DNA from: Chloroflexota bacterium
GTDB taxonomy: Bacteria; Chloroflexota; Chloroflexia; QHBQ01
Length of the DNA stretch: 64,000 bases
NCBI GenBank assembly: GCA_025355955.1
Contig: JANXYP010000016.1
Location: forward strand, 73 to 64,072
Reading direction: 5' to 3'
The translations under genes and the position numbers were made by a program. Position 1 is the first letter of the stretch. Every line of letters starts with the position of its first letter. Shown here in pieces: positions 1-64,000 of the stretch. The notes beneath the pieces were generated by a model. The model did not search any database. It worked only from the letters and a program-made list of their open reading frames with translations, and was not told where the DNA came from.

Positions 1-1685
1 TCGCGCATTGGTATCCTGATGCCGAACCGCTCCGCTGCTTCGATGGCCTCGTCGTAGCCCGCATCGGCGTGGCGGAGGATGCCCATACCCGGGTCGCTGG
101 TCAACACCCGCTGCAGGCGGGGATAGGCCGCATCGCTGCCATCGGCGACTATGACCATACCGGCGTGTTGGCTGTAGCCGATGCCCACCCCGCCGCCGTG
201 GTGGATGCTCACCCAGGTTGCGCCACCTACTGCGTTGATTAGCGCGTTGAGCAACGGCCAGTCGCTGATCGCATCGCTGCCATCCTTCATCGCTTCGGTC
301 TCGCGGTTGGGGCTGGCAACGCTGCCGGTATCGAGGTGGTCGCGGCCAATCACAATCGGCGCATCCAGCTCACCCCTCTGCACCATGTGGTTGACCACCT
401 CACCGAAGCGGGCGCGTTCGCCGTAGCCAAGCCAGCAAATGCGGGCGGGCAAGCCCTGGAACTTGACCTTCTCGCGGGCCAGCTTGATCCAACGCACCAC
501 ACCCTCGTTGTCCGCGAACTCGCGCAGCACCATATCATCAATTCGGGCAATGTCCGCCGGGTTGCCACTGAGCGCCGCCCAGCGGAATGGCCCCTTGCCC
601 TCGCAGAATAGCGGGCGGATGTAGGCGGGGACGAAACCGGGGAAGTCGAAGGCGTTGCCCACCCCCTCCTTGAACGCTTGCTGGCGGATGTTGTTGCCGT
701 AGTCGAAGACCACGCAGCCCATCTTCTGCAAGTCGAGCATCGCCTGCACGTGGGTTGCCATGCTTGCCATACTGTGTCGCACATACTCTTCAGGGTCGCG
801 TTGGCGTAGATCTGCGGCCTGCGCCACATCGTAGCCGAGCGGGATATAGCCGTGCAGCGGGTCGTGGGCGCTGGTTTGGTCCGTCACCATGTCGGGTTTG
901 ATGCCCCGCTTGACGAACTCAGGGTAGATGGCGGCGGCGTTGCCCAGCAGCCCGATGGAGAGCGGTTCGCCCTTACGCATCGCCTCGCGGGCCAGGGCCA
1001 GCGCCTCGTCAATCGTGTCGGCTTTGCTGTCGAGATAGCCGCCGTCGAGCCGCCGCTGGATGTGGCTGGGGTCGACCTCGACCACGATTGCCACCCCACC
1101 GTTCATCGTCACCGCCAGCGGCTGCGCCCCACCCATGCCGCCCAGCCCTGCGGTTAGCACCAACCGCCCTGCCAGGCTGCCGCCATAGTGCTGCCGTGCT
1201 GCCTGCGCGAAGGTCTCATACGTGCCTTGCAGGATGCCCTGGGTGCCGATGTAGATCCAGCTACCAGCAGTCATCTGTCCGTACATGGTCAGCCCCTCGG
1301 CTTCGAGGCGGCTGAACACTTCGCGGGTGGCCCAGGCGGGAACGATATTGCTATTGGCAATCAGCACGCGAGGTGCATCAGGATGAGTCTTGAAACACCC
1401 CACCGGCTTGCCCGACTGCACTAGCAGGGTTTCGTCGGCCTCAAGCTCGCGCAGCATTTGCATAATCTTGTACAGCGAGGCGTGGTTGCGGGCCGCCTTG
1501 CCGCTGCCACCGTAGACGATCAACTCTTCCGGTCGCTCGGCCACTTCGGGGTCGAGGTTGTTCATCAGCATCCGCAGCGGCGCTTCTTGCAGCCAGCCCT
1601 TGCTGTGTAGCGTAGTGCCACGATAGGCCCGCAGCGGCTCGTGCGGGGGCGGGGCAGCAACTGGCGGTTCGATTGTGCTGGTCAT
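1..1685 (-). CDS. hutU: Urocanate hydratase (urocanase); C-terminus cut by the window edge
   Basis: Absent from the ORF track because it runs off the left edge. My translation from the ATG (complement of 1685-1683) gives [25 protein letters not shown]. Urocanase hallmarks are present: [21 protein letters not shown] (about 1090-1160) and [14 protein letters not shown] (about 185-225). Confidence 0.9.
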
Positions 1686-1748
1686 AGCTTTGTCCCTCCC
1701 TGGACAATTGGTCTCGACATCGAGAGCAGTTTGATATTAACCCATATT

Positions 1749-1841
1749 ATACTAATTCGTCCAGGCAACGCTATAATTCAGTAGGGGCGAACCGTTGTTC
1801 ACCCTGGCCCAATCAATAGCGTCTCCTTAAATAATTGGTAT
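1749..1841. repeat. ~93-bp palindromic MITE/REP-like element, copy 1 (divergent termini)
   Basis: Termini ATACTAATTCG...AATTGGTAT around the core GTAGGGGCGAACCGTTGTTCACCCTGG. The right end abuts TTA 1841-1843, which is the TAA stop of the minus-strand gene. Confidence 0.6.
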
Positions 1842-2911
1842 TATTCTGCCTGCCGCAGATAGTCCTCCAGCGAGAAGCCGCTGGGATGCACTGCCGTTTC
1901 GTAATAATCAAGCTCATCGGCGACTGCGTAGCCGCATTGCTCATACCGCCGCCGCGAGGACCAATCAGCCTGATCAAGAATCACCGCGATTGGTTCGCCT
2001 GGGTTGGGCGCTTCCTTGCCCAGCCTCAGCTTGTGGGCGGCGAACTGGTAGCCGACCGCCTTGAACTCGTCGAGCGCAGCCCTGATCGTCTCGCCTGCTT
2101 CACCGATGAGCGCGTTTAGACTGACGACATAGCGCAAGCCGAGCACCTGCTCATCAACCAGACCGGGTAGGGCGCGGATTAGCCGTGATCGCACCGCCCG
2201 TTCGCTATAACCGCTAGCGTTCAGGCGAGGGGTTGCGATCTCCACCACATTGTCGGGGTTCGGCTCGTCCCAGCCAATCGCGCCGATAATCTCGCCGTCG
2301 TACTCGGCGTAGAGGTTGGCCTTTGGCGTGTCGGTCGCCACCGCCACGGCGCAGTTATGGGTCAGCGCGTCGTCAGCAGGCAGACCCAGCAACTCGGCCA
2401 ACGCGTCAATGTCGCCGACTACTGCGGCCCGCGTCTCAAAGCGCAGGCGTACAGGGCGGGACAGCGACTTTGCCGCACTGGGCGGGTGCGAAGGTGATGG
2501 CCTTGGTCGTACTGCTTGCGCCCCCAGCATCGCTCTCGCCTGCGCTTCCACCTCATCGAGGGTTAGCGCGTCGGTGGGGATAACCAGGTCGGCATGATCG
2601 CGGGCGTGAGCGAGGCGTTGCTGCTGCGCCTGCCACTCCTGCTCGCTCCAACGTGGGTTGCCACGCCGCTGCCGAAGAGTGTCGAGGCCGACATCGAGGT
2701 AGATGAGATAGTCGGGATTGCTCATCTGCCACATCCCCGGTACGTAGCTATGCTCCTGCGCGGCGGTACGCACGTTGTAACCCTGCCGCCGCAATCGCTC
2801 ACCCAGCGACGATTTGCCACTGGCGCACGGCCCCACGATGGCGATTAGCTGCTTCGGATTCGGGTTTAGTGAAGGGTTGGACATGGGTTGATTATACCAA
2901 ATCAGGCTCAA
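1841..2911 (-). CDS. P-loop kinase-like N-domain fused to an uncharacterised C-domain (possibly GNAT-like)
   Basis: ORF track, 356 aa. Walker A IVGPCASGKSS lies near the N-terminus, and I cannot name a family for the ~200-aa C-terminal region. Met10 (2884) would avoid overlap with the RidA stop. Confidence 0.6.
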   Translation of the reverse strand: MSLIWYNQPMSNPSLNPNPKQLIAIVGPCASGKSSLGERLRRQGYNVRTAAQEHSYVPGMWQMSNPDYLIYLDVGLDTLRQRRGNPRWSEQEWQAQQQRLAHARDHADLVIPTDALTLDEVEAQARAMLGAQAVRPRPSPSHPPSAAKSLSRPVRLRFETRAAVVGDIDALAELLGLPADDALTHNCAVAVATDTPKANLYAEYDGEIIGAIGWDEPNPDNVVEIATPRLNASGYSERAVRSRLIRALPGLVDEQVLGLRYVVSLNALIGEAGETIRAALDEFKAVGYQFAAHKLRLGKEAPNPGEPIAVILDQADWSSRRRYEQCGYAVADELDYYETAVHPSGFSLEDYLRQAE

Positions 2912-3383
2912 ACTCCACGATCATCTCAATCTCCACCGCGATATTCGTCGGTAGCGCGGCCATGCCAACTGCGCTGCGGGCGTGACTACCCCGCTCGTAG
3001 CCGAACACCGCGACCAGCAAGTCGGACGCGCCGTTGATGACCAGCGGCTGCTTGGTAAAGTCGGGCGCGGAGTTGACCATGCCGAACAGTCGGACGATGC
3101 GTCGCACCCGGTCGAGGCTGCCCAACTCACCCTGCATTGTTGCCAGCAGATCCAGGGCCACCAATCGCGCCGCCTCATAGCCCTGCTGCACGTCGAGATC
3201 CTGGCCCAGCTTGCCGTTGACAAAGCTACCGTCAGCTTTGCGCGGGCCATGCCCGCTGACGAACAGCAGGTTGCCGCTCCGCACGCATGGAACGAAGCTC
3301 ATCCCCTGTGGCTGCCACGGCGCAGCCAGGATGATGCCCAACTCTTGCAATCGCGCTGCGATACTGCCACTCTGCTCCTCCAT
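2892..3383 (-). CDS. RidA/YjgF family protein
   Basis: 163 aa. The length and pattern (LLFVSGHGP, ARSAVGMAALP, AVEIEMIVE) match the YjgF/RidA fold family as I remember it. Confidence 0.8.
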   Translation of the reverse strand: MEEQSGSIAARLQELGIILAAPWQPQGMSFVPCVRSGNLLFVSGHGPRKADGSFVNGKLGQDLDVQQGYEAARLVALDLLATMQGELGSLDRVRRIVRLFGMVNSAPDFTKQPLVINGASDLLVAVFGYERGSHARSAVGMAALPTNIAVEIEMIVEFEPDLV

Positions 3384-3431
3384 GTTGCTCCCCCACCCCC
3401 ATCCCCCTCCGAAATGGAGGGAGTGAATGTT

Positions 3432-3525
3432 ATAACAATTACGTTTGGTGCTGCTGTAAATTGAGCTAGGGCGAACAACGGTTCGCCCCTACAGAAAATA
3501 CATTAGCACCACGGCTAATTGGTAT
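3432..3525. repeat. ~93-bp palindromic MITE/REP-like element, copy 2
   Basis: ATAACAATTACG...CTAGGGCGAACAACGGTTCGCCCCTACAG...GGCTAATTGGTAT. The right end abuts TTA 3525-3527, the stop codon of the minus-strand phosphatase gene. Confidence 0.7.
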
Positions 3526-4244
3526 TAATCCCCGAATGGCACTCTCCCGATCATGCGCCGCACTAGCGGACCTTTCTCCGGCGCGGCTTCGGCAATGTGA
3601 ATTACTAGCACGCTCATGTCGTCGTCGGGTCGCATCCGGTCACGGCTGATGGCGATCTTGAGCAAGTGGTCGGCCACTGCCTGAGCATCGGCCCCCTCCT
3701 GCTGCGCGGCGAAGGCTACGATCGGTGGGATACTGAGCGTCTGGTTGTAGTTCTCGCCCGCGTGCAGTAGCCCATCGGTGTATGCTGCGACATACATCCC
3801 CGCCTCCAGCGGCAGGGTGGCGAATGCGGGTGGCGCGACCGTGCCGGTGCCGATGCCGCCTGCCGCCTCATCTAGCAGCCGCACCCCGCTGCTATCGAGA
3901 ACGACGATGGGGCAATCGCTATTGCGCGATACCCGTATCTCGTTTGCCTTGAGGTCGATGGCAATAATCACCAGGCTCGCGGTCACTTTGCCGCCGCGAT
4001 AGGCGTAAAGGTGGTCGTGAGCCAGCAGCGCAACCGCCTCCAGCCGCGCCCCATCCTTGAGCAACGCAATCGCCTTGCCCACTACCATATTGCTGAGGAT
4101 TTTGGCCGCGCCACCGCTGCCCTGGCCGTCGGCCATCACCGCAGCGAAGCCGCCCAGGGGCTGCTCCACGATCTCCACCGTGTCGCCACTCTCGCGCTGG
4201 GCGTACTTGTTGGTCTTGGCAATAGCGATTTGTAGTTCTAGCAT
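3525..4244 (-). CDS. PP2C/SpoIIE-family serine phosphatase
   Basis: 239 aa with a PP2C/SpoIIE-like acidic pattern: GDTVEIV, MADGQGSGG, AAYTDGLLHA, DDMSVLVIHI. Confidence 0.7.
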   Translation of the reverse strand: MLELQIAIAKTNKYAQRESGDTVEIVEQPLGGFAAVMADGQGSGGAAKILSNMVVGKAIALLKDGARLEAVALLAHDHLYAYRGGKVTASLVIIAIDLKANEIRVSRNSDCPIVVLDSSGVRLLDEAAGGIGTGTVAPPAFATLPLEAGMYVAAYTDGLLHAGENYNQTLSIPPIVAFAAQQEGADAQAVADHLLKIAISRDRMRPDDDMSVLVIHIAEAAPEKGPLVRRMIGRVPFGD

Positions 4245-4478
4245 AGTGATTGGTGATTTGTTGGGCGGGTTGGCGGCAAGGTGTCAAGTAAAATGTGCTG
4301 TAGTGATTATACCACAGCACTGATCGCTGCACATATCGTTAGGTAATTGTAGGGTAGCGTTGATAGCTTGTGATGTGTGGTGATGCGCTTCACGCGGTTG
4401 TATGCCATGCGCCCCTACGCCAATCTGGTACTCATATGCTAAATGAGGCTGCCAAATATAACCAGTCCGCGGCTATGA

Positions 4479-5819
4479 TCAACCTCGCCTGCGCTGCACT
4501 AGTCGCCAACCAACTACGCTGATCATCAGCACGAGGATTAGGACGAAGATGAGTAGAGTATTATTTGAGGCAGAGGATGGGTTGGTAGCCGCCAATGATG
4601 CTGATGTGGAAAAGGGTTGGGCAACAGGCGACCAGACGGGCGCGGGAGATAGAACACTTGCCGGAGAGGGAATTGCCGCCATTGGGATTGCAGTGGAGGC
4701 AATAGCTGTGTTACTGGCGGCAGGGCTGTTGGCTAGCTTATCGCCCAGCCAGGAGCGCAACTCGCCCGCCGCCTGCGGCACGAGTTCGCCAGCATAACCG
4801 GGGTCATTGGCTGATGCTACCAACTTCAGGCTGTGGCTGGCGTTGGCGACGATTACGGTCTTGTGATCATCGTGTGGGCGGCTGGCAAGCGCGGCATCGA
4901 GCGCGGGTGCGTCAATCGTAGCGGACACCTCGCTATCCAGAGACCCTTGCATTACCAGCACAGGGCTGGGGAAATGCGCTGCCAGTTGGCGGGGGTCGAC
5001 CTTGAACCCGCCCTGGTAGAACGCGCCGAGGTACGGCGGGTATATGCCGGTCAACGAGTCAGGTACATTGTCGGGTATGGTAGCTTTCACCTTGATTGTG
5101 TCTACAATCACCTGATTCTGGTTCAACAATGCGGCAATCTGCGACGCGCTTGCACCTTGCGCTTGCAACTGGGTCACTAGCTGATCGTGGATCATCTCAT
5201 CGTAGGGGCGGCTGGGGGTGGCAAGTAGCACCAGCGCGGCAGGTGGGTAGCGAAAGCCCTTGACTGCGATGGCCGCCTGTAGCACGATGTAGCCACCCTC
5301 GCTATGGCCCAGCATCGCGGTGCGGGCGCGGTCAATCTCTGGCTGATGCTGCAAGTAGTCGAGGGTGGCCGCTGCGTCACCCACATAGTTGTCCCACGCG
5401 CTGAAGGCAACCAGCGCCGCCTGATCAGTCATAGGCAGCGAGTCATCAATCGGCGGCGGGTCGCTGGCCCCCACCCCGCGCTTGTCGTAGCGCAGGCTAG
5501 CGATACCTGCGCTGGCAAGCTGGTCGGCAATCTGACGGTAGAGGTTGCTGGTCAGGTTTGGCGCAGCGTTGCCGTTGCGATCAATTGGCCCACTACCCAC
5601 TACGATGATTGCGCCCGCCAGCAGCGCCCCCTGCTGGTGGCGTGGAATTAGCAGTGTGCCAGCCAGCTTGACCCCGCCCGCACCGCTGTAGCTAACATCG
5701 CGCTCCTGTTGGGCTACAAATCCTGTCTGCGCCTGCGCTGCGCCGCTGCCAAGCAGCGTCCACGCAATGAGCAGGCCGACAACCAATCCTCGCATCGCAT
5801 CTCCCCTCCGCCAAATCAA
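4479..5819 (-). CDS. Exported, membrane-anchored alpha/beta hydrolase
   Basis: 446 aa. It has a signal-like N-terminus (LVVGLLIAWTLLGSGAAQA) and the nucleophile elbow GHSEGG. The C-terminus has a Ser/Ala/Pro linker followed by the TM segment LLIFVLILVLMISVVGW. Confidence 0.75.
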   Translation of the reverse strand: MIWRRGDAMRGLVVGLLIAWTLLGSGAAQAQTGFVAQQERDVSYSGAGGVKLAGTLLIPRHQQGALLAGAIIVVGSGPIDRNGNAAPNLTSNLYRQIADQLASAGIASLRYDKRGVGASDPPPIDDSLPMTDQAALVAFSAWDNYVGDAAATLDYLQHQPEIDRARTAMLGHSEGGYIVLQAAIAVKGFRYPPAALVLLATPSRPYDEMIHDQLVTQLQAQGASASQIAALLNQNQVIVDTIKVKATIPDNVPDSLTGIYPPYLGAFYQGGFKVDPRQLAAHFPSPVLVMQGSLDSEVSATIDAPALDAALASRPHDDHKTVIVANASHSLKLVASANDPGYAGELVPQAAGELRSWLGDKLANSPAASNTAIASTAIPMAAIPSPASVLSPAPVWSPVAQPFSTSASLAATNPSSASNNTLLIFVLILVLMISVVGWRLVQRRRG

Positions 5820-6217
5820 CCAGCCATATCCTAACGTGAAGAATCCATACCGACAGGTAAGCCCTTACAGGCTTTCCTGCTCCAAACCGGACATGACTGT
5901 TTCCAGTCACCCGACTTTCCAGAAATGAGATTTTGTTACCATACTGATAAGATGCCCACTTGCCCTTGCGGGCCAGCGCTCAATTCAGGAGCAAGCCCCC
6001 GTCTAATTGCCCCGCTGAAATATGTGATATCTCACGTTCTGTTACTTCTTTCCTGGCAGACCTTCGCCGGTGCTTGATGTGCAGCAGACGGCTAATCGCC
6101 CGTTGGCTGGTGCCTTCAAGGTATATTGCCTCGTGCAAAGTTGCGATTAGCGCGCGCGATCGTAGCCAGCAAGTTTAGGCGCGGGGTAAAGTAACGGTGG
6201 CAAGCTTGACAGCGGTA

Positions 6218-6309
6218 ATACCAATTAGCCAAGAGATGCTATAATTCTGTAGGGGCGAACCGTTGTTCGCCCTGCCTCAATCTATAGCAGCACCATCGCT
6301 AATTGGTAT
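6218..6309. repeat. ~93-bp palindromic MITE/REP-like element, copy 3
   Basis: ATACCAATTAGCC...GCTATAATTCTGTAGGGGCGAACCGTTGTTCGCCCTGCC...CGCTAATTGGTAT. Confidence 0.8.
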
Positions 6310-6447
6310 AACACTGTGAGCCGCTATCGTTGAAGCCGCTCTCGATGACCTGGCGGGGGAGAGGCAGGTAGGGCAAGGGAGATTTGTCATAGCCCGAATT
6401 ATAACATCTGCTCTGCCTTTTTCGCCACTCCTTCCGATCGCTGTTGG

Positions 6448-6477
6448 TTGACAGTCATTCCCCACAAATGCGATAAT
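6448..6477 (+). promoter_or_regulatory. Sigma70-type promoter (TTGACA, 18-bp spacer, TGcGATAAT)
   Basis: TTGACA at 6448-6453 and GATAAT at 6472-6477 with an upstream TG. It lies 65 nt upstream of the dehydrogenase start. Confidence 0.55.
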
Positions 6478-6541
6478 GGGGTAGCGGGCGGAGCGCCCGC
6501 TGCCCATCTGTTGCCCCATCTATTGAGGAGGAACTGCTTAC

Positions 6542-7876
6542 TTGTCGCACTATAGCGTACTTAAAACAAAGATCGAGGAGCGTACCGCCACCGTCGCCGT
6601 CCTCGGCCTCGGCTATGTCGGCCTGCCCCTGGCGGTCGAGTTCGCCCGCAGCGGTTTCCATGTTATCGGCGTGGATCTTAGCGCGGCCAAGGTCGCCGCC
6701 GTCAATGCAGGCCAGAGCTACATCAAGGACGTACCCGCCGAGACCCTGGCCGCGCTGGTCGAGCAAGGTCGGCTGACCGCTACCAGCGATGCAGCGGCCT
6801 TGCGCGAGGCTGACACCATCAGCATCTGCGTACCCACCCCGCTGAACCAGACCCGCGACCCTGACCTCAGCTACGTGATCAGCGCCGCTGACAACATCGC
6901 CACTAACTTTGGCCCCGGCAAGCTGGTAGTGCTGGAGAGTACCACCTACCCTGGCACCACCGACGAACTGATCCTACCCCGCCTCACCGCGCTGGGCTAT
7001 CAGGTGGGCAAGGATTTCTTCCTTGCCACTTCGCCAGAGCGGGTAGATCCCGCCAATCAGAACTATAACACCCGCACTATCCCTAAGGTGATCGGTGGCG
7101 CGACCCCCGCCTGCACCGAACTAGCGCAAGCGCTATATGCCAGTGCGGTGGATAGCACCGTGCCGGTCTCCAGCACCAAGGCCGCAGAGATGACTAAATT
7201 GCTGGAAAACACTTTCCGCCTGGTCAACATCAGCCTGGTGAATGAGGTGGCAATGATGTGCGATCGGCTGGGAGTGGATGTGTGGGAGGTAATTGCCGCC
7301 GCCGCGACCAAGCCGTTCGGCTTCATGGCCCACTACCCCGGCCCCGGCATCGGCGGCCATTGCATCCCAGTCGACCCCATGTACCTCTCCTGGAAGATGA
7401 AGATGATCGGCGGGGCGGCCCGCTTCATCGAACTGGCAGGCGAGATCAACGATACCATGCCGCTGTACGTGGTCAACAAGGTGGCCGATGCGCTCAACGA
7501 CCGTCGCCAGTGCCTCAATGCTGCACGCATCCTCATCCTCGGTGTGGCCTATAAACGCGACATTGATGACCTGCGCGAGTCGCCCGCTCTGCCGATCATC
7601 CAATTGCTGCGGGCGAAAGGCGCATTGGTGGACTATAATGACCCCTACATCCCCAGCCTGCGTCTGGCCGAGCATCAGGTGGGCGCGGCGGAGGCGGATG
7701 CGATTACCAGCGTCAGCCTCGACCATCTCGCCGATTACGATTGTATCCTGATCGTCACCGACCACAGCAGTTACAACTGGGATAGCATCGTAGCCGCTAG
7801 CAAGCTGGTGGTGGATACCCGCAACGCTACCCGTGCTGTTCGTGCCGCAGCGGGCAACAAGATTGTGCCACTCTAA
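6542..7876 (+). CDS. Nucleotide-sugar dehydrogenase (UDP-glucose/GDP-mannose dehydrogenase family, WecC/WbpA-like)
   Basis: 444 aa with a TTG start. It has the Rossmann motif VAVLGLGYVGLPLA and the catalytic-Cys motif GGHCIPVDP. Confidence 0.85.
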   Translation: MSHYSVLKTKIEERTATVAVLGLGYVGLPLAVEFARSGFHVIGVDLSAAKVAAVNAGQSYIKDVPAETLAALVEQGRLTATSDAAALREADTISICVPTPLNQTRDPDLSYVISAADNIATNFGPGKLVVLESTTYPGTTDELILPRLTALGYQVGKDFFLATSPERVDPANQNYNTRTIPKVIGGATPACTELAQALYASAVDSTVPVSSTKAAEMTKLLENTFRLVNISLVNEVAMMCDRLGVDVWEVIAAAATKPFGFMAHYPGPGIGGHCIPVDPMYLSWKMKMIGGAARFIELAGEINDTMPLYVVNKVADALNDRRQCLNAARILILGVAYKRDIDDLRESPALPIIQLLRAKGALVDYNDPYIPSLRLAEHQVGAAEADAITSVSLDHLADYDCILIVTDHSSYNWDSIVAASKLVVDTRNATRAVRAAAGNKIVPL

Positions 7877-8766
7877 TGCGCCTGGAACGAACTATCACCG
7901 TTGTTGTGGTCATCATGCTAGGCCTGGGCCTGACCTTGTTGGTCGAGAGTGGCGGCGTGCTGTCGCTGCCGGGTGTGCTGCTAGGCGTGCCGCTGGTTTG
8001 GATCATCACCGCCGTGCTACTAGCAGTGGCAGCACTGGGGGTGGAAGGGACGGTTCACGCTCACCCCCACACCCAGCTGTGGCCGTTCCCTCGCCTGCGC
8101 GTTGGCAAGCTGACCCTGGAGTTCGCCCCTCGCTACTGGACGCTGCCCGCGCTGCTCACCCTGGGCGCAGCGCTCTTTCTGCCCATCTTCGCCGATTTCG
8201 CAGTGGTCGCCCTTATTCTTGTAATCACCGCCGTCGCGCTCACCCTGGTGTTCATCGCCCAGTACCACAGCCTCGACGCGCAGGATCAATACTTCGGCAT
8301 TGCCACCCTCGGCCTCAACCTGATCGCCTACCTGACCGCCTTCGCCCTGTTCGGCTCGATCTACTATGCCAAGCAGCGCAGCCTTATCTCGTCGCCCATT
8401 GTGCTGGCGGTGACTGCGTTGCTGTCGTATGAAACCTTCACCCGCAGCAGCGGCCTCGGCTACGGCGTACTCGGCACCGGCGTGGGCCGCTTCGCCCCCG
8501 ATGCTGCGGCGGCACTACGCCGCCGCGCCCTCATCCTCGCCCTTAGTGCGGGCCTGCTACTGGCGGAAGTCACCTGGGCGCTCAACTACTGGCCGGTCTC
8601 TGCATTGGTGGGGGGGATGTTCCTGTTGCTGGGCTTCTACATCGTGGTCGGGCTGATGTCGCTCTACCTCACCGGCGGCCTCAATGGACGGGCAGTGGTG
8701 GAGTTCACCATAGTTGGCATCTCAGGCATGGTAATTGTGTTTCTGATTAGCTTTACCAGCCGATAA
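7876..8766 (+). CDS. Polytopic membrane protein, unknown function
   Basis: 296 aa. The start overlaps the upstream stop (TAATG). It has at least 8 hydrophobic segments and no family motif that I recognise. Confidence 0.6.
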   Translation: MRLERTITVVVVIMLGLGLTLLVESGGVLSLPGVLLGVPLVWIITAVLLAVAALGVEGTVHAHPHTQLWPFPRLRVGKLTLEFAPRYWTLPALLTLGAALFLPIFADFAVVALILVITAVALTLVFIAQYHSLDAQDQYFGIATLGLNLIAYLTAFALFGSIYYAKQRSLISSPIVLAVTALLSYETFTRSSGLGYGVLGTGVGRFAPDAAAALRRRALILALSAGLLLAEVTWALNYWPVSALVGGMFLLLGFYIVVGLMSLYLTGGLNGRAVVEFTIVGISGMVIVFLISFTSR

Positions 8767-8806
8767 TGCGCTTCGCCAGGGGGGACGCGATTCGCCCGCC
8801 ACACCA

Positions 8807-9004
8807 GCGTTGGTAGTTGCGATGGGCGTTGATGCGCCGCATCAGGGCGGGCCACCGCCCGCCCCTACGCCAGGGTTGGTGGTTACGATAAACATTGATG
8901 CGCTTCACCTGGGCGGGCCACCGCCCGCTCCTACCCCAGGGTTGGTGGTTGCGATGAACGTTGGTGCGCTTCACCTGGGCGGGCCACCGCCCGCCCCTAC
9001 ACCA
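8807..9004. repeat. Tandem repeat, 66 bp x 3, each unit carrying the hairpin GGGCGGGCCACCGCCCGCCCCTAC
   Basis: Units start at about 8807, 8873 and 8939: GGTTGGTRGTTRCGAT...GATGCGCYKCAYCWGGGCGGGCCACCGCCCGCCCCTAC. They lie in the convergent gap between the membrane-protein stop and the nadK stop. Confidence 0.85.
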
Positions 9005-9017
9005 TTGCTGCGAGCGT

Positions 9018-9857
9018 TCATCCCCGCAGGCGCAGCCGATCCACGATGGTGGCGGTAAAGTAGTTGCGTGGCTGGATGCGGGCGAAGCGGGCGACCGTCT
9101 CGCTGCGGCGTACACGAATGGAGTCGCCGATGTTCATGCCGATGTCAAGCTGACCATCAATCGTGATCAGAGCCTCCACGGCGCGGGTGATAATCAGCTC
9201 GATGATCGCGTCGTCGGGGACGACCAGGCTGCGGATGAGGGCAAGGTAGGGGGCAATCGGCACGATTATGATGTTGCGGGCATCGGGGGTGAGGATGGGG
9301 CCGCCAGCGGCGAGGCAGTAAGCGGTGCTGCCGGTGGGGGTGCTGATAATCACGCCGTCGGCAACATAGTGGGCGGCGGGTGCGCCATTGACGCTGAGGG
9401 TACATTCGACCACGCGGGAGAGGCCGCCGCGATTGGCAACGATGTCGTTCAGTGCGGTGAAGGCTTGTAGCACGCTGCCGTCGCGCAACAATTCGCCGTG
9501 CAGCATCAGCCGCTGCTCCACCCAGTAATCGCCCGCGATGAAGCGGGGCAGTGCAACCAGCGCCTCGCTGGCCGCCACATCGGTGAGGAAGCCGACTCGC
9601 CCCAGGTTGACCCCCACGATAGGGATGCCCAGCGGGGCGGCCAGCCGTGCCGCCCGCAGGATGGTGCCATCGCCACCGAAGCTGAACATCAGGTCCAGTT
9701 CGCTCTGACCATTAAAGCAACGCTCGGGGTACTGCTCGTGGCACTCGCGCACCTCGATGCCGTGTTCGTCCAGCATCCGGTGCATCGCCGCCGCCAGCTC
9801 CGCTGCGCCAGCCTTGTTCTCGTTGACTACGAAACCGACTCTCTTGGGTGGGTTCAA
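9018..9857 (-). CDS. nadK: NAD kinase
   Basis: 279 aa with the GGDGT motif (FSFGGDGTILRAARL) and the C-terminal NAD-kinase pattern. Confidence 0.9.
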   Translation of the reverse strand: MNPPKRVGFVVNENKAGAAELAAAMHRMLDEHGIEVRECHEQYPERCFNGQSELDLMFSFGGDGTILRAARLAAPLGIPIVGVNLGRVGFLTDVAASEALVALPRFIAGDYWVEQRLMLHGELLRDGSVLQAFTALNDIVANRGGLSRVVECTLSVNGAPAAHYVADGVIISTPTGSTAYCLAAGGPILTPDARNIIIVPIAPYLALIRSLVVPDDAIIELIITRAVEALITIDGQLDIGMNIGDSIRVRRSETVARFARIQPRNYFTATIVDRLRLRG

Positions 9858-9870
9858 CTGTTGCTCCTAT

Positions 9871-10036
9871 TAGATTGCAGATTACAGATTACAGATTACA
9901 GATTACAGATTGCAGATTGCAGATTATCGCTAGCCGAATCAGCCGCACTTGACCACGGTAATGCAATGGAAGATCACACAACCCCCATGCACAATGCGGT
10001 TTACAATCTGCAATCTGCAATCTAAAATCTGCAATT
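9871..10036. repeat. Inverted pair of heptamer arrays: (CAGATTR)x8 at 9871-9926 and (CAATCTG)x~4.5 at 10004-10036
   Basis: The arrays are reverse complements of each other and are separated by 77 nt. The tlyA stop (9939) lies in the loop, and the right array is translated as the tlyA C-terminus. Confidence 0.85.
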
Positions 10037-10835
10037 CCCCGGTCAGTTGCTCGATGCTGGCCGCCACATCCCAGTCAGGAACGGGCGGGCGGCTGATGTA
10101 GGCGAGGAACTCGACGTTCCCGGCCGGGCCGGTGATCGGGGAACGGGCCAACCCACGTAGGTGCAGGGCGAGAGTGGGGTCGGCAGCGGTGTATGCTGTC
10201 AACCAGGCAGCCAGCGCGTGCAACACGGTGCGATGCTGCTCCGGCTTACGCACCACCCCGCCTTTGCCCACCTGCCCCTTGCCCACCTCGAACTGCGGCT
10301 TGACCAACGCGACGATGAAGCCGTCAGCCTTGAGCAGCTTTGCGATGGTGGGTAGCACCAGTTTCAGGCTGATGAACGACACGTCGACCGTAGCGAAGTC
10401 CACCAACTCTGCCAATCCTGCCAGGTAGCGAATGTTGGTCTCATCCACAACCACCACGCGGGCATCTTGGCGTAGCTTCCAGGCCAGTTGACCGCTGCCT
10501 ACGTCAATTGCGTAGACGCGGGCTACGCCGTTCTGCAGCAGGCAATCGGTGAAGCCGCCAGTGGATGCGCCGACATCGGCGGCCACCCTGCCAGGGAGTA
10601 GCGGCAGCAGGCCGAACTCTTGCAAGGCGTGTTCCAGCTTGAGGCCGCCCCGCGAGACGTACTTCAGCCCGCCGCGCACCTCCAGCGCGATGTCAATTGC
10701 CATCGGCGTGCCGGGCTTGTCAATGCGACGCTCGCCGCTGTAGACCTGCCCGGCCATGATCAGCGCCTGCGCCTGTGAGCGCGTCTCCACCAGCCCCCGC
10801 TCGACCAGCAGAACGTCGGGCCGCTCCTTCTTCAC
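9939..10835 (-). CDS. tlyA: TlyA-family rRNA 2'-O-methyltransferase (hemolysin A-like)
   Basis: 298 aa with an S4-like N-terminus (LLVERGLVETRSQAQALIMAGQV) and an FtsJ-type SAM site (DVGASTGGFTDCLL). The last ~30 aa read through the heptamer array. Confidence 0.85.
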   Translation of the reverse strand: MKKERPDVLLVERGLVETRSQAQALIMAGQVYSGERRIDKPGTPMAIDIALEVRGGLKYVSRGGLKLEHALQEFGLLPLLPGRVAADVGASTGGFTDCLLQNGVARVYAIDVGSGQLAWKLRQDARVVVVDETNIRYLAGLAELVDFATVDVSFISLKLVLPTIAKLLKADGFIVALVKPQFEVGKGQVGKGGVVRKPEQHRTVLHALAAWLTAYTAADPTLALHLRGLARSPITGPAGNVEFLAYISRPPVPDWDVAASIEQLTGELQILDCRLQIVNRIVHGGCVIFHCITVVKCG

Positions 10836-11338
10836 GAGCCGGTTCCCTCGATTAGCGCGGTAAAGCGGGCGGAGTGAATGTGGCAGATGGCAAGGGCGAG
10901 ACCGTCGGCGGCATCGTCGGGCTGTGGCACGCTCTTCAGGGCCAGCATCAGCCGCACCATCTCCTGCATCTGCGCCTTGTCTGCCCGCCCATAGCCACCC
11001 ACCGCCTGCTTCACCTGCAAGGGGGTGTACTCGAAGACGGGAACGTTGCGATGCGCGGCGGCGAGGATGGCTACCCCTCGGGCGTGGCCCACGCTGATCG
11101 CGGTGCTGACGTTCTTGGTGAAGAACAACTCCTCCACCGACATCGCTTCCGGTTGATACCGATCCAGTACATCCAGCACCCCGGCATAGAGCAAGGGAAG
11201 GCGCTCCACCAGCGGCGCTTTGGCCCGCGTGGTGAGCGCCCCATAATCTACCATGATCAGTTTGCCGCGACTGGCATCGCTATCCACTACGCCCCAGCCC
11301 ATGATCGCGGTACCCGGGTCCAGCCCCATCACCCGCAC
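10832..11338 (-). CDS. ruvC: Holliday junction resolvase RuvC
   Basis: 168 aa with MGLDPGTAIMGWGVV at the start and a C-terminal DAADGLALAICH motif. Confidence 0.9.
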   Translation of the reverse strand: MRVMGLDPGTAIMGWGVVDSDASRGKLIMVDYGALTTRAKAPLVERLPLLYAGVLDVLDRYQPEAMSVEELFFTKNVSTAISVGHARGVAILAAAHRNVPVFEYTPLQVKQAVGGYGRADKAQMQEMVRLMLALKSVPQPDDAADGLALAICHIHSARFTALIEGTGS

Positions 11339-11343
11339 GGCGG

Positions 11344-12102
11344 TCAGCCTTCCATCGCGGCCATCGCCGCCTCGGTAAGCTCAAGGTTGGTATACACCTG
11401 CTGCACATCGTCAAGCTCCTCCAGACGTTCGACCATCTTCAGTACCTGCTCGGTCTCCTTGGGGCCAAGCTCTACCGTAGTGGTGGGGGTCATGGTGCGC
11501 TCGGCGGAAATTACCTTCAGCCCCTGGGCAGTCAACCCCGACTCAGCCGCCTTCAGTTCGGTGGAGGCAACGTAGACATCAATCAATCCCTCATCGCCGC
11601 CCTCCTTCACGTCGTCCGCGCCCGCATCAATCGCTGCTAGTTCCACCTCGTCCAGGGGCTTGCCGTCACTGTCAACTGTAAGCAACCCCTGAGCCTTGAA
11701 CATCCACATCACCGAGCCGTTTTCGCCGAGGCTGCCACCGCCACGGGTGAAGGTCGAGCGAATCTCGCCGACGGTGCGGTTGCGATTGTCGGTAAGCGCC
11801 TGCACGATAATCGCCGAGCCGTGTGGCCCATAGCCTTCGTACATCACCTCCTCGAACGCGGCCCCGCCTTCGCCGCCACCCACGCCACGGTCAATCGAGC
11901 GTTGGATGCTGTCGGCAGGCATACTTTCAGATCTAGCGTGCTGCACCGCGATGCGTAGGCGAAAATTGGAGTCGAGGCTAGCGCCACCCTCCTTCGCCGC
12001 TACGGTGATCTCACGGGCCAGCTTGGTGAACAACTGGCCGCGCCGCGAGTCGGTGATTTCCTTCTTGCGACGGATAGTCGCCCATTTGGAGTGTCCAGAC
12101 AT
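11344..12102 (-). CDS. YebC/PmpR family transcriptional regulator
   Basis: MSGHSKWATIRRKK is the canonical N-terminus, preceded by GAGGAG. The ORF-track start at 12132 adds 10 aa. Confidence 0.9.
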   Translation of the reverse strand: MSGHSKWATIRRKKEITDSRRGQLFTKLAREITVAAKEGGASLDSNFRLRIAVQHARSESMPADSIQRSIDRGVGGGEGGAAFEEVMYEGYGPHGSAIIVQALTDNRNRTVGEIRSTFTRGGGSLGENGSVMWMFKAQGLLTVDSDGKPLDEVELAAIDAGADDVKEGGDEGLIDVYVASTELKAAESGLTAQGLKVISAERTMTPTTTVELGPKETEQVLKMVERLEELDDVQQVYTNLELTEAAMAAMEG

Positions 12103-12224
12103 GACTTTGCTCCTCTGCAAAGATTGTGGCAATTAGCTGGGGCGCATCTGCCCCGCTGGTTGCCCGCAATTATACCATGCTGTTTGCAATTTGGGCAAGC
12201 GGTATGAAACAGTGGATCAGGCTC

Positions 12225-12254
12225 TTGACAAATGCCGATCACTCGCTCTATAAT
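12225..12254 (+). promoter_or_regulatory. Sigma70-type promoter (TTGACA, 18-bp spacer, TATAAT)
   Basis: TTGACA at 12225-12230 and TATAAT at 12249-12254. It would give a ~335-nt leader before the liv-type operon. Confidence 0.6.
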
Positions 12255-12590
12255 GCGCGCAACCCGACCCGGTTTTGGCTAACTGTAACCGCTTGCGTGG
12301 CCCGCTTGCTTTACCCTTCCCCCTCGGTAACGGTGGGATGCATCGGAAATAAGAGCAGGGTTATAGCACACAGGCAGTTTTACCCCGAAATCAGGCAACC
12401 AGCAACTTCCACGAAACCAGGCTATGCCGCGCTCATGCTAGCAGTCTGGCCGGGCAGCATTTGACTGAAGCGAAGGTTGTAGAGCGCAATGGGGATGATC
12501 AAGCTGGCAAGGGTGTAGAATTGATTGCAGCCACGCAACGTGGCGCAGCTGCAAGCACAACCGTTAGTTTCCTAAAGGAGGAAAAGTTAG

Positions 12591-14057
12591 ATGAAGGTAA
12601 TAAAGAGACTAGGTACGCTAACCGCCGCTCTGCTGCTCACCAGCATGATCCTGAGCGCCTGCGGTGGCACTACTGCGACCAACACGCCAGTACCAGCCCC
12701 CACCACGGCGGCAGTAGCTAGCCCCACCGCAGCGGCTGCTCCCGCCGCCACTGCGACCACCGCCGCAATGGTGATGACCACTACGATCAGCACTGGCTCG
12801 GCAGCCACGCCTACCGCAGGCATGGCAGTGACCGGCACCTCGACGATTAGTGCGACCGCGATTCCCTCAGCCCCGACCGTAGTAGTTGGTGAGAAGGGCA
12901 GCAAGGGCGTGATCAAGATTGCAGTCGACCTGCCCACCAGCGGCGCGGATGCCTCCGATGGTATCCCCACCCGCAACGGTGTCCAGCTTGCCATCGAGCA
13001 GGCCAACGCCGCTGGCGAAGTCGTTCCCGGCTACAAGCTGGAGATGTACGCCCTCGATGATGCGGTCAATGGCGTTCACGACCCGCAGCAGGGTGCGTCC
13101 AACGCCGACCAGTTCATCGCTGACGATACCGTTGTCGGCATGGTTGGCCCCTTCAACAGCAGCGTGGCCAAGGCGGAGATGCCCAAGCTCAACCAGGCCA
13201 ACCTCGCCAACATCAGCCCGGCCAACACCAACGAGACCCTGACCAAGCCAGAATACGGCCAGACCAAGACCTACCGGCCCACCGGCAATATAACCTACTT
13301 CCGCGTCTGCACCACCGACGACATCCAGGGGCCAGAGGGGGCTGACTACGCCTTCGACAAGCTCAAGTTCAAGACTGTCTACGTCCTGGACGACCAGGAG
13401 ACCTACGGCCAGGGCATCTCCAACAACTTCGCCAAGGAGTTCGCCAAGAAGGGCGGCACCGTGGTCGACGGCAACTCCCACGGCGTGCCGAAGGGTACCA
13501 CCGACTTCAAGAGCATCCTGGACACCATCGCAGCGGCCAAGCCCGACTTCGTCTACTACGGCGGCACCACCTCGAACGGCATCGGCCTGTTCCGCAAGCA
13601 GATGAAGGACAAGCTGCCCAGCATGGTGCTATTCGGCGGTGATGGTATCGTCGAGAAGCAGTTCCTCGACGATGGTGGCGACAACGCCAACGGCGCTTAC
13701 GGCACAGTTGCAGCCGTCGATGCCACCAAGCTGCCCGAGGCCAAGGCTTTCATCGATGCCTACAACGCACATGGCTTCAAGGAGGCGCTCGGTGCCTACA
13801 GCGCCAACTCCTACGAGGCCGCCAACATCATCATTGCCTCGATTAAGGCCAGCGCGAGCAAGTGGAGCGACAGCGACGCTGCCGCCAACCGCGAAGCGGT
13901 GCGCGCCGCGATTGCCGCAACCAAGGACTACCACGGGGTCATCGGCGTGACCGGCTTCGACACAAACGGCGACACCACCAACAAGATCATCAGCATCTAC
14001 GAAGTGGTGAGCAACGCCTGGACCGTGGTCGACCAGGCCCGCTTCGGCGGCCAGTAA
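12591..14057 (+). CDS. Branched-chain amino-acid ABC transporter substrate-binding lipoprotein (LivK/LivJ-like)
   Basis: 488 aa. It has a lipobox (LLLTSMILSAC), a ~90-aa Ala/Thr/Pro linker and then a periplasmic Leu/Ile/Val-binding-type domain. It is the first gene of the operon and has the RBS AAGGAGG. Confidence 0.85.
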   Translation: MKVIKRLGTLTAALLLTSMILSACGGTTATNTPVPAPTTAAVASPTAAAAPAATATTAAMVMTTTISTGSAATPTAGMAVTGTSTISATAIPSAPTVVVGEKGSKGVIKIAVDLPTSGADASDGIPTRNGVQLAIEQANAAGEVVPGYKLEMYALDDAVNGVHDPQQGASNADQFIADDTVVGMVGPFNSSVAKAEMPKLNQANLANISPANTNETLTKPEYGQTKTYRPTGNITYFRVCTTDDIQGPEGADYAFDKLKFKTVYVLDDQETYGQGISNNFAKEFAKKGGTVVDGNSHGVPKGTTDFKSILDTIAAAKPDFVYYGGTTSNGIGLFRKQMKDKLPSMVLFGGDGIVEKQFLDDGGDNANGAYGTVAAVDATKLPEAKAFIDAYNAHGFKEALGAYSANSYEAANIIIASIKASASKWSDSDAAANREAVRAAIAATKDYHGVIGVTGFDTNGDTTNKIISIYEVVSNAWTVVDQARFGGQ

Positions 14058-14158
14058 TCGCTCTGGCAAGCTGGCGATAGGCGGCTTGCAATGCAGGAAG
14101 GGCAGCGGCGTAGCACCGCCGCCCTTCCTGCTATATAAATCCAAATGGAGAGCTAGCA

Positions 14159-15100
14159 ATGGAATTGTTCGTTCAGCAGTTGCTCGATGGCATCGTCAAG
14201 GGTTCAATCTATGCCCTAATCGCGCTGGGCTACACGATGGTCTATGGCATCGTCGAGCTAATCAACTTTGCCCATGGTGACATCTTTATGCTTGGCAGTT
14301 TCATCGCTCTGGCAGTGCTAGGCTGGTTCGGGGTAGCAATTAACCCCCAGAATCAGGCCGGGTTGGTGCAAGGTGGCTTCTTCCCCACTTTGATAATTAT
14401 CGTACTCACCTTGCTGATTGCAATGTTGTTGACTGGCATCATTGGCGTGCTGGTCGAGCGCATCGCCTACCGCCCACTACGCAATGCGCCAAGGCTGGCT
14501 CCGCTCATCTCCGCTATTGGTATGTCGTTCATCCTGCAGAACATCGGCCAGATCTGGCATGGCCCTGCCGCTGTCTCCTACCCCGAGGTCTTCCCCACCG
14601 GCACCATCCATGTTACCTCCGGCATAAGCGTCGCCTGGAAGGATATTTTTGTCGTAGTTGTCTGTGTGATGCTTATGGTCATTCTCCAAACGTTCGTGCA
14701 GCGTACCAAGCTAGGCAAAGCGATGCGCGCCACCGCCCAGGATTATGATACCTCGAAGTTGATGGGTATCAACGTCAACATGACCATTACCTTGACCTTC
14801 TTCATTGGCGCCCTACTGGCGGGGGCGGCAGGATTGATTTACGGGTTGTCTATTCACTCGATGCAATTCACCATAGGCGCTCAGGCGGGCCTCAAAGCCT
14901 TCACCGCTGCCGTACTTGGCGGCATCGGTAATATCCCAGGCGCGATGCTCGGTGGCTTCCTCATCGGCATCGTCGAGGCGATGAGCGATCAGTATATCTC
15001 ATCCGCCTGGACTCCAGTAGTTGTATTCGGCATCTTGATTTTGATATTGACCCTGCGACCATCGGGGCTGCTCGGCCAACAAGTGCCGGAGCGGGCGTAG
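14159..15100 (+). CDS. livH: Branched-chain amino-acid ABC transporter permease (LivH-type)
   Basis: 313 aa, polytopic, with the LivH-type N-terminus MELFVQQLLDGIVKGSIYALIALGYTMVYG. Confidence 0.85.
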   Translation: MELFVQQLLDGIVKGSIYALIALGYTMVYGIVELINFAHGDIFMLGSFIALAVLGWFGVAINPQNQAGLVQGGFFPTLIIIVLTLLIAMLLTGIIGVLVERIAYRPLRNAPRLAPLISAIGMSFILQNIGQIWHGPAAVSYPEVFPTGTIHVTSGISVAWKDIFVVVVCVMLMVILQTFVQRTKLGKAMRATAQDYDTSKLMGINVNMTITLTFFIGALLAGAAGLIYGLSIHSMQFTIGAQAGLKAFTAAVLGGIGNIPGAMLGGFLIGIVEAMSDQYISSAWTPVVVFGILILILTLRPSGLLGQQVPERA

Positions 15101-15118
15101 CGCGGAGGGAGCGAGATC

Positions 15119-16501
15119 ATGCAAAAAGCAATTCAGCCAACTTCAAAATCCCGGCTTGCGCGCGCCACCGAGCAGCGCTTCACCCGCACCGCCCTAATTG
15201 TAATGGGCCTCGTCCTGCTGTTCCTGTTTGTTCTGCCCTTGGTCTACAACAAGGCCAACCTCAAAGCCTGGGGGATACAGCCGTTCTTCGGGGTGCAGCC
15301 CCCCGCGCTGATCGGCCAACTGGCTGATGCCGCCCAGTACGTGTTGCTCGCCCTCGGCCTCAACATCGTGGTTGGCTTCGCTGGCCTGCTCGACCTCGGT
15401 TATGCCGCCTTCTTCGCCATCGGCGCATACACCTACGCCTTCCTTGCCTCGCCGCAACTCTCCACTGTCACCCACGGCGCGATTGATATCCACCTCTCCT
15501 TCTGGCTGATCATCTTCATCTCCGCGCTGGTCGCGGCGATATTTGGCGCGCTGTTGGGCGCACCCACCCTGCGCTTGCGCGGCGATTATTTGGCAATCGT
15601 CACCCTCGGCTTCGGCGAGATTGTTCCCGCTGTCTTCCTCAACCTCAACACCGTGCCGCTTACCCGAGGATTGACCGGCGGACCAGACGGCATCAGCGGC
15701 ATCGACCCGCCCGGCATTGCCACCTTCGGCCTCGGTAGCGATATCTGCCCCAAGCTAAGCATGGCAGCGAACGGTGCCACCGGCGGTTGCTCCTTCTCTT
15801 CCAACCATGCTGAACCGTACTACTACCTGGCTATCATCATCGTGGTGATCCTCATCTTTGCGGTTACCAACCTACGCAGCTCGCGGCTGGGGCGCGCCTG
15901 GATGGCGATCCGCGAGGACGAAATTGCCGCCGCCGCGATGGGTATTGATACGGTCAGGGCCAAGCTGCTCGCCTTCTCCACTGGCGCGGCTCTTGCCGGT
16001 GTAGCGGGCGCGATGTTCGCCTCCAAGCTGCAGCTGGTCGGCCCCGGCAGTTTTAGCTTCACCGTTTCGGTATTCGTTCTCTGCATGATCATCCTGGGCG
16101 GCATCGGCAACATCTATGGGGTAATCGCAGGCGCGGTCATCCTCCAGCTTACCCAGTCGGTGTTCCTCACCAACCTGCCCAACAACCTGCACGACCTGGG
16201 AACGAAGAATCACATTGACTTTCTGGCGAACACCGACTGGGCAGGTCTCAAGTTCCTCATCTATGGCCTCATCCTGGTTGTGCTGATGATCGTCAGGCCG
16301 GAGGGGCTGATTCCCAGCGCCCGGCGCAAAGCCGAGCTGCATGGAGATACCGGCGAACCAGCCGCCGAGGTGGCGGGTGTGGGCGCGCTCCGCAACGATG
16401 AGACCGAGCGGGCCAACCCCATCGCCAGAGCAGAGCGCGAGAGCCTCTACGATGTGCGCGACGAGGATGAGTCGCACTCGTCGGATGTGGATAAGATCTA
16501 G
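15119..16501 (+). CDS. livM: Branched-chain amino-acid ABC transporter permease (LivM-type)
   Basis: 460 aa, polytopic, with LALGLNIVVGFAGLLDLGYAAFFAIGAY typical of LivM. It has an acidic C-terminal tail. Confidence 0.85.
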   Translation: MQKAIQPTSKSRLARATEQRFTRTALIVMGLVLLFLFVLPLVYNKANLKAWGIQPFFGVQPPALIGQLADAAQYVLLALGLNIVVGFAGLLDLGYAAFFAIGAYTYAFLASPQLSTVTHGAIDIHLSFWLIIFISALVAAIFGALLGAPTLRLRGDYLAIVTLGFGEIVPAVFLNLNTVPLTRGLTGGPDGISGIDPPGIATFGLGSDICPKLSMAANGATGGCSFSSNHAEPYYYLAIIIVVILIFAVTNLRSSRLGRAWMAIREDEIAAAAMGIDTVRAKLLAFSTGAALAGVAGAMFASKLQLVGPGSFSFTVSVFVLCMIILGGIGNIYGVIAGAVILQLTQSVFLTNLPNNLHDLGTKNHIDFLANTDWAGLKFLIYGLILVVLMIVRPEGLIPSARRKAELHGDTGEPAAEVAGVGALRNDETERANPIARAERESLYDVRDEDESHSSDVDKI

Positions 16502-16571
16502 TCTGTTAGGGCGGGATTACACACGCCCAATCTGACCCTCTCCAATTCAGGTTGAGGGCGGGGCTGATGGT

Positions 16572-17387
16572 TTGGAGGAACTAATGGCGCTCCTGGAAGC
16601 AAGCAAGATACTGAAGCAGTTTGGCGGCCTCACCGCCGTCAACAAGGTGGATTTCGACATCCCCCAGAACTCAATCGTCAGCTTGATCGGGCCGAATGGC
16701 GCAGGTAAAACCACCCTGTTCAACATCATCACCGGCTTGTATAAGCCTACTGGCGGCAGCATCGTCTTCGACGGCATGAACGTGACCGGCGCACCACCCA
16801 ACCGCATCACCGAAATGGGCGTGGCCCGCACCTTCCAGAACATCCGCCTGTTCGCCAACATGACTGCGTTGGAGAACGTGCTGGTCGGGGCGCACAGCCG
16901 AATGAAGGCGGGTCTGTTCGGTGCCGTCTTCCGCACCCCCGCCACCCGCGCCGAGGAGGCAAGGATGGCTGACCGGGGCATAGAGCTACTTGAGTTCGTC
17001 GGGTTGGCGGGCAAGGAGGAGGAGTACGCCAAGAACCTCCCCTATGGCGACCAGCGTCGCCTGGAGATCGCCCGCGCTCTCGCTAGCGACCCCAAGCTGC
17101 TGCTGCTCGACGAGCCAACCGCCGGTATGAACCCCAACGAAACCCGCGAGATGACTGGCTTCATCGGCCGCCTGCGTAGCGAGCGCGGCCTCTCCATTCT
17201 GCTCATCGAACACGACATGAAGGTGGTAATGGGCATCTCCGATCGCGTGTCGGTGCTGGACTACGGCGTGAAGATTGCCGAAGGCACCCCCGCCGAGATA
17301 CGCAGCAACCCCCGTGTCATCGAGGCCTACCTGGGCAAGGGTGGCGGCAGCCCGATGAAGCAGGACGCGACCCAAGCTGAGTGCTGA
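16572..17387 (+). CDS. livG: Branched-chain amino-acid ABC transporter ATP-binding protein (LivG-type)
   Basis: Walker A GPNGAGKTT, signature YGDQRRLEIARAL and Walker B LLLLDEP. The TGA stop lies inside the (GCTGAGT) array. Confidence 0.9.
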   Translation: MEELMALLEASKILKQFGGLTAVNKVDFDIPQNSIVSLIGPNGAGKTTLFNIITGLYKPTGGSIVFDGMNVTGAPPNRITEMGVARTFQNIRLFANMTALENVLVGAHSRMKAGLFGAVFRTPATRAEEARMADRGIELLEFVGLAGKEEEYAKNLPYGDQRRLEIARALASDPKLLLLDEPTAGMNPNETREMTGFIGRLRSERGLSILLIEHDMKVVMGISDRVSVLDYGVKIAEGTPAEIRSNPRVIEAYLGKGGGSPMKQDATQAEC

Positions 17388-17562
17388 GTGCTGAGTGCTG
17401 AGTGCTGAGTGGCAAAAAGCCCCCAGCGGGGGTTGGGGGAGAACTCTCGAAGCGTTTGAGTGGCAAAAAGCCCCCAGCGGGGGTTTGGGGGGGAACTCTC
17501 GAGCGTTACCATGCTGATTGCAACGACCAACCCACAACTTTCAACTTTCAACTTTCAACTTC
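17376..17562. repeat. Composite repeat spacer: (GCTGAGT)x5, two ~50-bp terminator-like units, then (CAACTTT)x4
   Basis: (GCTGAGT)x5 occupies 17376-17410. GAGTGGCAAAAAGCCCCCAGCGGGGGTTKGGGG..GAACTCTCGA.GCGTT occurs at 17407-17456 and again at 17458-17507. (CAACTTT)x4 occupies 17535-17562. Confidence 0.85.
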
Positions 17563-17578
17563 CTATAAAGGAACCGTC

Positions 17579-18355
17579 ATGCAGGCAACTACACCAGTTA
17601 ACGAACCGCTGAAGCAGCAGATTATCAGCCAGCAGCAGGGCGAACCGATGCTGGACGTGCGCGGCATCGAAACCTACTATGGGAATATCCGAGCGCTGGC
17701 AGGCATCTCGCTGAAGATATTCAACGGCGAGGTCGTCACCTTGATCGGTGCGAATGGCGCGGGCAAGACCACCACCCTGCGTACCATCTCCGGCATCACC
17801 CCACCGCGACGTGGCACCATCACGTTGAACGGGCAGCGCATCGATCGGGTGGCCCCTGAGCAGATCGTGCGCCGTGGTATGTCACACGCGCCGGAGGGCC
17901 GCCGCATCTTCAGCCGCATGAGCGTGCAGGAGAACCTGGAGATGGGCGCGTTCGCCCGCAACGACCGCGCCGCCATTGCCGAAGACATGGAGCGGGTGCT
18001 AACCCTGTTTCCCCGCCTGCGTGAACGCTTGCAGCAGAAGGGGGGCCTGCTCTCCGGCGGAGAGCAGCAGATGCTGGCAATCGGGCGCGCCCTGATGAGC
18101 CGCCCCAAGCTGTTGCTGCTCGATGAGCCCAGTATGGGGCTATCGCCGATCCTGATCGAGACAATCTTCCAGATCGTCAGCGACATCAACAAGCAGGGAA
18201 CCACTATCCTGCTAGTGGAGCAGAACGCGCTGCAGGCCCTCAGCGTTTCGCATCGCGGCTACGTAATGCAAACTGGTCAGATAGTCCTCGAAGATACTGG
18301 CGCGAACCTGCTCAAGAGCGAGATGGTGCGCAAGGCTTACCTGGGGGAGGAATAA
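17579..18355 (+). CDS. livF: Branched-chain amino-acid ABC transporter ATP-binding protein (LivF-type)
   Basis: Walker A GANGAGKTT, signature LSGGEQQMLAIGRAL and Walker B LLLLDEPS. The ATG at 17579 follows AAAGGAA. The ORF-track start at 17402 would translate the intergenic repeats. Confidence 0.88.
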   Translation: MQATTPVNEPLKQQIISQQQGEPMLDVRGIETYYGNIRALAGISLKIFNGEVVTLIGANGAGKTTTLRTISGITPPRRGTITLNGQRIDRVAPEQIVRRGMSHAPEGRRIFSRMSVQENLEMGAFARNDRAAIAEDMERVLTLFPRLRERLQQKGGLLSGGEQQMLAIGRALMSRPKLLLLDEPSMGLSPILIETIFQIVSDINKQGTTILLVEQNALQALSVSHRGYVMQTGQIVLEDTGANLLKSEMVRKAYLGEE

Positions 18356-18376
18356 GGGGATTAAAGATTAAAGACG

Positions 18377-18445
18377 CAGGGGCGCAAATTCATTGCGCCC
18401 TGGTGGGTAAGACACCAATGTTGGGGCGCACAGCACTGCGCCCTT
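18377..18445. repeat. Two GC hairpin repeats of the CCAGGGCG..CGCCCC family
   Basis: CAGGGGCGCAAATTCATTGCGCCCTGG at 18377-18403 and TTGGGGCGCACAGCACTGCGCCCTT at 18421-18445, downstream of livF. Confidence 0.7.
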
Positions 18446-18511
18446 CTTGCTGCGCCCGCCCTATGCTATAATACCGCCAGAGGCAGCAAGCAACGAGCAG
18501 CAGGGGGAGCA

Positions 18512-19450
18512 TTGATGGCAAAGATTGGGATTATTGGCACAGGGCTGGTGGGCGCGACCTTCGGCTACGCTCTGACCGGCAGCGGGGTGGCGACCGAGGT
18601 GGTGCTGATTGACGTGAACCGGCAGCGGGCCGAGGGCGAGGCGATGGACCTCAACCACTCGGTCGCCTTCAGCCAGCCGATGGACTTCATCGCGGGCGAC
18701 TATCCTGACCTGACAGGCGCAAGTGTGATCGTGATCGCTGCTGGGGCGAACCAGAAACCGGGCCAGACCCGACTCGACCTGGTGCTGACCAATGTCAACA
18801 TCTTTCGCAGTATTGTGCCGCAGGTGGTGAAGTATGCGCCCGACGCAATTATCGTGGTGGTGGCGAACCCGGTGGATGTGCTGACCTACGCGACCATCCG
18901 CCTGTCGGGGCTGCCCAGGGGTCGCGTGTTCGGCAGCGGCACCACTTTGGACAGCGGGCGGCTGCGTTATCTGCTCGGTGATTATTACGGCATTGACCCG
19001 CGCAGTGTCCACGCCTACATCATCGGCGAACACGGTGACAGCGAATTGCCGGTGTGGAGCAGCGCCCGCGTTGCCGGTATGCCGCTGCCCGACTTTGCGC
19101 GGGCGATTGGCCGCGAACACCGCCAGGAAGACCTCGACCACATTTTCGACCAGGTACGCACCGCTGCCGACGCGATCATCCAGCGCAAGGGCGCAACCTA
19201 CTACGCGATCGGCAGCGGCCTGCTACGCATCGTGGAGAGCCTGCTACGCGACCAGAACACCGTCCTGCCAATCAGCACTCTGCTCGACGGCTATCAGGAT
19301 GTGCGCGATGTGTGCCTCAGCGTCCCTTCGGTTATCGGCAGCGACGGAGTGAAGCACGCCCTGCCCATCGCCCTGAACGATAGCGAGGCCGTCGCCTTTC
19401 GCCACTCCGCGCAGCTACTGAAGGATATAATCGCGCAGGCAGGGATATAA
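18512..19450 (+). CDS. ldh: L-lactate dehydrogenase
   Basis: 312 aa with the Rossmann motif IGIIGTGLVGATF, the substrate loop GANQKPGQTRLDL (Gln at the LDH/MDH discriminating position) and IGEHGDS. Confidence 0.85.
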   Translation: MMAKIGIIGTGLVGATFGYALTGSGVATEVVLIDVNRQRAEGEAMDLNHSVAFSQPMDFIAGDYPDLTGASVIVIAAGANQKPGQTRLDLVLTNVNIFRSIVPQVVKYAPDAIIVVVANPVDVLTYATIRLSGLPRGRVFGSGTTLDSGRLRYLLGDYYGIDPRSVHAYIIGEHGDSELPVWSSARVAGMPLPDFARAIGREHRQEDLDHIFDQVRTAADAIIQRKGATYYAIGSGLLRIVESLLRDQNTVLPISTLLDGYQDVRDVCLSVPSVIGSDGVKHALPIALNDSEAVAFRHSAQLLKDIIAQAGI

Positions 19451-19456
19451 GACAGC

Positions 19457-19477
19457 GCTGAGTGCTGAGTGCTGAGT
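19457..19477. repeat. Heptamer array (GCTGAGT)x3
   Basis: It lies directly after the ldh stop. It is followed at about 19474-19530 by a third, diverged copy of the AAACCCCAGCGGGGTT terminator-like unit. Confidence 0.75.
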
Positions 19478-19578
19478 GATAAGCCTGGGCAAATAAACCC
19501 CAGCGGGGTTGAGGGAGAAGTGCCGACTTACTACCAGGTCGGTTGCTGGCAAATCCGCCGGAACGAAAGGAATTGGCG

Positions 19579-20286
19579 ATGTATCAGAAAGAGGCTGCGT
19601 ATTACGACGCAATCTACAGCTTCAAGGATTATGAGCGTGAGGCCGATTATTTGCACGAGCTAATCGAGCAGCATCGCACGCGGGCGGGCGGTTCGCTGCT
19701 GGATGTTGGTTGCGGCACTGGCAGCTTCATTGGTTCGCTGCAACTCTACTATCGTGTGGAGGGGGTAGACCTTTCGCCGCATATGCTCAAAGTTGCCCGC
19801 GAACGCTACCCCGATGTTCCCTACCACGAAGGAGATATGGCCGACTTTGATCTCGGCAAGCAGTTCGATGTGGTCATCTGCATGGGCAGTGCGATTGGCT
19901 ACACCAGGAACGTGGCGCGGATGCAGCAAGCGGTTGCCAACATGGCGAAGCACCTGCACAATAGCGGCGTGCTGGTGGTCGAACCCTGGCTGCACCCTGA
20001 AGCATACAAGGTGGGCCGCATCGGCGCAAACTTCGTCAATCAGCCTGAACTGAAGATTGCGCGGATGAGCATCAGCGAATTGGACGGCAACCTGTCGGTG
20101 TTTGATATGCACCACCTGGTTACTACGCCCGCAGGAGTCGAATATTTCGTCGAGCATCACGAACTGGCGTTGTTCAGCGACGAGGAATACCGCGCCGCCT
20201 TCGAGGCTGCTGGCCTGGTAGTCATCCACGACGAGGGCATTATTGGCCGCGGGCTATACGTGGGCAGGAAGCCGGAGCCGGTGTAG
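19579..20286 (+). CDS. Class I SAM-dependent methyltransferase (TylM1/DesVI-like architecture)
   Basis: MYQKEAAYYDAIYSFKDYEREADYL at the N-terminus and SAM motif I LLDVGCGTGSF. The ATG at 19579 is preferred over the ORF-track start at 19543. Confidence 0.75.
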   Translation: MYQKEAAYYDAIYSFKDYEREADYLHELIEQHRTRAGGSLLDVGCGTGSFIGSLQLYYRVEGVDLSPHMLKVARERYPDVPYHEGDMADFDLGKQFDVVICMGSAIGYTRNVARMQQAVANMAKHLHNSGVLVVEPWLHPEAYKVGRIGANFVNQPELKIARMSISELDGNLSVFDMHHLVTTPAGVEYFVEHHELALFSDEEYRAAFEAAGLVVIHDEGIIGRGLYVGRKPEPV

Positions 20287-20375
20287 GCCCGGACCCTCTC
20301 CCGGCCTCCCCCACTGGGGGAGGGGTGAAGAACAGCAACCTACATTCTACCTTCTACATTCCTATGGGGAGCAAT

Positions 20376-21956
<1,581 letters not shown>

Positions 21957-21965
21957 TACGGTCGC

Positions 21966-22355
21966 TCAGTTAGGGGGTAGACCTATTTTGGCGCGAATGA
22001 AGGCGCGGAAGGTGACAAGTGCTTGGAATACTGATTGTGCATCAGCCTCGCTGGCCCAGAAGCCCGGATAGCGATAAAGGACTGAATACAAGTTGAGCTG
22101 GCTCAGTATCAAGCGATAGGCTTCAAATGTGACATCAAGTTTGAGGCAAAGCTCCATGAGATCAATAAGCTCGTGAGTCTTGGGAGTGCTGTCGCTATGC
22201 TCATGCAAGTATGCCTTTAGATACTTCTCGGCGCATTGCTGGGCAAGAAAGCAGACCAGATTGTAGTTAGTTCCTGGCGTAACCGCTGCTTCCCGACCTG
22301 CGCTGGCGTAATCATCCTCAGCCCTCTCTACCCACTCAGCGGTTAGGCTGTTCAT
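21966..22355 (-). CDS. HEPN-domain protein (toxin-like partner of module A)
   Basis: 129 aa. QQCAEKYLKAYLHEH...THELIDLMELC...YRYPGFW...FRAFIRAKIG is paralogous to the C-half of 50374-51177 and to 52556-52939. It overlaps the MNT gene by 20 nt. Confidence 0.8.
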   Translation of the reverse strand: MNSLTAEWVERAEDDYASAGREAAVTPGTNYNLVCFLAQQCAEKYLKAYLHEHSDSTPKTHELIDLMELCLKLDVTFEAYRLILSQLNLYSVLYRYPGFWASEADAQSVFQALVTFRAFIRAKIGLPPN

Positions 22356-22716
22356 AAAGAACTTTCCCTCTCTGAGTTATCTCTCTAAGGAAAAAGTCGC
22401 CCAGGGCAATTCGCTGCTTCAAGGTAGTGGGTGGCCTAACCAGCAAATCAATTGCAAGGTCCGAATCTAGGGCATTCAAAATATCAAGCTCCTGATCGAT
22501 CCAATGCTGCCGCGTATCCATCACCACTAGCAGATCCACATCGCTGTCAGGGCGCGGTGTGCCGTAGGCGTAGGAGCCGAATAGGATGATGCGTTGGGGA
22601 TGGAATAGGTCGGCGATCTGCCGCACCAGGTCATCAATCGCTTCCTGGGGGATGCGATCGCGCTCAGTGATGTCGGCAACGTGGATGGGGAGATGGTTCG
22701 TCTCAGTTGCGGACAT
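22336..22716 (-). CDS. Minimal nucleotidyltransferase (MNT) domain protein, module A
   Basis: 126 aa with the NTase motif ILFGSYAYGTPRPDSDVDLLVVMD. Confidence 0.85.
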   Translation of the reverse strand: MSATETNHLPIHVADITERDRIPQEAIDDLVRQIADLFHPQRIILFGSYAYGTPRPDSDVDLLVVMDTRQHWIDQELDILNALDSDLAIDLLVRPPTTLKQRIALGDFFLREITQRGKVLYEQPNR

Positions 22717-22740
22717 GGCGGCCTCCTCTTGTATGCACTG

Positions 22741-22769
22741 ATTATAGCACGGGAGAAGGAATGAGACAA
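22741..22769 (-). promoter_or_regulatory. Promoter of MNT-HEPN module A (TTGTCT, 17-bp spacer, TGcTATAAT on the minus strand)
   Basis: The reverse complement reads TTGTCTCATTCCTTCTCCCGTGCTATAAT, and GAGGAGG lies before the ATG at 22716. Confidence 0.55.
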
Positions 22770-22965
22770 GGGCGTACGTCCAGTTGAGTGTGCATCACGT
22801 TCTTGTAAGGCAAACGCCGGTAGGTGCAAACCGTTATTCGCTCTGATCGGGTATGCAAAAACAAGAGCGTACCTTCATTTGGAAGCGCGCCCTCTGTGTT
22901 CGTGATTGGTAATATACCGCTGGCAGGGATGCTGTATAATGGGGAGTGAGTAGCCGCGCCCCTCA

Positions 22966-23436
22966 GTGGCGCAAGGTTTGAGGAGGAGCGCATTGAGCGA
23001 GGACGACGACCAACAACTATTCTGGGAGCAGTTCAAGGCGCGGGGGCAAGCCCAGCCTTACTATCAACTGCTCGGTATCGTGGTGGAGGAGATCAGCGAC
23101 GTTGGCAGCCGCCTGCGTCTCTACCTCGACCCCAAGCTAGCCCAATTCCACGGCTTCGCCCATGGTGGAGTCGCGGCGGGGCTGATCGACTCGGCGGTGG
23201 GCATGGCGGTTGGTGGAGCAGTGGGCCGCGAGGTAAATGTAATGACCATGGAGATGAAGCTGAACTACTTTCGCCCCTTCCCGCTCGGCGAGACGGTGAT
23301 CGCCACGGGACGGGTGGTAAACAGGAGCCGCCGCACCGTCTACGGCGAGGCCGAGGTCCACGACAGCAAGGGCAGGCTGCTGGCGAAGGGTGCGGCCACT
23401 TACATCACGGTGGAGCATGAGATTCAGACAACCTGA
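22966..23436 (+). CDS. PaaI-family hotdog-fold thioesterase
   Basis: HGGVAAGLIDSAVGMA motif. The RBS GAGGAGG favours the TTG at 22993 as the real start. Confidence 0.8.
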   Translation: MAQGLRRSALSEDDDQQLFWEQFKARGQAQPYYQLLGIVVEEISDVGSRLRLYLDPKLAQFHGFAHGGVAAGLIDSAVGMAVGGAVGREVNVMTMEMKLNYFRPFPLGETVIATGRVVNRSRRTVYGEAEVHDSKGRLLAKGAATYITVEHEIQTT

Positions 23437-23491
23437 GAATAAGCTGGGCGATGATTAGATGCTTACTTTTACCAACTTGCGCCTTTATCTA

Positions 23492-23584
23492 ATACCAAAT
23501 AGCCGCAGCAATGCTATAGTTCAGTAGGGGCGAACCGTTGTTCGCCCTGGCTCAATCTATAGCGGCACCATCGCTAATTGGTAT
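23492..23584. repeat. ~93-bp palindromic MITE/REP-like element, copy 4
   Basis: ATACCAAATAGCCGCAGCAATGCTATAGTTCAGTAGGGGCGAACCGTTGTTCGCCCTGGCTCAATCTATAGCGGCACCATCGCTAATTGGTAT, in the convergent gap. Confidence 0.85.
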
Positions 23585-23607
23585 AACGTTTTTGGCACGT
23601 CACGTCA

Positions 23608-24741
23608 TCAGCGCGAAGAAATGAAGCTGCCCAGCCAGTTGCGGATATCATCGCCCAGTACGCCCAGCCAGTAGGTAAGGTTGTCGAGCGGCAGGGTGCG
23701 CCACAATTGGTCGCGCAGCAACAGGGCGCAGATGGCGGCGAAGCAGAACGATGCGCCCACCGGGACGTAGTCGTGCATCCGTTTGGCCCGCACCAAGACC
23801 AGCATCAGACCGATCAGTCCGGCAATTAGCGGGCCGAGCAGCAGCGGGCCAAGGATGGTGGGATACCCTAGCATCAGACCGAGCATAACCGCCAGTTCGA
23901 CATCGCCGAAGGCGAGCGCTTCCGATTCACCGCCATAGACTAGACGGGCGATGAAGTAGAAGAATAGTAGCGTGCCACCACCCACCGCTCCACCCAGCAG
24001 TGCGGAAGACAAACCCACCTCAGGGCTGAACAACGCGCCCAGCAGGGCTAGTGCCGCGCCCGCCAGCAACACGATGGTGTAGAGGTCGTGGTGCTGCCAA
24101 TCAATCGTTAGGGTAACAATCAGCACCAGGGTGAAGATTGAGTAAATAAAGAACAGAGGGCCGAGGCCATAATCAATCCAGGCAGCGGCAAGCGCAAGGC
24201 CAGTGCCAAGCTCGATTATCGGGAAGGAGAGCGGCAGCCGCTTGCCACAGTGGCGGCAACGCCCGCGTTGCCCCAGCCAGCCAAGCAGCGGCACGCTGTC
24301 GCCCCAACCCAGCGGTTCGCCACTGCGGGTGCAGCGCAGGGTTGAGTTTTGAGTTTTGAGTTTTGAGTTTTGAGTTATAGGGAACGGTGGCGCTTCTTCC
24401 TGTATCCCTACTGCCTGCTCCACCATTGCTGATTGCGATACTGCATCCGTAGGGGCGGGCGGTGGCCCGCCCTGCTCCACCACTGCTGGTTGGGGAATGG
24501 CATCGGTAGGGGCGGGTGGTGGCCCGCCCTGCTCCGCCCCTGCTGACTGTGGAATGGCATCCGTAAGTGCGGGCAGTGGCCCGCCCTGCTGCATAGGGGC
24601 GATTATTTGTTCGCCCTGCTTGGAGGGCGTATCAGGAACAGGCCACAGCCGGGGCAGGCGATAGATGATGACGTTGAGTAGCCCGCCCAACGCTACCCCG
24701 GCAATGAAAGCAAGCATGAACAATAGCGCACCCCATACCAA
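23608..24741 (-). CDS. pilD: Prepilin peptidase (A24 family) with repeat-derived insertions in the N-terminal loop
   Basis: 377 aa. The catalytic Asp contexts are IDWQHHDLY and FGDVELAVMLG. A Cys-rich segment (RGRCRHCGKRLP) and at least 6 TM segments are present. About 100 extra residues follow TM1. Confidence 0.85.
   Translation of the reverse strand: MVWGALLFMLAFIAGVALGGLLNVIIYRLPRLWPVPDTPSKQGEQIIAPMQQGGPLPALTDAIPQSAGAEQGGPPPAPTDAIPQPAVVEQGGPPPAPTDAVSQSAMVEQAVGIQEEAPPFPITQNSKLKTQNSTLRCTRSGEPLGWGDSVPLLGWLGQRGRCRHCGKRLPLSFPIIELGTGLALAAAWIDYGLGPLFFIYSIFTLVLIVTLTIDWQHHDLYTIVLLAGAALALLGALFSPEVGLSSALLGGAVGGGTLLFFYFIARLVYGGESEALAFGDVELAVMLGLMLGYPTILGPLLLGPLIAGLIGLMLVLVRAKRMHDYVPVGASFCFAAICALLLRDQLWRTLPLDNLTYWLGVLGDDIRNWLGSFISSR
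24341..24375. repeat. Heptamer array (TTTGAGT)x5 inside the pilD CDS
   Basis: GTTGAGT TTTGAGT x4, translated on the minus strand as TQNSKLKTQNS. Confidence 0.85.
24418..24588. repeat. 57-bp x 3 in-frame tandem repeat inside pilD carrying the GTAGGGGCGGGCGGTGGCCCGCCC hairpin
   Basis: The encoded 19-aa repeats are QGGPLPALTDAIPQSAGAE, QGGPPPAPTDAIPQPAVVE and QGGPPPAPTDAVSQSAMVE. The same hairpin motif occurs in the intergenic 66-bp repeats at 8807-9004. Confidence 0.85.
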
Positions 24742-24788
24742 TGCTGAGGTTTGAGCGCTGAGTGTTGAGGTTGCCCAGCTCGCCCCTT

Positions 24789-24881
24789 ATACCAATTAGT
24801 GGTGATGCCACTATAGATTGAGGCAGGGCGAACAACGGTTCGCCCATACTGAACTATAGCAACGCCTCGGCTATTTGGTAT
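24789..24881. repeat. ~93-bp palindromic MITE/REP-like element, copy 5 (opposite orientation)
   Basis: ATACCAATTAGTGG...GGCAGGGCGAACAACGGTTCGCCCATACTGAACTATAGC...GGCTATTTGGTAT. Confidence 0.85.
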
Positions 24882-24884
24882 TAT

Positions 24885-24908
24885 AACTCAAAACTCAAAG
24901 CTCAAAAC
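24885..24908. repeat. Heptamer array (AACTCAA)x~3.5, complement of the array inside pilD
   Basis: AACTCAAAACTCAAAGCTCAAAAC lies between the aroE stop and the pilD 5' region. A degenerate array also occurs at 24744-24772. Confidence 0.7.
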
Positions 24909-24911
24909 CCA

Positions 24912-25904
24912 TTACTTCTTCGGGCGACGAACGGCGGCAAACATCACATCCAGCGGGGCAGGCTGGCCGGTCCATAGCTCGAAGGAGAGCGCGCCCTGGT
25001 AGACGAGCATCGTCAGTCCGTCAAAGCTGTGAGCGCCCCGTGCCTGCGCTTCGCGCTGTAGTCGAGTCGGTTGATACAGCAGATCGAAGACCACGCTACC
25101 AGGGAGGATCAGCTGGGGATCGATAGGGCAGTCGTCGTAGTGCATTGGGCTGAGGCCAATAGCCGTGGCGTTGATCAGTAGATCGTAGGAATGGCTAGCG
25201 AGATAATGAGGTAGGTCGGCGAACGCCAGCACGGTGATGTTCATCGATTGGCGAGCGAGTGCAGCAGCCGCCTGCAGCTCCTCGCTCAAGGGTAGGGTTG
25301 GATCGAAGCCGTTGCCCTGCTGCATGGGGTCGGCATCATTACCGTCCTCGTCGGGATAGGAGAGGGTAGGGGCGGGCAGTGGCGAGAGGTTGGCGAGGCG
25401 GGCGGCAAGGTACTCAGCGCGGTCGAGGGTGCGATTAGCGATTGCCAGGTCGCTAATCCCGGCGCGGGCCAGAGCGTGAGCGACGGCGCGGGCCGAACCG
25501 CCCGCCCCCAGTAGCAGCACACGACAGCCAGCCGGGTCAAAGCCCGCTTCTTCGCGCAACGCGCGCATAAAGCCGGGCGAATCAGTGTTGTAGCCAACCA
25601 GCGAACCCGCCTGGTTCACCACTACGTTGACCGCGCCGATACGGGCCGCCTCTGCGTCAATCTGGTCGAGCATCGGCAGCACATCCTCTTTGTATGGTGC
25701 GGTCAGGTTTGCGCCACGATAGTCAGGCCAGCGCAAGTCGGCAATACGGGCCTCTAGCTCGTCCGGTGGGGTCTCCCATAGCTCGTAATGGCCGGGAATG
25801 CCGGTGTGGTCGAAGGCAGCCTGCTGAATCAGGGGTGACAGGCTGTGGCTGACCGGGTAGCCGATCAGCCCGACGTGCTTGATCTCTTGCTTTATCTCGC
25901 TCAA
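24912..25904 (-). CDS. aroE: Shikimate dehydrogenase
   Basis: 330 aa with SHSLSPLIQQAAF and the NADP motif LLLGAGGSARAV. It carries a ~40-50-aa acidic/Pro-rich insertion. Confidence 0.88.
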   Translation of the reverse strand: MSEIKQEIKHVGLIGYPVSHSLSPLIQQAAFDHTGIPGHYELWETPPDELEARIADLRWPDYRGANLTAPYKEDVLPMLDQIDAEAARIGAVNVVVNQAGSLVGYNTDSPGFMRALREEAGFDPAGCRVLLLGAGGSARAVAHALARAGISDLAIANRTLDRAEYLAARLANLSPLPAPTLSYPDEDGNDADPMQQGNGFDPTLPLSEELQAAAALARQSMNITVLAFADLPHYLASHSYDLLINATAIGLSPMHYDDCPIDPQLILPGSVVFDLLYQPTRLQREAQARGAHSFDGLTMLVYQGALSFELWTGQPAPLDVMFAAVRRPKK

Positions 25905-26027
25905 GTCCCGCCTCTGGTTCTGCTAAGAAAGTTATACCACTTCGCTGTCGCGCTGCAATAAAACAGATGAGCGCGATAAATCTGCAACCCTAACGATAAT
26001 CCACTATCTCTTCGGCGTATTAGTATT

Positions 26028-26120
26028 ATACCAATACGCTACGGCGCTGCGATAAACTGGGCCAGGTCGAACATCGGTTCGCTCCTAAGAAATTGTCGCA
26101 ACACCATAGCAAATTAGTAT
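26028..26120. repeat. ~93-bp palindromic element, copy 6 (degenerate)
   Basis: ATACCAATACGC...GGCCAGGTCGAACATCGGTTCGCTCC...AAATTAGTAT. It is followed by a solo hairpin GGGGGCGAACTGCGGTTCGCCTGCC at 26128-26152. Confidence 0.55.
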
Positions 26121-26182
26121 TACACGCGGGGGCGAACTGCGGTTCGCCTGCCACTAACCGTTCTGCCTTCCACCTTCTGCTG

Positions 26183-27334
26183 CTAGCTGCCATTACAGCC
26201 GCTATACTTCTGCACCTTGCCATTATGCTCGGCAAGGGTAGAGGAGAAGTCATGGGTGCCATCCTTATTGCAGTTAAGCACAAAGTAGAGGTACTTGGTA
26301 TCGCTGGGCGCGGCGGCGGCAACCAGGCTAGCCTCGCTGGGAGAAGCAATTGCGGTGGGGGGCAAACCGTGTACAGTGTAAGTATTGTAGCCACCCAAGT
26401 CGCTCATATCTGCCAGCCCACCATTCAACTGCGGCCACCAGTCGCCAGCCGTACCCAGGGCATACTGGATGGTTGGGTCGGCGTTGAGCAGCATCCCCTT
26501 AGCCACCCGATTCCAATAGACGCTGGCGATTACCTTTCGCTCCGCTGGTGCCTTGGCCTCGCGCTCGACAATGCTGGCGATGATCACCACCTCGTGCATA
26601 TCGCTGTGGCCGTGTTGCTGTGCGACATTGATAATATCGTCTTTCTTCAGCACGGTGTCAAACTGTTTGAGCATCATGTTGATAACCGTCTTCTCCGGCT
26701 GCAACTGGTCGGCGGTGGGGGTAGGGGTTACCAGGTCGGTGCCGATTTTCATCGTGTTGGTCGGCTGCACCGATATTTCGTAGGTATCCGGCAGCAGGTA
26801 GCCCTCCAGACTGTTGCTGGCGCGCCCTGCTAGCCACGAGTAGCCATCGTAATCGGTTCCCAGGGTACCACTCATCGCAATGCTCATGAAGTGGTTGTCG
26901 TCGATGCCGTTCAAACCCTGACTGCGTAGCAGAGTGGGCATCTCAGCAATGCGCTTGCCTGGCACAATCGTGAACTTGACCGAGGCAAACGGAATCGCGG
27001 TGGTGAGCGTGGCGAGGATGTCGTTGTAGCTCATGTTCGCCTTGACGATATGTTCGCCGCTCTTCAGGTCGCTGCCCTTGCCACTGAAGCGGGCAATCAT
27101 CTCCATCCAGAAGGCAGAGCGGATCAGCTTCTGCTGCTCCAAGCGGGTAGCGACCGGGTTCATCGTGTCACCATCCTTGACTATGAAGCTGACTGGCGGT
27201 GTGTTTGGGTTGTTGGTATAGGGCTGGCCGAAGCTGAACGCACTGTAGATCAGCACCCCCACCGCCAGCACGCCGATGACCATCGCTATGCCAACCAGCG
27301 TCCACAAAAAACGGCTAAAGTATTTCATCGCCAT
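26183..27334 (-). CDS. mltG: Endolytic murein transglycosylase MltG (YceG-like)
   Basis: 383 aa with an N-terminal TM segment and the motif GGYNTYTVHGLPPTAIASPS. Confidence 0.85.
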   Translation of the reverse strand: MAMKYFSRFLWTLVGIAMVIGVLAVGVLIYSAFSFGQPYTNNPNTPPVSFIVKDGDTMNPVATRLEQQKLIRSAFWMEMIARFSGKGSDLKSGEHIVKANMSYNDILATLTTAIPFASVKFTIVPGKRIAEMPTLLRSQGLNGIDDNHFMSIAMSGTLGTDYDGYSWLAGRASNSLEGYLLPDTYEISVQPTNTMKIGTDLVTPTPTADQLQPEKTVINMMLKQFDTVLKKDDIINVAQQHGHSDMHEVVIIASIVEREAKAPAERKVIASVYWNRVAKGMLLNADPTIQYALGTAGDWWPQLNGGLADMSDLGGYNTYTVHGLPPTAIASPSEASLVAAAAPSDTKYLYFVLNCNKDGTHDFSSTLAEHNGKVQKYSGCNGS

Positions 27335-27368
27335 GCTAATCTAACTGATCTCCCCTCTTACTAACCTT

Positions 27369-27462
27369 ATACCAAATAGCTTTGGCGCTAGCGAAAATTG
27401 GGCCAGGGTGAACAACGGCTCGCCTCTACAGAAAATACACCCTATGCTCGGCTAATTGGTAT
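27369..27462. repeat. ~93-bp palindromic MITE/REP-like element, copy 7
   Basis: ATACCAAATAGC...GGCCAGGGTGAACAACGGCTCGCCTCTACAG...GGCTAATTGGTAT. Confidence 0.8.
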
Positions 27463-27666
27463 TACTTTAAGGCAGGGTGAAAGCTCCCACCGCTGCAAGT
27501 GCGGCAACACGCCCTATTTTATCAGAGGCAAGGGCGTTGCGTCAATGTGAATCGGGGCAACCGTTGCTCGCCTCTACCACCCTCCTACATGGGTTTGTGC
27601 TGCTAGGGAGCGAATAATTGCGCCCTGGCCGACTTTGCAGCAACCCTATTATTACCAGCTCCGCGC

Positions 27667-27695
27667 TTGACAAGCCAACCATGCTGCGGTATAAT
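27667..27695 (+). promoter_or_regulatory. Perfect consensus sigma70 promoter (TTGACA, 17-bp spacer, TATAAT) for tRNA-Gln
   Basis: TTGACA at 27667-27672 and TATAAT at 27690-27695. The tRNA starts 27 nt downstream. Confidence 0.75.
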
Positions 27696-27721
27696 ATCCC
27701 GCAGTGAACAAGCGCATACAT

Positions 27722-27795
27722 TGGGCTGTCGTCTAACGGTAGGACGTCTGATTCTGGATCAGAAAGTTGAGGTTCGAATCCTTGCAGCCCAGCCA
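27722..27795 (+). tRNA. tRNA-Gln (anticodon CTG), CCA encoded
   Basis: Hand-folded cloverleaf. The acceptor stem is TGGGCTG/CAGCCCA. The anticodon stem is TCTGA/TCAGA with loop TTCTGGA. The T-loop is TTCGAAT, and the 3' end is GCCA. Confidence 0.85.
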
Positions 27796-27813
27796 CCCCG
27801 CAAGGGGTTTTTT
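27796..27813 (+). terminator. Intrinsic terminator after tRNA-Gln
   Basis: The CCCCGCAAGGGG hairpin is followed by TTTTTT. Confidence 0.7.
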
Positions 27814-27831
27814 GTTGCCCCGCAAATACGT

Positions 27832-27860
27832 TTGACAAAGCCAGGGGCGTATGCTATAAT
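27832..27860 (+). promoter_or_regulatory. Perfect consensus sigma70 promoter (TTGACA, 17-bp spacer, TATAAT) for the tRNA-Trp/secE-nusG region
   Basis: TTGACA at 27832-27837 and TATAAT at 27855-27860. Confidence 0.75.
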
Positions 27861-27929
27861 ATCGGAGCGAAAGCAACCTCGCCTTATATCGGTGTGGGTT
27901 GCAACGCAAACCAAAAGTTTTAATCGCGT

Positions 27930-28005
27930 AGGCGCGTGGCTCAATTGGCAGAGCATCGGTCTCCAAAACCGAGGGTTGGGGGTTCGAGTCCCTCCGCGCC
28001 TGCCA
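27930..28005 (+). tRNA. tRNA-Trp (anticodon CCA), CCA encoded
   Basis: Hand-folded. The acceptor stem is AGGCGCG/CGCGCCT. The anticodon stem is TCGGT/ACCGA with loop CTCCAAA. The T-arm is GGGGG-TTCGAGT-CCCTC. Its position before secE-nusG is classical. Confidence 0.85.
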
Positions 28006-28058
28006 CGTCATGTCTGTTTTTGTCACCATATTATTTTACGAGAGCAGGGTAGAGGGCA

Positions 28059-28337
28059 ATGCCAACCGCAACTGAGAGCCAAGAGAAGCCGATGCAACGT
28101 TCATCACAGCCGGACCAGTCCAAAGTCAACCCCGACCAACCGAAGAGTGGCGGGATAATTGAACGTTTGCGTACCTCGTTTGATGACATTCGCAGCGAAA
28201 TTGCTAAAGTAACCTGGCCGACTCGTGAGGAGACGCGCAACCTAACTATCGTGGTGATCGGCATCAGCACGTTCGTTGGCATCCTTCTGGGCGCGGTCGA
28301 CGGGATACTCACCTTTGCCTACAGCCTCATCAAGTAA
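28059..28337 (+). CDS. secE: Preprotein translocase subunit SecE
   Basis: 92 aa with IRSEIAKVTWPTREET followed by a single C-terminal TM segment. It precedes nusG. Confidence 0.88.
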   Translation: MPTATESQEKPMQRSSQPDQSKVNPDQPKSGGIIERLRTSFDDIRSEIAKVTWPTREETRNLTIVVIGISTFVGILLGAVDGILTFAYSLIK

Positions 28338-28360
28338 ACCCACAGGGAGCGGTAAAGCAT

Positions 28361-28948
28361 ATGGATTACGCTGTCGCCAGCCACCAGCCCCCGCGTGGGG
28401 AGGATAAACCCGACCAGGAACGACACTGGTACGTCATCCACACCTATTCCGGCTATGAGAACAAGGTCAAGAAGAACCTTGAGCGTCGTGTTGCCGCCTC
28501 CGATCTAACCGATCATATCTTCCAGATCGTAGTGCCAACCGAAAAAGAGGTGGAGATCAAGGACGGCCAGCGCCGCACCGTAGAACGCAAGGTTTACCCC
28601 GGCTACGTGCTGGTCGAGATGGTGATGAGCGACGAGTCGTGGTATGTGGTACGCAACACGCCAGGCGTAACCAGCTTCGTGGGCATGGGCAACAAGCCGG
28701 TGCCGCTCGAAGAGGCCGAGGCGCAGAAGATCCTGCACCACATGACCGAAGAGGAAGCGCCCAAGCTGAAGACCGCCTTCGTCGCTGGTATGTCGGTAAG
28801 GATTAAGGAAGGGCCATTTGCCGAGTTCGAGGGAACGGTCGAGAGCGTGCAACCGGATAAGGAGCGGGTCAGGGTGCTAATCAACATCTTTGGCCGCGAA
28901 ACCCCTACCGACTTCGACTTCCTGCAAGTCGAGAAACTGGTCAGCTAG
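28361..28948 (+). CDS. nusG: Transcription termination/antitermination factor NusG
   Basis: 195 aa with the NGN motif WYVIHTYSGYENKVKKNLE and a C-terminal KOW domain (VRIKEGPFAEFEGTVE). Confidence 0.92.
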   Translation: MDYAVASHQPPRGEDKPDQERHWYVIHTYSGYENKVKKNLERRVAASDLTDHIFQIVVPTEKEVEIKDGQRRTVERKVYPGYVLVEMVMSDESWYVVRNTPGVTSFVGMGNKPVPLEEAEAQKILHHMTEEEAPKLKTAFVAGMSVRIKEGPFAEFEGTVESVQPDKERVRVLINIFGRETPTDFDFLQVEKLVS

Positions 28949-29032
28949 CGCACCCAGCTAGTTAGCCAGCGTCAATCAGGGTAGTGCGTGGCGCACAACC
29001 ACGCACGTTATCACGTAAGGAGCATAAGTACA

Positions 29033-29464
29033 GTGGCAAAGAAAGTCAGAGCGGTATTGACGTTGCAGTTGAACGCCGGTAAGGCAACCCCGGCCCCCCC
29101 GGTCGGCACCCGTCTGGGCGGCTACGGCATCGCGCTAGTCAACTTCGTCAAAGAGTACAACGAGCGCAGCAGCGCCATGGTCGGGCAGATTATTCCGGTG
29201 CAGATTACCATTTTTGAGGATCGTTCCTACACCTTCATCCTCAAGACCCCGCCCGCTGCCGATATGCTGCGTAAGGCCGCAGGCGTGACTAAGGGCTCGG
29301 GTACCCCGAACATGAAGGATGGTGGCACCATCACCGCCGCGCAACTGCGCGAGATCGCCCAAACCAAGCTGAAGGACCTCAACGCCTACGACATGGAGAC
29401 CGCGATGCGCATCGTCGCTGGCACCGCTCGCAGTATGGGTATCACCATCCAGGGACGGTTTTAG
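29033..29464 (+). CDS. rplK: 50S ribosomal protein L11
   Basis: The GTG at 29033 follows [31 protein letters not shown] is the canonical L11 N-terminus. The ORF-track start at 28988 adds 15 aa. Confidence 0.92.
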
Positions 29465-29569
29465 TTTTGAGTTGAGCATCAATAGGCTTCGGCTTATGAC
29501 GCAAAACTCATCACCGGCATATGTGGGAGAGCCGCACGGCTCGCCTGACCACAAAGGAGAAACTTAACC

Positions 29570-30298
29570 ATGGCATACGAACACGGCAAGAAATACCGCG
29601 CTGCCGCCGCACAGATTGACCCAGAGAAGCTCTACAGCGTGCAGGAGGCCGCGGATCTGCTGAAAAGCACCGCCTACACCAAGTTCGATAGCACCATCGA
29701 GATACATATGCGGTTGGGCATCGACCCCCGCCACGCCGACCAGATCGTGCGCGGCACGGCAGTGCTACCGCACGGCACCGGCAAGAAGATCCGCATCCTG
29801 GTCTTCACCCAGGGCGAGGGTGAGCGCATCGCTCGTGAGGCGGGCGCTGACTTCGTGGGCAGCGATGACCTGATCAAGCAGATCGAAGGCGGCTGGGTGG
29901 ATTTCGACATTGCGGTTGCCTCCGCCGATATGATGGGCAAGGTTGGGCGGCTCGGCAAGATCCTGGGGCGGCGCGGTTTGATGCCCAGCCCCAAGAGCGG
30001 CACCATCGTGCAGCAAGTGGGCGACCTGCCGCGGGTAATTGACGAGGTGCGACGCGGCAAGGTGGAGTTCCGTAACGATAAGACTGGTCTCATCCACATC
30101 GGGGTGGGCAAGATCAGCTTCGAGCAGAAGCAGATCATCGAGAATGTGCTAGCCCTTATTGACGCGATCAACAAGGCCAAGCCTAGTGGCTCGAAAGGCA
30201 CCTACGTGCGTAGCATCACTGTCACCAGCACGATGGGTCCTGGTATCTCCCTAGAAGTTGCCCCCGCGCTGGCTGCCAGCGCAAACATGGGAGCGTAA
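29570..30298 (+). CDS. rplA: 50S ribosomal protein L1
   Basis: 242 aa; the sequence is typical L1 and it sits in the conserved position. Confidence 0.92.
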
Positions 30299-30302
30299 CA
30301 AC

Positions 30303-30420
30303 AATGTTAAATGGTAAATTGTAAATGGTAAATGAAGCAGTAGGTTGGCTGGGTGAACCAGCTTCCATCCACTTCATTCAACCCATCATTCACTATTCAC
30401 CACTTAACATTCAACATTTC
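30303..30420. repeat. Inverted pair of degenerate heptamer arrays (AATGKTA-type at 30303-30337, complement at 30372-30420)
   Basis: AATGTTAAATGGTAAATTGTAAATGGTAAATGAAG faces CTTCATTCAACCCATCATTCACTATTCACCACTTAACATTCAACATTTC. The loop contains GCTGGGTGAACCAGC. Confidence 0.7.
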
Positions 30421-30566
30421 TTTACCAATGACCGCCGGTGCGTCTTAGGATGCTTAAACCGAAAGGGCCTGCCGAGGTGAAGGAGCGGAAAAGCATAGGA
30501 CTGGCGCAGCGGACCAAACCCCGTTGCCACGCCGAGAGGCGCAGGCCAGACCGACTGCATTGACCA

Positions 30567-30601
30567 ATCCCCAACCCTCTGCGGCTGGGGATTTTTCTTT
30601 T
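30567..30601 (+). terminator. Intrinsic terminator or attenuator in the rplA-rplJ spacer (possible 3' end of an L10-leader-like element)
   Basis: AATCCCCAACC-CTCTGC-GGCTGGGGATT is followed by TTTTCTTTT. The structured GC-rich region at 30420-30566 lies upstream. Confidence 0.6.
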
Positions 30602-30612
30602 GGCTTATTGGA

Positions 30613-30686
30613 CCAGGGCGTGATTTATCACGCCTCTACATTGCGCGAGGCATATTGGAACGGGGCATGATTTATCACGTCCCTGG
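30613..30686. repeat. Two GC hairpin repeats in opposite orientation
   Basis: CCAGGGCGTGATTTATCACGCCTCTACA at 30613-30640 and CGGGGCATGATTTATCACGTCCCTGG at 30661-30686. Confidence 0.7.
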
Positions 30687-30716
30687 ATTGCGAGAGCGTG
30701 CAACAACGCTCACCCA

Positions 30717-30751
30717 CAATCTGCAATCTGCAATCTGCAATCTACAATTAA
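30717..30751. repeat. Heptamer array (CAATCTG)x5 just upstream of the rplJ RBS
   Basis: CAATCTG x3, then CAATCTA and CAATTAA. This is the same heptamer as at 10004-10036. Confidence 0.8.
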
Positions 30752-30773
30752 ATAGTGAAGGGAGGTGAATTGA

Positions 30774-31607
30774 TTGCCAACAGCTGAGAAGCAACAAACG
30801 ATTAAAGAACTGTCCGCGCTGATGAAGAAGAGCGCAATGATGGTGCTGACCGACTATCGCGGCATGACGGTGGCCGACATCAGTGACCTACGCCGCCAGA
30901 TGCGGGCCAAGGGCGTAGAGTATCACATCACCAAGAACACCCTGACCGTGCTGGCCGCCGAAGATGCGGGTATAGACATGACCAGCGAATTGCGCGACCT
31001 GCTCAACGGGCCAACCGCAATTGCCTTCTTGACCGACGACATCGCGGCGGGCAGCAAGATGATCAACGATTATCTGCGTACCGCACGGGTGATGAAGGTC
31101 AAAGCCGCATTGCTCGAAGGAAGGGTGATGAAGGCGGAGTCGCTGGCCGACATTGCCAAGCTGCCAGGGCGGCAGCAACTGCTAGCCTCGATACTCGGAC
31201 TCGTGCAAGCGCCACTCACCAGCCTGGCCTCCAGGCTCAACCAGATCATCAGCGGCCTGGCGACTGCCCTAAAGCAGCACGCCGATAACCAGAGTAGCGG
31301 AGTTAACGCCGAGACGGCTACGACTGCGGAAGCAGCCCCTGCCAGCGAAGCAGCGCCCGCCAGCGAAGCAGCCTCTACTGAGGTGGCTCCTGCTAACGTA
31401 GCCAATCCTAGCGAAGCAGCCTCTACCGAGGCGACTCCTGCTAGCGAAACCACACCTAGCGAAGCAGCCTCTACCGAAGCAGCGCCTGCTAGCGAAGCAA
31501 TGCCTACTAGCGAAGCAGCGCCTGCCAGCGAGGCAACTCCTGACGAGGCGGCCCCAACTAGCGAAGCAGCGCCTGCTAGCGAGGCTACGCCTGGCGAGGC
31601 AGCTTAA
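30774..31607 (+). CDS. rplJ: 50S ribosomal protein L10 with a ~107-aa low-complexity C-terminal extension
   Basis: The TTG start follows GGGAGGTG. The canonical L10 part covers residues 1-170 (VLTDYRGMTVADISDLRRQMR). It is followed by (EAAPASEA)-like repeats up to residue 277. Confidence 0.9.
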   Translation: MPTAEKQQTIKELSALMKKSAMMVLTDYRGMTVADISDLRRQMRAKGVEYHITKNTLTVLAAEDAGIDMTSELRDLLNGPTAIAFLTDDIAAGSKMINDYLRTARVMKVKAALLEGRVMKAESLADIAKLPGRQQLLASILGLVQAPLTSLASRLNQIISGLATALKQHADNQSSGVNAETATTAEAAPASEAAPASEAASTEVAPANVANPSEAASTEATPASETTPSEAASTEAAPASEAMPTSEAAPASEATPDEAAPTSEAAPASEATPGEAA

Positions 31608-31716
31608 CTTTACCGGCAGCTGGCACGATGAACCACGCCAGCACGAACCCAACCAACTAACATAATTGCCCATAATGGGCCAAGCACAAGCAACAAGAAA
31701 GGAAGTTCAGCAACAA

Positions 31717-32124
31717 ATGGCTACTATGACTCGTGAAGAAATCGTGGACGGCATCTCCAACCTCAGTGTACTGGAGCTGTCCAAGCTGGTGAAGGACATC
31801 GAGGAGAAGTTCGGCGTAACCGCTGCTGCTCCGATGATGATGGGCGGGTTCGCCCCTGCTGCGGCTCCGTCTGGTGACGGCGCGGCTCCGGTCGAGGAGA
31901 AGGAAGAGCAGACCCAGTTCGACGTAATCCTCACCGAAATCGGCGCGAACAAGATCAGCGTGATCAAGGCAGTGCGCGAATTGATACCCACCCTCGGTCT
32001 GAAAGAGGCTAAGGATCTGGTCGAGGCCGCACCCAAGCCGATCAAGGAGGGCGTGCCGAAGGCCGAGGCCGATGCTGCCGCCGCCAAGCTAAAGGACGCG
32101 GGCGCAACTGCCCAGGTCAAGTAA
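31717..32124 (+). CDS. rplL: 50S ribosomal protein L7/L12
   Basis: [34 protein letters not shown] at the N-terminus and ...[14 protein letters not shown] at the C-terminus. The ATG at 31717 follows GAAAGGAAG. Confidence 0.92.
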
Positions 32125-32199
32125 GGCTTCACCAGGCATGAGGCGTGCGGTATAAGTGGGTTAAGCACACGCCTGCTGCACAAATCGAAGGCATAGAGA

Positions 32200-32240
32200 G
32201 GGGCTGACAGCGCAAACTGGCAGCCCCCTTTCTATTCTGT
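32200..32240 (+). terminator. Intrinsic terminator after rplL
   Basis: GGGGCTGACAG-CGCAAA-CTGGCAGCCCC is followed by CTTTCTATTCTGTT. Confidence 0.6.
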
Positions 32241-32296
32241 TGAACTAAGCATGGCAGAAATAGGTGAGTGGGCGTGGGCAGCGGACAAACGAATAA

Positions 32297-32412
32297 TATT
32301 ACAACCGTAGATAGGAAAACCAGCCAGCGGATTAGGTTCAACGGAGAAGCGGAGAAAACGGATTGCGTGCATCGGCTTGACCTCATCAACTTGCCATCTA
32401 CGGTTGTAATAA
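32297..32412. other. Long-range inverted repeat (15-nt perfect core ATTACAACCGTAGAT, 17 of 18 over the wider arms) enclosing ~78 nt; candidate structured RNA or small palindromic element
   Basis: TATTACAACCGTAGATAGG at 32297-32315 faces GCCATCTACGGTTGTAATAA at 32393-32412. Confidence 0.4.
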
Positions 32413-32578
32413 TAAGCGATGGCGTGCAAGATTAGCGGGGGTCTGCGTCACGTTCTTGCCGAGCAAGCGCCCAGTAGGGGCAAACCGTTGTTCGCCCTGG
32501 TCCAATTTGTACTGCTGCTGGACACAAAGGTATAAACTCGTGTACCGCTACTGTGAACAGTTACCTTTAGGCCCGACT

Positions 32579-32608
32579 TTGACAAACCCCCCCTTTTTGT
32601 GATATAAA
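32579..32608 (+). promoter_or_regulatory. Sigma70-type promoter (TTGACA, 18-bp spacer, TATAAA) upstream of the split metE genes
   Basis: TTGACA at 32579-32584 and TATAAA at 32603-32608. A second TGcTGTAAT box lies near 32660. Confidence 0.5.
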
Positions 32609-32709
32609 TTGCAAGCAAAATACCGTTCCGCAACTGCGGCCTGCCGCCCTGGCCGCACTATGCTGTAATCCCGCCAGAACAGGCGTAAACACCAAGATTA
32701 AGGAGCAAT

Positions 32710-33774
32710 ATGCTGACAACTGTGGTAGGCAACTACCCGAAGATTGCGAACCGCCGCGAGAGCGATGCCCCCAAAGCCGCCTCCGCCACCTTCAACCCCA
32801 ATGCGACATCGATAACCACCGCGACTGCGACCGCGGGCGATAATACCACCCTGCCCACCAATCTGCGCCGCGCCCTTGCGCTGTTCGATGAAGGCAAGCT
32901 GACCGCCGACCAGTTGAAGGAGGTGCAGGATAACATCACTATCGAGGTGATCAAGGAGCAGGAAGCGGCGGGCCTGGACATCATCACCGACGGCCACATC
33001 CGCTGGGCCGACGACCAGACTTACATCGCGGGCAAGATAAAGGGCTTTACCCTGAGCGGCCTGCTACGCTATTTCGATAGCAACACCTATTACCGCCAGC
33101 CAGTCGCCGACGGCAAGCTCTCCGCCGCTGGACCCATCCTGCTGGCCGACTACCAGTTCGCCGCCGCGCACGCCAACAAGCCGGTCAAGGTTTCGTTGGA
33201 TGGCCCCTACACCCTGGCCCGCCTGAGCAAGAACGAGCATTACAAGAGTGATGAGGATTTCGCCCTCGCCCTCGCCGACATCCTTAACGCTGAGGCTAAG
33301 GCGCTGCTCAAGGCGGGTGCGCCAATCATACAGTTCGATGAACCAGCCATCCTGCGGCACAAGGGCGATTTTGCCCTGTTCGCCAAGTTGATGGCGCGGC
33401 TGACCGCTGACCTCGACCAGAGCAAGCTGGCGCTCTACACCTACTTCGGCAACCTCGATGGCCTCGACCACTATTTCGAGCTACCCTTCGGCAGCTTTGG
33501 CATCGACCTGACCGATGATTATGGCCGCGATAGCTGGGCCTGGCTCAACTTCTTCCCCAAAGGCAAAACCCTCGGCCTGGGCATTGTGGATGCCCGCAAC
33601 ACCAGGCTGGAGACGGTGGCCGAGCTAGTTGCCAAGATCAACGAACTGCCGGAGAACATTGACCGCAGCGCAGTGCAGGTTAGCCCTAACTGCGGGTTGG
33701 AGTTCCTACCCCGCGAACGCGCTCAGGAGAAGCTCACCCGCATGGTCGAGGCGGTCAAGTCAGTTAGTCGCTAA
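32710..33774 (+). CDS. MetE-like (beta/alpha)8 barrel protein lacking the zinc ligands (N-terminal-domain equivalent of cobalamin-independent methionine synthase)
   Basis: 354 aa and homologous in layout to the next gene. It has YTYFGNL where the partner has THICYGDF, and it retains SPNCGLEF. A ~40-aa low-complexity insert lies near the N-terminus. Confidence 0.7.
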   Translation: MLTTVVGNYPKIANRRESDAPKAASATFNPNATSITTATATAGDNTTLPTNLRRALALFDEGKLTADQLKEVQDNITIEVIKEQEAAGLDIITDGHIRWADDQTYIAGKIKGFTLSGLLRYFDSNTYYRQPVADGKLSAAGPILLADYQFAAAHANKPVKVSLDGPYTLARLSKNEHYKSDEDFALALADILNAEAKALLKAGAPIIQFDEPAILRHKGDFALFAKLMARLTADLDQSKLALYTYFGNLDGLDHYFELPFGSFGIDLTDDYGRDSWAWLNFFPKGKTLGLGIVDARNTRLETVAELVAKINELPENIDRSAVQVSPNCGLEFLPRERAQEKLTRMVEAVKSVSR

Positions 33775-33910
33775 TAACCCCCTCCCAGTCTCCCCGCAGG
33801 GGGATGCAGAGAGGGGTGCAACATTTCAACATAGGCGGCTGCTGCCCTGCTGCCGCTTGGGGTGAACAACCGCGCCCCTGGTTTACAAGATAAGGAGTTT
33901 TACAACAATC

Positions 33911-34879
33911 ATGGTACAAGGACTTTTGACAACCAGCGTAGGCAGCTTCCCCAAGCCCGCGTATTTGCTGGAGGCGCGCAACCGCTTCGCCAAGGGGGCG
34001 ATCAGCGCCGAGGAGCTAAACCAGCTTGAGAAGCAGGCCACCCGCGAGTGGATTACGTTTCAGGAAGAGATTGGCGTAGATATCCTGGTGGACGGCGAGA
34101 TGTATCGTGGTGACATGGCGACATATTTCGCCGAGCGGCTAGATGGCTTCAGCATCAGCGGGCTGGTGCGTAGCTACGGCAACCGCTACTACCGCAAGCC
34201 GGTCGCAGTCGGCGATATCCGCTGGCGCGAACCGATTAGCGTGGAGATGTTCAAGTATGCCCAGAGCCTGACCGATAAGCCGGTCAAGGGGATGCTGACC
34301 GGGCCGTATACAATGATGGACTGGTCGTTCAACGAACACTACGCCAACCGCGAGGCACTGGCGATGGCGCTGGCTGAAGCTATCCATCAGGAGGCAGTGG
34401 AGTTGGAGAACGCGGGCGCGAAGTACATCCAGATTGACGAGCCAGCCGTCTCCACCCGCCCTGAAGAGTTGGAGATTGCGATCAAGGCGATGGCGGTCGT
34501 CACCAACGGGCTGCGGGCGCACACCCTCACCCACATCTGCTATGGCGACTTCGAGAAGATCTACCCGCGAATGTTGGACATCCCCGTAGACCAGATTGAC
34601 CTGGAGATGGCGAACAGTCATTACGACCTGCTAGATACTTTTCGTAAGGCCAAGTTCACCAAGGCGATTGGCCTCGGCGTGGTGGATGTTCATAGCCACG
34701 TGATGGAGAGCGTGGACGAAGTAGCCGACGGCATCCGCCGCACCCTCGAAGTCATCCCCGCCTCCCAAATCTACGTAGACCCCGACTGCGGCCTCAAGAC
34801 CCGCACCGTCGAGGAGGCCAAGGACAAGATGCGCGTGGTGGTGGAAGCGACCAAGCGGGTCAAAGCTGAACTAAACTAA
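33911..34879 (+). CDS. metE: Cobalamin-independent methionine synthase catalytic barrel (core MetE)
   Basis: 322 aa with the zinc/homocysteine motifs THICYGDF and DPDCGLKTR, and the N-terminus LLTTSVGSFPKP. Confidence 0.8.
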   Translation: MVQGLLTTSVGSFPKPAYLLEARNRFAKGAISAEELNQLEKQATREWITFQEEIGVDILVDGEMYRGDMATYFAERLDGFSISGLVRSYGNRYYRKPVAVGDIRWREPISVEMFKYAQSLTDKPVKGMLTGPYTMMDWSFNEHYANREALAMALAEAIHQEAVELENAGAKYIQIDEPAVSTRPEELEIAIKAMAVVTNGLRAHTLTHICYGDFEKIYPRMLDIPVDQIDLEMANSHYDLLDTFRKAKFTKAIGLGVVDVHSHVMESVDEVADGIRRTLEVIPASQIYVDPDCGLKTRTVEEAKDKMRVVVEATKRVKAELN

Positions 34880-34880
34880 C

Positions 34881-34984
34881 AAGTTGAAAGTTGAAAGTTG
34901 AAAGTTACAAGAGTAAAAAAGCATTCATGTGCTTCCATATTTTACGCCTTCACTTTCAACTTTCAACTTTTCACTTTCAACTCA
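34881..34984. repeat. Inverted pair of heptamer arrays: (AAGTTGA)x~4 at 34881-34908 and (TTCAACT-type)x~5 at 34948-34984
   Basis: The arms are reverse complements with a 39-nt AT-rich loop. The pair lies between the metE stop and the next start. Confidence 0.85.
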
Positions 34985-34997
34985 CCGGAGGTGAAAG

Positions 34998-35216
34998 ATG
35001 CCCCAGAACGTCATCCTATACACGCGGCGGGACTCGCCCCGCTCGGACGAGGTCCGCAAGCGCTACAGCAAGAAGAACGTCCTGTTCGAGGAGCGGGCGG
35101 TAGAGAAGAACCGCGCCTGGGCTGAGGAAGCCTTCAACCTCTCCGGCCAGCCTGGCTACCCCGTTATCGTCGAGGACGGGCGGGTGCTGGTTGGCGTGGA
35201 TGGGCAAACCGACTAG
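34998..35216 (+). CDS. Glutaredoxin-fold small protein lacking the CxxC active site
   Basis: 72 aa. VILYTRRDSPRSDEVRKRYSKKNVLFEE...GYPVIVEDGRVLVG has the Grx/NrdH layout, with DSPRS where CPxC is expected. The RBS is GGAGGTGAAAG. Confidence 0.6.
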   Translation: MPQNVILYTRRDSPRSDEVRKRYSKKNVLFEERAVEKNRAWAEEAFNLSGQPGYPVIVEDGRVLVGVDGQTD

Positions 35217-35382
35217 CGGGATTTTAGCTAAGATGGGCAGATATGAATTAGCGTACCTGTTCATCCGAACGATCATAGCAAACCATCACCATCGGCATTC
35301 GCCTAACTGCAACGTTTCGGTTTGGGCTAAAGAACGAGCGGGACGCATTTATCGCGCCCCGCCCGTTCATAATTCGGCTAGT

Positions 35383-36000
35383 TTAGTGATGCCCGAAGCT
35401 GATAGTTGCCTTGAACACACAGTCAAGGACTTTGCCCTGCGCTTGGCATTGCACTTCTTTGACCGCAATCTGATCGCCAGTCAATATCGTGTAGCAGCTA
35501 CGTAGACCGTCGCCAATGAAGTAGCAAACTGGCTCATCGCTCTTGATGCGCTCACACATACCGCAATTATAGCTCGTTACCTCTACGCCCTCGGCTGTGT
35601 TGCTCAGGCTAAAATTACCTGACTGGGTGGAGAACACTTGCATATGAATTACGGCAGCCTGCTGCAGCCGGGTAATGCCTTTAAGCCCGACCAGCGTCGG
35701 TTCAGCCAGGGGCTTGAGCGCCGCTCCGAATATCTTCCCCCCATCGGTGCCAGCATAGCGCCCGAAGGTAATAAACAGATCTCTACCGACCATGTGATAA
35801 ATGTGTTCACATACCTGACCCAACTCCTTACCATTCGACTCGATCACAGCAGGGTCGTTTGAGGGCGGGCGCTTGAGATAACGTTTCCAGGGGGTTTGCT
35901 CCAGTATCTTATCATAAAGCGGGCCTATCGCTTTCTTCAGGCTTATCAGCAAGAGGCCAACCAGCGGCCCTGTGAGCGGGGCGCTTTCCTTTTCATCCAT
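35383..36000 (-). CDS. Hypothetical protein with a V4R-like Cys-rich C-terminal domain
   Basis: 205 aa. The C-terminus CGMCERIKSDEPVCYFIGDGLRSCY...VKEVQCQAQGKVLDCVF resembles the V4R (4-vinyl reductase) pattern. It sits in a lower-GC islet. Confidence 0.45.
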   Translation of the reverse strand: MDEKESAPLTGPLVGLLLISLKKAIGPLYDKILEQTPWKRYLKRPPSNDPAVIESNGKELGQVCEHIYHMVGRDLFITFGRYAGTDGGKIFGAALKPLAEPTLVGLKGITRLQQAAVIHMQVFSTQSGNFSLSNTAEGVEVTSYNCGMCERIKSDEPVCYFIGDGLRSCYTILTGDQIAVKEVQCQAQGKVLDCVFKATISFGHH

Positions 36001-36081
36001 GATGCTTACCTTCGATTCTATAACTTTAACACATCACTTTGCTTCAACCGAAGATAAGTGCATAACGTTGTTCCGCCAAAG

Positions 36082-36456
36082 TCAAGCGGGGTGAGTCTCG
36101 AAATATTCCTTGAGGATGCTAATGGTGTAGGTGGTGAAGAAGTCCTTGCCGCATAGTTCGCGGCGGCTAATCTTGCGGGCTACATATTGCTCCCACGCCT
36201 CGTAGACAATCTGGAACGACTTCTTACGCACGCGAATATCCTGCACGCGCACCAGGTCGCGCTCTGGCATATACCACGCCTCGAAGTCCTTGCCAAAGTA
36301 GCTCTTGCATACGCTCCAGTTGCGAACGTAGCGCTTCTTCTTCAGCCAGGTGGACAGCTCCTTCCAGAAGCTCTCGAAGTCGGGGAAGTCGTCGGCTATG
36401 GGGCTGACTTCGCTGGGTTTGCTTTTAACTTCGCTTGGTATCATTATGCTGTTCAT
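36082..36456 (-). CDS. Hypothetical protein
   Basis: 124-aa ORF in the same lower-GC islet, with no recognisable motif. Confidence 0.45.
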   Translation of the reverse strand: MNSIMIPSEVKSKPSEVSPIADDFPDFESFWKELSTWLKKKRYVRNWSVCKSYFGKDFEAWYMPERDLVRVQDIRVRKKSFQIVYEAWEQYVARKISRRELCGKDFFTTYTISILKEYFETHPA

Positions 36457-36487
36457 CGTCTATGAAAACGCTTCCTGCCCGCCAGCG

Positions 36488-38221
36488 TTACGCTTGAGCG
36501 GGGCGAATATCCTTCACGTTCATCTGGATAGTGAAGGAGCCGTTCCACTCGTTCTTCTCCACCTGGTAGATCACATCAATCAGCGGCTTTGTTTCGAGGA
36601 AGGGTAGCCACTCAGCCCGCCGCCAGGCCACGGCCTGGGCATGGCCCAGCCGCACTGGATCGTTCAGATTGATACGTAGGTGCTGACGATCCTTGCCCAT
36701 CAGCTTGGTATCGGCCACTCGCACGTGGCGGGCGATGAACGTGGGCGCGGGGTTGCCCATGCCGTAGGGGGCTAGCCATTCCAGCGCCTGCAGCAGCGTG
36801 GGGGTAAGGCGGTCAATCGGCACTTCCGCATCAATGCGTAGCTCGGAGTGGAAGTCTTCCCCGCTCAATTTGGTGGCGGCGATTGCCCGTAGCGCGTTGC
36901 CCAATTCGCCCAGTCGGGCGGTCTCTACGCTGAAGCCAGCGGCAGCGGCGTGGCCGCCAAAGCGGGACAGCAGATGGCTCACCTCGGTCAGCGCGGCGGT
37001 GACGTTGAAGGCAGAGATGCTGCGGGCGCTGCCCTTCGACATCGGCTCACCCTCCTCGATGATCAACACTGGGCGGTGAAACTCCTCCAGTAGCCGCGCC
37101 GCCGCTAGCCCTACCACGCCCGCGTTCCAGTCGCGGCTATGCAGCAGGATAAGCGGGGTATCCTCGGGCAGGGCGGCGGCCCGCGTCATCGCGTCGGCGA
37201 CGATCGCGCTGGTAAGCTGCTGCCGTTCGCGGTTGCGTAGCTCCAGATCGCCCGCCAGCCGGGTACTTTCCAGCATATCCTCGCACATCAGCAGCTTGTA
37301 GCTCGCCATCGCGCTCTCCAGCCGTCCGGCGGCGTTGAGGCGTGGCGCGATGATAAAGCCAATCGTACCCGCGTCCACATTGTCGCGGTTGGTGCGGGCC
37401 ACGCTGTAGAGCGCCTGCAAACCGGGCGAACGGGTGGAGCGCAGGCTGCGTAGGCCGTGCTGCACCAGGATACGATTGTCGCCGTGCAGGGGAGCCATGT
37501 CGGCGACTGTGCCAATCGCCACCAGCTCGATCAGGTCGCGGGGCTGCACCCCTTGCATGGTCAGACCACGTTTAGATAGCGCCCGCACGATCTGGTAGGC
37601 GATGCCCACGCCGGTCAGTTCGAGGAACGGGTAAGTATTGTCGGGGCGACGGGCAGAGATGAGCGCGTAGGCGGGGGGCAGTTCGCGGGGGGCGCGGTGG
37701 TGGTCGGTGATGATTACATCCATATCGTAGCGTTGCATCGCCTCGCCGACTTCCTTCAGGTTGCTGATGCCGCAGTCTACAGTGATGATCAGGCCAACCC
37801 CGCGCTCGGCCAGTTTACCAATCGCGTCAAGGTTCATGCCATAGCCTTCAAGAGTGCGATGGGGGATGTAGGGTTCGACGATTGCGCCCATCGCCGTCAA
37901 CGCCCGCACCAGCACGGCGGTGGCGGTTATACCGTCAGCGTCATAGTCACCGTAGATGGCGATGCGCTCACCGCTGCTCACTGCATCAATGATGCGGACG
38001 GTCGCCTTGTCCATATCAAGGAACATGAAGGGATCGTTGAGGGCTGCGCCATCAAGGCTGAGGAAAGCGGCAGCGGCATCAGCAGTAATGATTTTGCGAT
38101 TGTAGAGCATCTGCACCAGCAGCGGGGCGTATGGCAAATCGCCCAGGGCGCAGATTAGTTCGGCGGCAACTTCAGGCGGCGCTTCGGGCAGCAGGTGCCA
38201 GCGTTTGGTGGCGGAGCGCAT
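36488..38221 (-). CDS. recJ: Single-stranded-DNA-specific exonuclease RecJ
   Basis: 577 aa with DHH motifs (IAIYGDYDADGITA, IITVDCG, IITDHH) and a DHHA1 region. Confidence 0.9.
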   Translation of the reverse strand: MRSATKRWHLLPEAPPEVAAELICALGDLPYAPLLVQMLYNRKIITADAAAAFLSLDGAALNDPFMFLDMDKATVRIIDAVSSGERIAIYGDYDADGITATAVLVRALTAMGAIVEPYIPHRTLEGYGMNLDAIGKLAERGVGLIITVDCGISNLKEVGEAMQRYDMDVIITDHHRAPRELPPAYALISARRPDNTYPFLELTGVGIAYQIVRALSKRGLTMQGVQPRDLIELVAIGTVADMAPLHGDNRILVQHGLRSLRSTRSPGLQALYSVARTNRDNVDAGTIGFIIAPRLNAAGRLESAMASYKLLMCEDMLESTRLAGDLELRNRERQQLTSAIVADAMTRAAALPEDTPLILLHSRDWNAGVVGLAAARLLEEFHRPVLIIEEGEPMSKGSARSISAFNVTAALTEVSHLLSRFGGHAAAAGFSVETARLGELGNALRAIAATKLSGEDFHSELRIDAEVPIDRLTPTLLQALEWLAPYGMGNPAPTFIARHVRVADTKLMGKDRQHLRINLNDPVRLGHAQAVAWRRAEWLPFLETKPLIDVIYQVEKNEWNGSFTIQMNVKDIRPAQA

Positions 38222-38223
38222 CG

Positions 38224-41061
38224 CTAAACCTCGCCCAGGAAGTGCGCGTTGGGGGCAATGTCCATGGCCCAGTCGGAGGTGTCGGCGCGGTCGCGGGCTG
38301 CGCCCTGGGCATGGTAATAGCGATAATAGGCGGCTGCGCCGATCATGGCGGCATTATCAGTGCAGAGCGCCATTGGGGGGTAGATCAGCGGCACTTTGAG
38401 CCGCTCACCCATCATCTCGCGCAGCAGGCGATTGGCGGCCACGCCACCTGCTAGCACCACCATCCGTGCGCCATACTGCTCGGCTGCTGCTGCTGTCTTT
38501 TCCACCAGCACCTCGACCACCGCCAGTTGGAAGGCGGCGGCAATCAAAGCCACCGGCGCATGACCTTTCTTGTCAGAGCCAGCACCAGCACCAACACTGC
38601 CGCGTACCCCCGGTGAGCGGGGCGCGTCTGCACCTAGCGAACGGTTGCGGCGGGAACGGTCATCATCGCCCGGCTCGTCCTCATCGTCGGCGGCGCTACC
38701 GACGCGGCTGCGAGGCGTATCGTCTTCCTCATTGTCAATATAGTCGCGCTCGTCGCGGTCATCGTCATCCGCGCTGCTGCCTTTCGGCACGGGTATTATC
38801 TCGCGCTGGGCAAGGGGTGCGCTGCGCTGAGGCAATTGGCCGGGGCGGGTATAGGTGCCGCGCTGCGACTGCGAGGGCGGCAGAGGGCGGGGCCGATTCA
38901 ACGGTGGTGGGGCGCTGGATGTTGCCGACGGTTGCTGGGCTGGCGACTGAACAGGCCGCTGCTGGGCGGGCGGTTGCTGGGTGGTACGCGACTGGGCGGG
39001 CGGTTGCTGGGTCGGTCGCTGCGATGCGGGCGGTTGCTGGGTCGGTCGCTGCGGTGCGGGCTGGTTGGGCCGTTGCTGCGGCGGTTGCTGGGTGGGGCGT
39101 TGTGGTGCCGGTTCGCTGCCCAGCACCGTGCTGCGGGGATAGATGTTGCCGCCACTCTGCGGTGCTGGTGGTTGTACCACTGGCTGGCCGGGCCGTTGCT
39201 GGGCTGGTGGATTAGGCTGAGGAGTAGGCGGTTGTGGCTGTGAACGCTGGTCAGTGGTGGGCGGATGCATAGCTCGACCCTGCGGCGATAGTGTGCGCGG
39301 CAGCGATTGTTCGTCCTCGTCCTCGTCCTCATCGTCTGCCTGTGGCGCGGTGCGGGGGTCGGGCGTAGGTACAGTGCGGAGTGGGCGGCGCTCCAGGCCG
39401 GGGCCAGTTACTGCCCCCGGTGGCGCAGGCTGCGGTGAACTGGCCGCAGTGGTGGTGGGCTGGTGCGGTGGATTAGCAGTGGCTGCTGGGGTAGCGATCT
39501 CCACCCCATCCTCATCGTCGAACATCGAATAAATAGCGCGGGGGCGCGGCGCGGCCTGGCGCAAGGGGCGACGCTCCAACGCGGGACTAATGGGGGTGGC
39601 GCTTACTGGCGGTTGCACATTGCCATTTTCGTTCTCGTCCCCCTCGTCGTCGTCATCATCACCCTCTTCATCATCATCAGCGGTTTCGTTGGCATCGCGT
39701 ACGAACAGGCTGGCGAGGCGGTCACGCGGCGGTTGTGGGCCGAGGCGGAAGCTCGGCTCCGGCGCGACTTCATCCCCATCATCGTCGGCTTCGACCGCTG
39801 GCGCAGGTGGCAGCGTTGTGGCGCGAGGTGGATTGGCCGGTCGCACTGGCTGGGCAGGCGCGATGCTGGGAGCGGGTGGTACGATGGTGCGGGCGGGAGG
39901 AGTTGGTGGATCGGCCGGTTGCGTTGCAAGTTCTGCGGGTCGAGTCAGGCGGGCAGGCGGTTGGAAGCCACGCGCTTGCGGTTGGCGCGTAGGTTGGTCG
40001 GCGGGGGCAGGCATCGCCAGCGGTTCGCTCACCATTGCAGTAGGCGACTGGCCGGGGCGCACACTGTTGCTATCGCTGGTGGCCTCGCGCCCGGCGGCAT
40101 CGCTACGCTGCTGCGCGGCCTCGACCTCGGCGAATGGGCGCGGCTTATCTACCACTGGCAACCCGCCATACTCGTCAATCTTACGCATCACCGCCGTCTT
40201 CAGCCCGCTGAAGCTGAAGTCGTAGGTGCCGCGCAGCCAGGCGCGAGGCAGGTCAATCTTGCGCGGGTCGACGGGTTCGGCATCGACCAGCTTCTGAATC
40301 GCCGGGCCGCCAGGGTAGCCGAGGCCGAGGATGCGTCCCACCTTGTCGAACGCCTCACCCGCCGCATCATCAATCGTCTTGCCCAGCAGTTCGTACAGCC
40401 CATGCCCGCGCATCAGGATCAGTTCGGTATGCCCGCCCGACACCACCAGAGCAACAATGGGGAACTGCGGTTCTGGTGGTATAGCGACTCCCTCCCCGAT
40501 CTTAGGGGAGGGTTGGGGAGGGGGCGCGGGTTTTGGCACAGGCTCACCCACTGGACGATAGACCGGCGCGGATTGCTCGTAAGCGGCGCGGTACTGGCGG
40601 CTGGACGGCTCCTCGCTATTTATGTCCGACTCCTCAGCGTCGGCGCTGGTGGGCAATTCGGCAACGACCGGCTTGGGCTTGGCAGCGCTATTGGGGATGA
40701 GCCAGTTAGCGTAGATATGGCCCTCGAGGTGGTTGACTGGCAGCAGCGGCTTGCCCAGGGCAAACGCCAGCCCTTTCGCCACGTTGACCCCCACCAGCAA
40801 CGCGCCCGCCAGCCCTGGTCCGTTAGTCACGGCGATGGCATCAATATCGCGCCAGGTGAGGCTCGCTTCCTTCAGCGCAGCTTCCAGGGTTGGCACGATG
40901 TAGAGGATGTGCTGGCGGCTGGCAAGCTCAGGCACGACTCCACCCCAACGCTTGTGCAGCTCGATCTGCGAAGCGACCACGTTGGTGAGGATGCGGCGGC
41001 CATCCTGGATGATTGCCGCCGAGGTTTCGTCACATGAAGTTTCAAAGGCGAGGATGTTCAT
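38224..41061 (-). CDS. tsaD: tRNA N6-adenosine threonylcarbamoyltransferase TsaD interrupted by two large low-complexity insertions (945 aa)
   Basis: The N-terminal part reads [50 protein letters not shown]. The C-terminal part reads [13 protein letters not shown]...CTDNAAMIG. It is one continuous ORF. The inserts cover about residues 124-198 and 300-833. Confidence 0.88.
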
Positions 41062-41069
41062 AGTTTTCT

Positions 41070-41738
41070 CTAGTTGATGTATCCCAACTTGACCAGAGCG
41101 CTTCGCAAATCCGCCTCGAAACGCTGGAAGGATGGTACCTGATGAAGCAGTTGTAAGTTAATGCTTTGGCCGATTATGCCCAGAAAATCCGTTCCGCGTT
41201 GGCGCTCACCTCGTCGCCTAACGACACGTTCACCAAGGACTCTTTGATAGGCGTTCTCCAGTAGTGCTTTAGGGTCAGTCTTTGTTTCCACCAAGCGTGG
41301 CCTGGCGGGAATACCCATCTCGACATTGCTCTTGTTGGTTTGAAATACGTTTCTCAACGTTTCACCATCCACCAATGCCCAGGCTTCCATCTCTCTTACC
41401 GGAATGATGCCAACTACTGGGCAGCCAATAGAAGCAGTTACCAGCTCTGTCACTGGCTCAATATGGTTTTGCTGTGCCGCTTCCCAGCTTCCCCCTGCAT
41501 CTGCATGGATTAATAGAATGTCGAACCAACCTTCATATGGTCGTGTGGCATACAGGATGCGTTGCCTTTCGCTGCTGGCACTCTCTTTTTCAGGATAAAG
41601 CTCGATTATTTCTTCGACATCAATCTCACCACTATTGCCGGTGCAGATTGCTTGGGCAGTGCGTCGTATCAGGCTGAGGAAGAAGCGATAGTCGGAACGG
41701 CCCTCACCATAGAAGGCTAGCTTAAGCTGCCTAGTCAT
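41070..41738 (-). CDS. TOPRIM-like small protein (DUF4276-like), putative nuclease partner of the upstream ABC ATPase
   Basis: The ATG at 41738 (9 nt after GGGAGG) overlaps the ATPase stop in ATGACTAG. Motifs are [14 protein letters not shown] (Glu-Gly strand), LLIHADAGG (acidic cluster) and [12 protein letters not shown]. The DUF4276 assignment is from memory. Confidence 0.6.
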
Positions 41739-43119
41739 GTACAACTACCTCCCAGTCAATGGTTGAGAGATAGCGGTTGACTTGATATTTGCTGGTGAAC
41801 TGACTTCTTGTCCCAAAGCCAACCGGCAACTTGGGCAGCACACGTCTTGCGATCGTTTTGCGGCTGGATGCGCTGACTAGAGGCCTGACAGACATTGCCA
41901 TCTCGGTAAAGATGGTCTCCCCTTCCTCTACGCTAATGCTTGACAGAACCACAGGCGAATGGCTGGTAAGCAACATCTGCAAAAGATTCTGTTCATAAAT
42001 GTTTTCGTCAGCTACATTAGTGACGAGTTCGCGCAACCTGCTCACTAGCTGCTTAAGGCGTAGTGGGTTAATGCCGTTCTCTGGCTCCTCCAGACAAATC
42101 AAGCCCTGCTGATCGGGGTCGTAGAGCATTGCTAGTACCGCCATAGTGCGTAGCGTCCCGTCCGATGCAGTAGCGCAATCCATAAACGCTCCGCCGTTCG
42201 CCCGCACTTTGATATAATAGCGGTTGCCTTGGTCAAGTTCAACCTCGAAATCTTCAATCCCTGGAATCAAATCGGCTAGATCGGTGGCAATATCGTTGAG
42301 CACACCGCGGGGATAATCAGAAGTCGCGGTTATCGCTTGTATTCTCGCCAACGCGCTTGCCAGGTTAGATCCATCATTGCCGATCTCGCGGCTAGTTGCT
42401 GGACTTGGTTCGCGCAAGGCTCTGGGATTGAGTTGGAGGAAGCGATAGGCAGCTAGTTCTTGGCGCAAGGCATAGAGATGCGGTAGTTCGCTACTCTTAA
42501 TGCTCGCCAGCATTGGTGCTTCGGCGTATTTCTGTTGGCGGCGCACCTCTTGTTCTTGCCTACCATCAGGGTACATAACAAAGGCTATACTATCTCCCTG
42601 ATATCCGCTAATACTAGTGAGTAGGGGTCTACTACAGTTATATTTAACATAGCGTTCTCTGAATTGCTCGGAGGAAGGGTTAAGCTCTCGAATCCAAATA
42701 TCCTCTTGCTCTATGATGGGTCGTACTTCCTCTTTGGTTACAACTATGATACGCTCACCACGCTCGTTGACCAGACGCTGGATATTCAGCTCATAGCGAA
42801 GACGAGTACATTCTAGGGTGATTTGTTCGCCCAGACTCCCAGTCACGTTGGGGTCTAGTAGCACTTCGACGGCGAAAAACATCTGATCGCCACTCCGTCC
42901 ATCTGCGTATCTGGTGAACAACTCGTCAGGTGCGCCGCGAATGGCGCTGAAGGCAGCGCTGAGATTGTCGCTGGTAACTGCCCGGCTCACTGCCTGAACA
43001 GCATCCAGAATATTCGACTTACCCGATGCGTTTGGCCCCAGGATAACTGTAAAAGGACCGAGGTCCAGACTGAAGTTTTCAAAGCTCTTAAACCCGCTAA
43101 TCTCAATTCGGGTTAGCAT
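41731..43119 (-). CDS. SMC/RecF/OLD-type ABC ATPase (AAA_15/AAA_21-like)
   Basis: 462 aa with the N-terminus MLTRIEISGFKSF, Walker A GPNASGKSN, signature-like ASDGTLRTMAVLAML, Walker B LICLEEPENGINP and H-loop LLTSHSP. Composition is lower-GC. Confidence 0.8.
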   Translation of the reverse strand: MLTRIEISGFKSFENFSLDLGPFTVILGPNASGKSNILDAVQAVSRAVTSDNLSAAFSAIRGAPDELFTRYADGRSGDQMFFAVEVLLDPNVTGSLGEQITLECTRLRYELNIQRLVNERGERIIVVTKEEVRPIIEQEDIWIRELNPSSEQFRERYVKYNCSRPLLTSISGYQGDSIAFVMYPDGRQEQEVRRQQKYAEAPMLASIKSSELPHLYALRQELAAYRFLQLNPRALREPSPATSREIGNDGSNLASALARIQAITATSDYPRGVLNDIATDLADLIPGIEDFEVELDQGNRYYIKVRANGGAFMDCATASDGTLRTMAVLAMLYDPDQQGLICLEEPENGINPLRLKQLVSRLRELVTNVADENIYEQNLLQMLLTSHSPVVLSSISVEEGETIFTEMAMSVRPLVSASSRKTIARRVLPKLPVGFGTRSQFTSKYQVNRYLSTIDWEVVVHD

Positions 43120-43128
43120 CTTGTCCCC

Positions 43129-43842
43129 CTAATGTTCCTCAGCAAGCTGGCTGGGTGCGGGATTAGCGGCGCGGGCGGGTGCTCCCTTCTGCTGCGCTTT
43201 GGCGGCCATACGCTGCTCTAGTTCGGCCCGCAAGCGGGTAAGACGGCGCTGAAACTCGTCGCTTTGTAGCGGCTCCGACCACATGATGAAGGCATCCTCG
43301 CCGTTATCGCTATAGTAGCGGCGGCGGCGACCTGCCTCCTTCAATCCGTACTTGCGGTAGAGCGCTTGCGCTACTGTGTTCGAGACCCGCACTTCGAGGG
43401 TCAGCCAGATGGCCTTCATCTCCAACGCCTGGTCAATCATCGATAGGAACAGCAGTTCACCCACGCTTTGCCCCTGATGGCTGGGCATAACTGCTATGGT
43501 GGTAACGTGTGCCTCATCCACCATCAGCCACAGGCCAGCGTAGCCGACGATCGGGTAGGGGTTGGCCGCGCCCGCGCCTGGTTTGTCGCTAGCGAGGAAG
43601 GGGAGCAGCCGCGTTAGCCAACTGCGTTCACTCTGCCGCAGGCTCTTGCTGCCGTTGGCCTGGGCCAGCTTGGCCTTGATCGGGTCATCCACCCAGCGAG
43701 CCACCACGTAGCGGTTGGTGTTGGGGGTACGCAGTTCGCGACGATACGCGCTGGTCGGCCACGGCAGGCTGAAGCACTGCCGCTCGATGCCTGCCACTGC
43801 GTCAATATCGTCGTAATCCATCGGCTCAATGATGTATGGCAA
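43129..43842 (-). CDS. rimI: Ribosomal-protein-alanine N-acetyltransferase RimI (GNAT) with a C-terminal extension
   Basis: IERQCFSLPWPTSAYRREL and the acetyl-CoA loop HQGQSVGELLF. The ~60-aa C-terminal tail is predicted helical and charged. Confidence 0.8.
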   Translation of the reverse strand: MPYIIEPMDYDDIDAVAGIERQCFSLPWPTSAYRRELRTPNTNRYVVARWVDDPIKAKLAQANGSKSLRQSERSWLTRLLPFLASDKPGAGAANPYPIVGYAGLWLMVDEAHVTTIAVMPSHQGQSVGELLFLSMIDQALEMKAIWLTLEVRVSNTVAQALYRKYGLKEAGRRRRYYSDNGEDAFIMWSEPLQSDEFQRRLTRLRAELEQRMAAKAQQKGAPARAANPAPSQLAEEH

Positions 43843-43929
43843 TGTTGCTCACCTCGCTTGTCTACATTGACAGCAGGCTGATGGCCTGTATAACTCTCCC
43901 TCCCCATATCTGGATTGGGATGGGGGCGG

Positions 43930-44580
43930 TTAAACCCTCGCGCTGTCCACTGGGTTGGCTTCATCATCCGCCGCAGTGGTTGGCCCGTTGCCGTTGACCC
44001 GCACGGTCGGACGCGGGGTAGCGCGGGCGATGGTGGGATCGGCGACATTGGTGGTGGCGCGCCCACGCACATCTTTGCTGCGCTCCAGGCGGCTGGTGTG
44101 CATCACGTCGGTGGTAGCCCGTCCGCAGTAGGGGCAGGCTTGCCAGCGCAGATTGACGGGCCGGTGGCAGCTATCGCACTCACGGCGCAGGCGGGTGCGA
44201 CAGTTGGGGCAGTACATATAGTCGCCGTGTACCTTGTGCTTGCAGGTGGGGCAGACTTCGTTCTCCTCGATGTCCTGCAAGAGATATTCCTCCTCCAGTG
44301 AACGCTCGTATGACTCGGCCAGCGTCTCCTTGGGCCGCAGGATAATGTACAGCGGCCATCCGATAAACGGCGGGATTGCCAGCAGCATCGAAGCGCCAAC
44401 CGCGATTACGTCGCGGGTGCGCGAGGTGATATCGCGGAAGGTCCAAACCAGCAGGCTGAACCAGAAGGCAACCAGGTATGCACCCATGACCGCGAGGATA
44501 ATGGCGATGAGCTTCAGCCAATCAATGCCACCGCTGCTGGGGGGGTCGGTGGTTGTTGCTTGCAAAATAACGTGGATCAA
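43930..44580 (-). CDS. Membrane protein with a double zinc-ribbon domain
   Basis: 216 aa with two N-terminal TM segments, followed by CPTCKHKVHGDYMYCPNCRTRL...CDSCHRPVNLRWQACPYCG. Confidence 0.65.
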   Translation of the reverse strand: MIHVILQATTTDPPSSGGIDWLKLIAIILAVMGAYLVAFWFSLLVWTFRDITSRTRDVIAVGASMLLAIPPFIGWPLYIILRPKETLAESYERSLEEEYLLQDIEENEVCPTCKHKVHGDYMYCPNCRTRLRRECDSCHRPVNLRWQACPYCGRATTDVMHTSRLERSKDVRGRATTNVADPTIARATPRPTVRVNGNGPTTAADDEANPVDSARV

Positions 44581-44665
44581 AATCTATCGCTCCTTATATT
44601 GATGCTGATGTGCTGGGCTGTAGTCATGCTCCCTCCCTGCCTCCCCCTTTGGGGAGGGGTTACAA

Positions 44666-45019
44666 TTAGCCAATCGCTCGCCGCCGACTGGCGAGGTCCT
44701 CATCCTCTTCCCATTGCACCTCGGCGGGGGCGCGGGTTTCGTCTTCCATCTCAAAATCGCCCAGCTCCTCAGGCTTCCAGGCAAATCTTATGCCGCCCTC
44801 CGCATCAACCATCGGCGGACGGGAAAACGCCTTACGCTTCATCATAATCTGATAGTGGTAGCAGCCCTGCCACTCACTGACTGAGAAGCAGATTGATGGT
44901 GGGGCTAGATCCTCCGGATCCTCGTCGCGCTCGTAAGGTACTGCGCCACAAATGCGGATGCTGACCCGCTCACCCTGCACTGTAGTGCGGGTGGCAACTC
45001 CTACAAATGGACAACCCAT
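44666..45019 (-). CDS. Hypothetical acidic protein
   Basis: 117-aa ORF, co-oriented with its neighbours, with no recognisable motif. Confidence 0.45.
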   Translation of the reverse strand: MGCPFVGVATRTTVQGERVSIRICGAVPYERDEDPEDLAPPSICFSVSEWQGCYHYQIMMKRKAFSRPPMVDAEGGIRFAWKPEELGDFEMEDETRAPAEVQWEEDEDLASRRRAIG

Positions 45020-45061
45020 TGTCCGTCTCCCTTCCAGTGGTAACGGCTAATATAATGAGTA

Positions 45062-45391
45062 CTAGATTCGCTCAAACCGCTCAATGTTGACCACAAAGAC
45101 GTTCGCGCCACCCACCTGCACCTCTACCGGCTGGGGCAGGAAAAACTCGCTTGGCTCCATCAAGGTGGGCATCGGGTTGATGTAACGGCTGCGGGTGCGA
45201 CAGGTCTGCGCCAGAAGCTCCAGCAAGGCGGGCAGCCGCTCCTCTTCCACGCCGATCAGCATGGTAGTGTTGCTCTCGCGCAGAAAGCCGCCAGTGCTGG
45301 TGATCACCGTGGCGCTGAACTTCTGCTGCGTCAGCTTACTGAGTGCGGCCTCGACATCCTTACCCTGAATTACGGCAAGCACAAGTTTCAT
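45062..45391 (-). CDS. darA: PII-like cyclic-di-AMP receptor DarA/PstA (YaaQ, DUF970 family)
   Basis: 109 aa. MKLVLAVIQGKDVEAALSKLTQQKFSATVITSTGGFLRESNTTMLIGVEE...VEVQVGGANVFVV aligns closely with B. subtilis YaaQ as I recall it. Confidence 0.8.
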   Translation of the reverse strand: MKLVLAVIQGKDVEAALSKLTQQKFSATVITSTGGFLRESNTTMLIGVEEERLPALLELLAQTCRTRSRYINPMPTLMEPSEFFLPQPVEVQVGGANVFVVNIERFERI

Positions 45392-45476
45392 AGCTCTTAT
45401 TATACCATATCATGGCAACCGTGCGTTCAATTGGTTCAATCGGAATAGGTGGGGTTCAAGGTTATGTGTTCCCCAA

Positions 45477-45504
45477 CCAGGGCGGGCCATCGCCCGCCCC
45501 TACG
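45477..45504. repeat. Solo GC hairpin repeat CCAGGGCGGGCCATCGCCCGCCCCTACG
   Basis: The same motif occurs in the 66-bp tandem units and in the pilD in-frame repeats. Confidence 0.75.
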
Positions 45505-45528
45505 TTTGCAGTACGGTAATATGCGCGT

Positions 45529-47415
45529 TTAATCGTGTCGGTAGATGCGGACGTGGCGATAGGGTTCGCGCCCTTTCGACGCACTGGCGAGGTTGTAGCG
45601 CTCGGCCATCTGGTGTTGCAGGCGACGGATGTAGGCGTTCTGCGGCGCTAGCTCGACCGCCTCGGTGCGCTCCTCCAGCACCTCGGTAATCGCCTCTTCG
45701 GTTTCGTAGAGCGCGTGCTGAACGGGATCGTGGTGCAACTCGGCCTCGAAGATGCTGCCCAGACTGCTCTGCATCTGGGTCACGGTGTTGCTCTTTAGCA
45801 CGTAGACGGGCAGCCCCTCGGCCTCGGCCTGGCGGATGGCGGTCGGCTTCTTGCGGAAGTGCGTTTTCAGGGTCATTACCATGTCAGCGCCGCTGCTCTG
45901 TTCCACCAGAGTGACCGGCACGCCTAGTTCGTGGATGGCCTGCTCCAGCCCCTTCTTGCTGACCCCAAAGGGGTAGACACGCAATGGGCGGGTTTGGGTG
46001 CCAGGCATCGCCTCACGGCTCTGCGGCGAGGGCGGCGCTGGCGGTGGCGCAGTCTGGCTCTGCGGCCGCAGCGCAGGCTGCCCATGATTGCTGCTGGCTG
46101 GGCGGGCTGGCAACGGTGTGCCGGGCGGGTTGACCACGGTATAGCCGAGCGGCGGCGCTGAACGCTGGCTCTGTCCCTGCTGCCCCTGGTGTGCTGACTG
46201 CCCGCTGCCGCCGCGCATCCGCCCGCCATTGATGGGGCGGGGACGCGCGCCGCCGCGCTGGAGCGCAGTGCCACCTGTCTCCATCATCTGTAGCACCTCG
46301 GTTTCGCGGGTTTCAATCGTGCCATCCAGTTTGCGGGTACGCACCTCGGCGGGCATTTGCTGCCCACGCAAGATCGAATCCACTGTTTCGGCGACGTTAT
46401 CATGCACTGCGACCTGATCGCGGTCCAGGATCTCCACCATAATGTCGAAGGTGGGCGGCGCTTTGCGCTCCAGCACCGATTTCTGGGTGCCACGCCGCCG
46501 CGCTTCCTCGTCGGACAGCGTGACGCTTTGGATGCCGCCGATCAGGTCGGAGAGGGTGGGATTCATCATCAGGTTTTCTAGGGTCGAGCCGTGGGCGGTG
46601 CCGATCAGTTGCACACCGCGCTCGGCGATGGTGCGGGCGGCCATCGCCTCAAGCTCGGTGCCGATTTCGTCAATGATGACTACCTCTGGCATATGGTTCT
46701 CCACCGCCTCGATCATCACCGCGTGCTGGCTGGTGGGGGTCTTGACCTGCATGCGGCGGGCGCGGCCAATCGCGGGGTGAGGGATGTCGCCATCGCCCGC
46801 GATTTCGTTGCTGGTGTCTACGATGACCACCCGCTTACGAAAGTCGTCGGCCAGCACGCGGGCAGTCTCGCGCAGCATGGTGGTCTTGCCCACCCCTGGC
46901 GGGCCAACCAGTAGCAGACTGCGCCCCGACTCGACCAGGTCGCGGATAATCGCAATCGTGCCGAACACAGCGCGACCGACGCGGCAGGTCAACCCTACCA
47001 CCTTACCCGCACGATTGCGGATACAGGAGATGCGGTGCAGCGTGCGCTCGATACCGGCGCGATTGTCGTCGCCAAACACGCCGATGTGCGAAACAACGTG
47101 CTGGATGTCCTCTTCGGTCACATCGCGGTCACTAAGGATGATCTCGCGTCCACGGTAGCGGGCCTCCGGCTTGCGGCCCAGGTCCATGATAATTTCAAGC
47201 AAGTCGCGGCGGTCATCAGCGGCGGCCAGGGTGTCGTAGATGTGTGGCGGCAGCGCGGCCAGTAGCACTTCCAGGTCATCGCTGATCTCCATCTCGCCTG
47301 CGGCCCGCTCATCGCTGCTCTGATCGGCGGGGTAGCCGGGGCGGGTGCTGCTGCCATAGGGCATAATATTATACTGTCCGTAAACCTGCTCCTGCGGCTC
47401 AATTAGGTCGGCCAT
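45529..47415 (-). CDS. AAA ATPase with a C-terminal R3H nucleic-acid-binding domain (SpoIIIAA/Ycf45-like)
   Basis: Walker [14 protein letters not shown], Walker [10 protein letters not shown] and the C-terminal R3H-like segment [30 protein letters not shown] ~110-aa Gln/Pro/Gly-rich insert is present. The ATG at 47415 follows GGAGGTG. Confidence 0.75.
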
Positions 47416-47453
47416 TATCACCTCCGCTGTGTAGGGCGTGATCACTCATACCC

Positions 47454-48536
47454 CTACACAGACACATTATCTTGATTGTAGGGACGCAATAAATCGCGTT
47501 CCTTTCGATTCATCACCAGCCCGCCTTGTCCCGCCGGTACGACATCGGCGGGTAGCGGCTTGCTCCAAACCGGGCGCAGCGCGGGCGCGGTCTGCCGCAC
47601 GAAGGCAGCCAGATGCTTGACCAGTGCCTTCTGCCGCAGCATGGGACGGAAACCGCGCGCCTCCAGGGCATCGCTCAAGCCGCTCTGGTAATCGCGCACC
47701 GTGCAGTAGAGGGGGGCGCGTTCTCCGCGCCCTTGCAGTAGGCCTAGCGCATAGTCCACCACCGCGCCGGTCAGGTCATGATCGCTGCTACTGTTTACCT
47801 GTGACATTATCTTCATCTCGTGGCCGCGTGGCCCGCTGTTCATCTGCAGATAGGCCCGCACCCCACGCCCATCGTCCCATACGAAGCGACGGATGTCGCC
47901 ACCCCACGATATGCGCGACTTGCCCGCCTGCCAGCGGCGGCTGCTGTAGCCCTCGCTGTGCTGCACCTGCTCAGGAGTTAGGGTTAGATACAATTGGTAG
48001 ACTGCCCAGGCATCGCGGCGGCGCAACAGGCGCGGCTGTAGGTTGGCATTTACCGCTGGACGCTCGTTCAGTGATAGCTTGGCCCATACCGTCTCTTCGG
48101 CAAAGGGATGAAAGGCAAGGCTGTAGAGCGTGTCGAACAGGGCCGCACCTTCGGGCAAGCGGGCGAACATTCGCGTCGCGCCGTACTGTCCCGCCGCCTG
48201 GCAGAACGCTTCCAACAACTCTATCTCCATCTCTTCGCTGAGTGGGGTTTTGCGCGGGTTGCCCAACTCAGCCAGCGTCCAACTATTGCCCGGCCCGCCC
48301 GACTGGTTATCGTTCCAGGCGCGGATATAGGCGAGCAACTGGCCTCTGCTTATATATACATAAATAGGGGCGGCGGGGTTGCTGCCTGCGCCGAAAGCAT
48401 GAGCCAACTGGTTGAGGCCGGTACGCAGGCCGGGGCGGGGGCGGATCAACGACTGCGGCGCATCAAACTGCAACACCGGCTGCGGCCCGCGAACGAAGAG
48501 CCTTAGCAAATCCAGCGTGTTGGCCGCTCTAATCAA
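47454..48536 (-). CDS. Hypothetical protein (possibly a degenerate tandem GNAT fold)
   Basis: 360-aa ORF whose start overlaps the pdxT stop by 4 nt. I see no diagnostic motif. Confidence 0.5.
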   Translation of the reverse strand: MIRAANTLDLLRLFVRGPQPVLQFDAPQSLIRPRPGLRTGLNQLAHAFGAGSNPAAPIYVYISRGQLLAYIRAWNDNQSGGPGNSWTLAELGNPRKTPLSEEMEIELLEAFCQAAGQYGATRMFARLPEGAALFDTLYSLAFHPFAEETVWAKLSLNERPAVNANLQPRLLRRRDAWAVYQLYLTLTPEQVQHSEGYSSRRWQAGKSRISWGGDIRRFVWDDGRGVRAYLQMNSGPRGHEMKIMSQVNSSSDHDLTGAVVDYALGLLQGRGERAPLYCTVRDYQSGLSDALEARGFRPMLRQKALVKHLAAFVRQTAPALRPVWSKPLPADVVPAGQGGLVMNRKERDLLRPYNQDNVSV

Positions 48537-49222
48537 TGTTGGCCTCGTTGCTCCTCAATCATCTTGAGGAAGTAGGCGTGGAAGCGGGTGTCCGCAGTAA
48601 GCTCAGGGTGGAAGGCACTGACCAGCAGGTTGCGTTGCCGTGCCGCCACAATCGGCGCATCCCCCTGGGCCAGGGTTGCCAGCACCTCCACGTCCCTGCC
48701 CACGCTCTCGATGTACGGGGCGCGGATGAAGATCATAGGGAAGGGCGGCTCACCCAGCGTGGGGATGAGCGCGGATGTCTCGAAACTATCAATTGCCCTG
48801 CCAAAGGCGTTGCGCCGCACCTTCACGTCCATTACCCCAAACAGGCTTTGCGGCTGGCCCTCGATCAGTGCGGCAGTGTCGCCAATGTCGCGGGAGAGCA
48901 TGATCATACCAGCGCAGGTGCCGTAAATGGGCAGCCCCTGCTGCGCCAGCGCAGCAATCGGCCCCTTCAGCCCATAAAGCTCGGCCAACTTGCCAATCGC
49001 GGTGCTTTCGCCGCCGGGGATGATCAACCCATCAATCCCCGCCAGTTGCAGCGGCTGGCGCACCTCGACTGTCGCCACCCCCAGCCGCTGCAGCATTGCA
49101 ATATGCTCGGCAAAGTCGCCTTGCAGGGCCAGCACGCCGACCCGGAGTGCTGAGTGCTGAGTGCTGAGTGCTGAGTCTTGCGGTTCAGCTATCTTCTGCT
49201 GCCTGATCTGCTGATTGGTCAT
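48533..49222 (-). CDS. pdxT: Pyridoxal 5'-phosphate synthase glutaminase subunit PdxT
   Basis: VGVLALQGDFAEH, the catalytic GTCAG and the C-terminal FHPE. The ATG at 49222 follows GGAG. The ~25-aa N-terminal extension translates the heptamer array (DSALSTQHSAL). Confidence 0.85.
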   Translation of the reverse strand: MTNQQIRQQKIAEPQDSALSTQHSALRVGVLALQGDFAEHIAMLQRLGVATVEVRQPLQLAGIDGLIIPGGESTAIGKLAELYGLKGPIAALAQQGLPIYGTCAGMIMLSRDIGDTAALIEGQPQSLFGVMDVKVRRNAFGRAIDSFETSALIPTLGEPPFPMIFIRAPYIESVGRDVEVLATLAQGDAPIVAARQRNLLVSAFHPELTADTRFHAYFLKMIEEQRGQH

Positions 49223-49294
49223 CTTAGTCTCCAGGTCTGCATAACCGAGTGCCGAGTTCCAAGCTAATCCACTCAGCACTCAGCACTCAGCACT
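49145..49294. repeat. Inverted pair of heptamer arrays: (GAGTGCT)x~4.7 at 49145-49177 and (ACTCAGC)x~3.4 at 49271-49294
   Basis: The arms are reverse complements and bracket the pdxS-pdxT junction, including the pdxT RBS and start. The left arm lies inside the pdxT coding region. Confidence 0.85.
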
Positions 49295-49298
49295 GGCA

Positions 49299-50180
49299 TT
49301 ACCAGCCCCGCTTCGCCATCAATTCGCGTTCGCCCAGGCTAGAGACGCTGATGCCAACCATCGCTTCGCCCAGGTTCTTGCTTACCTCGGCCAGCACTTT
49401 ATAGTCGTTGTAGTGGGTGGTGGCTTCGACAATAGCGCGGGCGCGGCGGGCAGGGTCGCCCGACTTGAAGATGCCGCTGCCAACGAATACTCCGTCCGCG
49501 CCCAGCTGCATCATCAGTGCGGCATCGGCGGGGGTGGCAACCCCACCAGCGGCGAAATTGACCACCGGCAGACGACCAGCTTGCGCCACTTCTACCACCA
49601 GTTCGTAGGGTGCGCCCATCTCCTTGGCCTGGGCCATCAGTTCGTCGGTGGGCATATTCTGCAGGCGGCGGATCTCGTCCTGCACCGTACGCATATGGCG
49701 TACCGCCTCGACTATATCGCCAGTACCGGCTTCGCCTTTGGTGCGAATCATCGCCGCACCTTCGCCGATGCGCCGCAGCGCCTCGCCCAGATTGCGGCAG
49801 CCGCACACGAACGGCACCTTGAAATCGCGCTTGTTGATGTGATGCTTCTCGTCCGCCGGGGTCAACACTTCGCTCTCGTCAATATAGTCCACCCCCAGCG
49901 CCTCCAGGATGCGGGCTTCGACAAAGTGACCGATGCGGCACTTCGCCATCACCGGGATGCTTACCGCATTGATTATCTCCTCGATCAGAGTGGGGTCGCT
50001 CATCCGTGCCACCCCGCCCTGCGCCCGAATATCGGCAGGCACCCGCTCCAGGGCCATCACCGACACCGCACCCGCCTGCTCGGCGATACGGGCCTGCTCG
50101 GCGTTGACCACATCCATAATCACCCCACCCTTGAGCATCTGGGCCAGACCCTTCTTGGTGGTAAAGGTTGATTTCTCCAT
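49299..50180 (-). CDS. pdxS: Pyridoxal 5'-phosphate synthase lyase subunit PdxS
   Basis: 293 aa. [14 protein letters not shown]...[15 protein letters not shown]... is the canonical PdxS sequence. Confidence 0.92.
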
Positions 50181-50319
50181 TGTTTATTTCCCCTCATCGG
50201 CGCGTCGTAGCGCCCAATATCCGCAAATTATATGAACCTTGGTTCGCGCAAACAGGGCAGCCAGGCGAACAGGGTTCTTTCACACCCTATTGTACAATTA
50301 TTAGGCTGTTTTGGCAAGT

Positions 50320-50348
50320 TTGCCGTCCACCCGAACCTGTGCTATAAT
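50320..50348 (+). promoter_or_regulatory. Promoter of the fused MNT-HEPN gene (TTGCCG, 17-bp spacer, TGcTATAAT)
   Basis: TTGCCG at 50320-50325 and TATAAT at 50343-50348 with an upstream TG. The RBS AAGGAGG lies before the ATG at 50374. Confidence 0.6.
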
Positions 50349-50373
50349 GTCGTATATAACAAAGGAGGCAGTT

Positions 50374-51177
50374 ATGGCAAGCAGCAATATAATGCTGGAA
50401 GGGGCTGTATATGTTCCACCCTTCAACCAGCGTGAGCGCATCCCCAAAGAGGCGGTTGACTTCCTCGTGCGACAAATTGCCGAGCAGTTCCACCCTGAGC
50501 GCATCATCCTGTTCGGCTCCTATGCCTACGGCACTCCCGACCCAGAGAGCGATGTGAATCTGCTAGTGGTGATGGATACGCCGACCAATGAGTTTGAGCA
50601 AGCGTCGCACATTAAACACTCAATCAAGCGCAGTTTCGAGCTTGACCTGCTGCTACGAACTCCTGACAACCTTGCCCGCCGCATTGCTCTGGGTGACTTC
50701 TTCCTTAGAGATATCGTGCAAAAGGGCAGCGCTCTATACGGGCCTCCCGTGCGTGAGGGCGAATATGCAATTGACCTGGAATCGGATGCTGCTGCCGAGC
50801 TAAACCCGCTAACCGCTGAGTGGATAGAGAGGGCTGAAAGCCACTACGTTAGTATGGAGATTTTGGCTCAGGCACTCAAGAGCTATGACCACATCTGCTT
50901 TTACGCGCAGTTGAGCGCTGAGGCGTATCTGAAAGCCTATCTACAGGAACATAAGATATACTTTCCAAAGACGTATGACTTCTCTTATTTGCTGCAGCTT
51001 TGTCTAACAAGCGATGCCGAGTTCGAGACAATACGCTCTCCTTTGCAGCAGTTCACCCAGGATGATGCTGAGAATTATGTCTACCCCGGCTACTGGGCAG
51101 ATGCATCCGAGGCTAATGCTTTGTCCAAAGCGGCAGCCTCTATCCGCAATTTGCTCCGCGCCAAACTGGGTCTCTGA
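50374..51177 (+). CDS. Fused nucleotidyltransferase (MNT)-HEPN protein, module B
   Basis: The N-half carries ILFGSYAYGTPDPESDVNLLVVMD. The C-half carries AEAYLKAYLQEH...YVYPGYW...IRNLLRAKLG. Both halves are paralogous to the split modules A and C. Confidence 0.8.
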   Translation: MASSNIMLEGAVYVPPFNQRERIPKEAVDFLVRQIAEQFHPERIILFGSYAYGTPDPESDVNLLVVMDTPTNEFEQASHIKHSIKRSFELDLLLRTPDNLARRIALGDFFLRDIVQKGSALYGPPVREGEYAIDLESDAAAELNPLTAEWIERAESHYVSMEILAQALKSYDHICFYAQLSAEAYLKAYLQEHKIYFPKTYDFSYLLQLCLTSDAEFETIRSPLQQFTQDDAENYVYPGYWADASEANALSKAAASIRNLLRAKLGL

Positions 51178-51233
51178 AACAGGGCGAGTGCAACCCGCCC
51201 CTACACCAACATCACTCATCTTCGAGGAGACCA

Positions 51234-52115
51234 ATGACCAACCACTCCACCCCCGACCATCAAGCCAACGTCACCTATCCCGACCTATCAGAGCGTGAAC
51301 CCACGTTGAGCGAACCGCTGCTGGGGATCAACACCAACCCTGATGCTGCCACAGCGCCTGCACCTGCGCGACGCAAGGCGCGGACTAGCAATGAGCCACT
51401 TGTCTACCAAACGCCACAAAGCGGTGGCCGCCTGACTATCAAGGAGATGGCTGCCGACGAGCGCCCCCGCGAGAAGCTGATCAAGCAAGGTGCTGGCAGC
51501 TTGAGCAATGCCGAGTTGCTGGCGATTATTCTGCGGGTTGGTCGCCCCGGCGAGACGGTGGTCGAGCTTGCTAACCGCTTGTTGGTACAATACAGTGGCT
51601 GGTCGGGGTTGATGCGGGCCGACTTCAACAAGCTGAAGGGCGAGAAAGGGCTGGGCGAGGTCAAGGCGTGCGAGCTGCAGGCCGCGCTGGAGATAGGCCG
51701 TCGCCTGCTACTGGCTGGGCCGGGTGAGCGGATGCAGATACGCAACCCATCGGATATCGCTAACTGGCTGATGCTGGACATGGCCGGGCTGGAGCAAGAG
51801 CATCTTCGCGTGGTGCTGCTAAACACCAAGAACCAGGTGATCCGCATGGTCGAGCTATATCGCGGGTCGCTGAACAAGAGTACCGTGCGCGTCGCCGAGC
51901 TATTCAAGGATGCGGTGCGCGAGAACGCCGCGGCGATCATCATTGCCCACAACCACCCCAGCGGCGACCCTGAGCCTTCGACTGAGGACATCGTAATGAC
52001 CGGCAAGGCGGTAGATGCTGGGCGGTTGATGGAGGTCGAGGTGCTTGATCACCTTATCATTGGCGAACAGCGCTACATTTCGATGAAAGAAAAGCGATAT
52101 GGGTTCGTTCATTAG
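51234..52115 (+). CDS. radC: RadC-family JAB-domain protein (UPF0758)
   Basis: HhH-like segment NAELLAIILRVG and JAMM motif IIAHNHPSGDPEPSTED. It has a ~65-aa N-terminal extension. Confidence 0.85.
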   Translation: MTNHSTPDHQANVTYPDLSEREPTLSEPLLGINTNPDAATAPAPARRKARTSNEPLVYQTPQSGGRLTIKEMAADERPREKLIKQGAGSLSNAELLAIILRVGRPGETVVELANRLLVQYSGWSGLMRADFNKLKGEKGLGEVKACELQAALEIGRRLLLAGPGERMQIRNPSDIANWLMLDMAGLEQEHLRVVLLNTKNQVIRMVELYRGSLNKSTVRVAELFKDAVRENAAAIIIAHNHPSGDPEPSTEDIVMTGKAVDAGRLMEVEVLDHLIIGEQRYISMKEKRYGFVH

Positions 52116-52149
52116 CATATAGCCAGGGGTCAAACACGAGGTAGCTAAC

Positions 52150-52179
52150 TTGCCTAGCGCGATTGGTGGGTGGTATAAT
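52150..52179 (+). promoter_or_regulatory. Promoter of MNT-HEPN module C (TTGCCT, 18-bp spacer, TGgTATAAT)
   Basis: TTGCCT at 52150-52155 and TATAAT at 52174-52179. The architecture matches the module B promoter. Confidence 0.55.
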
Positions 52180-52194
52180 TGGCCCGTAAGGAGA

Positions 52195-52572
52195 ATGACC
52201 ATGACCAACACGGAGTATCAAGGAGTCTATATACCCCCTGTCGTCGAGCGTGAGCGCATTCCCCAGGAGGCGATTGACGATGTGGTGCGTCAGATTGTCG
52301 AGCAGTTCGACCCTGAGCGCATCATTCTGTTCGGCTCATATGCCTATGGCACGCCACGCCCAGACAGCGATGTGGATCTGCTGGTGGTGATGAACACTCC
52401 ACTTCGAGAGGTGCAGCAGGAGATTGCCATTCAACGTACACTTCGGAGGCACTTTCCTTTGGATTTGCTGGTACGTAAACCTGATTATCTTGCAAGGCGC
52501 ATCGCGATCGGTGATCCTTTCCTTCAAGAGATTACGCGGCGAGGTATTGTGCTATATGCACGAAATAACTAA
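52195..52572 (+). CDS. Minimal nucleotidyltransferase (MNT) domain protein, module C
   Basis: ILFGSYAYGTPRPDSDVDLLVVMN. The ATG at 52195 follows AAGGAG. Confidence 0.85.
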   Translation: MTMTNTEYQGVYIPPVVERERIPQEAIDDVVRQIVEQFDPERIILFGSYAYGTPRPDSDVDLLVVMNTPLREVQQEIAIQRTLRRHFPLDLLVRKPDYLARRIAIGDPFLQEITRRGIVLYARNN

Positions 52573-52939
52573 CGAGTTGGTAGAAAAGGCAGAAGGTGAT
52601 TATGAAATGGCCGAGCTAGCCCTGCTGTCGGGGCGGCGGCGGGTAAGTGATGGGGTGTGTTTTCATACCCAGCAGTGTGCAGAGAAGTATCTAAAGGCAT
52701 ATTTGTATGAGCATAGCCGCGCTTTCCCTAGAATCCACAAGCTCAATGAGCTATAGGATTTGTGCATACCGATTGATGCTGGCTTTGAAAGCCAGCGTGC
52801 TACGCTAAGAGGCCTGGAGCCTTACGCTGTGGAAGTTCGCTATCTTGGCTTGTCCACCGATGCTGAGGATGCAGAAACCGCTTTTGCTGATCTAAACTCG
52901 TTCCGGGCCTTCATTCGTGCCAAACTTGGCATCAGCTAA
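52556..52939 (+). pseudogene. HEPN-domain gene of module C interrupted by an in-frame TAG at 52754-52756
   Basis: The reading MHEITNELVEKAEGDY...QQCAEKYLKAYLYEH...HKLNEL stops at the TAG. It continues in the same frame as DLCIPIDAGFE...VEVRYLG...FRAFIRAKLGIS, ending at TAA 52937-52939. Both parts align with the intact HEPN at 21966-22355. Confidence 0.7.
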
Positions 52940-52956
52940 TCACATCACCCACTTTC

Positions 52957-54099
52957 ATGAAAATAGGCATCAACGCACAATTGCTGTCCTTCCGCGCCAA
53001 CTACCGCCAGGCGGGGGTGAGCAAGTACATCCACGCCCTGATTGAGCAGTACGCCGCGATTGACCGCGCCAACCAGTACACCGTGTGGGTGCCACCCGCG
53101 CCGCGCCCCCCCGACTACGCCCGCGCTGCCAATATCCGCTTCGTCGCGGCGCGGCTGCCCACCGAGCGGCCCCAGATACGTATCCCCTGGGAGCAAACCG
53201 TGCTGCCGTTCGCATCAGCGCGGCTGGATGTGCTGCACTGCCCGGTCAACATTCGTCCGCTGCTGGCCTTCTGCCCCACCGTCGTGACTATCCACGACCT
53301 CATCTACCTTGTCTACCCCGAAAAATACCTACCCGCCAAGCGCCGCTACCTGACTGCCACCACCGGCTGGTCGGTGCGCCACGCCAGCCGCGTCATCGCC
53401 GTCTCGGAAAGCACCAAGCGCGACATCGTGCGCCTGCTGCACGTGCCTGCCGATAAAATCACGGTGGTGTACAATGGAGTGGACGAGCGTTTTCGCCCCA
53501 TCGCCGATCAGCAGGCCATTGCGGCGTTCAAGCGCAAGCACAATCTGCCCGCACGATTCATCCTCTATCTCGGCACCATCGAGCCGCGCAAGAACATCGG
53601 CCTGCTGCTGCGGGCCTTCGCCCAACTACGCCAGCAGCCCGATTTTGCCGATTTGCGCCTGGTGGTGGGCGGGGCCAAGGGCTGGCTCTACGATGATACC
53701 TTCCGGCAGGCGGGGTTGGGCGAGGGCGATATAGTATTTCCTGGCTATCTTGCTGATGATGAGCTACCGTTGTGGTATAATAGCGCCAGCGTTTTTGTCT
53801 ACCCATCGTTGTACGAGGGCTTTGGCCTGCCGGTGGCAGAAGCGCTGGCCTGCGGTGCGCCAGTGATTGCCGCCAACACGAGCAGCCTGCCCGAAGTGGT
53901 TGGTGATGCCGGTATCCTGATTGCGCCCGACGATGTTGTTGGGCTGGCCGAAGCCGCTGCCCGCATTCTACATGACGACGCTTACGCTGCTCACCTGCGA
54001 GCCGCCGCTGCTATCCAGGGCGCGCGCTTCTCCTGGCGAACGGCGGCGGAGCAGACCTTGCAGGTGTATGCTGCAGCGGCTAGACACGGAAAGCATTAG
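52957..54099 (+). CDS. Glycosyltransferase family 4 (GT-B, Glycos_transf_1)
   Basis: 380 aa with the EX7E-type region YPSLYEGFGLPVAEALACGAPVIA. Confidence 0.85.
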   Translation: MKIGINAQLLSFRANYRQAGVSKYIHALIEQYAAIDRANQYTVWVPPAPRPPDYARAANIRFVAARLPTERPQIRIPWEQTVLPFASARLDVLHCPVNIRPLLAFCPTVVTIHDLIYLVYPEKYLPAKRRYLTATTGWSVRHASRVIAVSESTKRDIVRLLHVPADKITVVYNGVDERFRPIADQQAIAAFKRKHNLPARFILYLGTIEPRKNIGLLLRAFAQLRQQPDFADLRLVVGGAKGWLYDDTFRQAGLGEGDIVFPGYLADDELPLWYNSASVFVYPSLYEGFGLPVAEALACGAPVIAANTSSLPEVVGDAGILIAPDDVVGLAEAAARILHDDAYAAHLRAAAAIQGARFSWRTAAEQTLQVYAAAARHGKH

Positions 54100-54104
54100 A
54101 GCAG

Positions 54105-56120
54105 ATGATTGACCTAACCCTATCAGCCGCAGAACTGAGCAAACAAGGCATCGCCGCCGCCCGCGCCGGACGCAACGACGAGGCCCGCGAGTACCTGGTC
54201 GCCGCCGTCGAAGCCAACGAGCGCAACGAACCGGCATGGCTCTGGCTGGGCGGGGTAATGACCGAACTAGAAGATAAGATTGTCTGCCTGGAAAACGCGC
54301 TTACCCTCAACCCCGCCAACGAACCCGCCGCCCGCAAGCTGCAGCAATTGCAGCTCAAGCGCGAGATGCAGAAACCCGAGGCAACCCCCCTCCCCAGCCC
54401 TCCCCTAACTACGGGGAGGGAGTCTGCCTCCCTCCCCCGCCCTCCCCCAACTACGGGGAGGGAGTCTGCCTCCCTTCCCAGCCCATCCCTAACTACGGTG
54501 AGGGAGTCAACCCCGCCTGCGTCAGCAACCCAGGATTTGTATCTGAACAGCTCGGCGGCAACACAGGGCTTGCCAGCGCCACCGCTGGGTGCATTGCCCT
54601 GGGATCACCTGGTTATTCCCTTCAGTAGTGGCGACACCAGTTCGCTTCGCTCACCGGGCGACCCTAATCCAGGCGCGACCCTATCCCGCCCACCACTTAG
54701 CGGGAACGAGTACGACTCCGCTGCACCCTTCACTGGCTATCGCAGTGGCGGCTACGATGATACGGGCAACGATGGAGACTGGCTGCAGCCCGGCACCCAG
54801 CATATGCCTACCAATCCCGACTATAGCCCTGGCCGGCGGGCTGATCTGCCTGGGCCGGACGATCAGCCCGGCGGCTACCCTGAGCAACGCGACGCTAGCG
54901 AGTGGCAGCAACCCGATCGCGGTTATCACGGCGATACCAGCGCAAGCGCATGGGTCAACCCATTTGCCTCCGTTGCGGAAACCAATGGCTATAGTCCTTA
55001 CAACTCTAGCCAGGATGCGCCTGCTCCCCTCCACGATACGCAGCGCTACTCAGGTGCGGCCTTGAACTCCGACTTCAACCCCCTGACCGAGCAACTCGAA
55101 CACGATGAGCGCTTCGACTGCCCTTACTGCGGCTGGCAAACTCGGGTAGAAGATCAGCGTTGCCCCAACTGCAGCGGTGATCTCTACATTTATGCCAGCG
55201 CCAACGAAAAGCGTTCTAGCGCCCTCGTGCGCGTGGTTCTGCTGTGGGTGGTTCGCGCCCTTAGGTCGGCGGTTGGCCTGGGTCTGGCGATCTTTACGGC
55301 AGAGGTAGTGAAGCAGCAGATGCAAAAGGTGAGTGTCAGCCTGGATACTTCGACGATCGCTCATTATGGCCTAACCCCTGGGGAGATCAATGCGGTCACG
55401 CAGCAACGGGAAACCTCCATCGCTATCTACTATGGCGTAGTCATCGGCATCGCCATCATCATGGCGATTGGCTCGTGGTCGCGGATGCGGATATTCTATC
55501 GGATTAACATCGCAGTAATTATACTGACCGGGTTCGCTTCATTCCTCAGCTATGTGTTTGACCCGGTTAAAAGCCCTACCAACCTGATTATTGATGTGGT
55601 AATTTTGTTTGCCCAGTTTCTGTCAATCGTACGCGCCGAGCCTGACTTCATCAATCAGAAGCAGCGCATCGTGGAGCCGAACTATCACGGTGAGGTCAGC
55701 GCCCTCGGCTTCTTCAACCTGGGAACGCAGTTTCAAAAGGCGGGCTACACCGCACTGGCAGCCAAAGCGTGGCAGCGTTCGGTGTCAATGGGTCCTAGTG
55801 ATGGTCGCACTCGCGCCGCCCTGGCGATGGCCTACACTCGGATGAAGCGCTACGATTTGGCGGTGGAGCAGCTCAATGAAGCGTTGAAGATAGACCCGCA
55901 TGATACCCGTGCTATGAATCTGATGGCAATCTCACAAATGCGTGCTGGCAACTACGATGAGGCCCGTAGCTATGTCGCCGCCGCGCTCGAAGCCAAGCCT
56001 AATGATCCCGATACCCTTGATAACCAGAAGCAAATCGAGGATGAAATCAAGAAGGCGGCCAGCAAGCCGCCGACCAAGCCAGCCGTGCCGAAGCAGAACA
56101 CCAAGAAAGCAGTTGGCTAA
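54105..56120 (+). CDS. TPR-repeat membrane protein with a zinc ribbon and repeat-derived low-complexity region
   Basis: 671 aa. It has an N-terminal TPR, the zinc ribbon CPYCGWQTRVEDQRCPNCSG, ~4 TM segments and C-terminal TPRs. A tandem 14-aa repeat region is also present. Confidence 0.7.
   Translation: MIDLTLSAAELSKQGIAAARAGRNDEAREYLVAAVEANERNEPAWLWLGGVMTELEDKIVCLENALTLNPANEPAARKLQQLQLKREMQKPEATPLPSPPLTTGRESASLPRPPPTTGRESASLPSPSLTTVRESTPPASATQDLYLNSSAATQGLPAPPLGALPWDHLVIPFSSGDTSSLRSPGDPNPGATLSRPPLSGNEYDSAAPFTGYRSGGYDDTGNDGDWLQPGTQHMPTNPDYSPGRRADLPGPDDQPGGYPEQRDASEWQQPDRGYHGDTSASAWVNPFASVAETNGYSPYNSSQDAPAPLHDTQRYSGAALNSDFNPLTEQLEHDERFDCPYCGWQTRVEDQRCPNCSGDLYIYASANEKRSSALVRVVLLWVVRALRSAVGLGLAIFTAEVVKQQMQKVSVSLDTSTIAHYGLTPGEINAVTQQRETSIAIYYGVVIGIAIIMAIGSWSRMRIFYRINIAVIILTGFASFLSYVFDPVKSPTNLIIDVVILFAQFLSIVRAEPDFINQKQRIVEPNYHGEVSALGFFNLGTQFQKAGYTALAAKAWQRSVSMGPSDGRTRAALAMAYTRMKRYDLAVEQLNEALKIDPHDTRAMNLMAISQMRAGNYDEARSYVAAALEAKPNDPDTLDNQKQIEDEIKKAASKPPTKPAVPKQNTKKAVG
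54392..54512. repeat. 42-bp x ~3 in-frame tandem repeat (CCTCCCC..GGGGAGGG hairpin family) inside the TPR gene
   Basis: AACTACGGGGAGGGAGTCTGCCTCCC recurs at 54407, 54449 and 54491. The encoded peptide is PPLTTGRESASLPR/PPPTTGRESASLPS/PSLTTVRES. Confidence 0.8.
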
Positions 56121-56195
56121 TAGGGATACGCAAGGCGCACGGCCATGCGCCCCATGGACTGGTCAAATTCTATCTTCTACATTCTACCTTTAACT

Positions 56196-56699
56196 ATGAC
56201 TATTCGACACCAGGAACCAGTTGCCAGCCACGAGCTTGACCTGATCAGTCACAGCGTGGAGCAGACGCGACGCATCGGCGCACGGCTGGCCGCGCTGTTG
56301 CGGGAGGGCGATGTGCTGCTGCTGGAGGGGCAACTCGGCGCGGGCAAGACGGCGTTTACCCAGGGGGTAGCGGCAGGCCTCGGCATCCACGACTACGTCA
56401 ACAGCCCTACCTTCGTACTGGTCAACGAATATCCTTCGGTTCTGCCGCTCTATCATATCGACCTCTACCGTCTTGACGACCCCCGCCAGGCAATTGACAT
56501 CGGCATCGAGGATTATATTGGTGGCGACGGCGTAACCGTAATCGAGTGGCCGGAGCGCGGCGGCGAGTTCATGCCTGAAGAGCGGCTACTCATCCGTCTC
56601 ACCTACTTGAGTGAAACCAAGCGCACCATTCGCATAAGCGCGGTAGGCCGCCGCTACACTACCCTGCTCAACCAGTTCAAGCAGGATGCTTTCGCCTAA
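56196..56699 (+). CDS. tsaE: tRNA t6A biosynthesis ATPase TsaE
   Basis: LLLEGQLGAGKTAFTQG is the Walker A motif, and SPTFVLVNEY is also present. The ATG at 56196 is preferred over the ORF-track start at 56145. Confidence 0.85.
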   Translation: MTIRHQEPVASHELDLISHSVEQTRRIGARLAALLREGDVLLLEGQLGAGKTAFTQGVAAGLGIHDYVNSPTFVLVNEYPSVLPLYHIDLYRLDDPRQAIDIGIEDYIGGDGVTVIEWPERGGEFMPEERLLIRLTYLSETKRTIRISAVGRRYTTLLNQFKQDAFA

Positions 56700-56860
56700 A
56701 ATGAAACCCCGCCCCTTTTTGTGAGCACTGGAGTCTAAAAACCCCTTCTCCCCTTTTGTGAGCGTTAGAGTCTAAAACCCCTCCCCCTTGCGGGAGAGGC
56801 TGGGTGAGGGGTAATCAGGCATCGCACGAAGGCTACTCGAAACTACGGAGGCTACTCGGC

Positions 56861-57565
56861 ATGACCATGCTAGCGATAGACACCGCCACTGATAACGCCA
56901 GCGTCGCGCTTTACAGCACTGTGGGAGTGGTCGCCGAGCAAACCTGGCGGGCGCACCGCGAACAAACCGCCCAGCTTGTGCCGGTGATGCAATCGCTGAT
57001 GCACTACGTCGGTCTTACGCCGGGCGAACTGTCAGCAGTGGCCTGCGCGGTGGGGCCGGGTAGCTTCAACGGCCTGCGGGTTGGCCTTAGCACCGCGAAG
57101 GCGGTGGCGACCGCCCTCAGTATTCCCCTCTACGGCCTCAGCAACCTCGACAGTCTTGCCTATCAGCACGCCGATATCAGCACGCGCTTGACGGTGTGGG
57201 CAGTGGTGATGATCGGGCGCGAACGGTTGGCTACCGCAAGCTATCGCACCACCACCCCACGCGGCGGCAATCCCGAATGGCGGCGCACCAGCGACTACCG
57301 CAACGTCAGCGTTAGTGAGCTATCCGACCTGCTCACCAGCCCCGCTTACGTGGTCGGCGAACTGAACCCCACCATGGTGCAGGAAATCGAGTCGCGGGCG
57401 GGTGATCTAGTCACGATCGCGCCGCCCGCCGCTGCCTTGCGTCGCGCTGCCTACATCGCCGAACTAGCCTGGCGGCGCAAGCAGCGTGGCGACCTCGGCG
57501 ACGACATCGCCGATCTGCAGGCTATCTACCTTGCCTCGCCCGCGCCTTCCGCCCCGCGTTCGTAA
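56861..57565 (+). CDS. tsaB: tRNA t6A biosynthesis protein TsaB
   Basis: MTMLAIDTATDNASVALY and GPGSFNGLRVGLSTAKA. The ATG at 56861 is preferred over the ORF-track start at 56804. Confidence 0.85.
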   Translation: MTMLAIDTATDNASVALYSTVGVVAEQTWRAHREQTAQLVPVMQSLMHYVGLTPGELSAVACAVGPGSFNGLRVGLSTAKAVATALSIPLYGLSNLDSLAYQHADISTRLTVWAVVMIGRERLATASYRTTTPRGGNPEWRRTSDYRNVSVSELSDLLTSPAYVVGELNPTMVQEIESRAGDLVTIAPPAAALRRAAYIAELAWRRKQRGDLGDDIADLQAIYLASPAPSAPRS

Positions 57566-57576
57566 ACTCCTTTCTC

Positions 57577-57670
57577 ATACCGATTAGCCGAGCAGATAGT
57601 ATAAATTGGGCCAGGGCGAACAACGGTTCGCCCCTACAGAAATTATAGCGGCACCACGGCTAATTGGTAT
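57577..57670. repeat. ~93-bp palindromic MITE/REP-like element, copy 8
   Basis: ATACCGATTAGCCG...GGCCAGGGCGAACAACGGTTCGCCCCTACAG...GGCTAATTGGTAT, in the convergent gap. Confidence 0.85.
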
Positions 57671-57856
57671 CAGTATCTAACCATTACCTCCAAATGCTGT
57701 AAAATGATCTTGTTCAACAATGGCATATATAATCAATGGCGCTGGTTTGGAAGGTTGGCACGTTCAACCGGGAGCAGTAAATCTGCGCCCCTACATAGAG
57801 TATCTCTAGTAGGGACGCGAATTCATTGTGTCCTCGCTGGGGATGCTACGGTCTGC

Positions 57857-60800
57857 CTACGCTGTGGCACCGCTTAGGCTGTTGCCAGCCAGATCCTGGA
57901 ACTGGCGCAGCGAAATGTAGAGCATCACTGCGACCTGGGCGCGGGTGGCGTTGGCGTTGGGTTCAAATAGCCCGCCGCCCACCCCTCGGATTACGACACG
58001 ATTGTAGCAGGTCTCGATTTCATTGTAGCCGAAAGCGCCGTGCGGCACGTCGGTAAAATGCGGTCCGCCAGAAGTGTCAATCGCCCACCCGTATGCCCGC
58101 ACCAGGATGATGGCGATCTGCACACGGGTAATCGGGTCGTGAGGCAGGAAGCAGGGGAAGCCCAGGCCGCGCGCCTGGCAAGCGGACTGGCTAGCCCCAC
58201 TGATTGCGCCATTGGCATAGGCAGTTTCGACGAATATATAGAGCGGGTTGCCGGTTGGCACATCGCTGAAGGTGGGATGGGGCGGGTTGATGATCGGCCA
58301 GTTGCGGGTCAAGGTAATTAGCTTGGCAAATTGTTCGCGGGTGGTAAGCGCGTTGGGCAGAAACAGGCCACCGCCCACCCCACTGGCAATGCCGAGGCAG
58401 GCTAGTTCGTTGACCGCAGCGTAGGCGAAGTTAGAAGGCGGCATATCGCTGAAGCTGATGCCACACTGGCTGGGGGTTGCGCCCATCGATGAGGCAACCG
58501 CGCCGGTATTGCCCCAGTAATCCACTGCTACTATGGTAATGTAGAAGGGCTGGCCGTTGGGCAGGATATTATAGCCGTTGGGGTCGTTGCCGGGTTGGGA
58601 AAGGTTGAGCGAACAGCGTAGCAGGGTGGATTGGGCAACCGCATCGAGAGTTAGCACGGGGGTAAGCGAGCTAATCGGCGTGCCAGGGCGATCGCTGACG
58701 TAGATTCGATAAGCGACCGTGCTGGTGGCGGGCTGGTAGTTGCGCCAGTCTACGAATAGCGCGCCGTCGGCCTGCGCGTCGGTGACGGTGGGGGTAATCG
58801 CGGGCTGTGGTACGGTGTCGCGGGCCGTCTGGCGCAAGGTGAGATTGTCAAGCGCAAGCTCCGCTCCGAAAATAGGACGACGGGTGGCGAAGAAGAACTG
58901 GGCCATCTGGGCGGGGTTCATCCCACCTGCTACTGCGGCATCAACCGAGAGCGTGGCCTGGGTGGTGCCACTGCGGATCGGTAGTTGCTCACTGCCACCG
59001 CGCCCGCCATCGTCGCTGAAGCCGATGCCTACCAGCGGTGCGGGAATATCGGCGGTAGGGTTGGTGATGTCGAGACTGAGATAGTCGTAGCCGCTCCAAT
59101 TGCGAGGGGTGAACTGCCCACCGTTGGGGTATCGGTACAGTTGCGCCCAACTATAATGATTGTCGCGGCCATTGGTCTGCCCGCTGAAAGTGAGTAGACC
59201 CGCCTGCTGCCCCTGGGTCACGCCAATGGCGGTGCCGACCATTTTCGTATCGCCCAGTACCTCTTCGACCCAGCGATAATCTGGCCCCTGGCCCTGGATG
59301 GTAACGTCGGGCGGGGTCTCGAAGCCATTAATCAGTAGCGTGCTGGTCTGGCGCAGCACGAAGAAGGGTTGTGGCGTGGTATAAGGTGCAGGTATGGTGC
59401 CGCCATTAGCGCGCACCCGCCAGTACCAGCGGCCAGCGCTCAAGGGGCTGGTACCAGGTGGGGTGTAGGTGGGGGTGAGCAGGTTCGCGGCGGTGATCGG
59501 GTTGGCAAAGTTGGGGGTGCGGGCCGCCTGCCAATCATAACTGATTGCGCCAGAGACTGGTCGCCAGTTGAAGGTGGGGTTGATGGTGAACACTGGCGCG
59601 GCATACATTGGCGATAGGGGGATGGGCGCATCCAGGTCGGCAACCTGGCCCAGCTTCTTGTTGTAGATATTGCCATTCTCTACCGTCGCACGGCTGATCA
59701 GGGCAGGGTAAGGGTTGTTATTGATGTCCACCAATCCCCAGTTGTGATGACCGAAGTAGCCACCGCTGCGATGGGTGTCAAGGATAGCGCGGTCGGCGTG
59801 CATAAACCAGTGCGCCCCCACCACATAGGGGCGGCGGGCCATCTCGCTTATCATCAGCTGATAGGCAGAGGCCCGATCCGCATCAGTTGGCACCAGTAGG
59901 GCCTGTACTGGCGGATTGTTGGGCAGGCCGGAAGTGGTCGCTCGGAAGCCGTACTCGCTAACCAGCATCGGTTTGCCCAGAGATGCGGCGAAATCGAGAT
60001 TGTCGAGGGTGAGGTTGTCGGCGGTATTGGTCTCGTAGAGGTTGAGACTAACCACGTCAATATGCTTGCTGGCGGCGGTAACTACCTCGCGATATATCGC
60101 TACGCCGATATAGCGGTCGCCGAGAATGAGGTGGTTGGGGTCGCGGGCGCGGACTGCGTTGCAGGTAATGCGATAATACTGGTCGGCAATTGCTCCCAGG
60201 AATTGCAATTTATCGGGGATGGCGGCAGACGCGGGAATCAGCGTGACATTGAGCAGGCTGGTCGGTTCGGGGCCAGTGAAGCTGGTGTATGTGGTACCCC
60301 AACTACGGTTCAGATTGTCAATAGTGTTGTATTTAGCGATTAGCTGATTGACCCAGGCTTGCTTGCCCGCTGCAGCACGAGGCAAGGCGATGAAGTCTTC
60401 GCTGAGGGTGGCATCCAGGTTGTCGATGTAGTAGCCGCCTTTAGGCCAGTACAGTTCGTTGTCGAGGAACCAGCCGAGCAACCAGCGGTCGGTGATATCG
60501 GGATCGCTAATGGCGGTGGCGACTATTTGGCTGACCGCACTGGCAAAGGCTGGGTCGAACACATCAGCGAAGCCAGGATTGGCGGCGCGGACATTATAGG
60601 GCGAGTTGAGGCTGGTGGGGGTGAGGGCTAGCACCCGAGTCTCGGCCAGATTATGATGACGGATGGCGCTGTCGCTGAAGGCGCCGATGGTGTTGAAACT
60701 CCAGCCGCTCAGTTGCGCCGCCACATCGCTTGCCCACAGCGCAGGGCGGTTGCGATATCGCTCGAACATCCGCTGGTCGTAGCTGTCGTTGACCGCAGGT

Positions 60801-61003
60801 TTGCCGCCAAAGGCCACCAGGTTGACCCCCAGACTGAAATAGGCATGGCCCCCAGGCGTAACCAGCCAACTGCGCCCCGCCACTGTCGTGGTGCGGAAGT
60901 AGCCAGACGGGTTAGCGATGGGCAGCGGCAGCCAGCCGCCATACTGATCGTAATTGCCCGCGGGCGGGGTTGAAGTAGGCGCAGGGTTAGCTTGATTGTT
61001 CAT
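57857..61003 (-). CDS. Large surface protein: TIM-barrel glycoside-hydrolase-like N-region, beta-sandwich repeats, three C-terminal SLH domains
   Basis: The SLH repeats are FSDMPPSNFAYAAVNEL, FSDVPTGNPLYIFVETA and FTDVPHGAFGYNEIETC. Clan GH-A-like motifs FLDNELYW and MLVSEYGF are a tentative call. I prefer the start MNNQ at 61003; the ORF-track start is 61120. Confidence 0.7.
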   Translation of the reverse strand: MNNQANPAPTSTPPAGNYDQYGGWLPLPIANPSGYFRTTTVAGRSWLVTPGGHAYFSLGVNLVAFGGKPAVNDSYDQRMFERYRNRPALWASDVAAQLSGWSFNTIGAFSDSAIRHHNLAETRVLALTPTSLNSPYNVRAANPGFADVFDPAFASAVSQIVATAISDPDITDRWLLGWFLDNELYWPKGGYYIDNLDATLSEDFIALPRAAAGKQAWVNQLIAKYNTIDNLNRSWGTTYTSFTGPEPTSLLNVTLIPASAAIPDKLQFLGAIADQYYRITCNAVRARDPNHLILGDRYIGVAIYREVVTAASKHIDVVSLNLYETNTADNLTLDNLDFAASLGKPMLVSEYGFRATTSGLPNNPPVQALLVPTDADRASAYQLMISEMARRPYVVGAHWFMHADRAILDTHRSGGYFGHHNWGLVDINNNPYPALISRATVENGNIYNKKLGQVADLDAPIPLSPMYAAPVFTINPTFNWRPVSGAISYDWQAARTPNFANPITAANLLTPTYTPPGTSPLSAGRWYWRVRANGGTIPAPYTTPQPFFVLRQTSTLLINGFETPPDVTIQGQGPDYRWVEEVLGDTKMVGTAIGVTQGQQAGLLTFSGQTNGRDNHYSWAQLYRYPNGGQFTPRNWSGYDYLSLDITNPTADIPAPLVGIGFSDDGGRGGSEQLPIRSGTTQATLSVDAAVAGGMNPAQMAQFFFATRRPIFGAELALDNLTLRQTARDTVPQPAITPTVTDAQADGALFVDWRNYQPATSTVAYRIYVSDRPGTPISSLTPVLTLDAVAQSTLLRCSLNLSQPGNDPNGYNILPNGQPFYITIVAVDYWGNTGAVASSMGATPSQCGISFSDMPPSNFAYAAVNELACLGIASGVGGGLFLPNALTTREQFAKLITLTRNWPIINPPHPTFSDVPTGNPLYIFVETAYANGAISGASQSACQARGLGFPCFLPHDPITRVQIAIILVRAYGWAIDTSGGPHFTDVPHGAFGYNEIETCYNRVVIRGVGGGLFEPNANATRAQVAVMLYISLRQFQDLAGNSLSGATA

Positions 61004-61097
61004 CTGGAATATTCCTCTCTTTGCCGCAGGGAAGATACGGCAAGGGGCAAATTGGGCAATGTCTGTGCCGCATTTTAGCGGTTGGCCCTCAATAAAG

Positions 61098-61232
61098 CAA
61101 ATCGGCCAGGGTTGTTGCAAAGTCGGCCAGGGCGCATTCTCATTGCGCCCCCTACAAGCACAAGCCCTTGTAGGGGCAGTGATTATCCCGCCCAGGCAGC
61201 CGACTTTGCAACAGCCCTACAAATCGGCCAGG
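61098..61232. mobile_element. ~109-bp compound palindromic element flanked by a 13-bp direct repeat (CAAATCGGCCAGG)
   Basis: Direct repeats lie at 61098-61110 and 61220-61232. The inner arms GTTGTTGCAAAGTCGGCCAGGGCG and CGCCCAGGCAGCCGACTTTGCAACAGC enclose two GC hairpins of the CCAGGGCG..CGCCCC family. Confidence 0.5.
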
Positions 61233-61369
61233 AGCGGTTGACCCGCTGTTGCTTCTCTGCTAAACTGTTGCCGCTCCCTTGCGCGGATGGTTGCATCCAG
61301 GGTGATTCGTGGCAGAGGCGATCTACGTAAAATGGAGCATCAGTAGTAACTAAGAAAGGGGCATCAACT

Positions 61370-64000
61370 ATGCGTACTCGTAAACTGGCAAGCGGGCTGG
61401 GCCTGTTGGTGGCTGCTGCGCTGGCCCTGGCACCGCTGGTGGCGCTTGCCTACGACTGGCCGCAGTTCGATGGCAACGAGCAGCACTCTGGCAATAACAC
61501 CCAGGAATCATTGATCAACATCGGCAACGTTGGCGCGTTGCAACAGTTGTTTCGCGTTTCCTTGCCCGATACCGCCGATAGTTCGCCCGTCTACTTCAGC
61601 AGCGTGATCACCGGCACCGGCAGTGTGGATACCGTGTTCGTCACCACCAAAGCTGGCAGGCTGGTGGCGTTGAACGCCCATACCGGCGCGACCATCTGGA
61701 TGCGGCAGGCGGCAACTGGGCCACAGTATACCACATCCTCACCGACGCTCGATCCTAACCACACTGATCCCGCCCACCAGTTCGTCTATAGCTACGGACT
61801 GGACGGCTACGTTCACAAGTACAACGCAGGCGATGGCAGCGAGACGATCGGCGCGGGCTGGCCGGAGACTGCCACGCTCAAGCCCAGCGTGGAGAAGGGT
61901 TCAGCGGCGCTGGCAACCGCCATCTACACCGATGGCACGCCCTACCTGTACGTCGCCAACGGCGGCTACCCCGGCGATGCGGGCGACTACCAGGGCCACG
62001 TCACCACTATCAACCTGAACACTGGCGCACAGAATGTCTTCAACGCGGCGTGCAGCAACCTGACTGTGCACTTCGTGTTGAATGGCACGCCAGGCGTGAA
62101 CGACTGCCGCCAACACCAAAACGCGGTGTGGGCGCGTCCTGGAGTGGTTTACGACCCCGATACCAACAAGATCTACGCTGCCACTGGCAACGGTAACTTC
62201 AATGGCAACACCGGCGGTTACAACTGGGGCGATAGCGTAATGGAACTCAACCCCAACGGCACCGGCGCGAATGGCAAGCCGCTCGACTCCTACACCCCCG
62301 CCGATTTTCAGCACCTACAAAATGTTGATGCTGATCTGGGCAGCACCAACCCGGTGATTCTTTCCATGCCCATCACCAGCACTTACCAGCACGTCGCCGC
62401 TCAGGGTGGTAAGGATGGCATCATCCGTCTGATCAACCTCGACGCGATGAGCGGCGCGGGCGGACCGGGGCAGTTGGGCAACGAGATCCAGAACCTCGAC
62501 ATCCTCAACGGCAATGAGATGCTGCCCTCGCCTGCCACCTGGATCAGCCCTAGCGACCAGAGCCGCTGGCTATTCGTCAGCACCATAAGCTATGGCCTGG
62601 ACGGGATGCAGATCGTCTACACTGGCACGGTGCCTGGGTTGCGCGGGCGTTGGCATATCAGCTCCAACAACCCCTCATCGCCAATCGTTGCCAACGGGGT
62701 GCTGTTCACCGCTCACATTGGGGCGATTAGCGCCTACAATCCCCTCACCGGCGTATCGCTGTGGAGTGGGTCTATCGGCAACATCCATTGGGAAAGCCCG
62801 GCGGTGGTAAACGGCATCGTCTATATTACCGATGAGAGTAGCAGGATTACCGCCTACGCTCTGCCCAGCAGCGGGACACCAACGCCGACCAATACAGCGA
62901 CTAACACGCCGACGCGCACCAACACGCCGTCATTCACGCCGACCAGCAGCAACACGCCGCTGCCGCCAACCAGTACAGCGACGCGCACGCCCCTGCCGCC
63001 TACCAGTACCTCGACGAGTACGCCGTTGCCACCCACGAATACGGAGACGAGTACGCCGCTGCCACCCACGAATACGCCCACAGATACACCAACGAACACG
63101 CCACTGCCGCCCACCGACACGCCAACCCTGACTGACACGCCAGTGCCAACCGCTACACCGACGAACACGCCTGTGCCGCCAACCGACACACCAATCCAGA
63201 CCGACACACCCACTGCGACCAGCACGCCCGTGCCACCGACTGCCACACCAGCGCCACCGACTAGCACCCCACCGCCGAGCAACACCCCCGGCGGACCAAC
63301 CGACACCCCTGGCGGTCCAACCAACACTCCACCCCCGACCAACACCCCACTGCCGACCAATACGCCCGGCGGGCCAACCAACTCACCTGTGCCACCGACA
63401 AATACGCCACTGCCAGCGACCAACACGCCCGGTGGGCCGACCAATACACCTGCGCCGCCCACGGTGACACCAACCGATTGCGCCAACCCCTTCGTGGACA
63501 TCACGGGCAATATCTTCTACATCGCAATCCACTACCTGAATTGTCGTGGGGTGGTTAACGGCACCAACGCAACCCACTACTCGCCTGCTGGCACCTCCAC
63601 AAGAGGGCAGTTCGCCAAAGTTGTCGTCCTCGGCTTTGGCTTGCCGTTCTACACCCCCAGCGGCGCACAGGACTTCACCGATGTGCCACCTGGCTACTTC
63701 GCCTACTTGTTCATCGAGAGCGGCTTCCACGCCGGTATCCTTAGCGGCTTCGACTCGGCTAGCTGCATCGCGGCGGGCGCGACCCCGCCTTGCTACCTGC
63801 CCAACCGCCCGATCACCAGGGGGCAACTGACCAAACTGGTGGTGCTGGCCGCTCACTATCTGCTGATCACACCGACCACTCCCAGCTTCATTGATGTGCC
63901 GTCGAGCAACGTTTTCTACGCATTCATCGAAACCGCCCACGCACACAATGTGGTCAATGGCTACCCCGACCGCACCTTCCGCCCAAATAATAGCATCCGC
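61370..64000 (+). CDS. Secreted PQQ-like beta-propeller protein with a Pro/Thr linker and C-terminal SLH domains (3' end beyond the window)
   Basis: Absent from the ORF track because it runs off the right edge. The ATG at 61370 follows AAGAAAGGGG. The signal peptide is MRTRKLASGLGLLVAAALALAPLVALA, followed by YDWPQFDGNEQHSGNN and propeller blades. A TP-rich linker spans about 62870-63470. SLH-like repeats follow (FVDITGNIFYIAIHYL, FTDVPPGYFAYLFIES, FIDVPSSNVFYAFIET). Confidence 0.8.
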   Translation, partial: MRTRKLASGLGLLVAAALALAPLVALAYDWPQFDGNEQHSGNNTQESLINIGNVGALQQLFRVSLPDTADSSPVYFSSVITGTGSVDTVFVTTKAGRLVALNAHTGATIWMRQAATGPQYTTSSPTLDPNHTDPAHQFVYSYGLDGYVHKYNAGDGSETIGAGWPETATLKPSVEKGSAALATAIYTDGTPYLYVANGGYPGDAGDYQGHVTTINLNTGAQNVFNAACSNLTVHFVLNGTPGVNDCRQHQNAVWARPGVVYDPDTNKIYAATGNGNFNGNTGGYNWGDSVMELNPNGTGANGKPLDSYTPADFQHLQNVDADLGSTNPVILSMPITSTYQHVAAQGGKDGIIRLINLDAMSGAGGPGQLGNEIQNLDILNGNEMLPSPATWISPSDQSRWLFVSTISYGLDGMQIVYTGTVPGLRGRWHISSNNPSSPIVANGVLFTAHIGAISAYNPLTGVSLWSGSIGNIHWESPAVVNGIVYITDESSRITAYALPSSGTPTPTNTATNTPTRTNTPSFTPTSSNTPLPPTSTATRTPLPPTSTSTSTPLPPTNTETSTPLPPTNTPTDTPTNTPLPPTDTPTLTDTPVPTATPTNTPVPPTDTPIQTDTPTATSTPVPPTATPAPPTSTPPPSNTPGGPTDTPGGPTNTPPPTNTPLPTNTPGGPTNSPVPPTNTPLPATNTPGGPTNTPAPPTVTPTDCANPFVDITGNIFYIAIHYLNCRGVVNGTNATHYSPAGTSTRGQFAKVVVLGFGLPFYTPSGAQDFTDVPPGYFAYLFIESGFHAGILSGFDSASCIAAGATPPCYLPNRPITRGQLTKLVVLAAHYLLITPTTPSFIDVPSSNVFYAFIETAHAHNVVNGYPDRTFRPNNSIR

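Follow-up and report, generated by a model that had tools for sequence, protein, structure and literature searches.

The window, by which we mean the entire 64-kb stretch of DNA analysed, carries on its minus strand an ORF encoding a 945-residue protein that we assign as tRNA N6-adenosine threonylcarbamoyltransferase (TsaD), interrupted internally by two predicted disordered inserts (Table 1). TsaD is among the few enzymes common to all cellular organisms, and as a rule its length and loops vary very little. Genes for its usual associates occur elsewhere in the window. In loci L051, L053, L054 and L055 rimI lies directly upstream of tsaD, and the classical tsaE-tsaB-rimI-tsaD operon is present in relatives belonging to subclade B, one of two subclades of the family described below. 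Low-complexity expansions were also noted elsewhere in the window, in the tail of uL10, in the linker of a secreted protein and in the linker of a SpoIIIAA-like ATPase. Interrogation of the window with Rfam returned two tRNA genes only, with no match at the tsaD locus.

Table 1. Features of the expanded tsaD gene and its functional associates in the window (nucleotide positions are those of the window; residues are those of the 945-aa protein)
Feature	Residues	Position	Strand	Remarks
tsaD ORF	1-945	38224..41061	-	continuous; ATG start; two internal inserts
Core block 1, N-terminal ASKHA lobe	1-122	40696..41061	-	pLDDT 83-95
Insert 1, Pro/Ala/Ser/Glu-rich, predicted disordered	123-196	40474..40695	-	74 aa; alpha3-to-beta6 crossover between lobes
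Core block 2	197-297	40171..40473	-	aligns to T. maritima TsaD 122-221; pLDDT ~85-92
Equivalent of helix alpha7 (reads tRNA D-stem)	285-298	40168..40209	-	C-terminal end adjoins start of insert 2
Insert 2, predicted disordered	298-837	38551..40170	-	540 aa; replaces alpha7-alpha8 loop of ~4-8 residues
Predicted helix at base of insert 2	309-331	40069..40137	-	AF2 pLDDT 58-72
Acidic run (19 residues)	462-480	39622..39678	-	part of blocky charge segregation (z = 9 vs shuffles)
First LERRPL motif	495-500	39562..39579	-	followed by acidic patch; GL(E/Q)RRPL kept in P0002 and P0003
Second LERRPL motif	556-561	39379..39396	-	followed by acidic run 576-584; kept in P0002 and P0003
Acidic run DDEDEDEDE	576-584	39310..39336	-	
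Tandem QRPTQQPP-type Pro/Gln repeats	~649-702	38956..39117	-	Tandem Repeats Finder and translation
Short motif (12 residues)	755-766	38764..38799	-	V, P, K and G invariant in 6/6 insert sequences
Short motif RNRSLGA	805-811	38629..38649	-	RSLG invariant in 6/6 insert sequences
Core block 3	838-945	38227..38550	-	pLDDT 79-97
rimI, usual operon neighbour of tsaD		43129..43842	-	TIGR01575, 113.9 bits (cut-off 86.4)
tsaE, ATPase partner, normal size		56145..56699	+	TIGR00150, 128 bits (cut-off 60)
tsaB, dimerisation partner, normal size		56804..57565	+	TIGR03725, 139 bits (cut-off 69)

Database comparisons uphold the identification of the ORF as TsaD that had been made in the earlier note from the DNA letters and their translations: the protein exceeds the curated cut-off of the NCBIfam equivalog TIGR03723 (381.5 bits against 296.1), matches PF00814 in three stretches (298 bits against a cut-off of 24.8; 8.8e-89) and retrieves TsaD entries of the PDB at 2.6e-75. 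When the PDB was searched with phmmer, residues 1-122, 197-297 and 838-940 aligned with residues 1-122, 125-224 and 233-338 of E. coli TsaD, respectively. The motifs previously quoted as evidence of collinear TsaD blocks in one continuous ORF are all present and in order, comprising an 11-residue block at residues 7-17, VNHLEGH (109-115), SGGHTELI (208-215), GYPGGP (248-253), FSFSGLKTA (282-290), a second 11-residue block (870-880) and CTDNAAMIG (900-908).

As judged from the family alignment, no catalytic or tRNA-recognition residue has been lost. Core block 1 carries the anticodon-loop motif G40GVVP44 and the metal ligands H111 and H115; core block 2 contains S208GGH, D231D232, K240, R243 and F282SFSGLK288; and core block 3 contains helix alpha8, GGVAAN and the CTDN sequence with the metal ligand D902. 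The residues numbered here (S208 alone in the case of SGGH) are invariant in the alignment. The H-x3-H metal site and the C-terminal Asp align with the ligands of the E. coli and T. maritima enzymes, Asp296 of the latter being a zinc ligand, and G40GVVP44, D231/D232, K240, R243 and F282SFSGLK288 correspond to motifs with ascribed roles in tRNA recognition, namely GGVVP, the DD loop, Lys/Arg at the TsaB interface and FSFSGLK (PMC13276492). A two-lobed ASKHA fold is recovered in the AF2 model, with a pLDDT of ~90 in the core, and the best Foldseek matches of this model are E. coli TsaD chains (4YDU; 6e-24; TM-score ~0.61-0.63, normalised to the target).

Position and composition of the inserts

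Alignment places both inserts within a few residues of the boundaries proposed in the earlier note (residues 124-198 by that account for insert 1, and 300-833 for insert 2). Insert 1 is missing from the TsaD proteins of E. coli and T. maritima and has pLDDT values of 33-57 in the AF2 model; the same site holds unrelated low-complexity inserts in the Coriobacteriia-type fusion proteins P0100, P0086 and P0067. Insert 2 had been thought to sit at a short surface segment of the E. coli protein, and this segment can now be specified as E. coli residues 225-232, or residues 224-227 of T. maritima TsaD ('KGYK'). Phe207 of the T. maritima protein corresponds to F282 of the expanded protein and T. maritima alpha7 (210-223) to its residues 285-298, of which AF2 models 285-297 as a helix. 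Cryo-EM shows alpha7 in contact with the tRNA D-stem (PMC13276492). The exit geometry deduced from this residue mapping suggests that the D-stem-binding helix, at its C-terminal end, is the anchor point of insert 2.

The compositional bias described previously for the large insert is borne out by residue counts (20% Pro, 12% Ala, 9% Arg, 9% Gln and 9% Asp), and hydrophobic residues account for only 12% of insert 2, against 37% of the core. Both inserts are low in complexity and are predicted to be disordered, in keeping with the earlier description and with the AF2 check that it had proposed: pLDDT falls below 50 throughout insert 2 except at residues 309-331, and two independent AF2 models, of the window protein and of its subclade B homologue P0004, predict disorder over nearly all of both inserts. 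The exception is the predicted helix at the base of insert 2, for which the equivalent in P0004 is a single helix of 115 residues (301-415) modelled with a pLDDT of 86-97 at its base. As a charged single alpha-helix we would count a long, uninterrupted Glu/Arg/Ala-rich helix unpacked against the core; the helix of the window protein is 23 residues in length. The base of the insert (residues 298-357) has a dN/dS of 0.12.

Beyond this base, insert 2 contains the acidic runs mentioned in the earlier note, now located at residues 462-480 and 576-584, as well as the QRPTQQPP-type repeats that had been seen in both protein and DNA. Tandem Repeats Finder delimits the DNA repeats at 38957-39118, with periods of 27-30 nt, 3.6-4.5 copies and 72-86% matches, and this Pro/Gln region displays small in-frame indels relative to the homologue P0002. 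Charge segregation in the insert 2 sequences of subclade A exceeded that of all 500 shuffled sequences (z = 9-11), whereas the same shuffle test revealed no blocky charge patterning in those of subclade B (z = 0.3-1.9); because the pattern is strong only in subclade A, insert 2 has no universal physicochemical signature. Between the subclades, BLASTP detected no significant similarity of insert 2 (E = 65), only short collinear motifs being common to both. These include the two short motifs listed in Table 1, which are kept in both subclades. In the C-terminal part of the insert the conserved order is PVPK-G ... ADDED ... RSLG, and the two subclades have six four-residue words in common where 0.83 are expected (p ~0.001).

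Distribution and selection of the expanded TsaD

The architecture with two inserts occurs in about seven clusters at 90% identity, derived from independent assemblies. The expanded TsaDs are monophyletic (181 of 200 bootstraps), their sister group being Thermomicrobia-like TsaDs of normal size, and every known member of the clade keeps both inserts, with no secondary losses. This distribution indicates a single origin of each insert, in the common ancestor of a small clade labelled Chloroflexia. Strain-level polymorphism of insert length, a check recommended in the earlier note, is minimal, amounting to microindels of 1-3 residues within the 90%-identity clusters. Although identity between the inserts of different lineages has dropped to 25-40% or lower, their lengths are kept, at 78-81 aa between flanking motifs for insert 1 in every family member and at 481-537 aa for insert 2.

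In four independent pairs of sequences, dN/dS was 0.18-0.31 for the inserts and 0.06-0.08 for the core. Comparison of the window protein with P0002 gave 0.057 for the core, 0.216 for insert 1 and 0.190 for insert 2, and the corresponding values for P0005 against P0008 were 0.065, 0.244 and 0.184; insert 1 considered individually ranged from 0.19 to 0.24. All indels are in frame. These substitution rates and lengths indicate that both inserts are under purifying selection at nearly constant length, whereas drift has altered most of their sequence.

Searches for further examples yielded several false candidates. Wide tblastn spans at loci L001, L003, L004, L027, L030, L037, L038 and L039 had suggested expanded TsaDs and were rejected, since extraction of the ORFs and profile mapping revealed normal TsaDs of 347-378 aa, the extra span representing neighbouring genes (for example tsaB) or, in L038, sequence following the TsaD domain. 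Other TsaD matches of 580-900 aa were likewise rejected as independent alpha7-alpha8 insertions, these being TsaB-TsaD or TsaB-RimI-TsaD fusions or proteins with N-terminal extensions; among the long matches inspected none has an insert between alpha7 and alpha8, and three have low-complexity inserts at the site of insert 1.

A putative disordered appendage and competing explanations

We favour, with a probability of roughly 0.6, the explanation that the ORF encodes a genuine TsaD in which two selected, disordered inserts form a flexible appendage, with a putative role in tethering, tRNA capture or partner recruitment. In the bacterial TsaB-TsaD-TsaE machinery, which forms t6A37 in tRNA, the 945-aa protein would be the transferase subunit. 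It is nearly three times the normal size because two repeat-rich segments are inserted in surface loops, which were presumably expanded once into intrinsically disordered segments and then retained. Insert 2 would exit the fold where alpha7, the helix lying on the tRNA D-stem, reaches its C-terminus, and would re-enter at alpha8; it would therefore be a long, closed loop with its anchor next to the bound tRNA. Three modules may be distinguished in it: a helical base (23 residues here and 115 in subclade B); a spacer rich in Pro, with Arg-rich and acidic blocks and the Pro/Gln repeats; and a C-terminal stretch bearing the conserved short motifs. The inserts probably lie outside catalysis. The appendage could increase the capture or retention of tRNA, other RNA or protein near the D-stem-binding surface, or a partner could be recruited through the conserved short motifs; either way it would add a tethering or localisation function missing from canonical TsaD.

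The main rival, which the earlier note had set beside scaffolding or condensate formation, is a tolerated, near-neutral expansion of low-complexity sequence, in which slippage and compositional drift in two permissive loops would have generated inserts with no function of their own, selection merely keeping them soluble, in frame and harmless. We consider this possible, if rather unlikely. The tandem DNA repeats and microindels within insert 2 are consistent with it, as are the long low-complexity segments in other proteins of the same window, the unrelated low-complexity inserts found at the insert 1 site in Coriobacteriia-type fusion proteins, the lack of significant sequence similarity between the inserts of subclades A and B, and the difference in charge patterning between them. 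Against these observations stand the dN/dS values, which in all four independent pairs fall far short of the 1 expected under neutrality, the narrow length ranges of both inserts despite their divergence in sequence, the collinear short motifs kept across both subclades, and the retention of both inserts by every known member of the clade. A dN/dS of ~0.2 could in part reflect selection solely against harmful (aggregating or hydrophobic) substitutions.

A more ambitious version of the appendage explanation, which we advance only tentatively and hold to be doubtful, is that the arm of ~500 residues constitutes a new module of t6A synthesis that captures tRNA, gates the binding of tRNA or TsaE, or docks a partner. 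Its actors would be the helical stalk, the Arg-rich and acidic blocks and the PVPK-G and RSLG motifs; gating would act on tRNA and TsaE, which bind in mutually exclusive fashion, and the docking partner might be the ribosome or an RNA-processing condensate.

Two further explanations are very improbable. The size of insert 2 and long antisense ORFs, such as that of 524 aa on the plus strand at 39463-41037, might suggest that foreign sequence was inserted (as an intein, as the remnant of a mobile element or as a captured domain) or that an antisense gene overlaps tsaD; however, the inserts have no matches in Pfam (E up to 1), PDB or NCBIfam, AF2 shows no folded domain in them, and the antisense ORFs change position between relatives, for which reason neither they nor alternative-frame ORFs were accepted as real genes. 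A profile of insert 2 searched against 1.84 billion protein representatives retrieved only the expanded-TsaD family, and therefore points to neither a donor domain nor an intein. The earlier view that the insert is not an intein, which would be recognised by a Hint domain, by Cys, Ser or Thr at both junctions and by His-Asn at the C-terminal junction, is further sustained by the junctions EY/GGLPVV and KKGHA/PVAL (slashes mark the boundaries), which lack intein-type residues, and by the absence of any Pfam match in the insert. An assembly artefact, a pseudogene or a split gene with separate N- and C-terminal products, although conceivable in repeat-rich, high-GC DNA prone to assembly errors, is already largely refuted: a frameshift or assembly artefact is excluded because intact homologues of the same architecture occur in independent assemblies from four sources (NCBI, ENA, JGI and Logan), indels are in frame and dN/dS in the sense frame is well below 1 across the inserts, and core block 3, the source of the essential ligand for the metal (D902), has to fold with the other two core blocks; nor are alternative-frame and antisense ORFs conserved in position.

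The protein shows the amount of non-globular sequence that an essential ASKHA-fold enzyme can carry within its fold, and it marks out two sites that tolerate insertion, the alpha7-alpha8 loop and the alpha3-beta6 crossover, at which TsaD, Kae1 or OSGEP could usefully be tagged or engineered. It also offers a simple way to test whether a core enzyme of translation fidelity can gain functions in substrate capture, regulation or localisation from bacterial intrinsically disordered regions. A new t6A module, if real, would represent an accessory function comparable to that of the extra KEOPS subunits Cgi121, Bud32 and Gon7, and inserts that are merely tolerated would still make the family a clear case, in bacteria, of low-complexity sequence that expanded within an essential gene and persisted over a long time.

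Comparison with known systems

Canonical TsaD, as represented by E. coli YgjD (PDB 4YDU) and the T. maritima protein (PDB 6N9A and the tRNA-bound cryo-EM structures of 2026), belongs to the same family and shares with the expanded protein a collinear core, identical catalytic and tRNA motifs, the partners TsaB and TsaE, and rimI as an operon neighbour. It differs in size, at 327-343 aa compared with 945 aa; because the crossover has grown from ~2 residues to 74 aa, and the alpha7-alpha8 loop from ~4-8 residues (~4 in T. maritima) to 540 aa, insert sequence makes up 65% of the protein described here. The archaeal, eukaryotic and mitochondrial orthologues Kae1, OSGEP and Qri7 have the ASKHA fold and motifs in common with it, and the only differences described among them are small insertions or deletions in loops (PMC9654439); in the literature searched for TsaDs that are disordered in part or carry large inserts, we found no more than this kind of general remark on small loop indels. 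The yeast and human t6A machinery also contains an intrinsically disordered component, Gon7/GON7 (PMC9654439), which in contrast is a separate small subunit binding Pcc1 and not an internal insert of the catalytic subunit. TsaD fusions, including TsaB-TsaD, TsaB-RimI-TsaD and TsaN (TsaD-TsaC-SUA5-TcdA; PDB 8IDE), are likewise enlarged, and some have short low-complexity inserts at the insert 1 site, but they grow by end-to-end joining of folded domains, and those inspected are without an alpha7-alpha8 insert.

Disordered appendages of RNA enzymes are familiar from the C-terminal region of RNase E and from the Lys-rich, tRNA-binding extensions of eukaryotic aminoacyl-tRNA synthetases. The C-terminal intrinsically disordered regions of RhlE helicases are reported to define functional specificity (PMC11260450). 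By analogy, a charged disordered segment carried on an RNA enzyme may be a shared mode, and the blocky charge segregation of subclade A resembles that of condensate-forming or RNA-binding disordered regions, whereas subclade B is without such a pattern. The segments of RNase E, RhlE and the synthetases are terminal tails, whereas the inserts of the expanded TsaD are internal loops.

A further parallel is provided by Plasmodium falciparum, an organism with an AT-rich eukaryotic genome in which Asn/Lys-rich inserts are pervasive across the proteome. Its housekeeping enzymes likewise carry long, compositionally biased, non-globular segments in the surface loops of conserved enzymes, and in at least one case such a low-complexity insert is reported to alter nucleic-acid binding (PMC11260460). 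The inserts of the expanded TsaD differ in occurring in a GC-rich bacterium, in being rich in Pro, Gln, Arg and Asp, and in having been observed in one enzyme of one small clade, in which their length is conserved.

TsaD core, partner genes and neighbourhood

The reading frame of the window protein is unbroken over 945 codons, and its Pfam match to PF00814 (TsaD; 8.8e-89) is split over three stretches; against the NCBIfam equivalog TIGR03723 it scores 381.5 bits (cut-off 296.1). When all PDB sequences were searched with phmmer, residues 1-122, 197-297 and 838-940 matched E. coli TsaD 1-122, 125-224 and 233-338, and the identical three-block split was obtained with a profile of 30 normal-size Chloroflexota TsaDs. 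These alignments indicate a complete, collinear TsaD interrupted by two inserts. The TsaD motifs, acidic runs and DNA repeats quoted in the earlier note were all recovered, by translation and repeat finding, where it had placed them. Insert 2 is composed of 20% Pro, 12% Ala and 9% each of Arg, Gln and Asp, with hydrophobic residues making up 12% of it versus 37% of the core.

Features of the window, with the basis of assignment where applicable
Feature	Residues	Nucleotides	Strand	Basis
tsaD	1-945	38224-41061	-	
insert 1	123-196	40474-40695	-	phmmer block boundaries
insert 2	298-837	38551-40170	-	phmmer block boundaries
tsaE		56145-56699		score above curated cut-off
tsaB		56804-57565		score above curated cut-off
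rimI		43129-43842	-	score above curated cut-off
HEC-01-like gene pair		41070-43119	-	
uL10 gene		30774-31607	+	
putative secreted protein (continues past window end)		61370-64000	+	
ATPase, 638 aa		45529-47445	-	
tRNA gene		27722-27792	+	
tRNA gene		27930-28002	+	

Family alignments show the metal ligands H111, H115 and D902 to be retained and invariant, as are the tRNA-recognising residues G40GVVP44, S208, D231/D232, K240, R243 and F282SFSGLK288, whose roles come from a cryo-EM study of tRNA-bound T. maritima TsaB2D (2026; PMC13276492). In the AlphaFold2 model of the window protein the core has a pLDDT of ~85-97, and the best structural match by Foldseek is E. coli TsaD (6e-24). In two relatives the expanded tsaD is the final gene of a classical tsaE-tsaB-rimI-tsaD operon. 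Sequence and predicted structure together identify the window protein as a genuine, complete TsaD accompanied by its canonical partners.

Several neighbouring genes have features of their own. RimI (237 aa), in which the TIGR01575 match spans residues 98-187 only, has an N-terminal extension and a C-terminal tail rich in Ala/Pro/Gln. Between rimI and tsaD lie two overlapping genes (GC ~0.50 versus 0.64 in the flanks); their products, an AAA_21/AAA_15 ATPase of 462 aa and a DUF4276 protein of 224 aa, match HEC-01, a candidate anti-phage system in PADLOC (HEC-01A, 1.4e-141; HEC-01B, 3.7e-59). The pair is missing at the syntenic locus of a relative (L051), where rimI adjoins tsaD, and just a 73-aa ATPase fragment occupies the same spot at another (L053); from this comparison the junction looks like a site of insertion and decay of a HEC-01 island. 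Ribosomal protein uL10 (NF000955, 153 bits, residues 5-172 covered) is 277 aa long versus ~170, its C-terminal tail adding ~105-120 aa of Ala/Ser/Glu/Thr/Pro repeats with 'SEAAPASEATP' units; like TsaD, it belongs to the core translation proteins of this genome and carries a long low-complexity addition. The putative secreted protein combines an N-terminal signal-like segment, a region resembling a beta-propeller by eye, a ~220-aa Thr/Pro/Asn-rich linker ('TNTPLPPTNTP' repeats) and a C-terminal region resembling SLH repeats. The 638-aa ATPase, apparently the counterpart of an L051 gene (5635-7530) with SpoIIIAA and R3H Pfam matches, has a Gly/Gln/Pro/Ser-rich linker of ~55-90 aa at residues ~436-490. 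Two tRNA genes precede the uL10 gene by ~3 kb, and an Rfam search of the whole window returned nothing else above gathering score.

Coding integrity, distribution and origin of the inserts

Besides the query itself (P0001), the protein database holds a 943-aa orthologue of 78% identity (P0002) and other two-insert proteins of 892-913 aa, namely P0003 (10 cluster members), P0004, P0005 (6 cluster members), P0008 and the truncated P0009, drawn from NCBI, ENA, JGI and Logan assemblies. When the gene in the window was aligned by codon with its syntenic L051 orthologue, all indels were in frame, and the core, insert 1 and insert 2 had dN/dS values of 0.057, 0.216 and 0.190; three independent pairs from subclade B (defined below) gave 0.065-0.079, 0.19-0.24 and 0.18-0.31, respectively. 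Antisense and alternative-frame ORFs change position between relatives, which marks them as a side effect of high GC content. Within the limits of sequence data, these findings exclude an assembly artefact, a pseudogene and an overlapping gene; the artefact or frameshift that the earlier note had raised against its own reading is excluded by intact ORFs in independent assemblies, in-frame indels and dN/dS well below 1.

Several wide tblastn matches in a scan of species-representative genomes proved to be normal TsaDs whose span was inflated by neighbouring genes, and the two-insert architecture is limited to P0001-P0005, P0008, P0009 and a partial locus (L018) labelled 'Chloroflexia bacterium'. 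In a neighbour-joining tree of 334 core positions, the expanded TsaDs form a single clade in 181 of 200 bootstraps, dividing into subclades A (window protein, P0002, P0003) and B (P0004, P0005, P0008), with normal-size TsaDs of Thermomicrobiaceae, HR26 and P0006 as sister; one acquisition of each insert is the simplest explanation. The motifs flanking insert 1 are spaced 78-81 aa apart in all members and insert 2 measures 481-537 aa across the family, while inside 90%-identity clusters only changes of 1-3 residues occur, in an acidic or Pro run. Insert 2 has no significant BLASTP similarity between A and B (E = 65); collinear short motifs common to both lie near its C-terminal end (residues 755-766, then an acidic stretch, ADDED, then residues 805-811, RNRSLGA), where shared four-residue words number 6 versus 0.83 expected (p ~0.001).

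Searches of Pfam (E up to 1) and of PDB sequences gave no match for either insert, and an exhaustive search of 1.84 billion representative proteins with an insert 2 profile built from six family members retrieved only P0008, itself a member. An intein was rejected, the junctions being without its signature. These results mark the inserts as lineage-specific sequence, which most plausibly grew in place, consistent with the 27-30-nt tandem repeats encoding the QRPTQQPP units.

Insert sites and predicted structure

In T. maritima TsaD, helix alpha7 (A210-E223), with F207SFSGLK213 at its start, rests on the tRNA D-stem, contacting base pairs 10:25, 11:24 and 12:23 from its N- to its C-terminal end (PMC13276492). 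By direct alignment F207 corresponds to F282 of the window protein and alpha7 to residues 285-298; in T. maritima just 'KGYK' joins alpha7 to the helix that follows, whereas the window protein has insert 2 there. The alignment thereby puts the point where insert 2 leaves the fold exactly at the C-terminus of the D-stem-reading helix, and residue mapping suggests that this exit faces the D-loop and elbow of the bound tRNA.

Insert 1 occupies the crossover between the lobes, after the HxxxH helix of the N-terminal lobe and before the first strand of the C-terminal one. TsaB-RimI-TsaD fusions of another lineage (P0100, P0086, P0067) carry unrelated low-complexity inserts of ~28-75 aa at this site, which points to a recurrent permissive spot; their alpha7-alpha8 loop is without any insert, and the insert 2 site appears unique to the two-insert family within the material examined. 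The fusion inserts lie between HIYAN.. and PPF..SGGHT (~75 aa, Ala/Pro-rich; ~55 aa, tandem 'PEANSSEPDGLKAN'; ~28 aa). Another TsaD (P0010, 581 aa, probably Patescibacteria) contains an internal ~170-aa duplication in which a segment starting 'KKREKLEIGNWKLRDAKRQVGRLMPYKK' is present twice, either a real tandem duplication within tsaD or an assembly error.

AlphaFold2 assigns the inserts of the window protein pLDDT < 50 except in two helices, one at 309-331 (58-72) and a weak one at 156-163. In P0004, insert 2 is predicted to open with a single continuous helix, 301-415 (pLDDT 86-97 at its base, ~70 farther out), followed by ~370 disordered residues, with further short helices predicted for residues 730-742 and, within insert 1, 144-151. 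The two models suggest a common layout for insert 2, in which a helical base of variable length leads into a long Pro-rich disordered region and a motif-bearing C-terminal stretch.

Selected appendage or tolerated expansion

Comparative and modelling data show inserts of single origin, predicted disorder and conserved length, under purifying selection and without homologues elsewhere, the second of them mapped beside the tRNA-binding helix. We infer that they form a flexible appendage that plays no part in catalysis but has a selected role; most plausibly it would tether or capture a partner, tRNA or another, close to the D-stem surface, or recruit partners by way of the conserved short motifs. 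The chief alternative is tolerated low-complexity expansion, with which the uL10 tail, the secreted-protein linker and the SpoIIIAA-like ATPase linker of the same window, the position of insert 1 at a recurrent hotspot, and the lack of conservation of most insert sequence between subclades would agree, as would blocky charge segregation that is strong in A (z = 9-11) and absent in B (z = 0.3-1.9). Pure neutrality, however, is opposed by the inserts' dN/dS of ~0.2, by the stability of their length over deep divergence, by the motifs common to both subclades, and by the finding of no member that had lost an insert.

The two-insert clade is small and known from metagenome assemblies only; a TsaD with such inserts would be unexpected for t6A researchers, and the role of the inserts can be tested directly with existing assays. 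Full-text literature searches turned up no account of large inserts inside a TsaD, and a 2022 review records only local gains and losses in the loops of TsaD, Kae1 and Qri7 (PMC9654439). Known enlarged TsaDs are domain fusions, whereas the TsaD of the window is enlarged by inserts within the fold itself.

Follow-up and report, generated by a model that had tools for sequence, protein, structure and literature searches.

A HEC-01-type ATPase–DUF4276 gene pair fixed between rimI and tsaD in a narrow clade of Chloroflexota

Layout of the locus and its junctions

The window considered here, a 64,000-nt stretch of a Chloroflexota contig (JANXYP010000016.1), contains a cassette of two overlapping minus-strand genes, which encode a 462-aa ABC ATPase (protein A) and a 222-aa DUF4276 protein (protein B). 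The cassette, its junctions, and its flanks are laid out as follows (with the basis of each assignment in parentheses):

43129..43842, minus strand: upstream flank, rimI-like GNAT acetyltransferase, 237 aa, GC3 0.74 (Pfam Acetyltransf_1, 2.3e-12)
43120..43128, minus strand: 9-nt spacer GGGGACAAG from the rimI stop codon to the ATPase ATG (sequence)
41731..43119, minus strand: HEC-01A-type ABC ATPase, 462 aa (PADLOC, Pfam, motifs, AF2 model)
41731..41738, minus strand: 8-nt overlap of the A stop with the B start, ATGACTAG (direct sequence reading)
41070..41738, minus strand: HEC-01B-type DUF4276 protein, 222 aa, putative Toprim-like nuclease (PADLOC, Pfam, alignment, AF2 model)
41062..41069, minus strand: 8-nt spacer from the DUF4276 stop codon to the tsaD ATG (sequence)
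38224..41061, minus strand: downstream flank, tsaD, 945 aa, GC3 0.69 (Pfam TsaD, 8.8e-89)

The preliminary description of this DNA, made from the letters alone, had placed the cassette between rimI and tsaD with gaps of 8–9 nt and had the ATPase stop overlapping the start of the second gene; both statements proved exact, with 9 nt on the rimI side, 8 nt on the tsaD side, and an 8-nt overlap between the cassette genes. This overlap, as read from the sequence, is consistent with translational coupling of A and B. A Shine–Dalgarno-like run, GGGGGA, extends across the rimI stop codon in the 9-nt spacer that precedes the ATPase gene. Starting the DUF4276 gene at the ATG at 41738 gives the 222-aa product, which is identical to a database protein (P0001); the open reading frame listing lengthens the frame to a TTG at 41744, giving 224 aa. 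In the loci L004 and L005–L008, the DUF4276 gene and tsaD overlap by 4 nt in place of the 8-nt spacer.

Between 36 and 46 kb of the window, we found no terminator-like sites on the minus (coding) strand and no Rfam families, and scans for a promoter or terminator belonging to the cassette itself returned nothing above chance. Because of the 9- and 8-nt spacers, the 8-nt overlap, and the lack of a terminator-like site on the coding strand, we read the cassette as part of an operon with its flanks. The neighboring genes (rimI, tsaD, recJ, a c-di-AMP receptor gene, and pdxS/pdxT) are all housekeeping genes; no defense island was seen around the locus, and no other defense system embeds or adjoins the cassette.

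Identity of the two proteins

Protein A carries the motifs MLTRIEISGFKSF, GPNASGKSN (with K34), ASDGTLR (S319–R324), LICLEEPENGINP, and TSHSP. Walker A spans G28–N36, the Q-loop lies at Q229, the signature at S319-DGTLR, Walker B at E344-E345-PENG, and the H-loop at H387; the Walker A, signature-like, Walker B, and H-loop motifs named in the preliminary description were all found in place. The distance from Walker A to the signature is 285 aa (about 300 aa had been proposed, as an SMC/RecF/OLD layout), the motif order is that of ABC ATPases with a long insert, and the motifs are invariant or nearly so in an alignment of 124 family members. The protein matches Pfam AAA_21 (2e-25) and AAA_15 (4e-15), in agreement with that layout. 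An AF2 model (pLDDT 92) has as its nearest PDB folds in Foldseek the PtuA proteins of Septu and retron systems and the heads of SMC, Rad50, and OLD (E about 1e-12), and the OLD nuclease 6p74 also matches by sequence over the N-terminal 44 aa (3e-5). These results support the assignment of protein A to the SMC/Rad50/OLD/PtuA class of ABC ATPases.

Protein B matches Pfam DUF4276 (PF14103) over profile positions 2–191 of 192 (1.6e-7) with 32.2 bits, just above the gathering cut-off of 30.2 bits, and 97 of its 97 aligned relatives match the same model. Together with the full-length HEC-01B match given below, this bears out the initial reading of the second protein as DUF4276-type; the Glu-Gly strand, the acidic cluster, and the third motif quoted for it were also all found. 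Across the 97-sequence alignment, E12, G13, D16, H78, D80, R115, E116, E118, W120, E151, D155, and K157 are invariant or nearly so.

The further proposal that B has a TOPRIM-like fold met with mixed evidence. In favor of it, the order of secondary structure elements in an AF2 model of B (pLDDT 94.9) fits Toprim; E12-G13, at the place of the Toprim beta-1 glutamate, directly follows the model strand 7–10 (E12 conserved to 90% or more, G13 invariant); and two papers place DUF4276 in the Toprim superfamily by structural comparison. The canonical Toprim DxD is absent from B, where H78-x-D80 follows strand 74–78 and is invariant in 97/97 sequences; the DUF4276 domains of Menshen have been described in the literature with DxD. 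Searches, on the other hand, brought no confirmation. Foldseek of B against the PDB gave no significant match, nor did its first 50 hits include a Toprim protein (best E 5e-3 and TM about 0.3 across PDB and BFVD); the Toprim Pfam models, OLD-like_TOPRIM included, did not match the 97 B family members at E up to 1; hhalign of B against the Toprim region of P2 Old gave a probability of 0.2%; and PDB sequence and profile searches did not confirm a Toprim relationship. P2 Old itself had no diverse homologues in phage and plasmid collections. We describe B as a putative Toprim-like nuclease, with its topology, the places of its motifs, and published work as grounds.

Both proteins match PADLOC HMM profiles of one candidate system, HEC-01, and it is on these matches that the assignment is made: A matches HEC-01A (PDLC04184) at 1.4e-141 and 470.7 bits, with residues 1–454 on profile positions 1–460 of 464, and B matches HEC-01B (PDLC04210) at 3.7e-59 and 198.1 bits, with residues 5–223 on profile positions 2–215 of 217. 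As in the HEC-01 pair, A and B are adjacent on one strand. The cassette type is thus already catalogued. HEC-01, or Hma-embedded candidate 1 of PADLOC-DB v2, was found embedded in Hma systems, and a representative gave no protection (Payne et al., bioRxiv 10.1101/2024.01.29.577857); a cold-seep study, with another representative in E. coli B, saw protection from at least one phage. Both published tests concern other representatives, neither the window allele nor its clade. The preliminary description had called the cassette a candidate uncharacterized conflict system: the second half of that phrase agrees with the HEC-01A/B matches and with the relatedness to Mad3 and Mad4 of MADS, and the first half has to be dropped, given that the type has been catalogued and already tested twice, once with a negative and once with a protective outcome.

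Among family members from outside the clade described below (hereafter outsiders), one ATPase (L173) lies within a BREX locus, and an A+B pair elsewhere adjoins a pPIWI-RE system. A DUF4276 profile scan of viral contigs found no members of the A+B subfamily. A phage origin was rejected on this empty scan, together with the lack of a PHROG match for B and matches of A only to PHROG families of unknown function.

The rimI–tsaD slot and the history of its alleles

GC content averages 0.596 over the window but 0.506 in the cassette (z = -3.6 when set against every other 2-kb window). When the 42 non-overlapping ORFs of the window that are 200 aa or longer are ranked by GC3 (median 0.75), A and B come last, at 0.51 and 0.53, so that the dip lies well beyond chance. 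Both measures agree with the low-GC cassette and higher-GC flanks described at the outset. Every allele found in the slot has a GC3 of 0.41–0.56, versus 0.69–0.82 in the flanks; the cassette is compositionally foreign in all alleles.

Elsewhere in Chloroflexota, rimI is followed directly by tsaD in 128 of 160 loci (66/80 from genomes and 62/80 from metagenomes), as the preliminary description had expected of many bacteria, and the nearest cassette-free relatives (RimI 55–58% identity) have the two genes contiguous. The cassette occupies 6/6 distinct clade loci with a visible junction, a sample of six alleles mostly on short contigs, and no locus outside the clade. This clade is a narrow, uncultured group of Chloroflexota, related to Ktedonobacteria; a RimI scan of JGI metagenomes for further members found none nearer than 58% identity. 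At the cassette junctions, there were no convincing flanking repeats and no integrase, and the empty sites L010, L012, and L092 held no cassette remnants. What is new here is the setting, with a HEC-01-type cassette fixed between rimI and tsaD.

Of the horizontally acquired insertion first proposed, acquisition is supported by the foreign GC3 and by the contiguous pair elsewhere, but a recent or sporadic event is not, and was rejected: all six clade loci are occupied, by alleles with identities down to 39–45%. The opposite case, a cassette conserved throughout the lineage with native composition and hence a housekeeping role, also applies only by half, in that every sampled clade member has the cassette but its composition is non-native. 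That composition and the hyper-divergence of the alleles argue against a plain housekeeping role.

Between clade members, the flanking proteins are 68–89% identical and the cassette proteins, one closely related pair excepted, 39–68%; where the TsaD N-terminal regions are 76–89% identical, the cassette proteins are 39–45% identical. Synonymous sites are saturated between the window and L004 (pS 0.75–0.82). By raw identity, the slot groups are nearer to outsiders (48–59%) than to each other (39–51%), as might be expected if an outside gene pool of lower GC had repeatedly supplied the slot with new HEC-01-type cassettes; GC3 near 0.5 in all alleles despite saturated synonymous sites, the recombination within the cassette documented below, and the outsider L090, whose natively low GC3 (0.41–0.46, in a 47.5% GC locus) indicates that such donors exist, would fit the same account. 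Under rate-corrected distances, however, the ATPases of the slot fall into a single clan in 60/100 bootstraps, and its B proteins group together in 81/100 if up to 3 extra sequences are allowed. All three slot groups lack R69 and W96, invariant in 117 outsiders, and have likewise lost the near-invariant R223 and W225; these shared losses favor a single origin of the slot ATPases. A279 is a further position with a slot-specific substitution. The junctions and empty sites, free of integrase, repeats, and remnants, also speak against refilling, and no mechanism is evident that would aim one family at the same 10-nt spacer from flank-less donors. We consider repeated refilling unlikely. A single old insertion, for its part, does not explain the lasting low GC3 despite saturated synonymous divergence.

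Exchange between alleles is seen most directly in the comparison of L009 with L005, in which tsaD has a dS of 0.16, A of 0.23, and B of 1.13, and DNA identity is 94% in tsaD, 82–99% in A, and 46–62% in the 5' half of B. The dS of 1.1 in B against 0.16–0.23 in the adjoining genes demonstrates recombination, and divergence in place without exchange is ruled out for at least one pair, in which B has 5–7 times the dS of the genes beside it. No allele has a disrupted reading frame, dN/dS comes to 0.18 in A and 0.26 in B (range 0.18–0.31), and the catalytic-type residues are invariant in 97 (B) and 124 (A) sequences. The dN/dS values and residue conservation indicate purifying selection on protein function and not merely on an open frame; a pseudogene or decaying remnant was rejected on the same three observations. 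At 9–24 of 115 conserved positions, the slot ATPases differ from the consensus of the family (outsiders, 1.4 on average), which could mean a changed function rather than classical defense.

The raised number of consensus departures would also fit relaxed constraint, as in a selfish passenger locked between rimI and the essential tsaD, of small or no benefit to the host: imprecise deletion or a polar mutation would harm tsaD expression, and an addiction-like relation between B and A might add to retention. Consistent with such lock-in are the tight junctions without a terminator, the DUF4276/tsaD overlaps in L004 and L005–L008, the occupation of 6/6 clade loci although the surroundings are no defense island, and the Pfam entry for AAA_21, which describes a putative AbiEii toxin of a type IV TA system. 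Yet purifying selection on function (dN/dS 0.18–0.31, with strict conservation of catalytic-type residues) is hard to square with a mere passenger, allele exchange by recombination suggests that selection samples the variation itself, and lock-in would account for retention, not for hyper-divergence. We think this account rather unlikely.

A third account takes up the speculation in the preliminary description that the position beside the t6A machinery may be meaningful: the pair would have been domesticated for a tRNA or t6A role, one example being a nuclease whose targets are ANN-decoding tRNAs that are hypomodified or foreign, and its expression would be coupled to TsaD. This account can draw on the pair's constant place in the clade and its translational coupling with tsaD there, on the lineage-specific loss of otherwise invariant ATPase residues, on the clade's unique low-complexity TsaD expansions of about 550 aa (non-clade relatives have TsaD proteins of 332–442 aa), and on the related PARIS effector AriB, which degrades tRNA according to PMC11464382. 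Against this, 0/6 outsiders lie near tsaD or rimI, which makes the association with these genes a single historical event and leaves the speculation on position without support. Moreover, cassette identities of 39–45% beside 76–89% for the TsaD N-terminal regions would be unusual for housekeeping genes, allele swapping and persistently foreign codon usage would be atypical of them, and no sequence feature ties A or B to tRNA. We judge such a role very improbable. A more specific form, in which the slot lineage was co-opted as a tRNA-directed surveillance or regulatory nuclease, with dosage tied to TsaD and co-evolution with the TsaD expansion, seems to us equally improbable; if true, it could account for the lost invariant residues and the clade-wide fixation.

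A proposed mode of action and comparison with known systems

The explanation that we favor, and consider reasonably probable, is that of a HEC-01-type two-gene conflict module that was acquired, became fixed in the operon, and is divergent and recombining, with the putative nuclease presumably activated by the ATPase, by analogy with related systems. As the comparisons suggest, the ancestor of the narrow clade would have gained the pair by horizontal transfer, most probably in a single event, and the pair would have landed in the short rimI–tsaD spacer, where it would now be read with the housekeeping operon. The slot alleles would then have diverged far beyond the flanks and exchanged segments by recombination; several residues that do not vary in the rest of the family would have been lost, but none of the catalytic-type motifs. 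If PARIS, Septu, and Gabija are a guide, an oligomer of A may hold B inactive and act as the sensor; a phage or mobile-element trigger, together with ATP binding or hydrolysis (K34, E344-E345, and H387), might free or activate B, whose acidic and histidine cluster (E12, H78-x-D80, and E116/E118) would cleave DNA or tRNA/RNA. Such cleavage would stop the infection, possibly at a cost to the cell. Placement in an essential operon would give constitutive, stoichiometric expression, and the cost of imprecise deletion there would help explain why the cassette is fixed.

As such, the cassette type contributes little, being listed in PADLOC under the name HEC-01. The locus appears to be a natural case of a defense-type ATPase–nuclease pair long resident in an essential-gene operon, with saturated synonymous sites, still under purifying selection, compositionally foreign, and trading allele segments. 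Should a larger sample agree, the clade would offer syntenic, diverged alleles for mapping the specificity surfaces of HEC-01, as well as a case study of conflict systems that turn into core-genome loci while their composition fails to ameliorate.

With HEC-01, the cassette shares gene content and order, the ABC ATPase gene coming first and that of a small Toprim-like/DUF4276 protein second. It differs in that it sits in a housekeeping operon, is fixed in a clade, has no Hma or other defense system around it, and belongs to a slot lineage that lacks R69 and W96, which are invariant in other family members. Embedding in a defense system was the route by which HEC-01 was discovered and does not belong to the PADLOC model. 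Membership in PARIS, MADS, or the OLD systems was excluded by model scores and architecture, each of them nonetheless showing a likeness. PARIS likewise combines an AAA_15/21-type ABC ATPase with a separate small effector of the Toprim superfamily (AriA with AriB, a DUF4435 protein), and the domain annotations on a published AAA15/21 tree of defense proteins include DUF4276 partners. In contrast to PARIS, the AriA models match A only in part (PDLC02980, residues 273–393, 4e-27), B is a DUF4276 protein without a DUF4435 match, and neither a trigger nor a tRNA target is in evidence here. As for MADS, Mad3 is the best NCBIfam match of the ATPase, Mad4 is a DUF4276 homologue according to the literature, and deletion of mad3 or mad4 lowers MADS defense in Pseudomonas aeruginosa; however, the ATPase scores 136 bits on NF047739, which has a cut-off of 420, and is not a Mad3 equivalog, and the neighborhood lacks the methyltransferase, mad6–8, and other mad genes of that eight-gene system.

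The closest solved structures to the ATPase are those of Septu and retron PtuA, which is similarly paired with a separate nuclease, but the similarity (TM about 0.4–0.47) does not go beyond the ABC head fold, and PtuB is an HNH nuclease rather than a DUF4276 protein. OLD nucleases and Gabija GajA also combine an ABC ATPase with Toprim chemistry; there the two are fused, whereas here they are encoded by two overlapping genes, and the PADLOC Old and GajA models match only the N-terminal 42–47 aa of A. Finally, the hsd "immigration control region" of E. coli and core-genome defense hotspots are allelic defense loci flanked by core genes. The rimI–tsaD slot resembles them in that one fixed chromosomal site between conserved core genes carries a single system type in strongly diverged alleles that recombine; it differs in being part of an operon that includes an essential gene, in its spacers of at most 10 nt, and in the lack of mobility genes.

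Layout and composition of the cassette

A two-gene cassette encoding an ATPase (A) and a DUF4276 protein (B) lies between rimI and tsaD, as the preliminary description had proposed, and all of the motif strings quoted there were found. The ORF calls and flanking genes are:

43129-43842, - strand: GNAT/rimI-like gene (flank)
41731-43119, - strand: ATPase A, 462 aa
41070-41738 from ATG, - strand: DUF4276 protein B, 222 aa (the longest frame begins at TTG 41744)
38224-41061, - strand: tsaD (flank)

Nine nucleotides (GGGGACAAG) separate the rimI stop from the start codon of the ATPase gene. The reading frames of the cassette share ATGACTAG, and the DUF4276 gene stop is followed after 8 nt by the ATG of tsaD. 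Around the cassette, a terminator scan of the coding strand found no terminator-like site, and a promoter scan found promoter-like sites at chance level only. Embedding in the operon would give constitutive, coupled expression and make loss of the cassette costly; as a rival reading, the cassette may be a selfish passenger that is merely locked in.

The cassette is lower in GC than its flanks, as had been estimated earlier from short segments: GC averages 0.596 over the window but 0.506 in the cassette (z = -3.6 when compared with every other 2-kb window), and in GC3 its two genes (0.51 and 0.53) rank lowest of 42 long window ORFs, whose median is 0.75. The neighbourhood consists of housekeeping genes. 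The window contains just two tRNA genes, tRNA-Gln(CTG) and tRNA-Trp(CCA) at 27722-28005 (+), and these are unrelated to the cassette. Elsewhere, a nucleotidyltransferase + HEPN fusion (50311-51177, +), which adjoins RadC (51234-52115), has a toxin-antitoxin-like architecture and the third-lowest GC3 (0.59) of the 42 ORFs; it too is probably a conflict gene gained by horizontal transfer.

Distribution of the cassette

The closest relatives of both cassette proteins occupy the same slot, the rimI-tsaD junction.

Gene order at the slot loci compared with the window
L004: rimI-A-B-tsaD-recJ
L009: rimI-A-B-tsaD
L089: rimI-A-B
L002/L003 and L005-L008: A-B-tsaD

A RimI-based scan of species-representative genomes found a direct rimI-tsaD junction in 66 of 80 Chloroflexota loci, with Ktedonobacter racemifer, L010 and L012 (RimI 55-57% identity) among the cassette-free ones, and the cassette in L009 only, the closest locus (RimI 68%). 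The corresponding metagenome scan gave direct junctions at 62 of 80 loci and the cassette at none, and the empty sites hold no cassette remnants. Within the window's own clade, a narrow group of uncultured Chloroflexota related to Ktedonobacteria, the cassette is present in 6/6 distinct loci with a visible junction. The insertion is therefore confined to one narrow clade, where it occupies all six visible loci.

Family members outside the slot (outsiders) have neither tsaD nor rimI nearby in any of six cases, all six contexts being unrelated to the slot. It had been suggested that the position beside the t6A machinery might or might not carry meaning, and co-option into tRNA/t6A biology is a rival to a conflict role; however, we found no positive evidence for it beyond the position itself.

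Several further observations concern these loci and their relatives. In a Nitrospinota MAG (L173, 2642-10382), a HEC-01A-type ATPase lies within a BREX locus (BrxA, an Eco57I/PglX-like fragment, BrxL) with a ParDE pair and a resolvase nearby; the ORF that follows the ATPase is only 101 aa and lacks a Pfam match. On a 7-Mb contig (L174, 6001-13356), an ATPase + DUF4276 pair sits directly upstream of a pPIWI-RE module (REase, Z, PIWI-RE). Two loci labelled 'Bathyarchaeia archaeon' (L022, where tsaD follows directly) and 'Proteobacteria bacterium' (L031) carry a rimI of Chloroflexota type, with 43% identity to that of the window, probably through mis-binning in the source MAGs. The window TsaD is 945 aa long, with two low-complexity Pro/Gln/Glu/Asp-rich expansions in an otherwise normal protein. 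Because TsaD is also expanded in L004 (953 aa) and, in the same manner, in L002, and measures 332-442 aa at other Chloroflexota loci, the expansion is specific to the cassette-carrying clade.

Divergence and recombination of the slot alleles

The cassette diverges faster than its surroundings. Between the window and L004, protein identity is 83% for RimI and 78% for RecJ, versus 68% for the ATPase and 45% for the DUF4276 protein; against L002/L003 and L005/L006, the N-terminal part of TsaD is 76-88% identical, versus 41-44% for the ATPase and 42-43% for DUF4276. Synonymous sites of the cassette are saturated between the window and L004 (pS 0.75-0.82) and those of the flanks are not (0.48-0.58), a comparison made harder to read by differing base compositions.

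Uncorrected identities place each slot group closer to outsiders than to the remaining slot groups, and repeated replacement from outside, with the slot acting as a hotspot, is a live alternative to a single origin. With rate-corrected distances, the slot ATPases form one long-branched clan (60/100 bootstraps) and the slot B proteins cluster (81/100, with at most three extras). At 115 ATPase positions conserved in at least 95% of outsiders, slot proteins depart from the consensus at 9-24, whereas outsiders average 1.4 such departures and never exceed 8. R69 and W96, invariant in 117/117 outsiders, are replaced in all three slot groups, as are R223 and W225. In our reading, the cassette was inserted once, in an ancestor, and its sequence then changed at an accelerated pace as constraints altered.

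Alleles have also exchanged segments. When L009 is compared with L005, dS (synonymous divergence) comes to 0.16 for tsaD and 0.23 for the ATPase gene but 1.13 for the DUF4276 gene; DNA identity, 82-99% along the ATPase gene, drops abruptly to 46-62% over the 5' half of the DUF4276 gene before returning to 94% in tsaD. Because selection on the protein cannot raise dS, the DUF4276 gene segment has a separate, older history, and segments have therefore been exchanged at the slot, which demonstrates recombination among slot alleles. The mosaic is also visible in the proteins (L009 12088-12781 versus L005 1306-1992), with the ATPase 93% and the DUF4276 protein only 59-61% identical. Low dN/dS (A 0.18, B 0.26) and the conservation of every catalytic-type residue show that the cassette proteins are under purifying selection and not decaying.

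Despite turnover of synonymous sites, every slot allele keeps a low GC3 (0.41-0.56, versus 0.69-0.82 in the flanks). Outside the slot, GC3 of the family tracks the host (0.41-0.46 at a locus of 47.5% GC; 0.64-0.69 in Limnochorda at 68.5% GC). Low GC3 could reflect continuing import of segments from donors lower in GC, selection for rare codons holding a toxic module at a low level, or escape from GC-biased gene conversion, since divergence among the alleles would keep internal recombination below the core-gene frequency.

The two proteins and their relation to known systems

ATPase A matches AAA_21 (2e-25), AAA_15 (4e-15) and the N-terminal part of SMC_N, and has at least 1,929 relatives at E <= 1e-10. 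The motifs originally read from the sequence are upheld across 124 family members: Walker A (G-x-N-x-x-G-K-S-N), the signature (S-D-G-T-(L/I)-R, Leu in 122/124), Walker B (E-E-P-E-N-G, thus Glu-Glu and not Asp-Glu) and the H-loop His are invariant, the Q-loop Gln occurs in 120/124, and all are intact in the window. At three positions with 90-97% conservation in the family, the window protein differs (D231N, H351N and N385T); of these, H351 belongs to the E-P-E-N-G-V-H-P segment downstream of Walker B. Its AF2 model is of high confidence (pLDDT 92.1); the closest solved structures are PtuA (Septu and retron systems), SMC and Rad50 heads and an OLD nuclease (E ~1e-12). Because TM is just 0.35-0.47, the modelled likeness is that of a shared ABC head fold.

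Protein B had been described as TOPRIM-like of the DUF4276 type. The second part stands, with 32.2 bits on Pfam DUF4276, just over the cut-off of 30.2; searches of NCBIfam, PHROG and PDB sequences gave no match, and its subfamily comprises 583 cluster representatives at E <= 1e-30. The very confident AF2 model (pLDDT 94.9, pTM 0.91) runs β1, E12-G13, α1, β-hairpin, α2; β3, H78-x-D80, α3; β4, P113-V-R115-E116-x-E118-A-W120, with a helical C-terminal part. The motif residues are invariant or near-invariant in 97 aligned sequences, and the predicted element order and motif placement fit a Toprim topology. The fold itself went unconfirmed: Foldseek returned neither a significant match, PDB or viral, nor any Toprim protein among its top 50, none of 97 family members matched a Toprim Pfam model, and an hhalign comparison with the Toprim region of P2 Old fell short of significance, aligning the E-G-x-T strand only. 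His-x-Asp replaces the canonical DxD in 97/97 sequences. The literature places DUF4276 in the Toprim superfamily, and B is on that basis a putative Toprim-like nuclease. A profile from the DUF4276-family alignment A2 weakly matched the strand 'IIVEGKTDESFF' in PH0156, a hypothetical protein from an archaeon (PDB 2p62 chain A; E 0.8, non-significant), which may be a distant solved relative.

Most likely, judging by analogy, an ATPase oligomer would act as sensor and hold the DUF4276 effector inactive until a phage or mobile-element trigger, coupled to ATP binding or hydrolysis, frees or activates it to cut nucleic acid. The core of the preliminary reading is right: a conflict module of an ABC ATPase and a DUF4276 protein, acquired horizontally, rides on an essential operon. 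Its view of the system as uncharacterised gives way to full-length PADLOC matches, HEC-01A (PDLC04184, 1.4e-141) for A and HEC-01B (PDLC04210, 3.7e-59) for B, which identify the cassette at the level of sequence profiles as an already catalogued candidate type, HEC-01. The unexpected part is the genomic setting and not the cassette type, and the added value is evolutionary: a resident of the rimI-tsaD operon that is fixed in its clade, diverges fast, recombines and is foreign in composition.

The type itself is known, and its experimental record is mixed. HEC-01, an ABC ATPase with a TOPRIM-like protein, was found embedded in Hma systems, and a representative tested in E. coli gave no protection (Payne et al., 10.1101/2024.01.29.577857); a later cold-seep study reported that E. 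coli B with one representative was protected from T4, T5 or T7, at least one of the three. Models of AriA, PtuA, GajA and Old match the window proteins only partially. With 136 bits on the Mad3 model of MADS (cut-off 420), the window ATPase is a relative and not an equivalog; Mad4 is said to be a DUF4276 homologue, and MADS defence is weaker when mad3 or mad4 is deleted.
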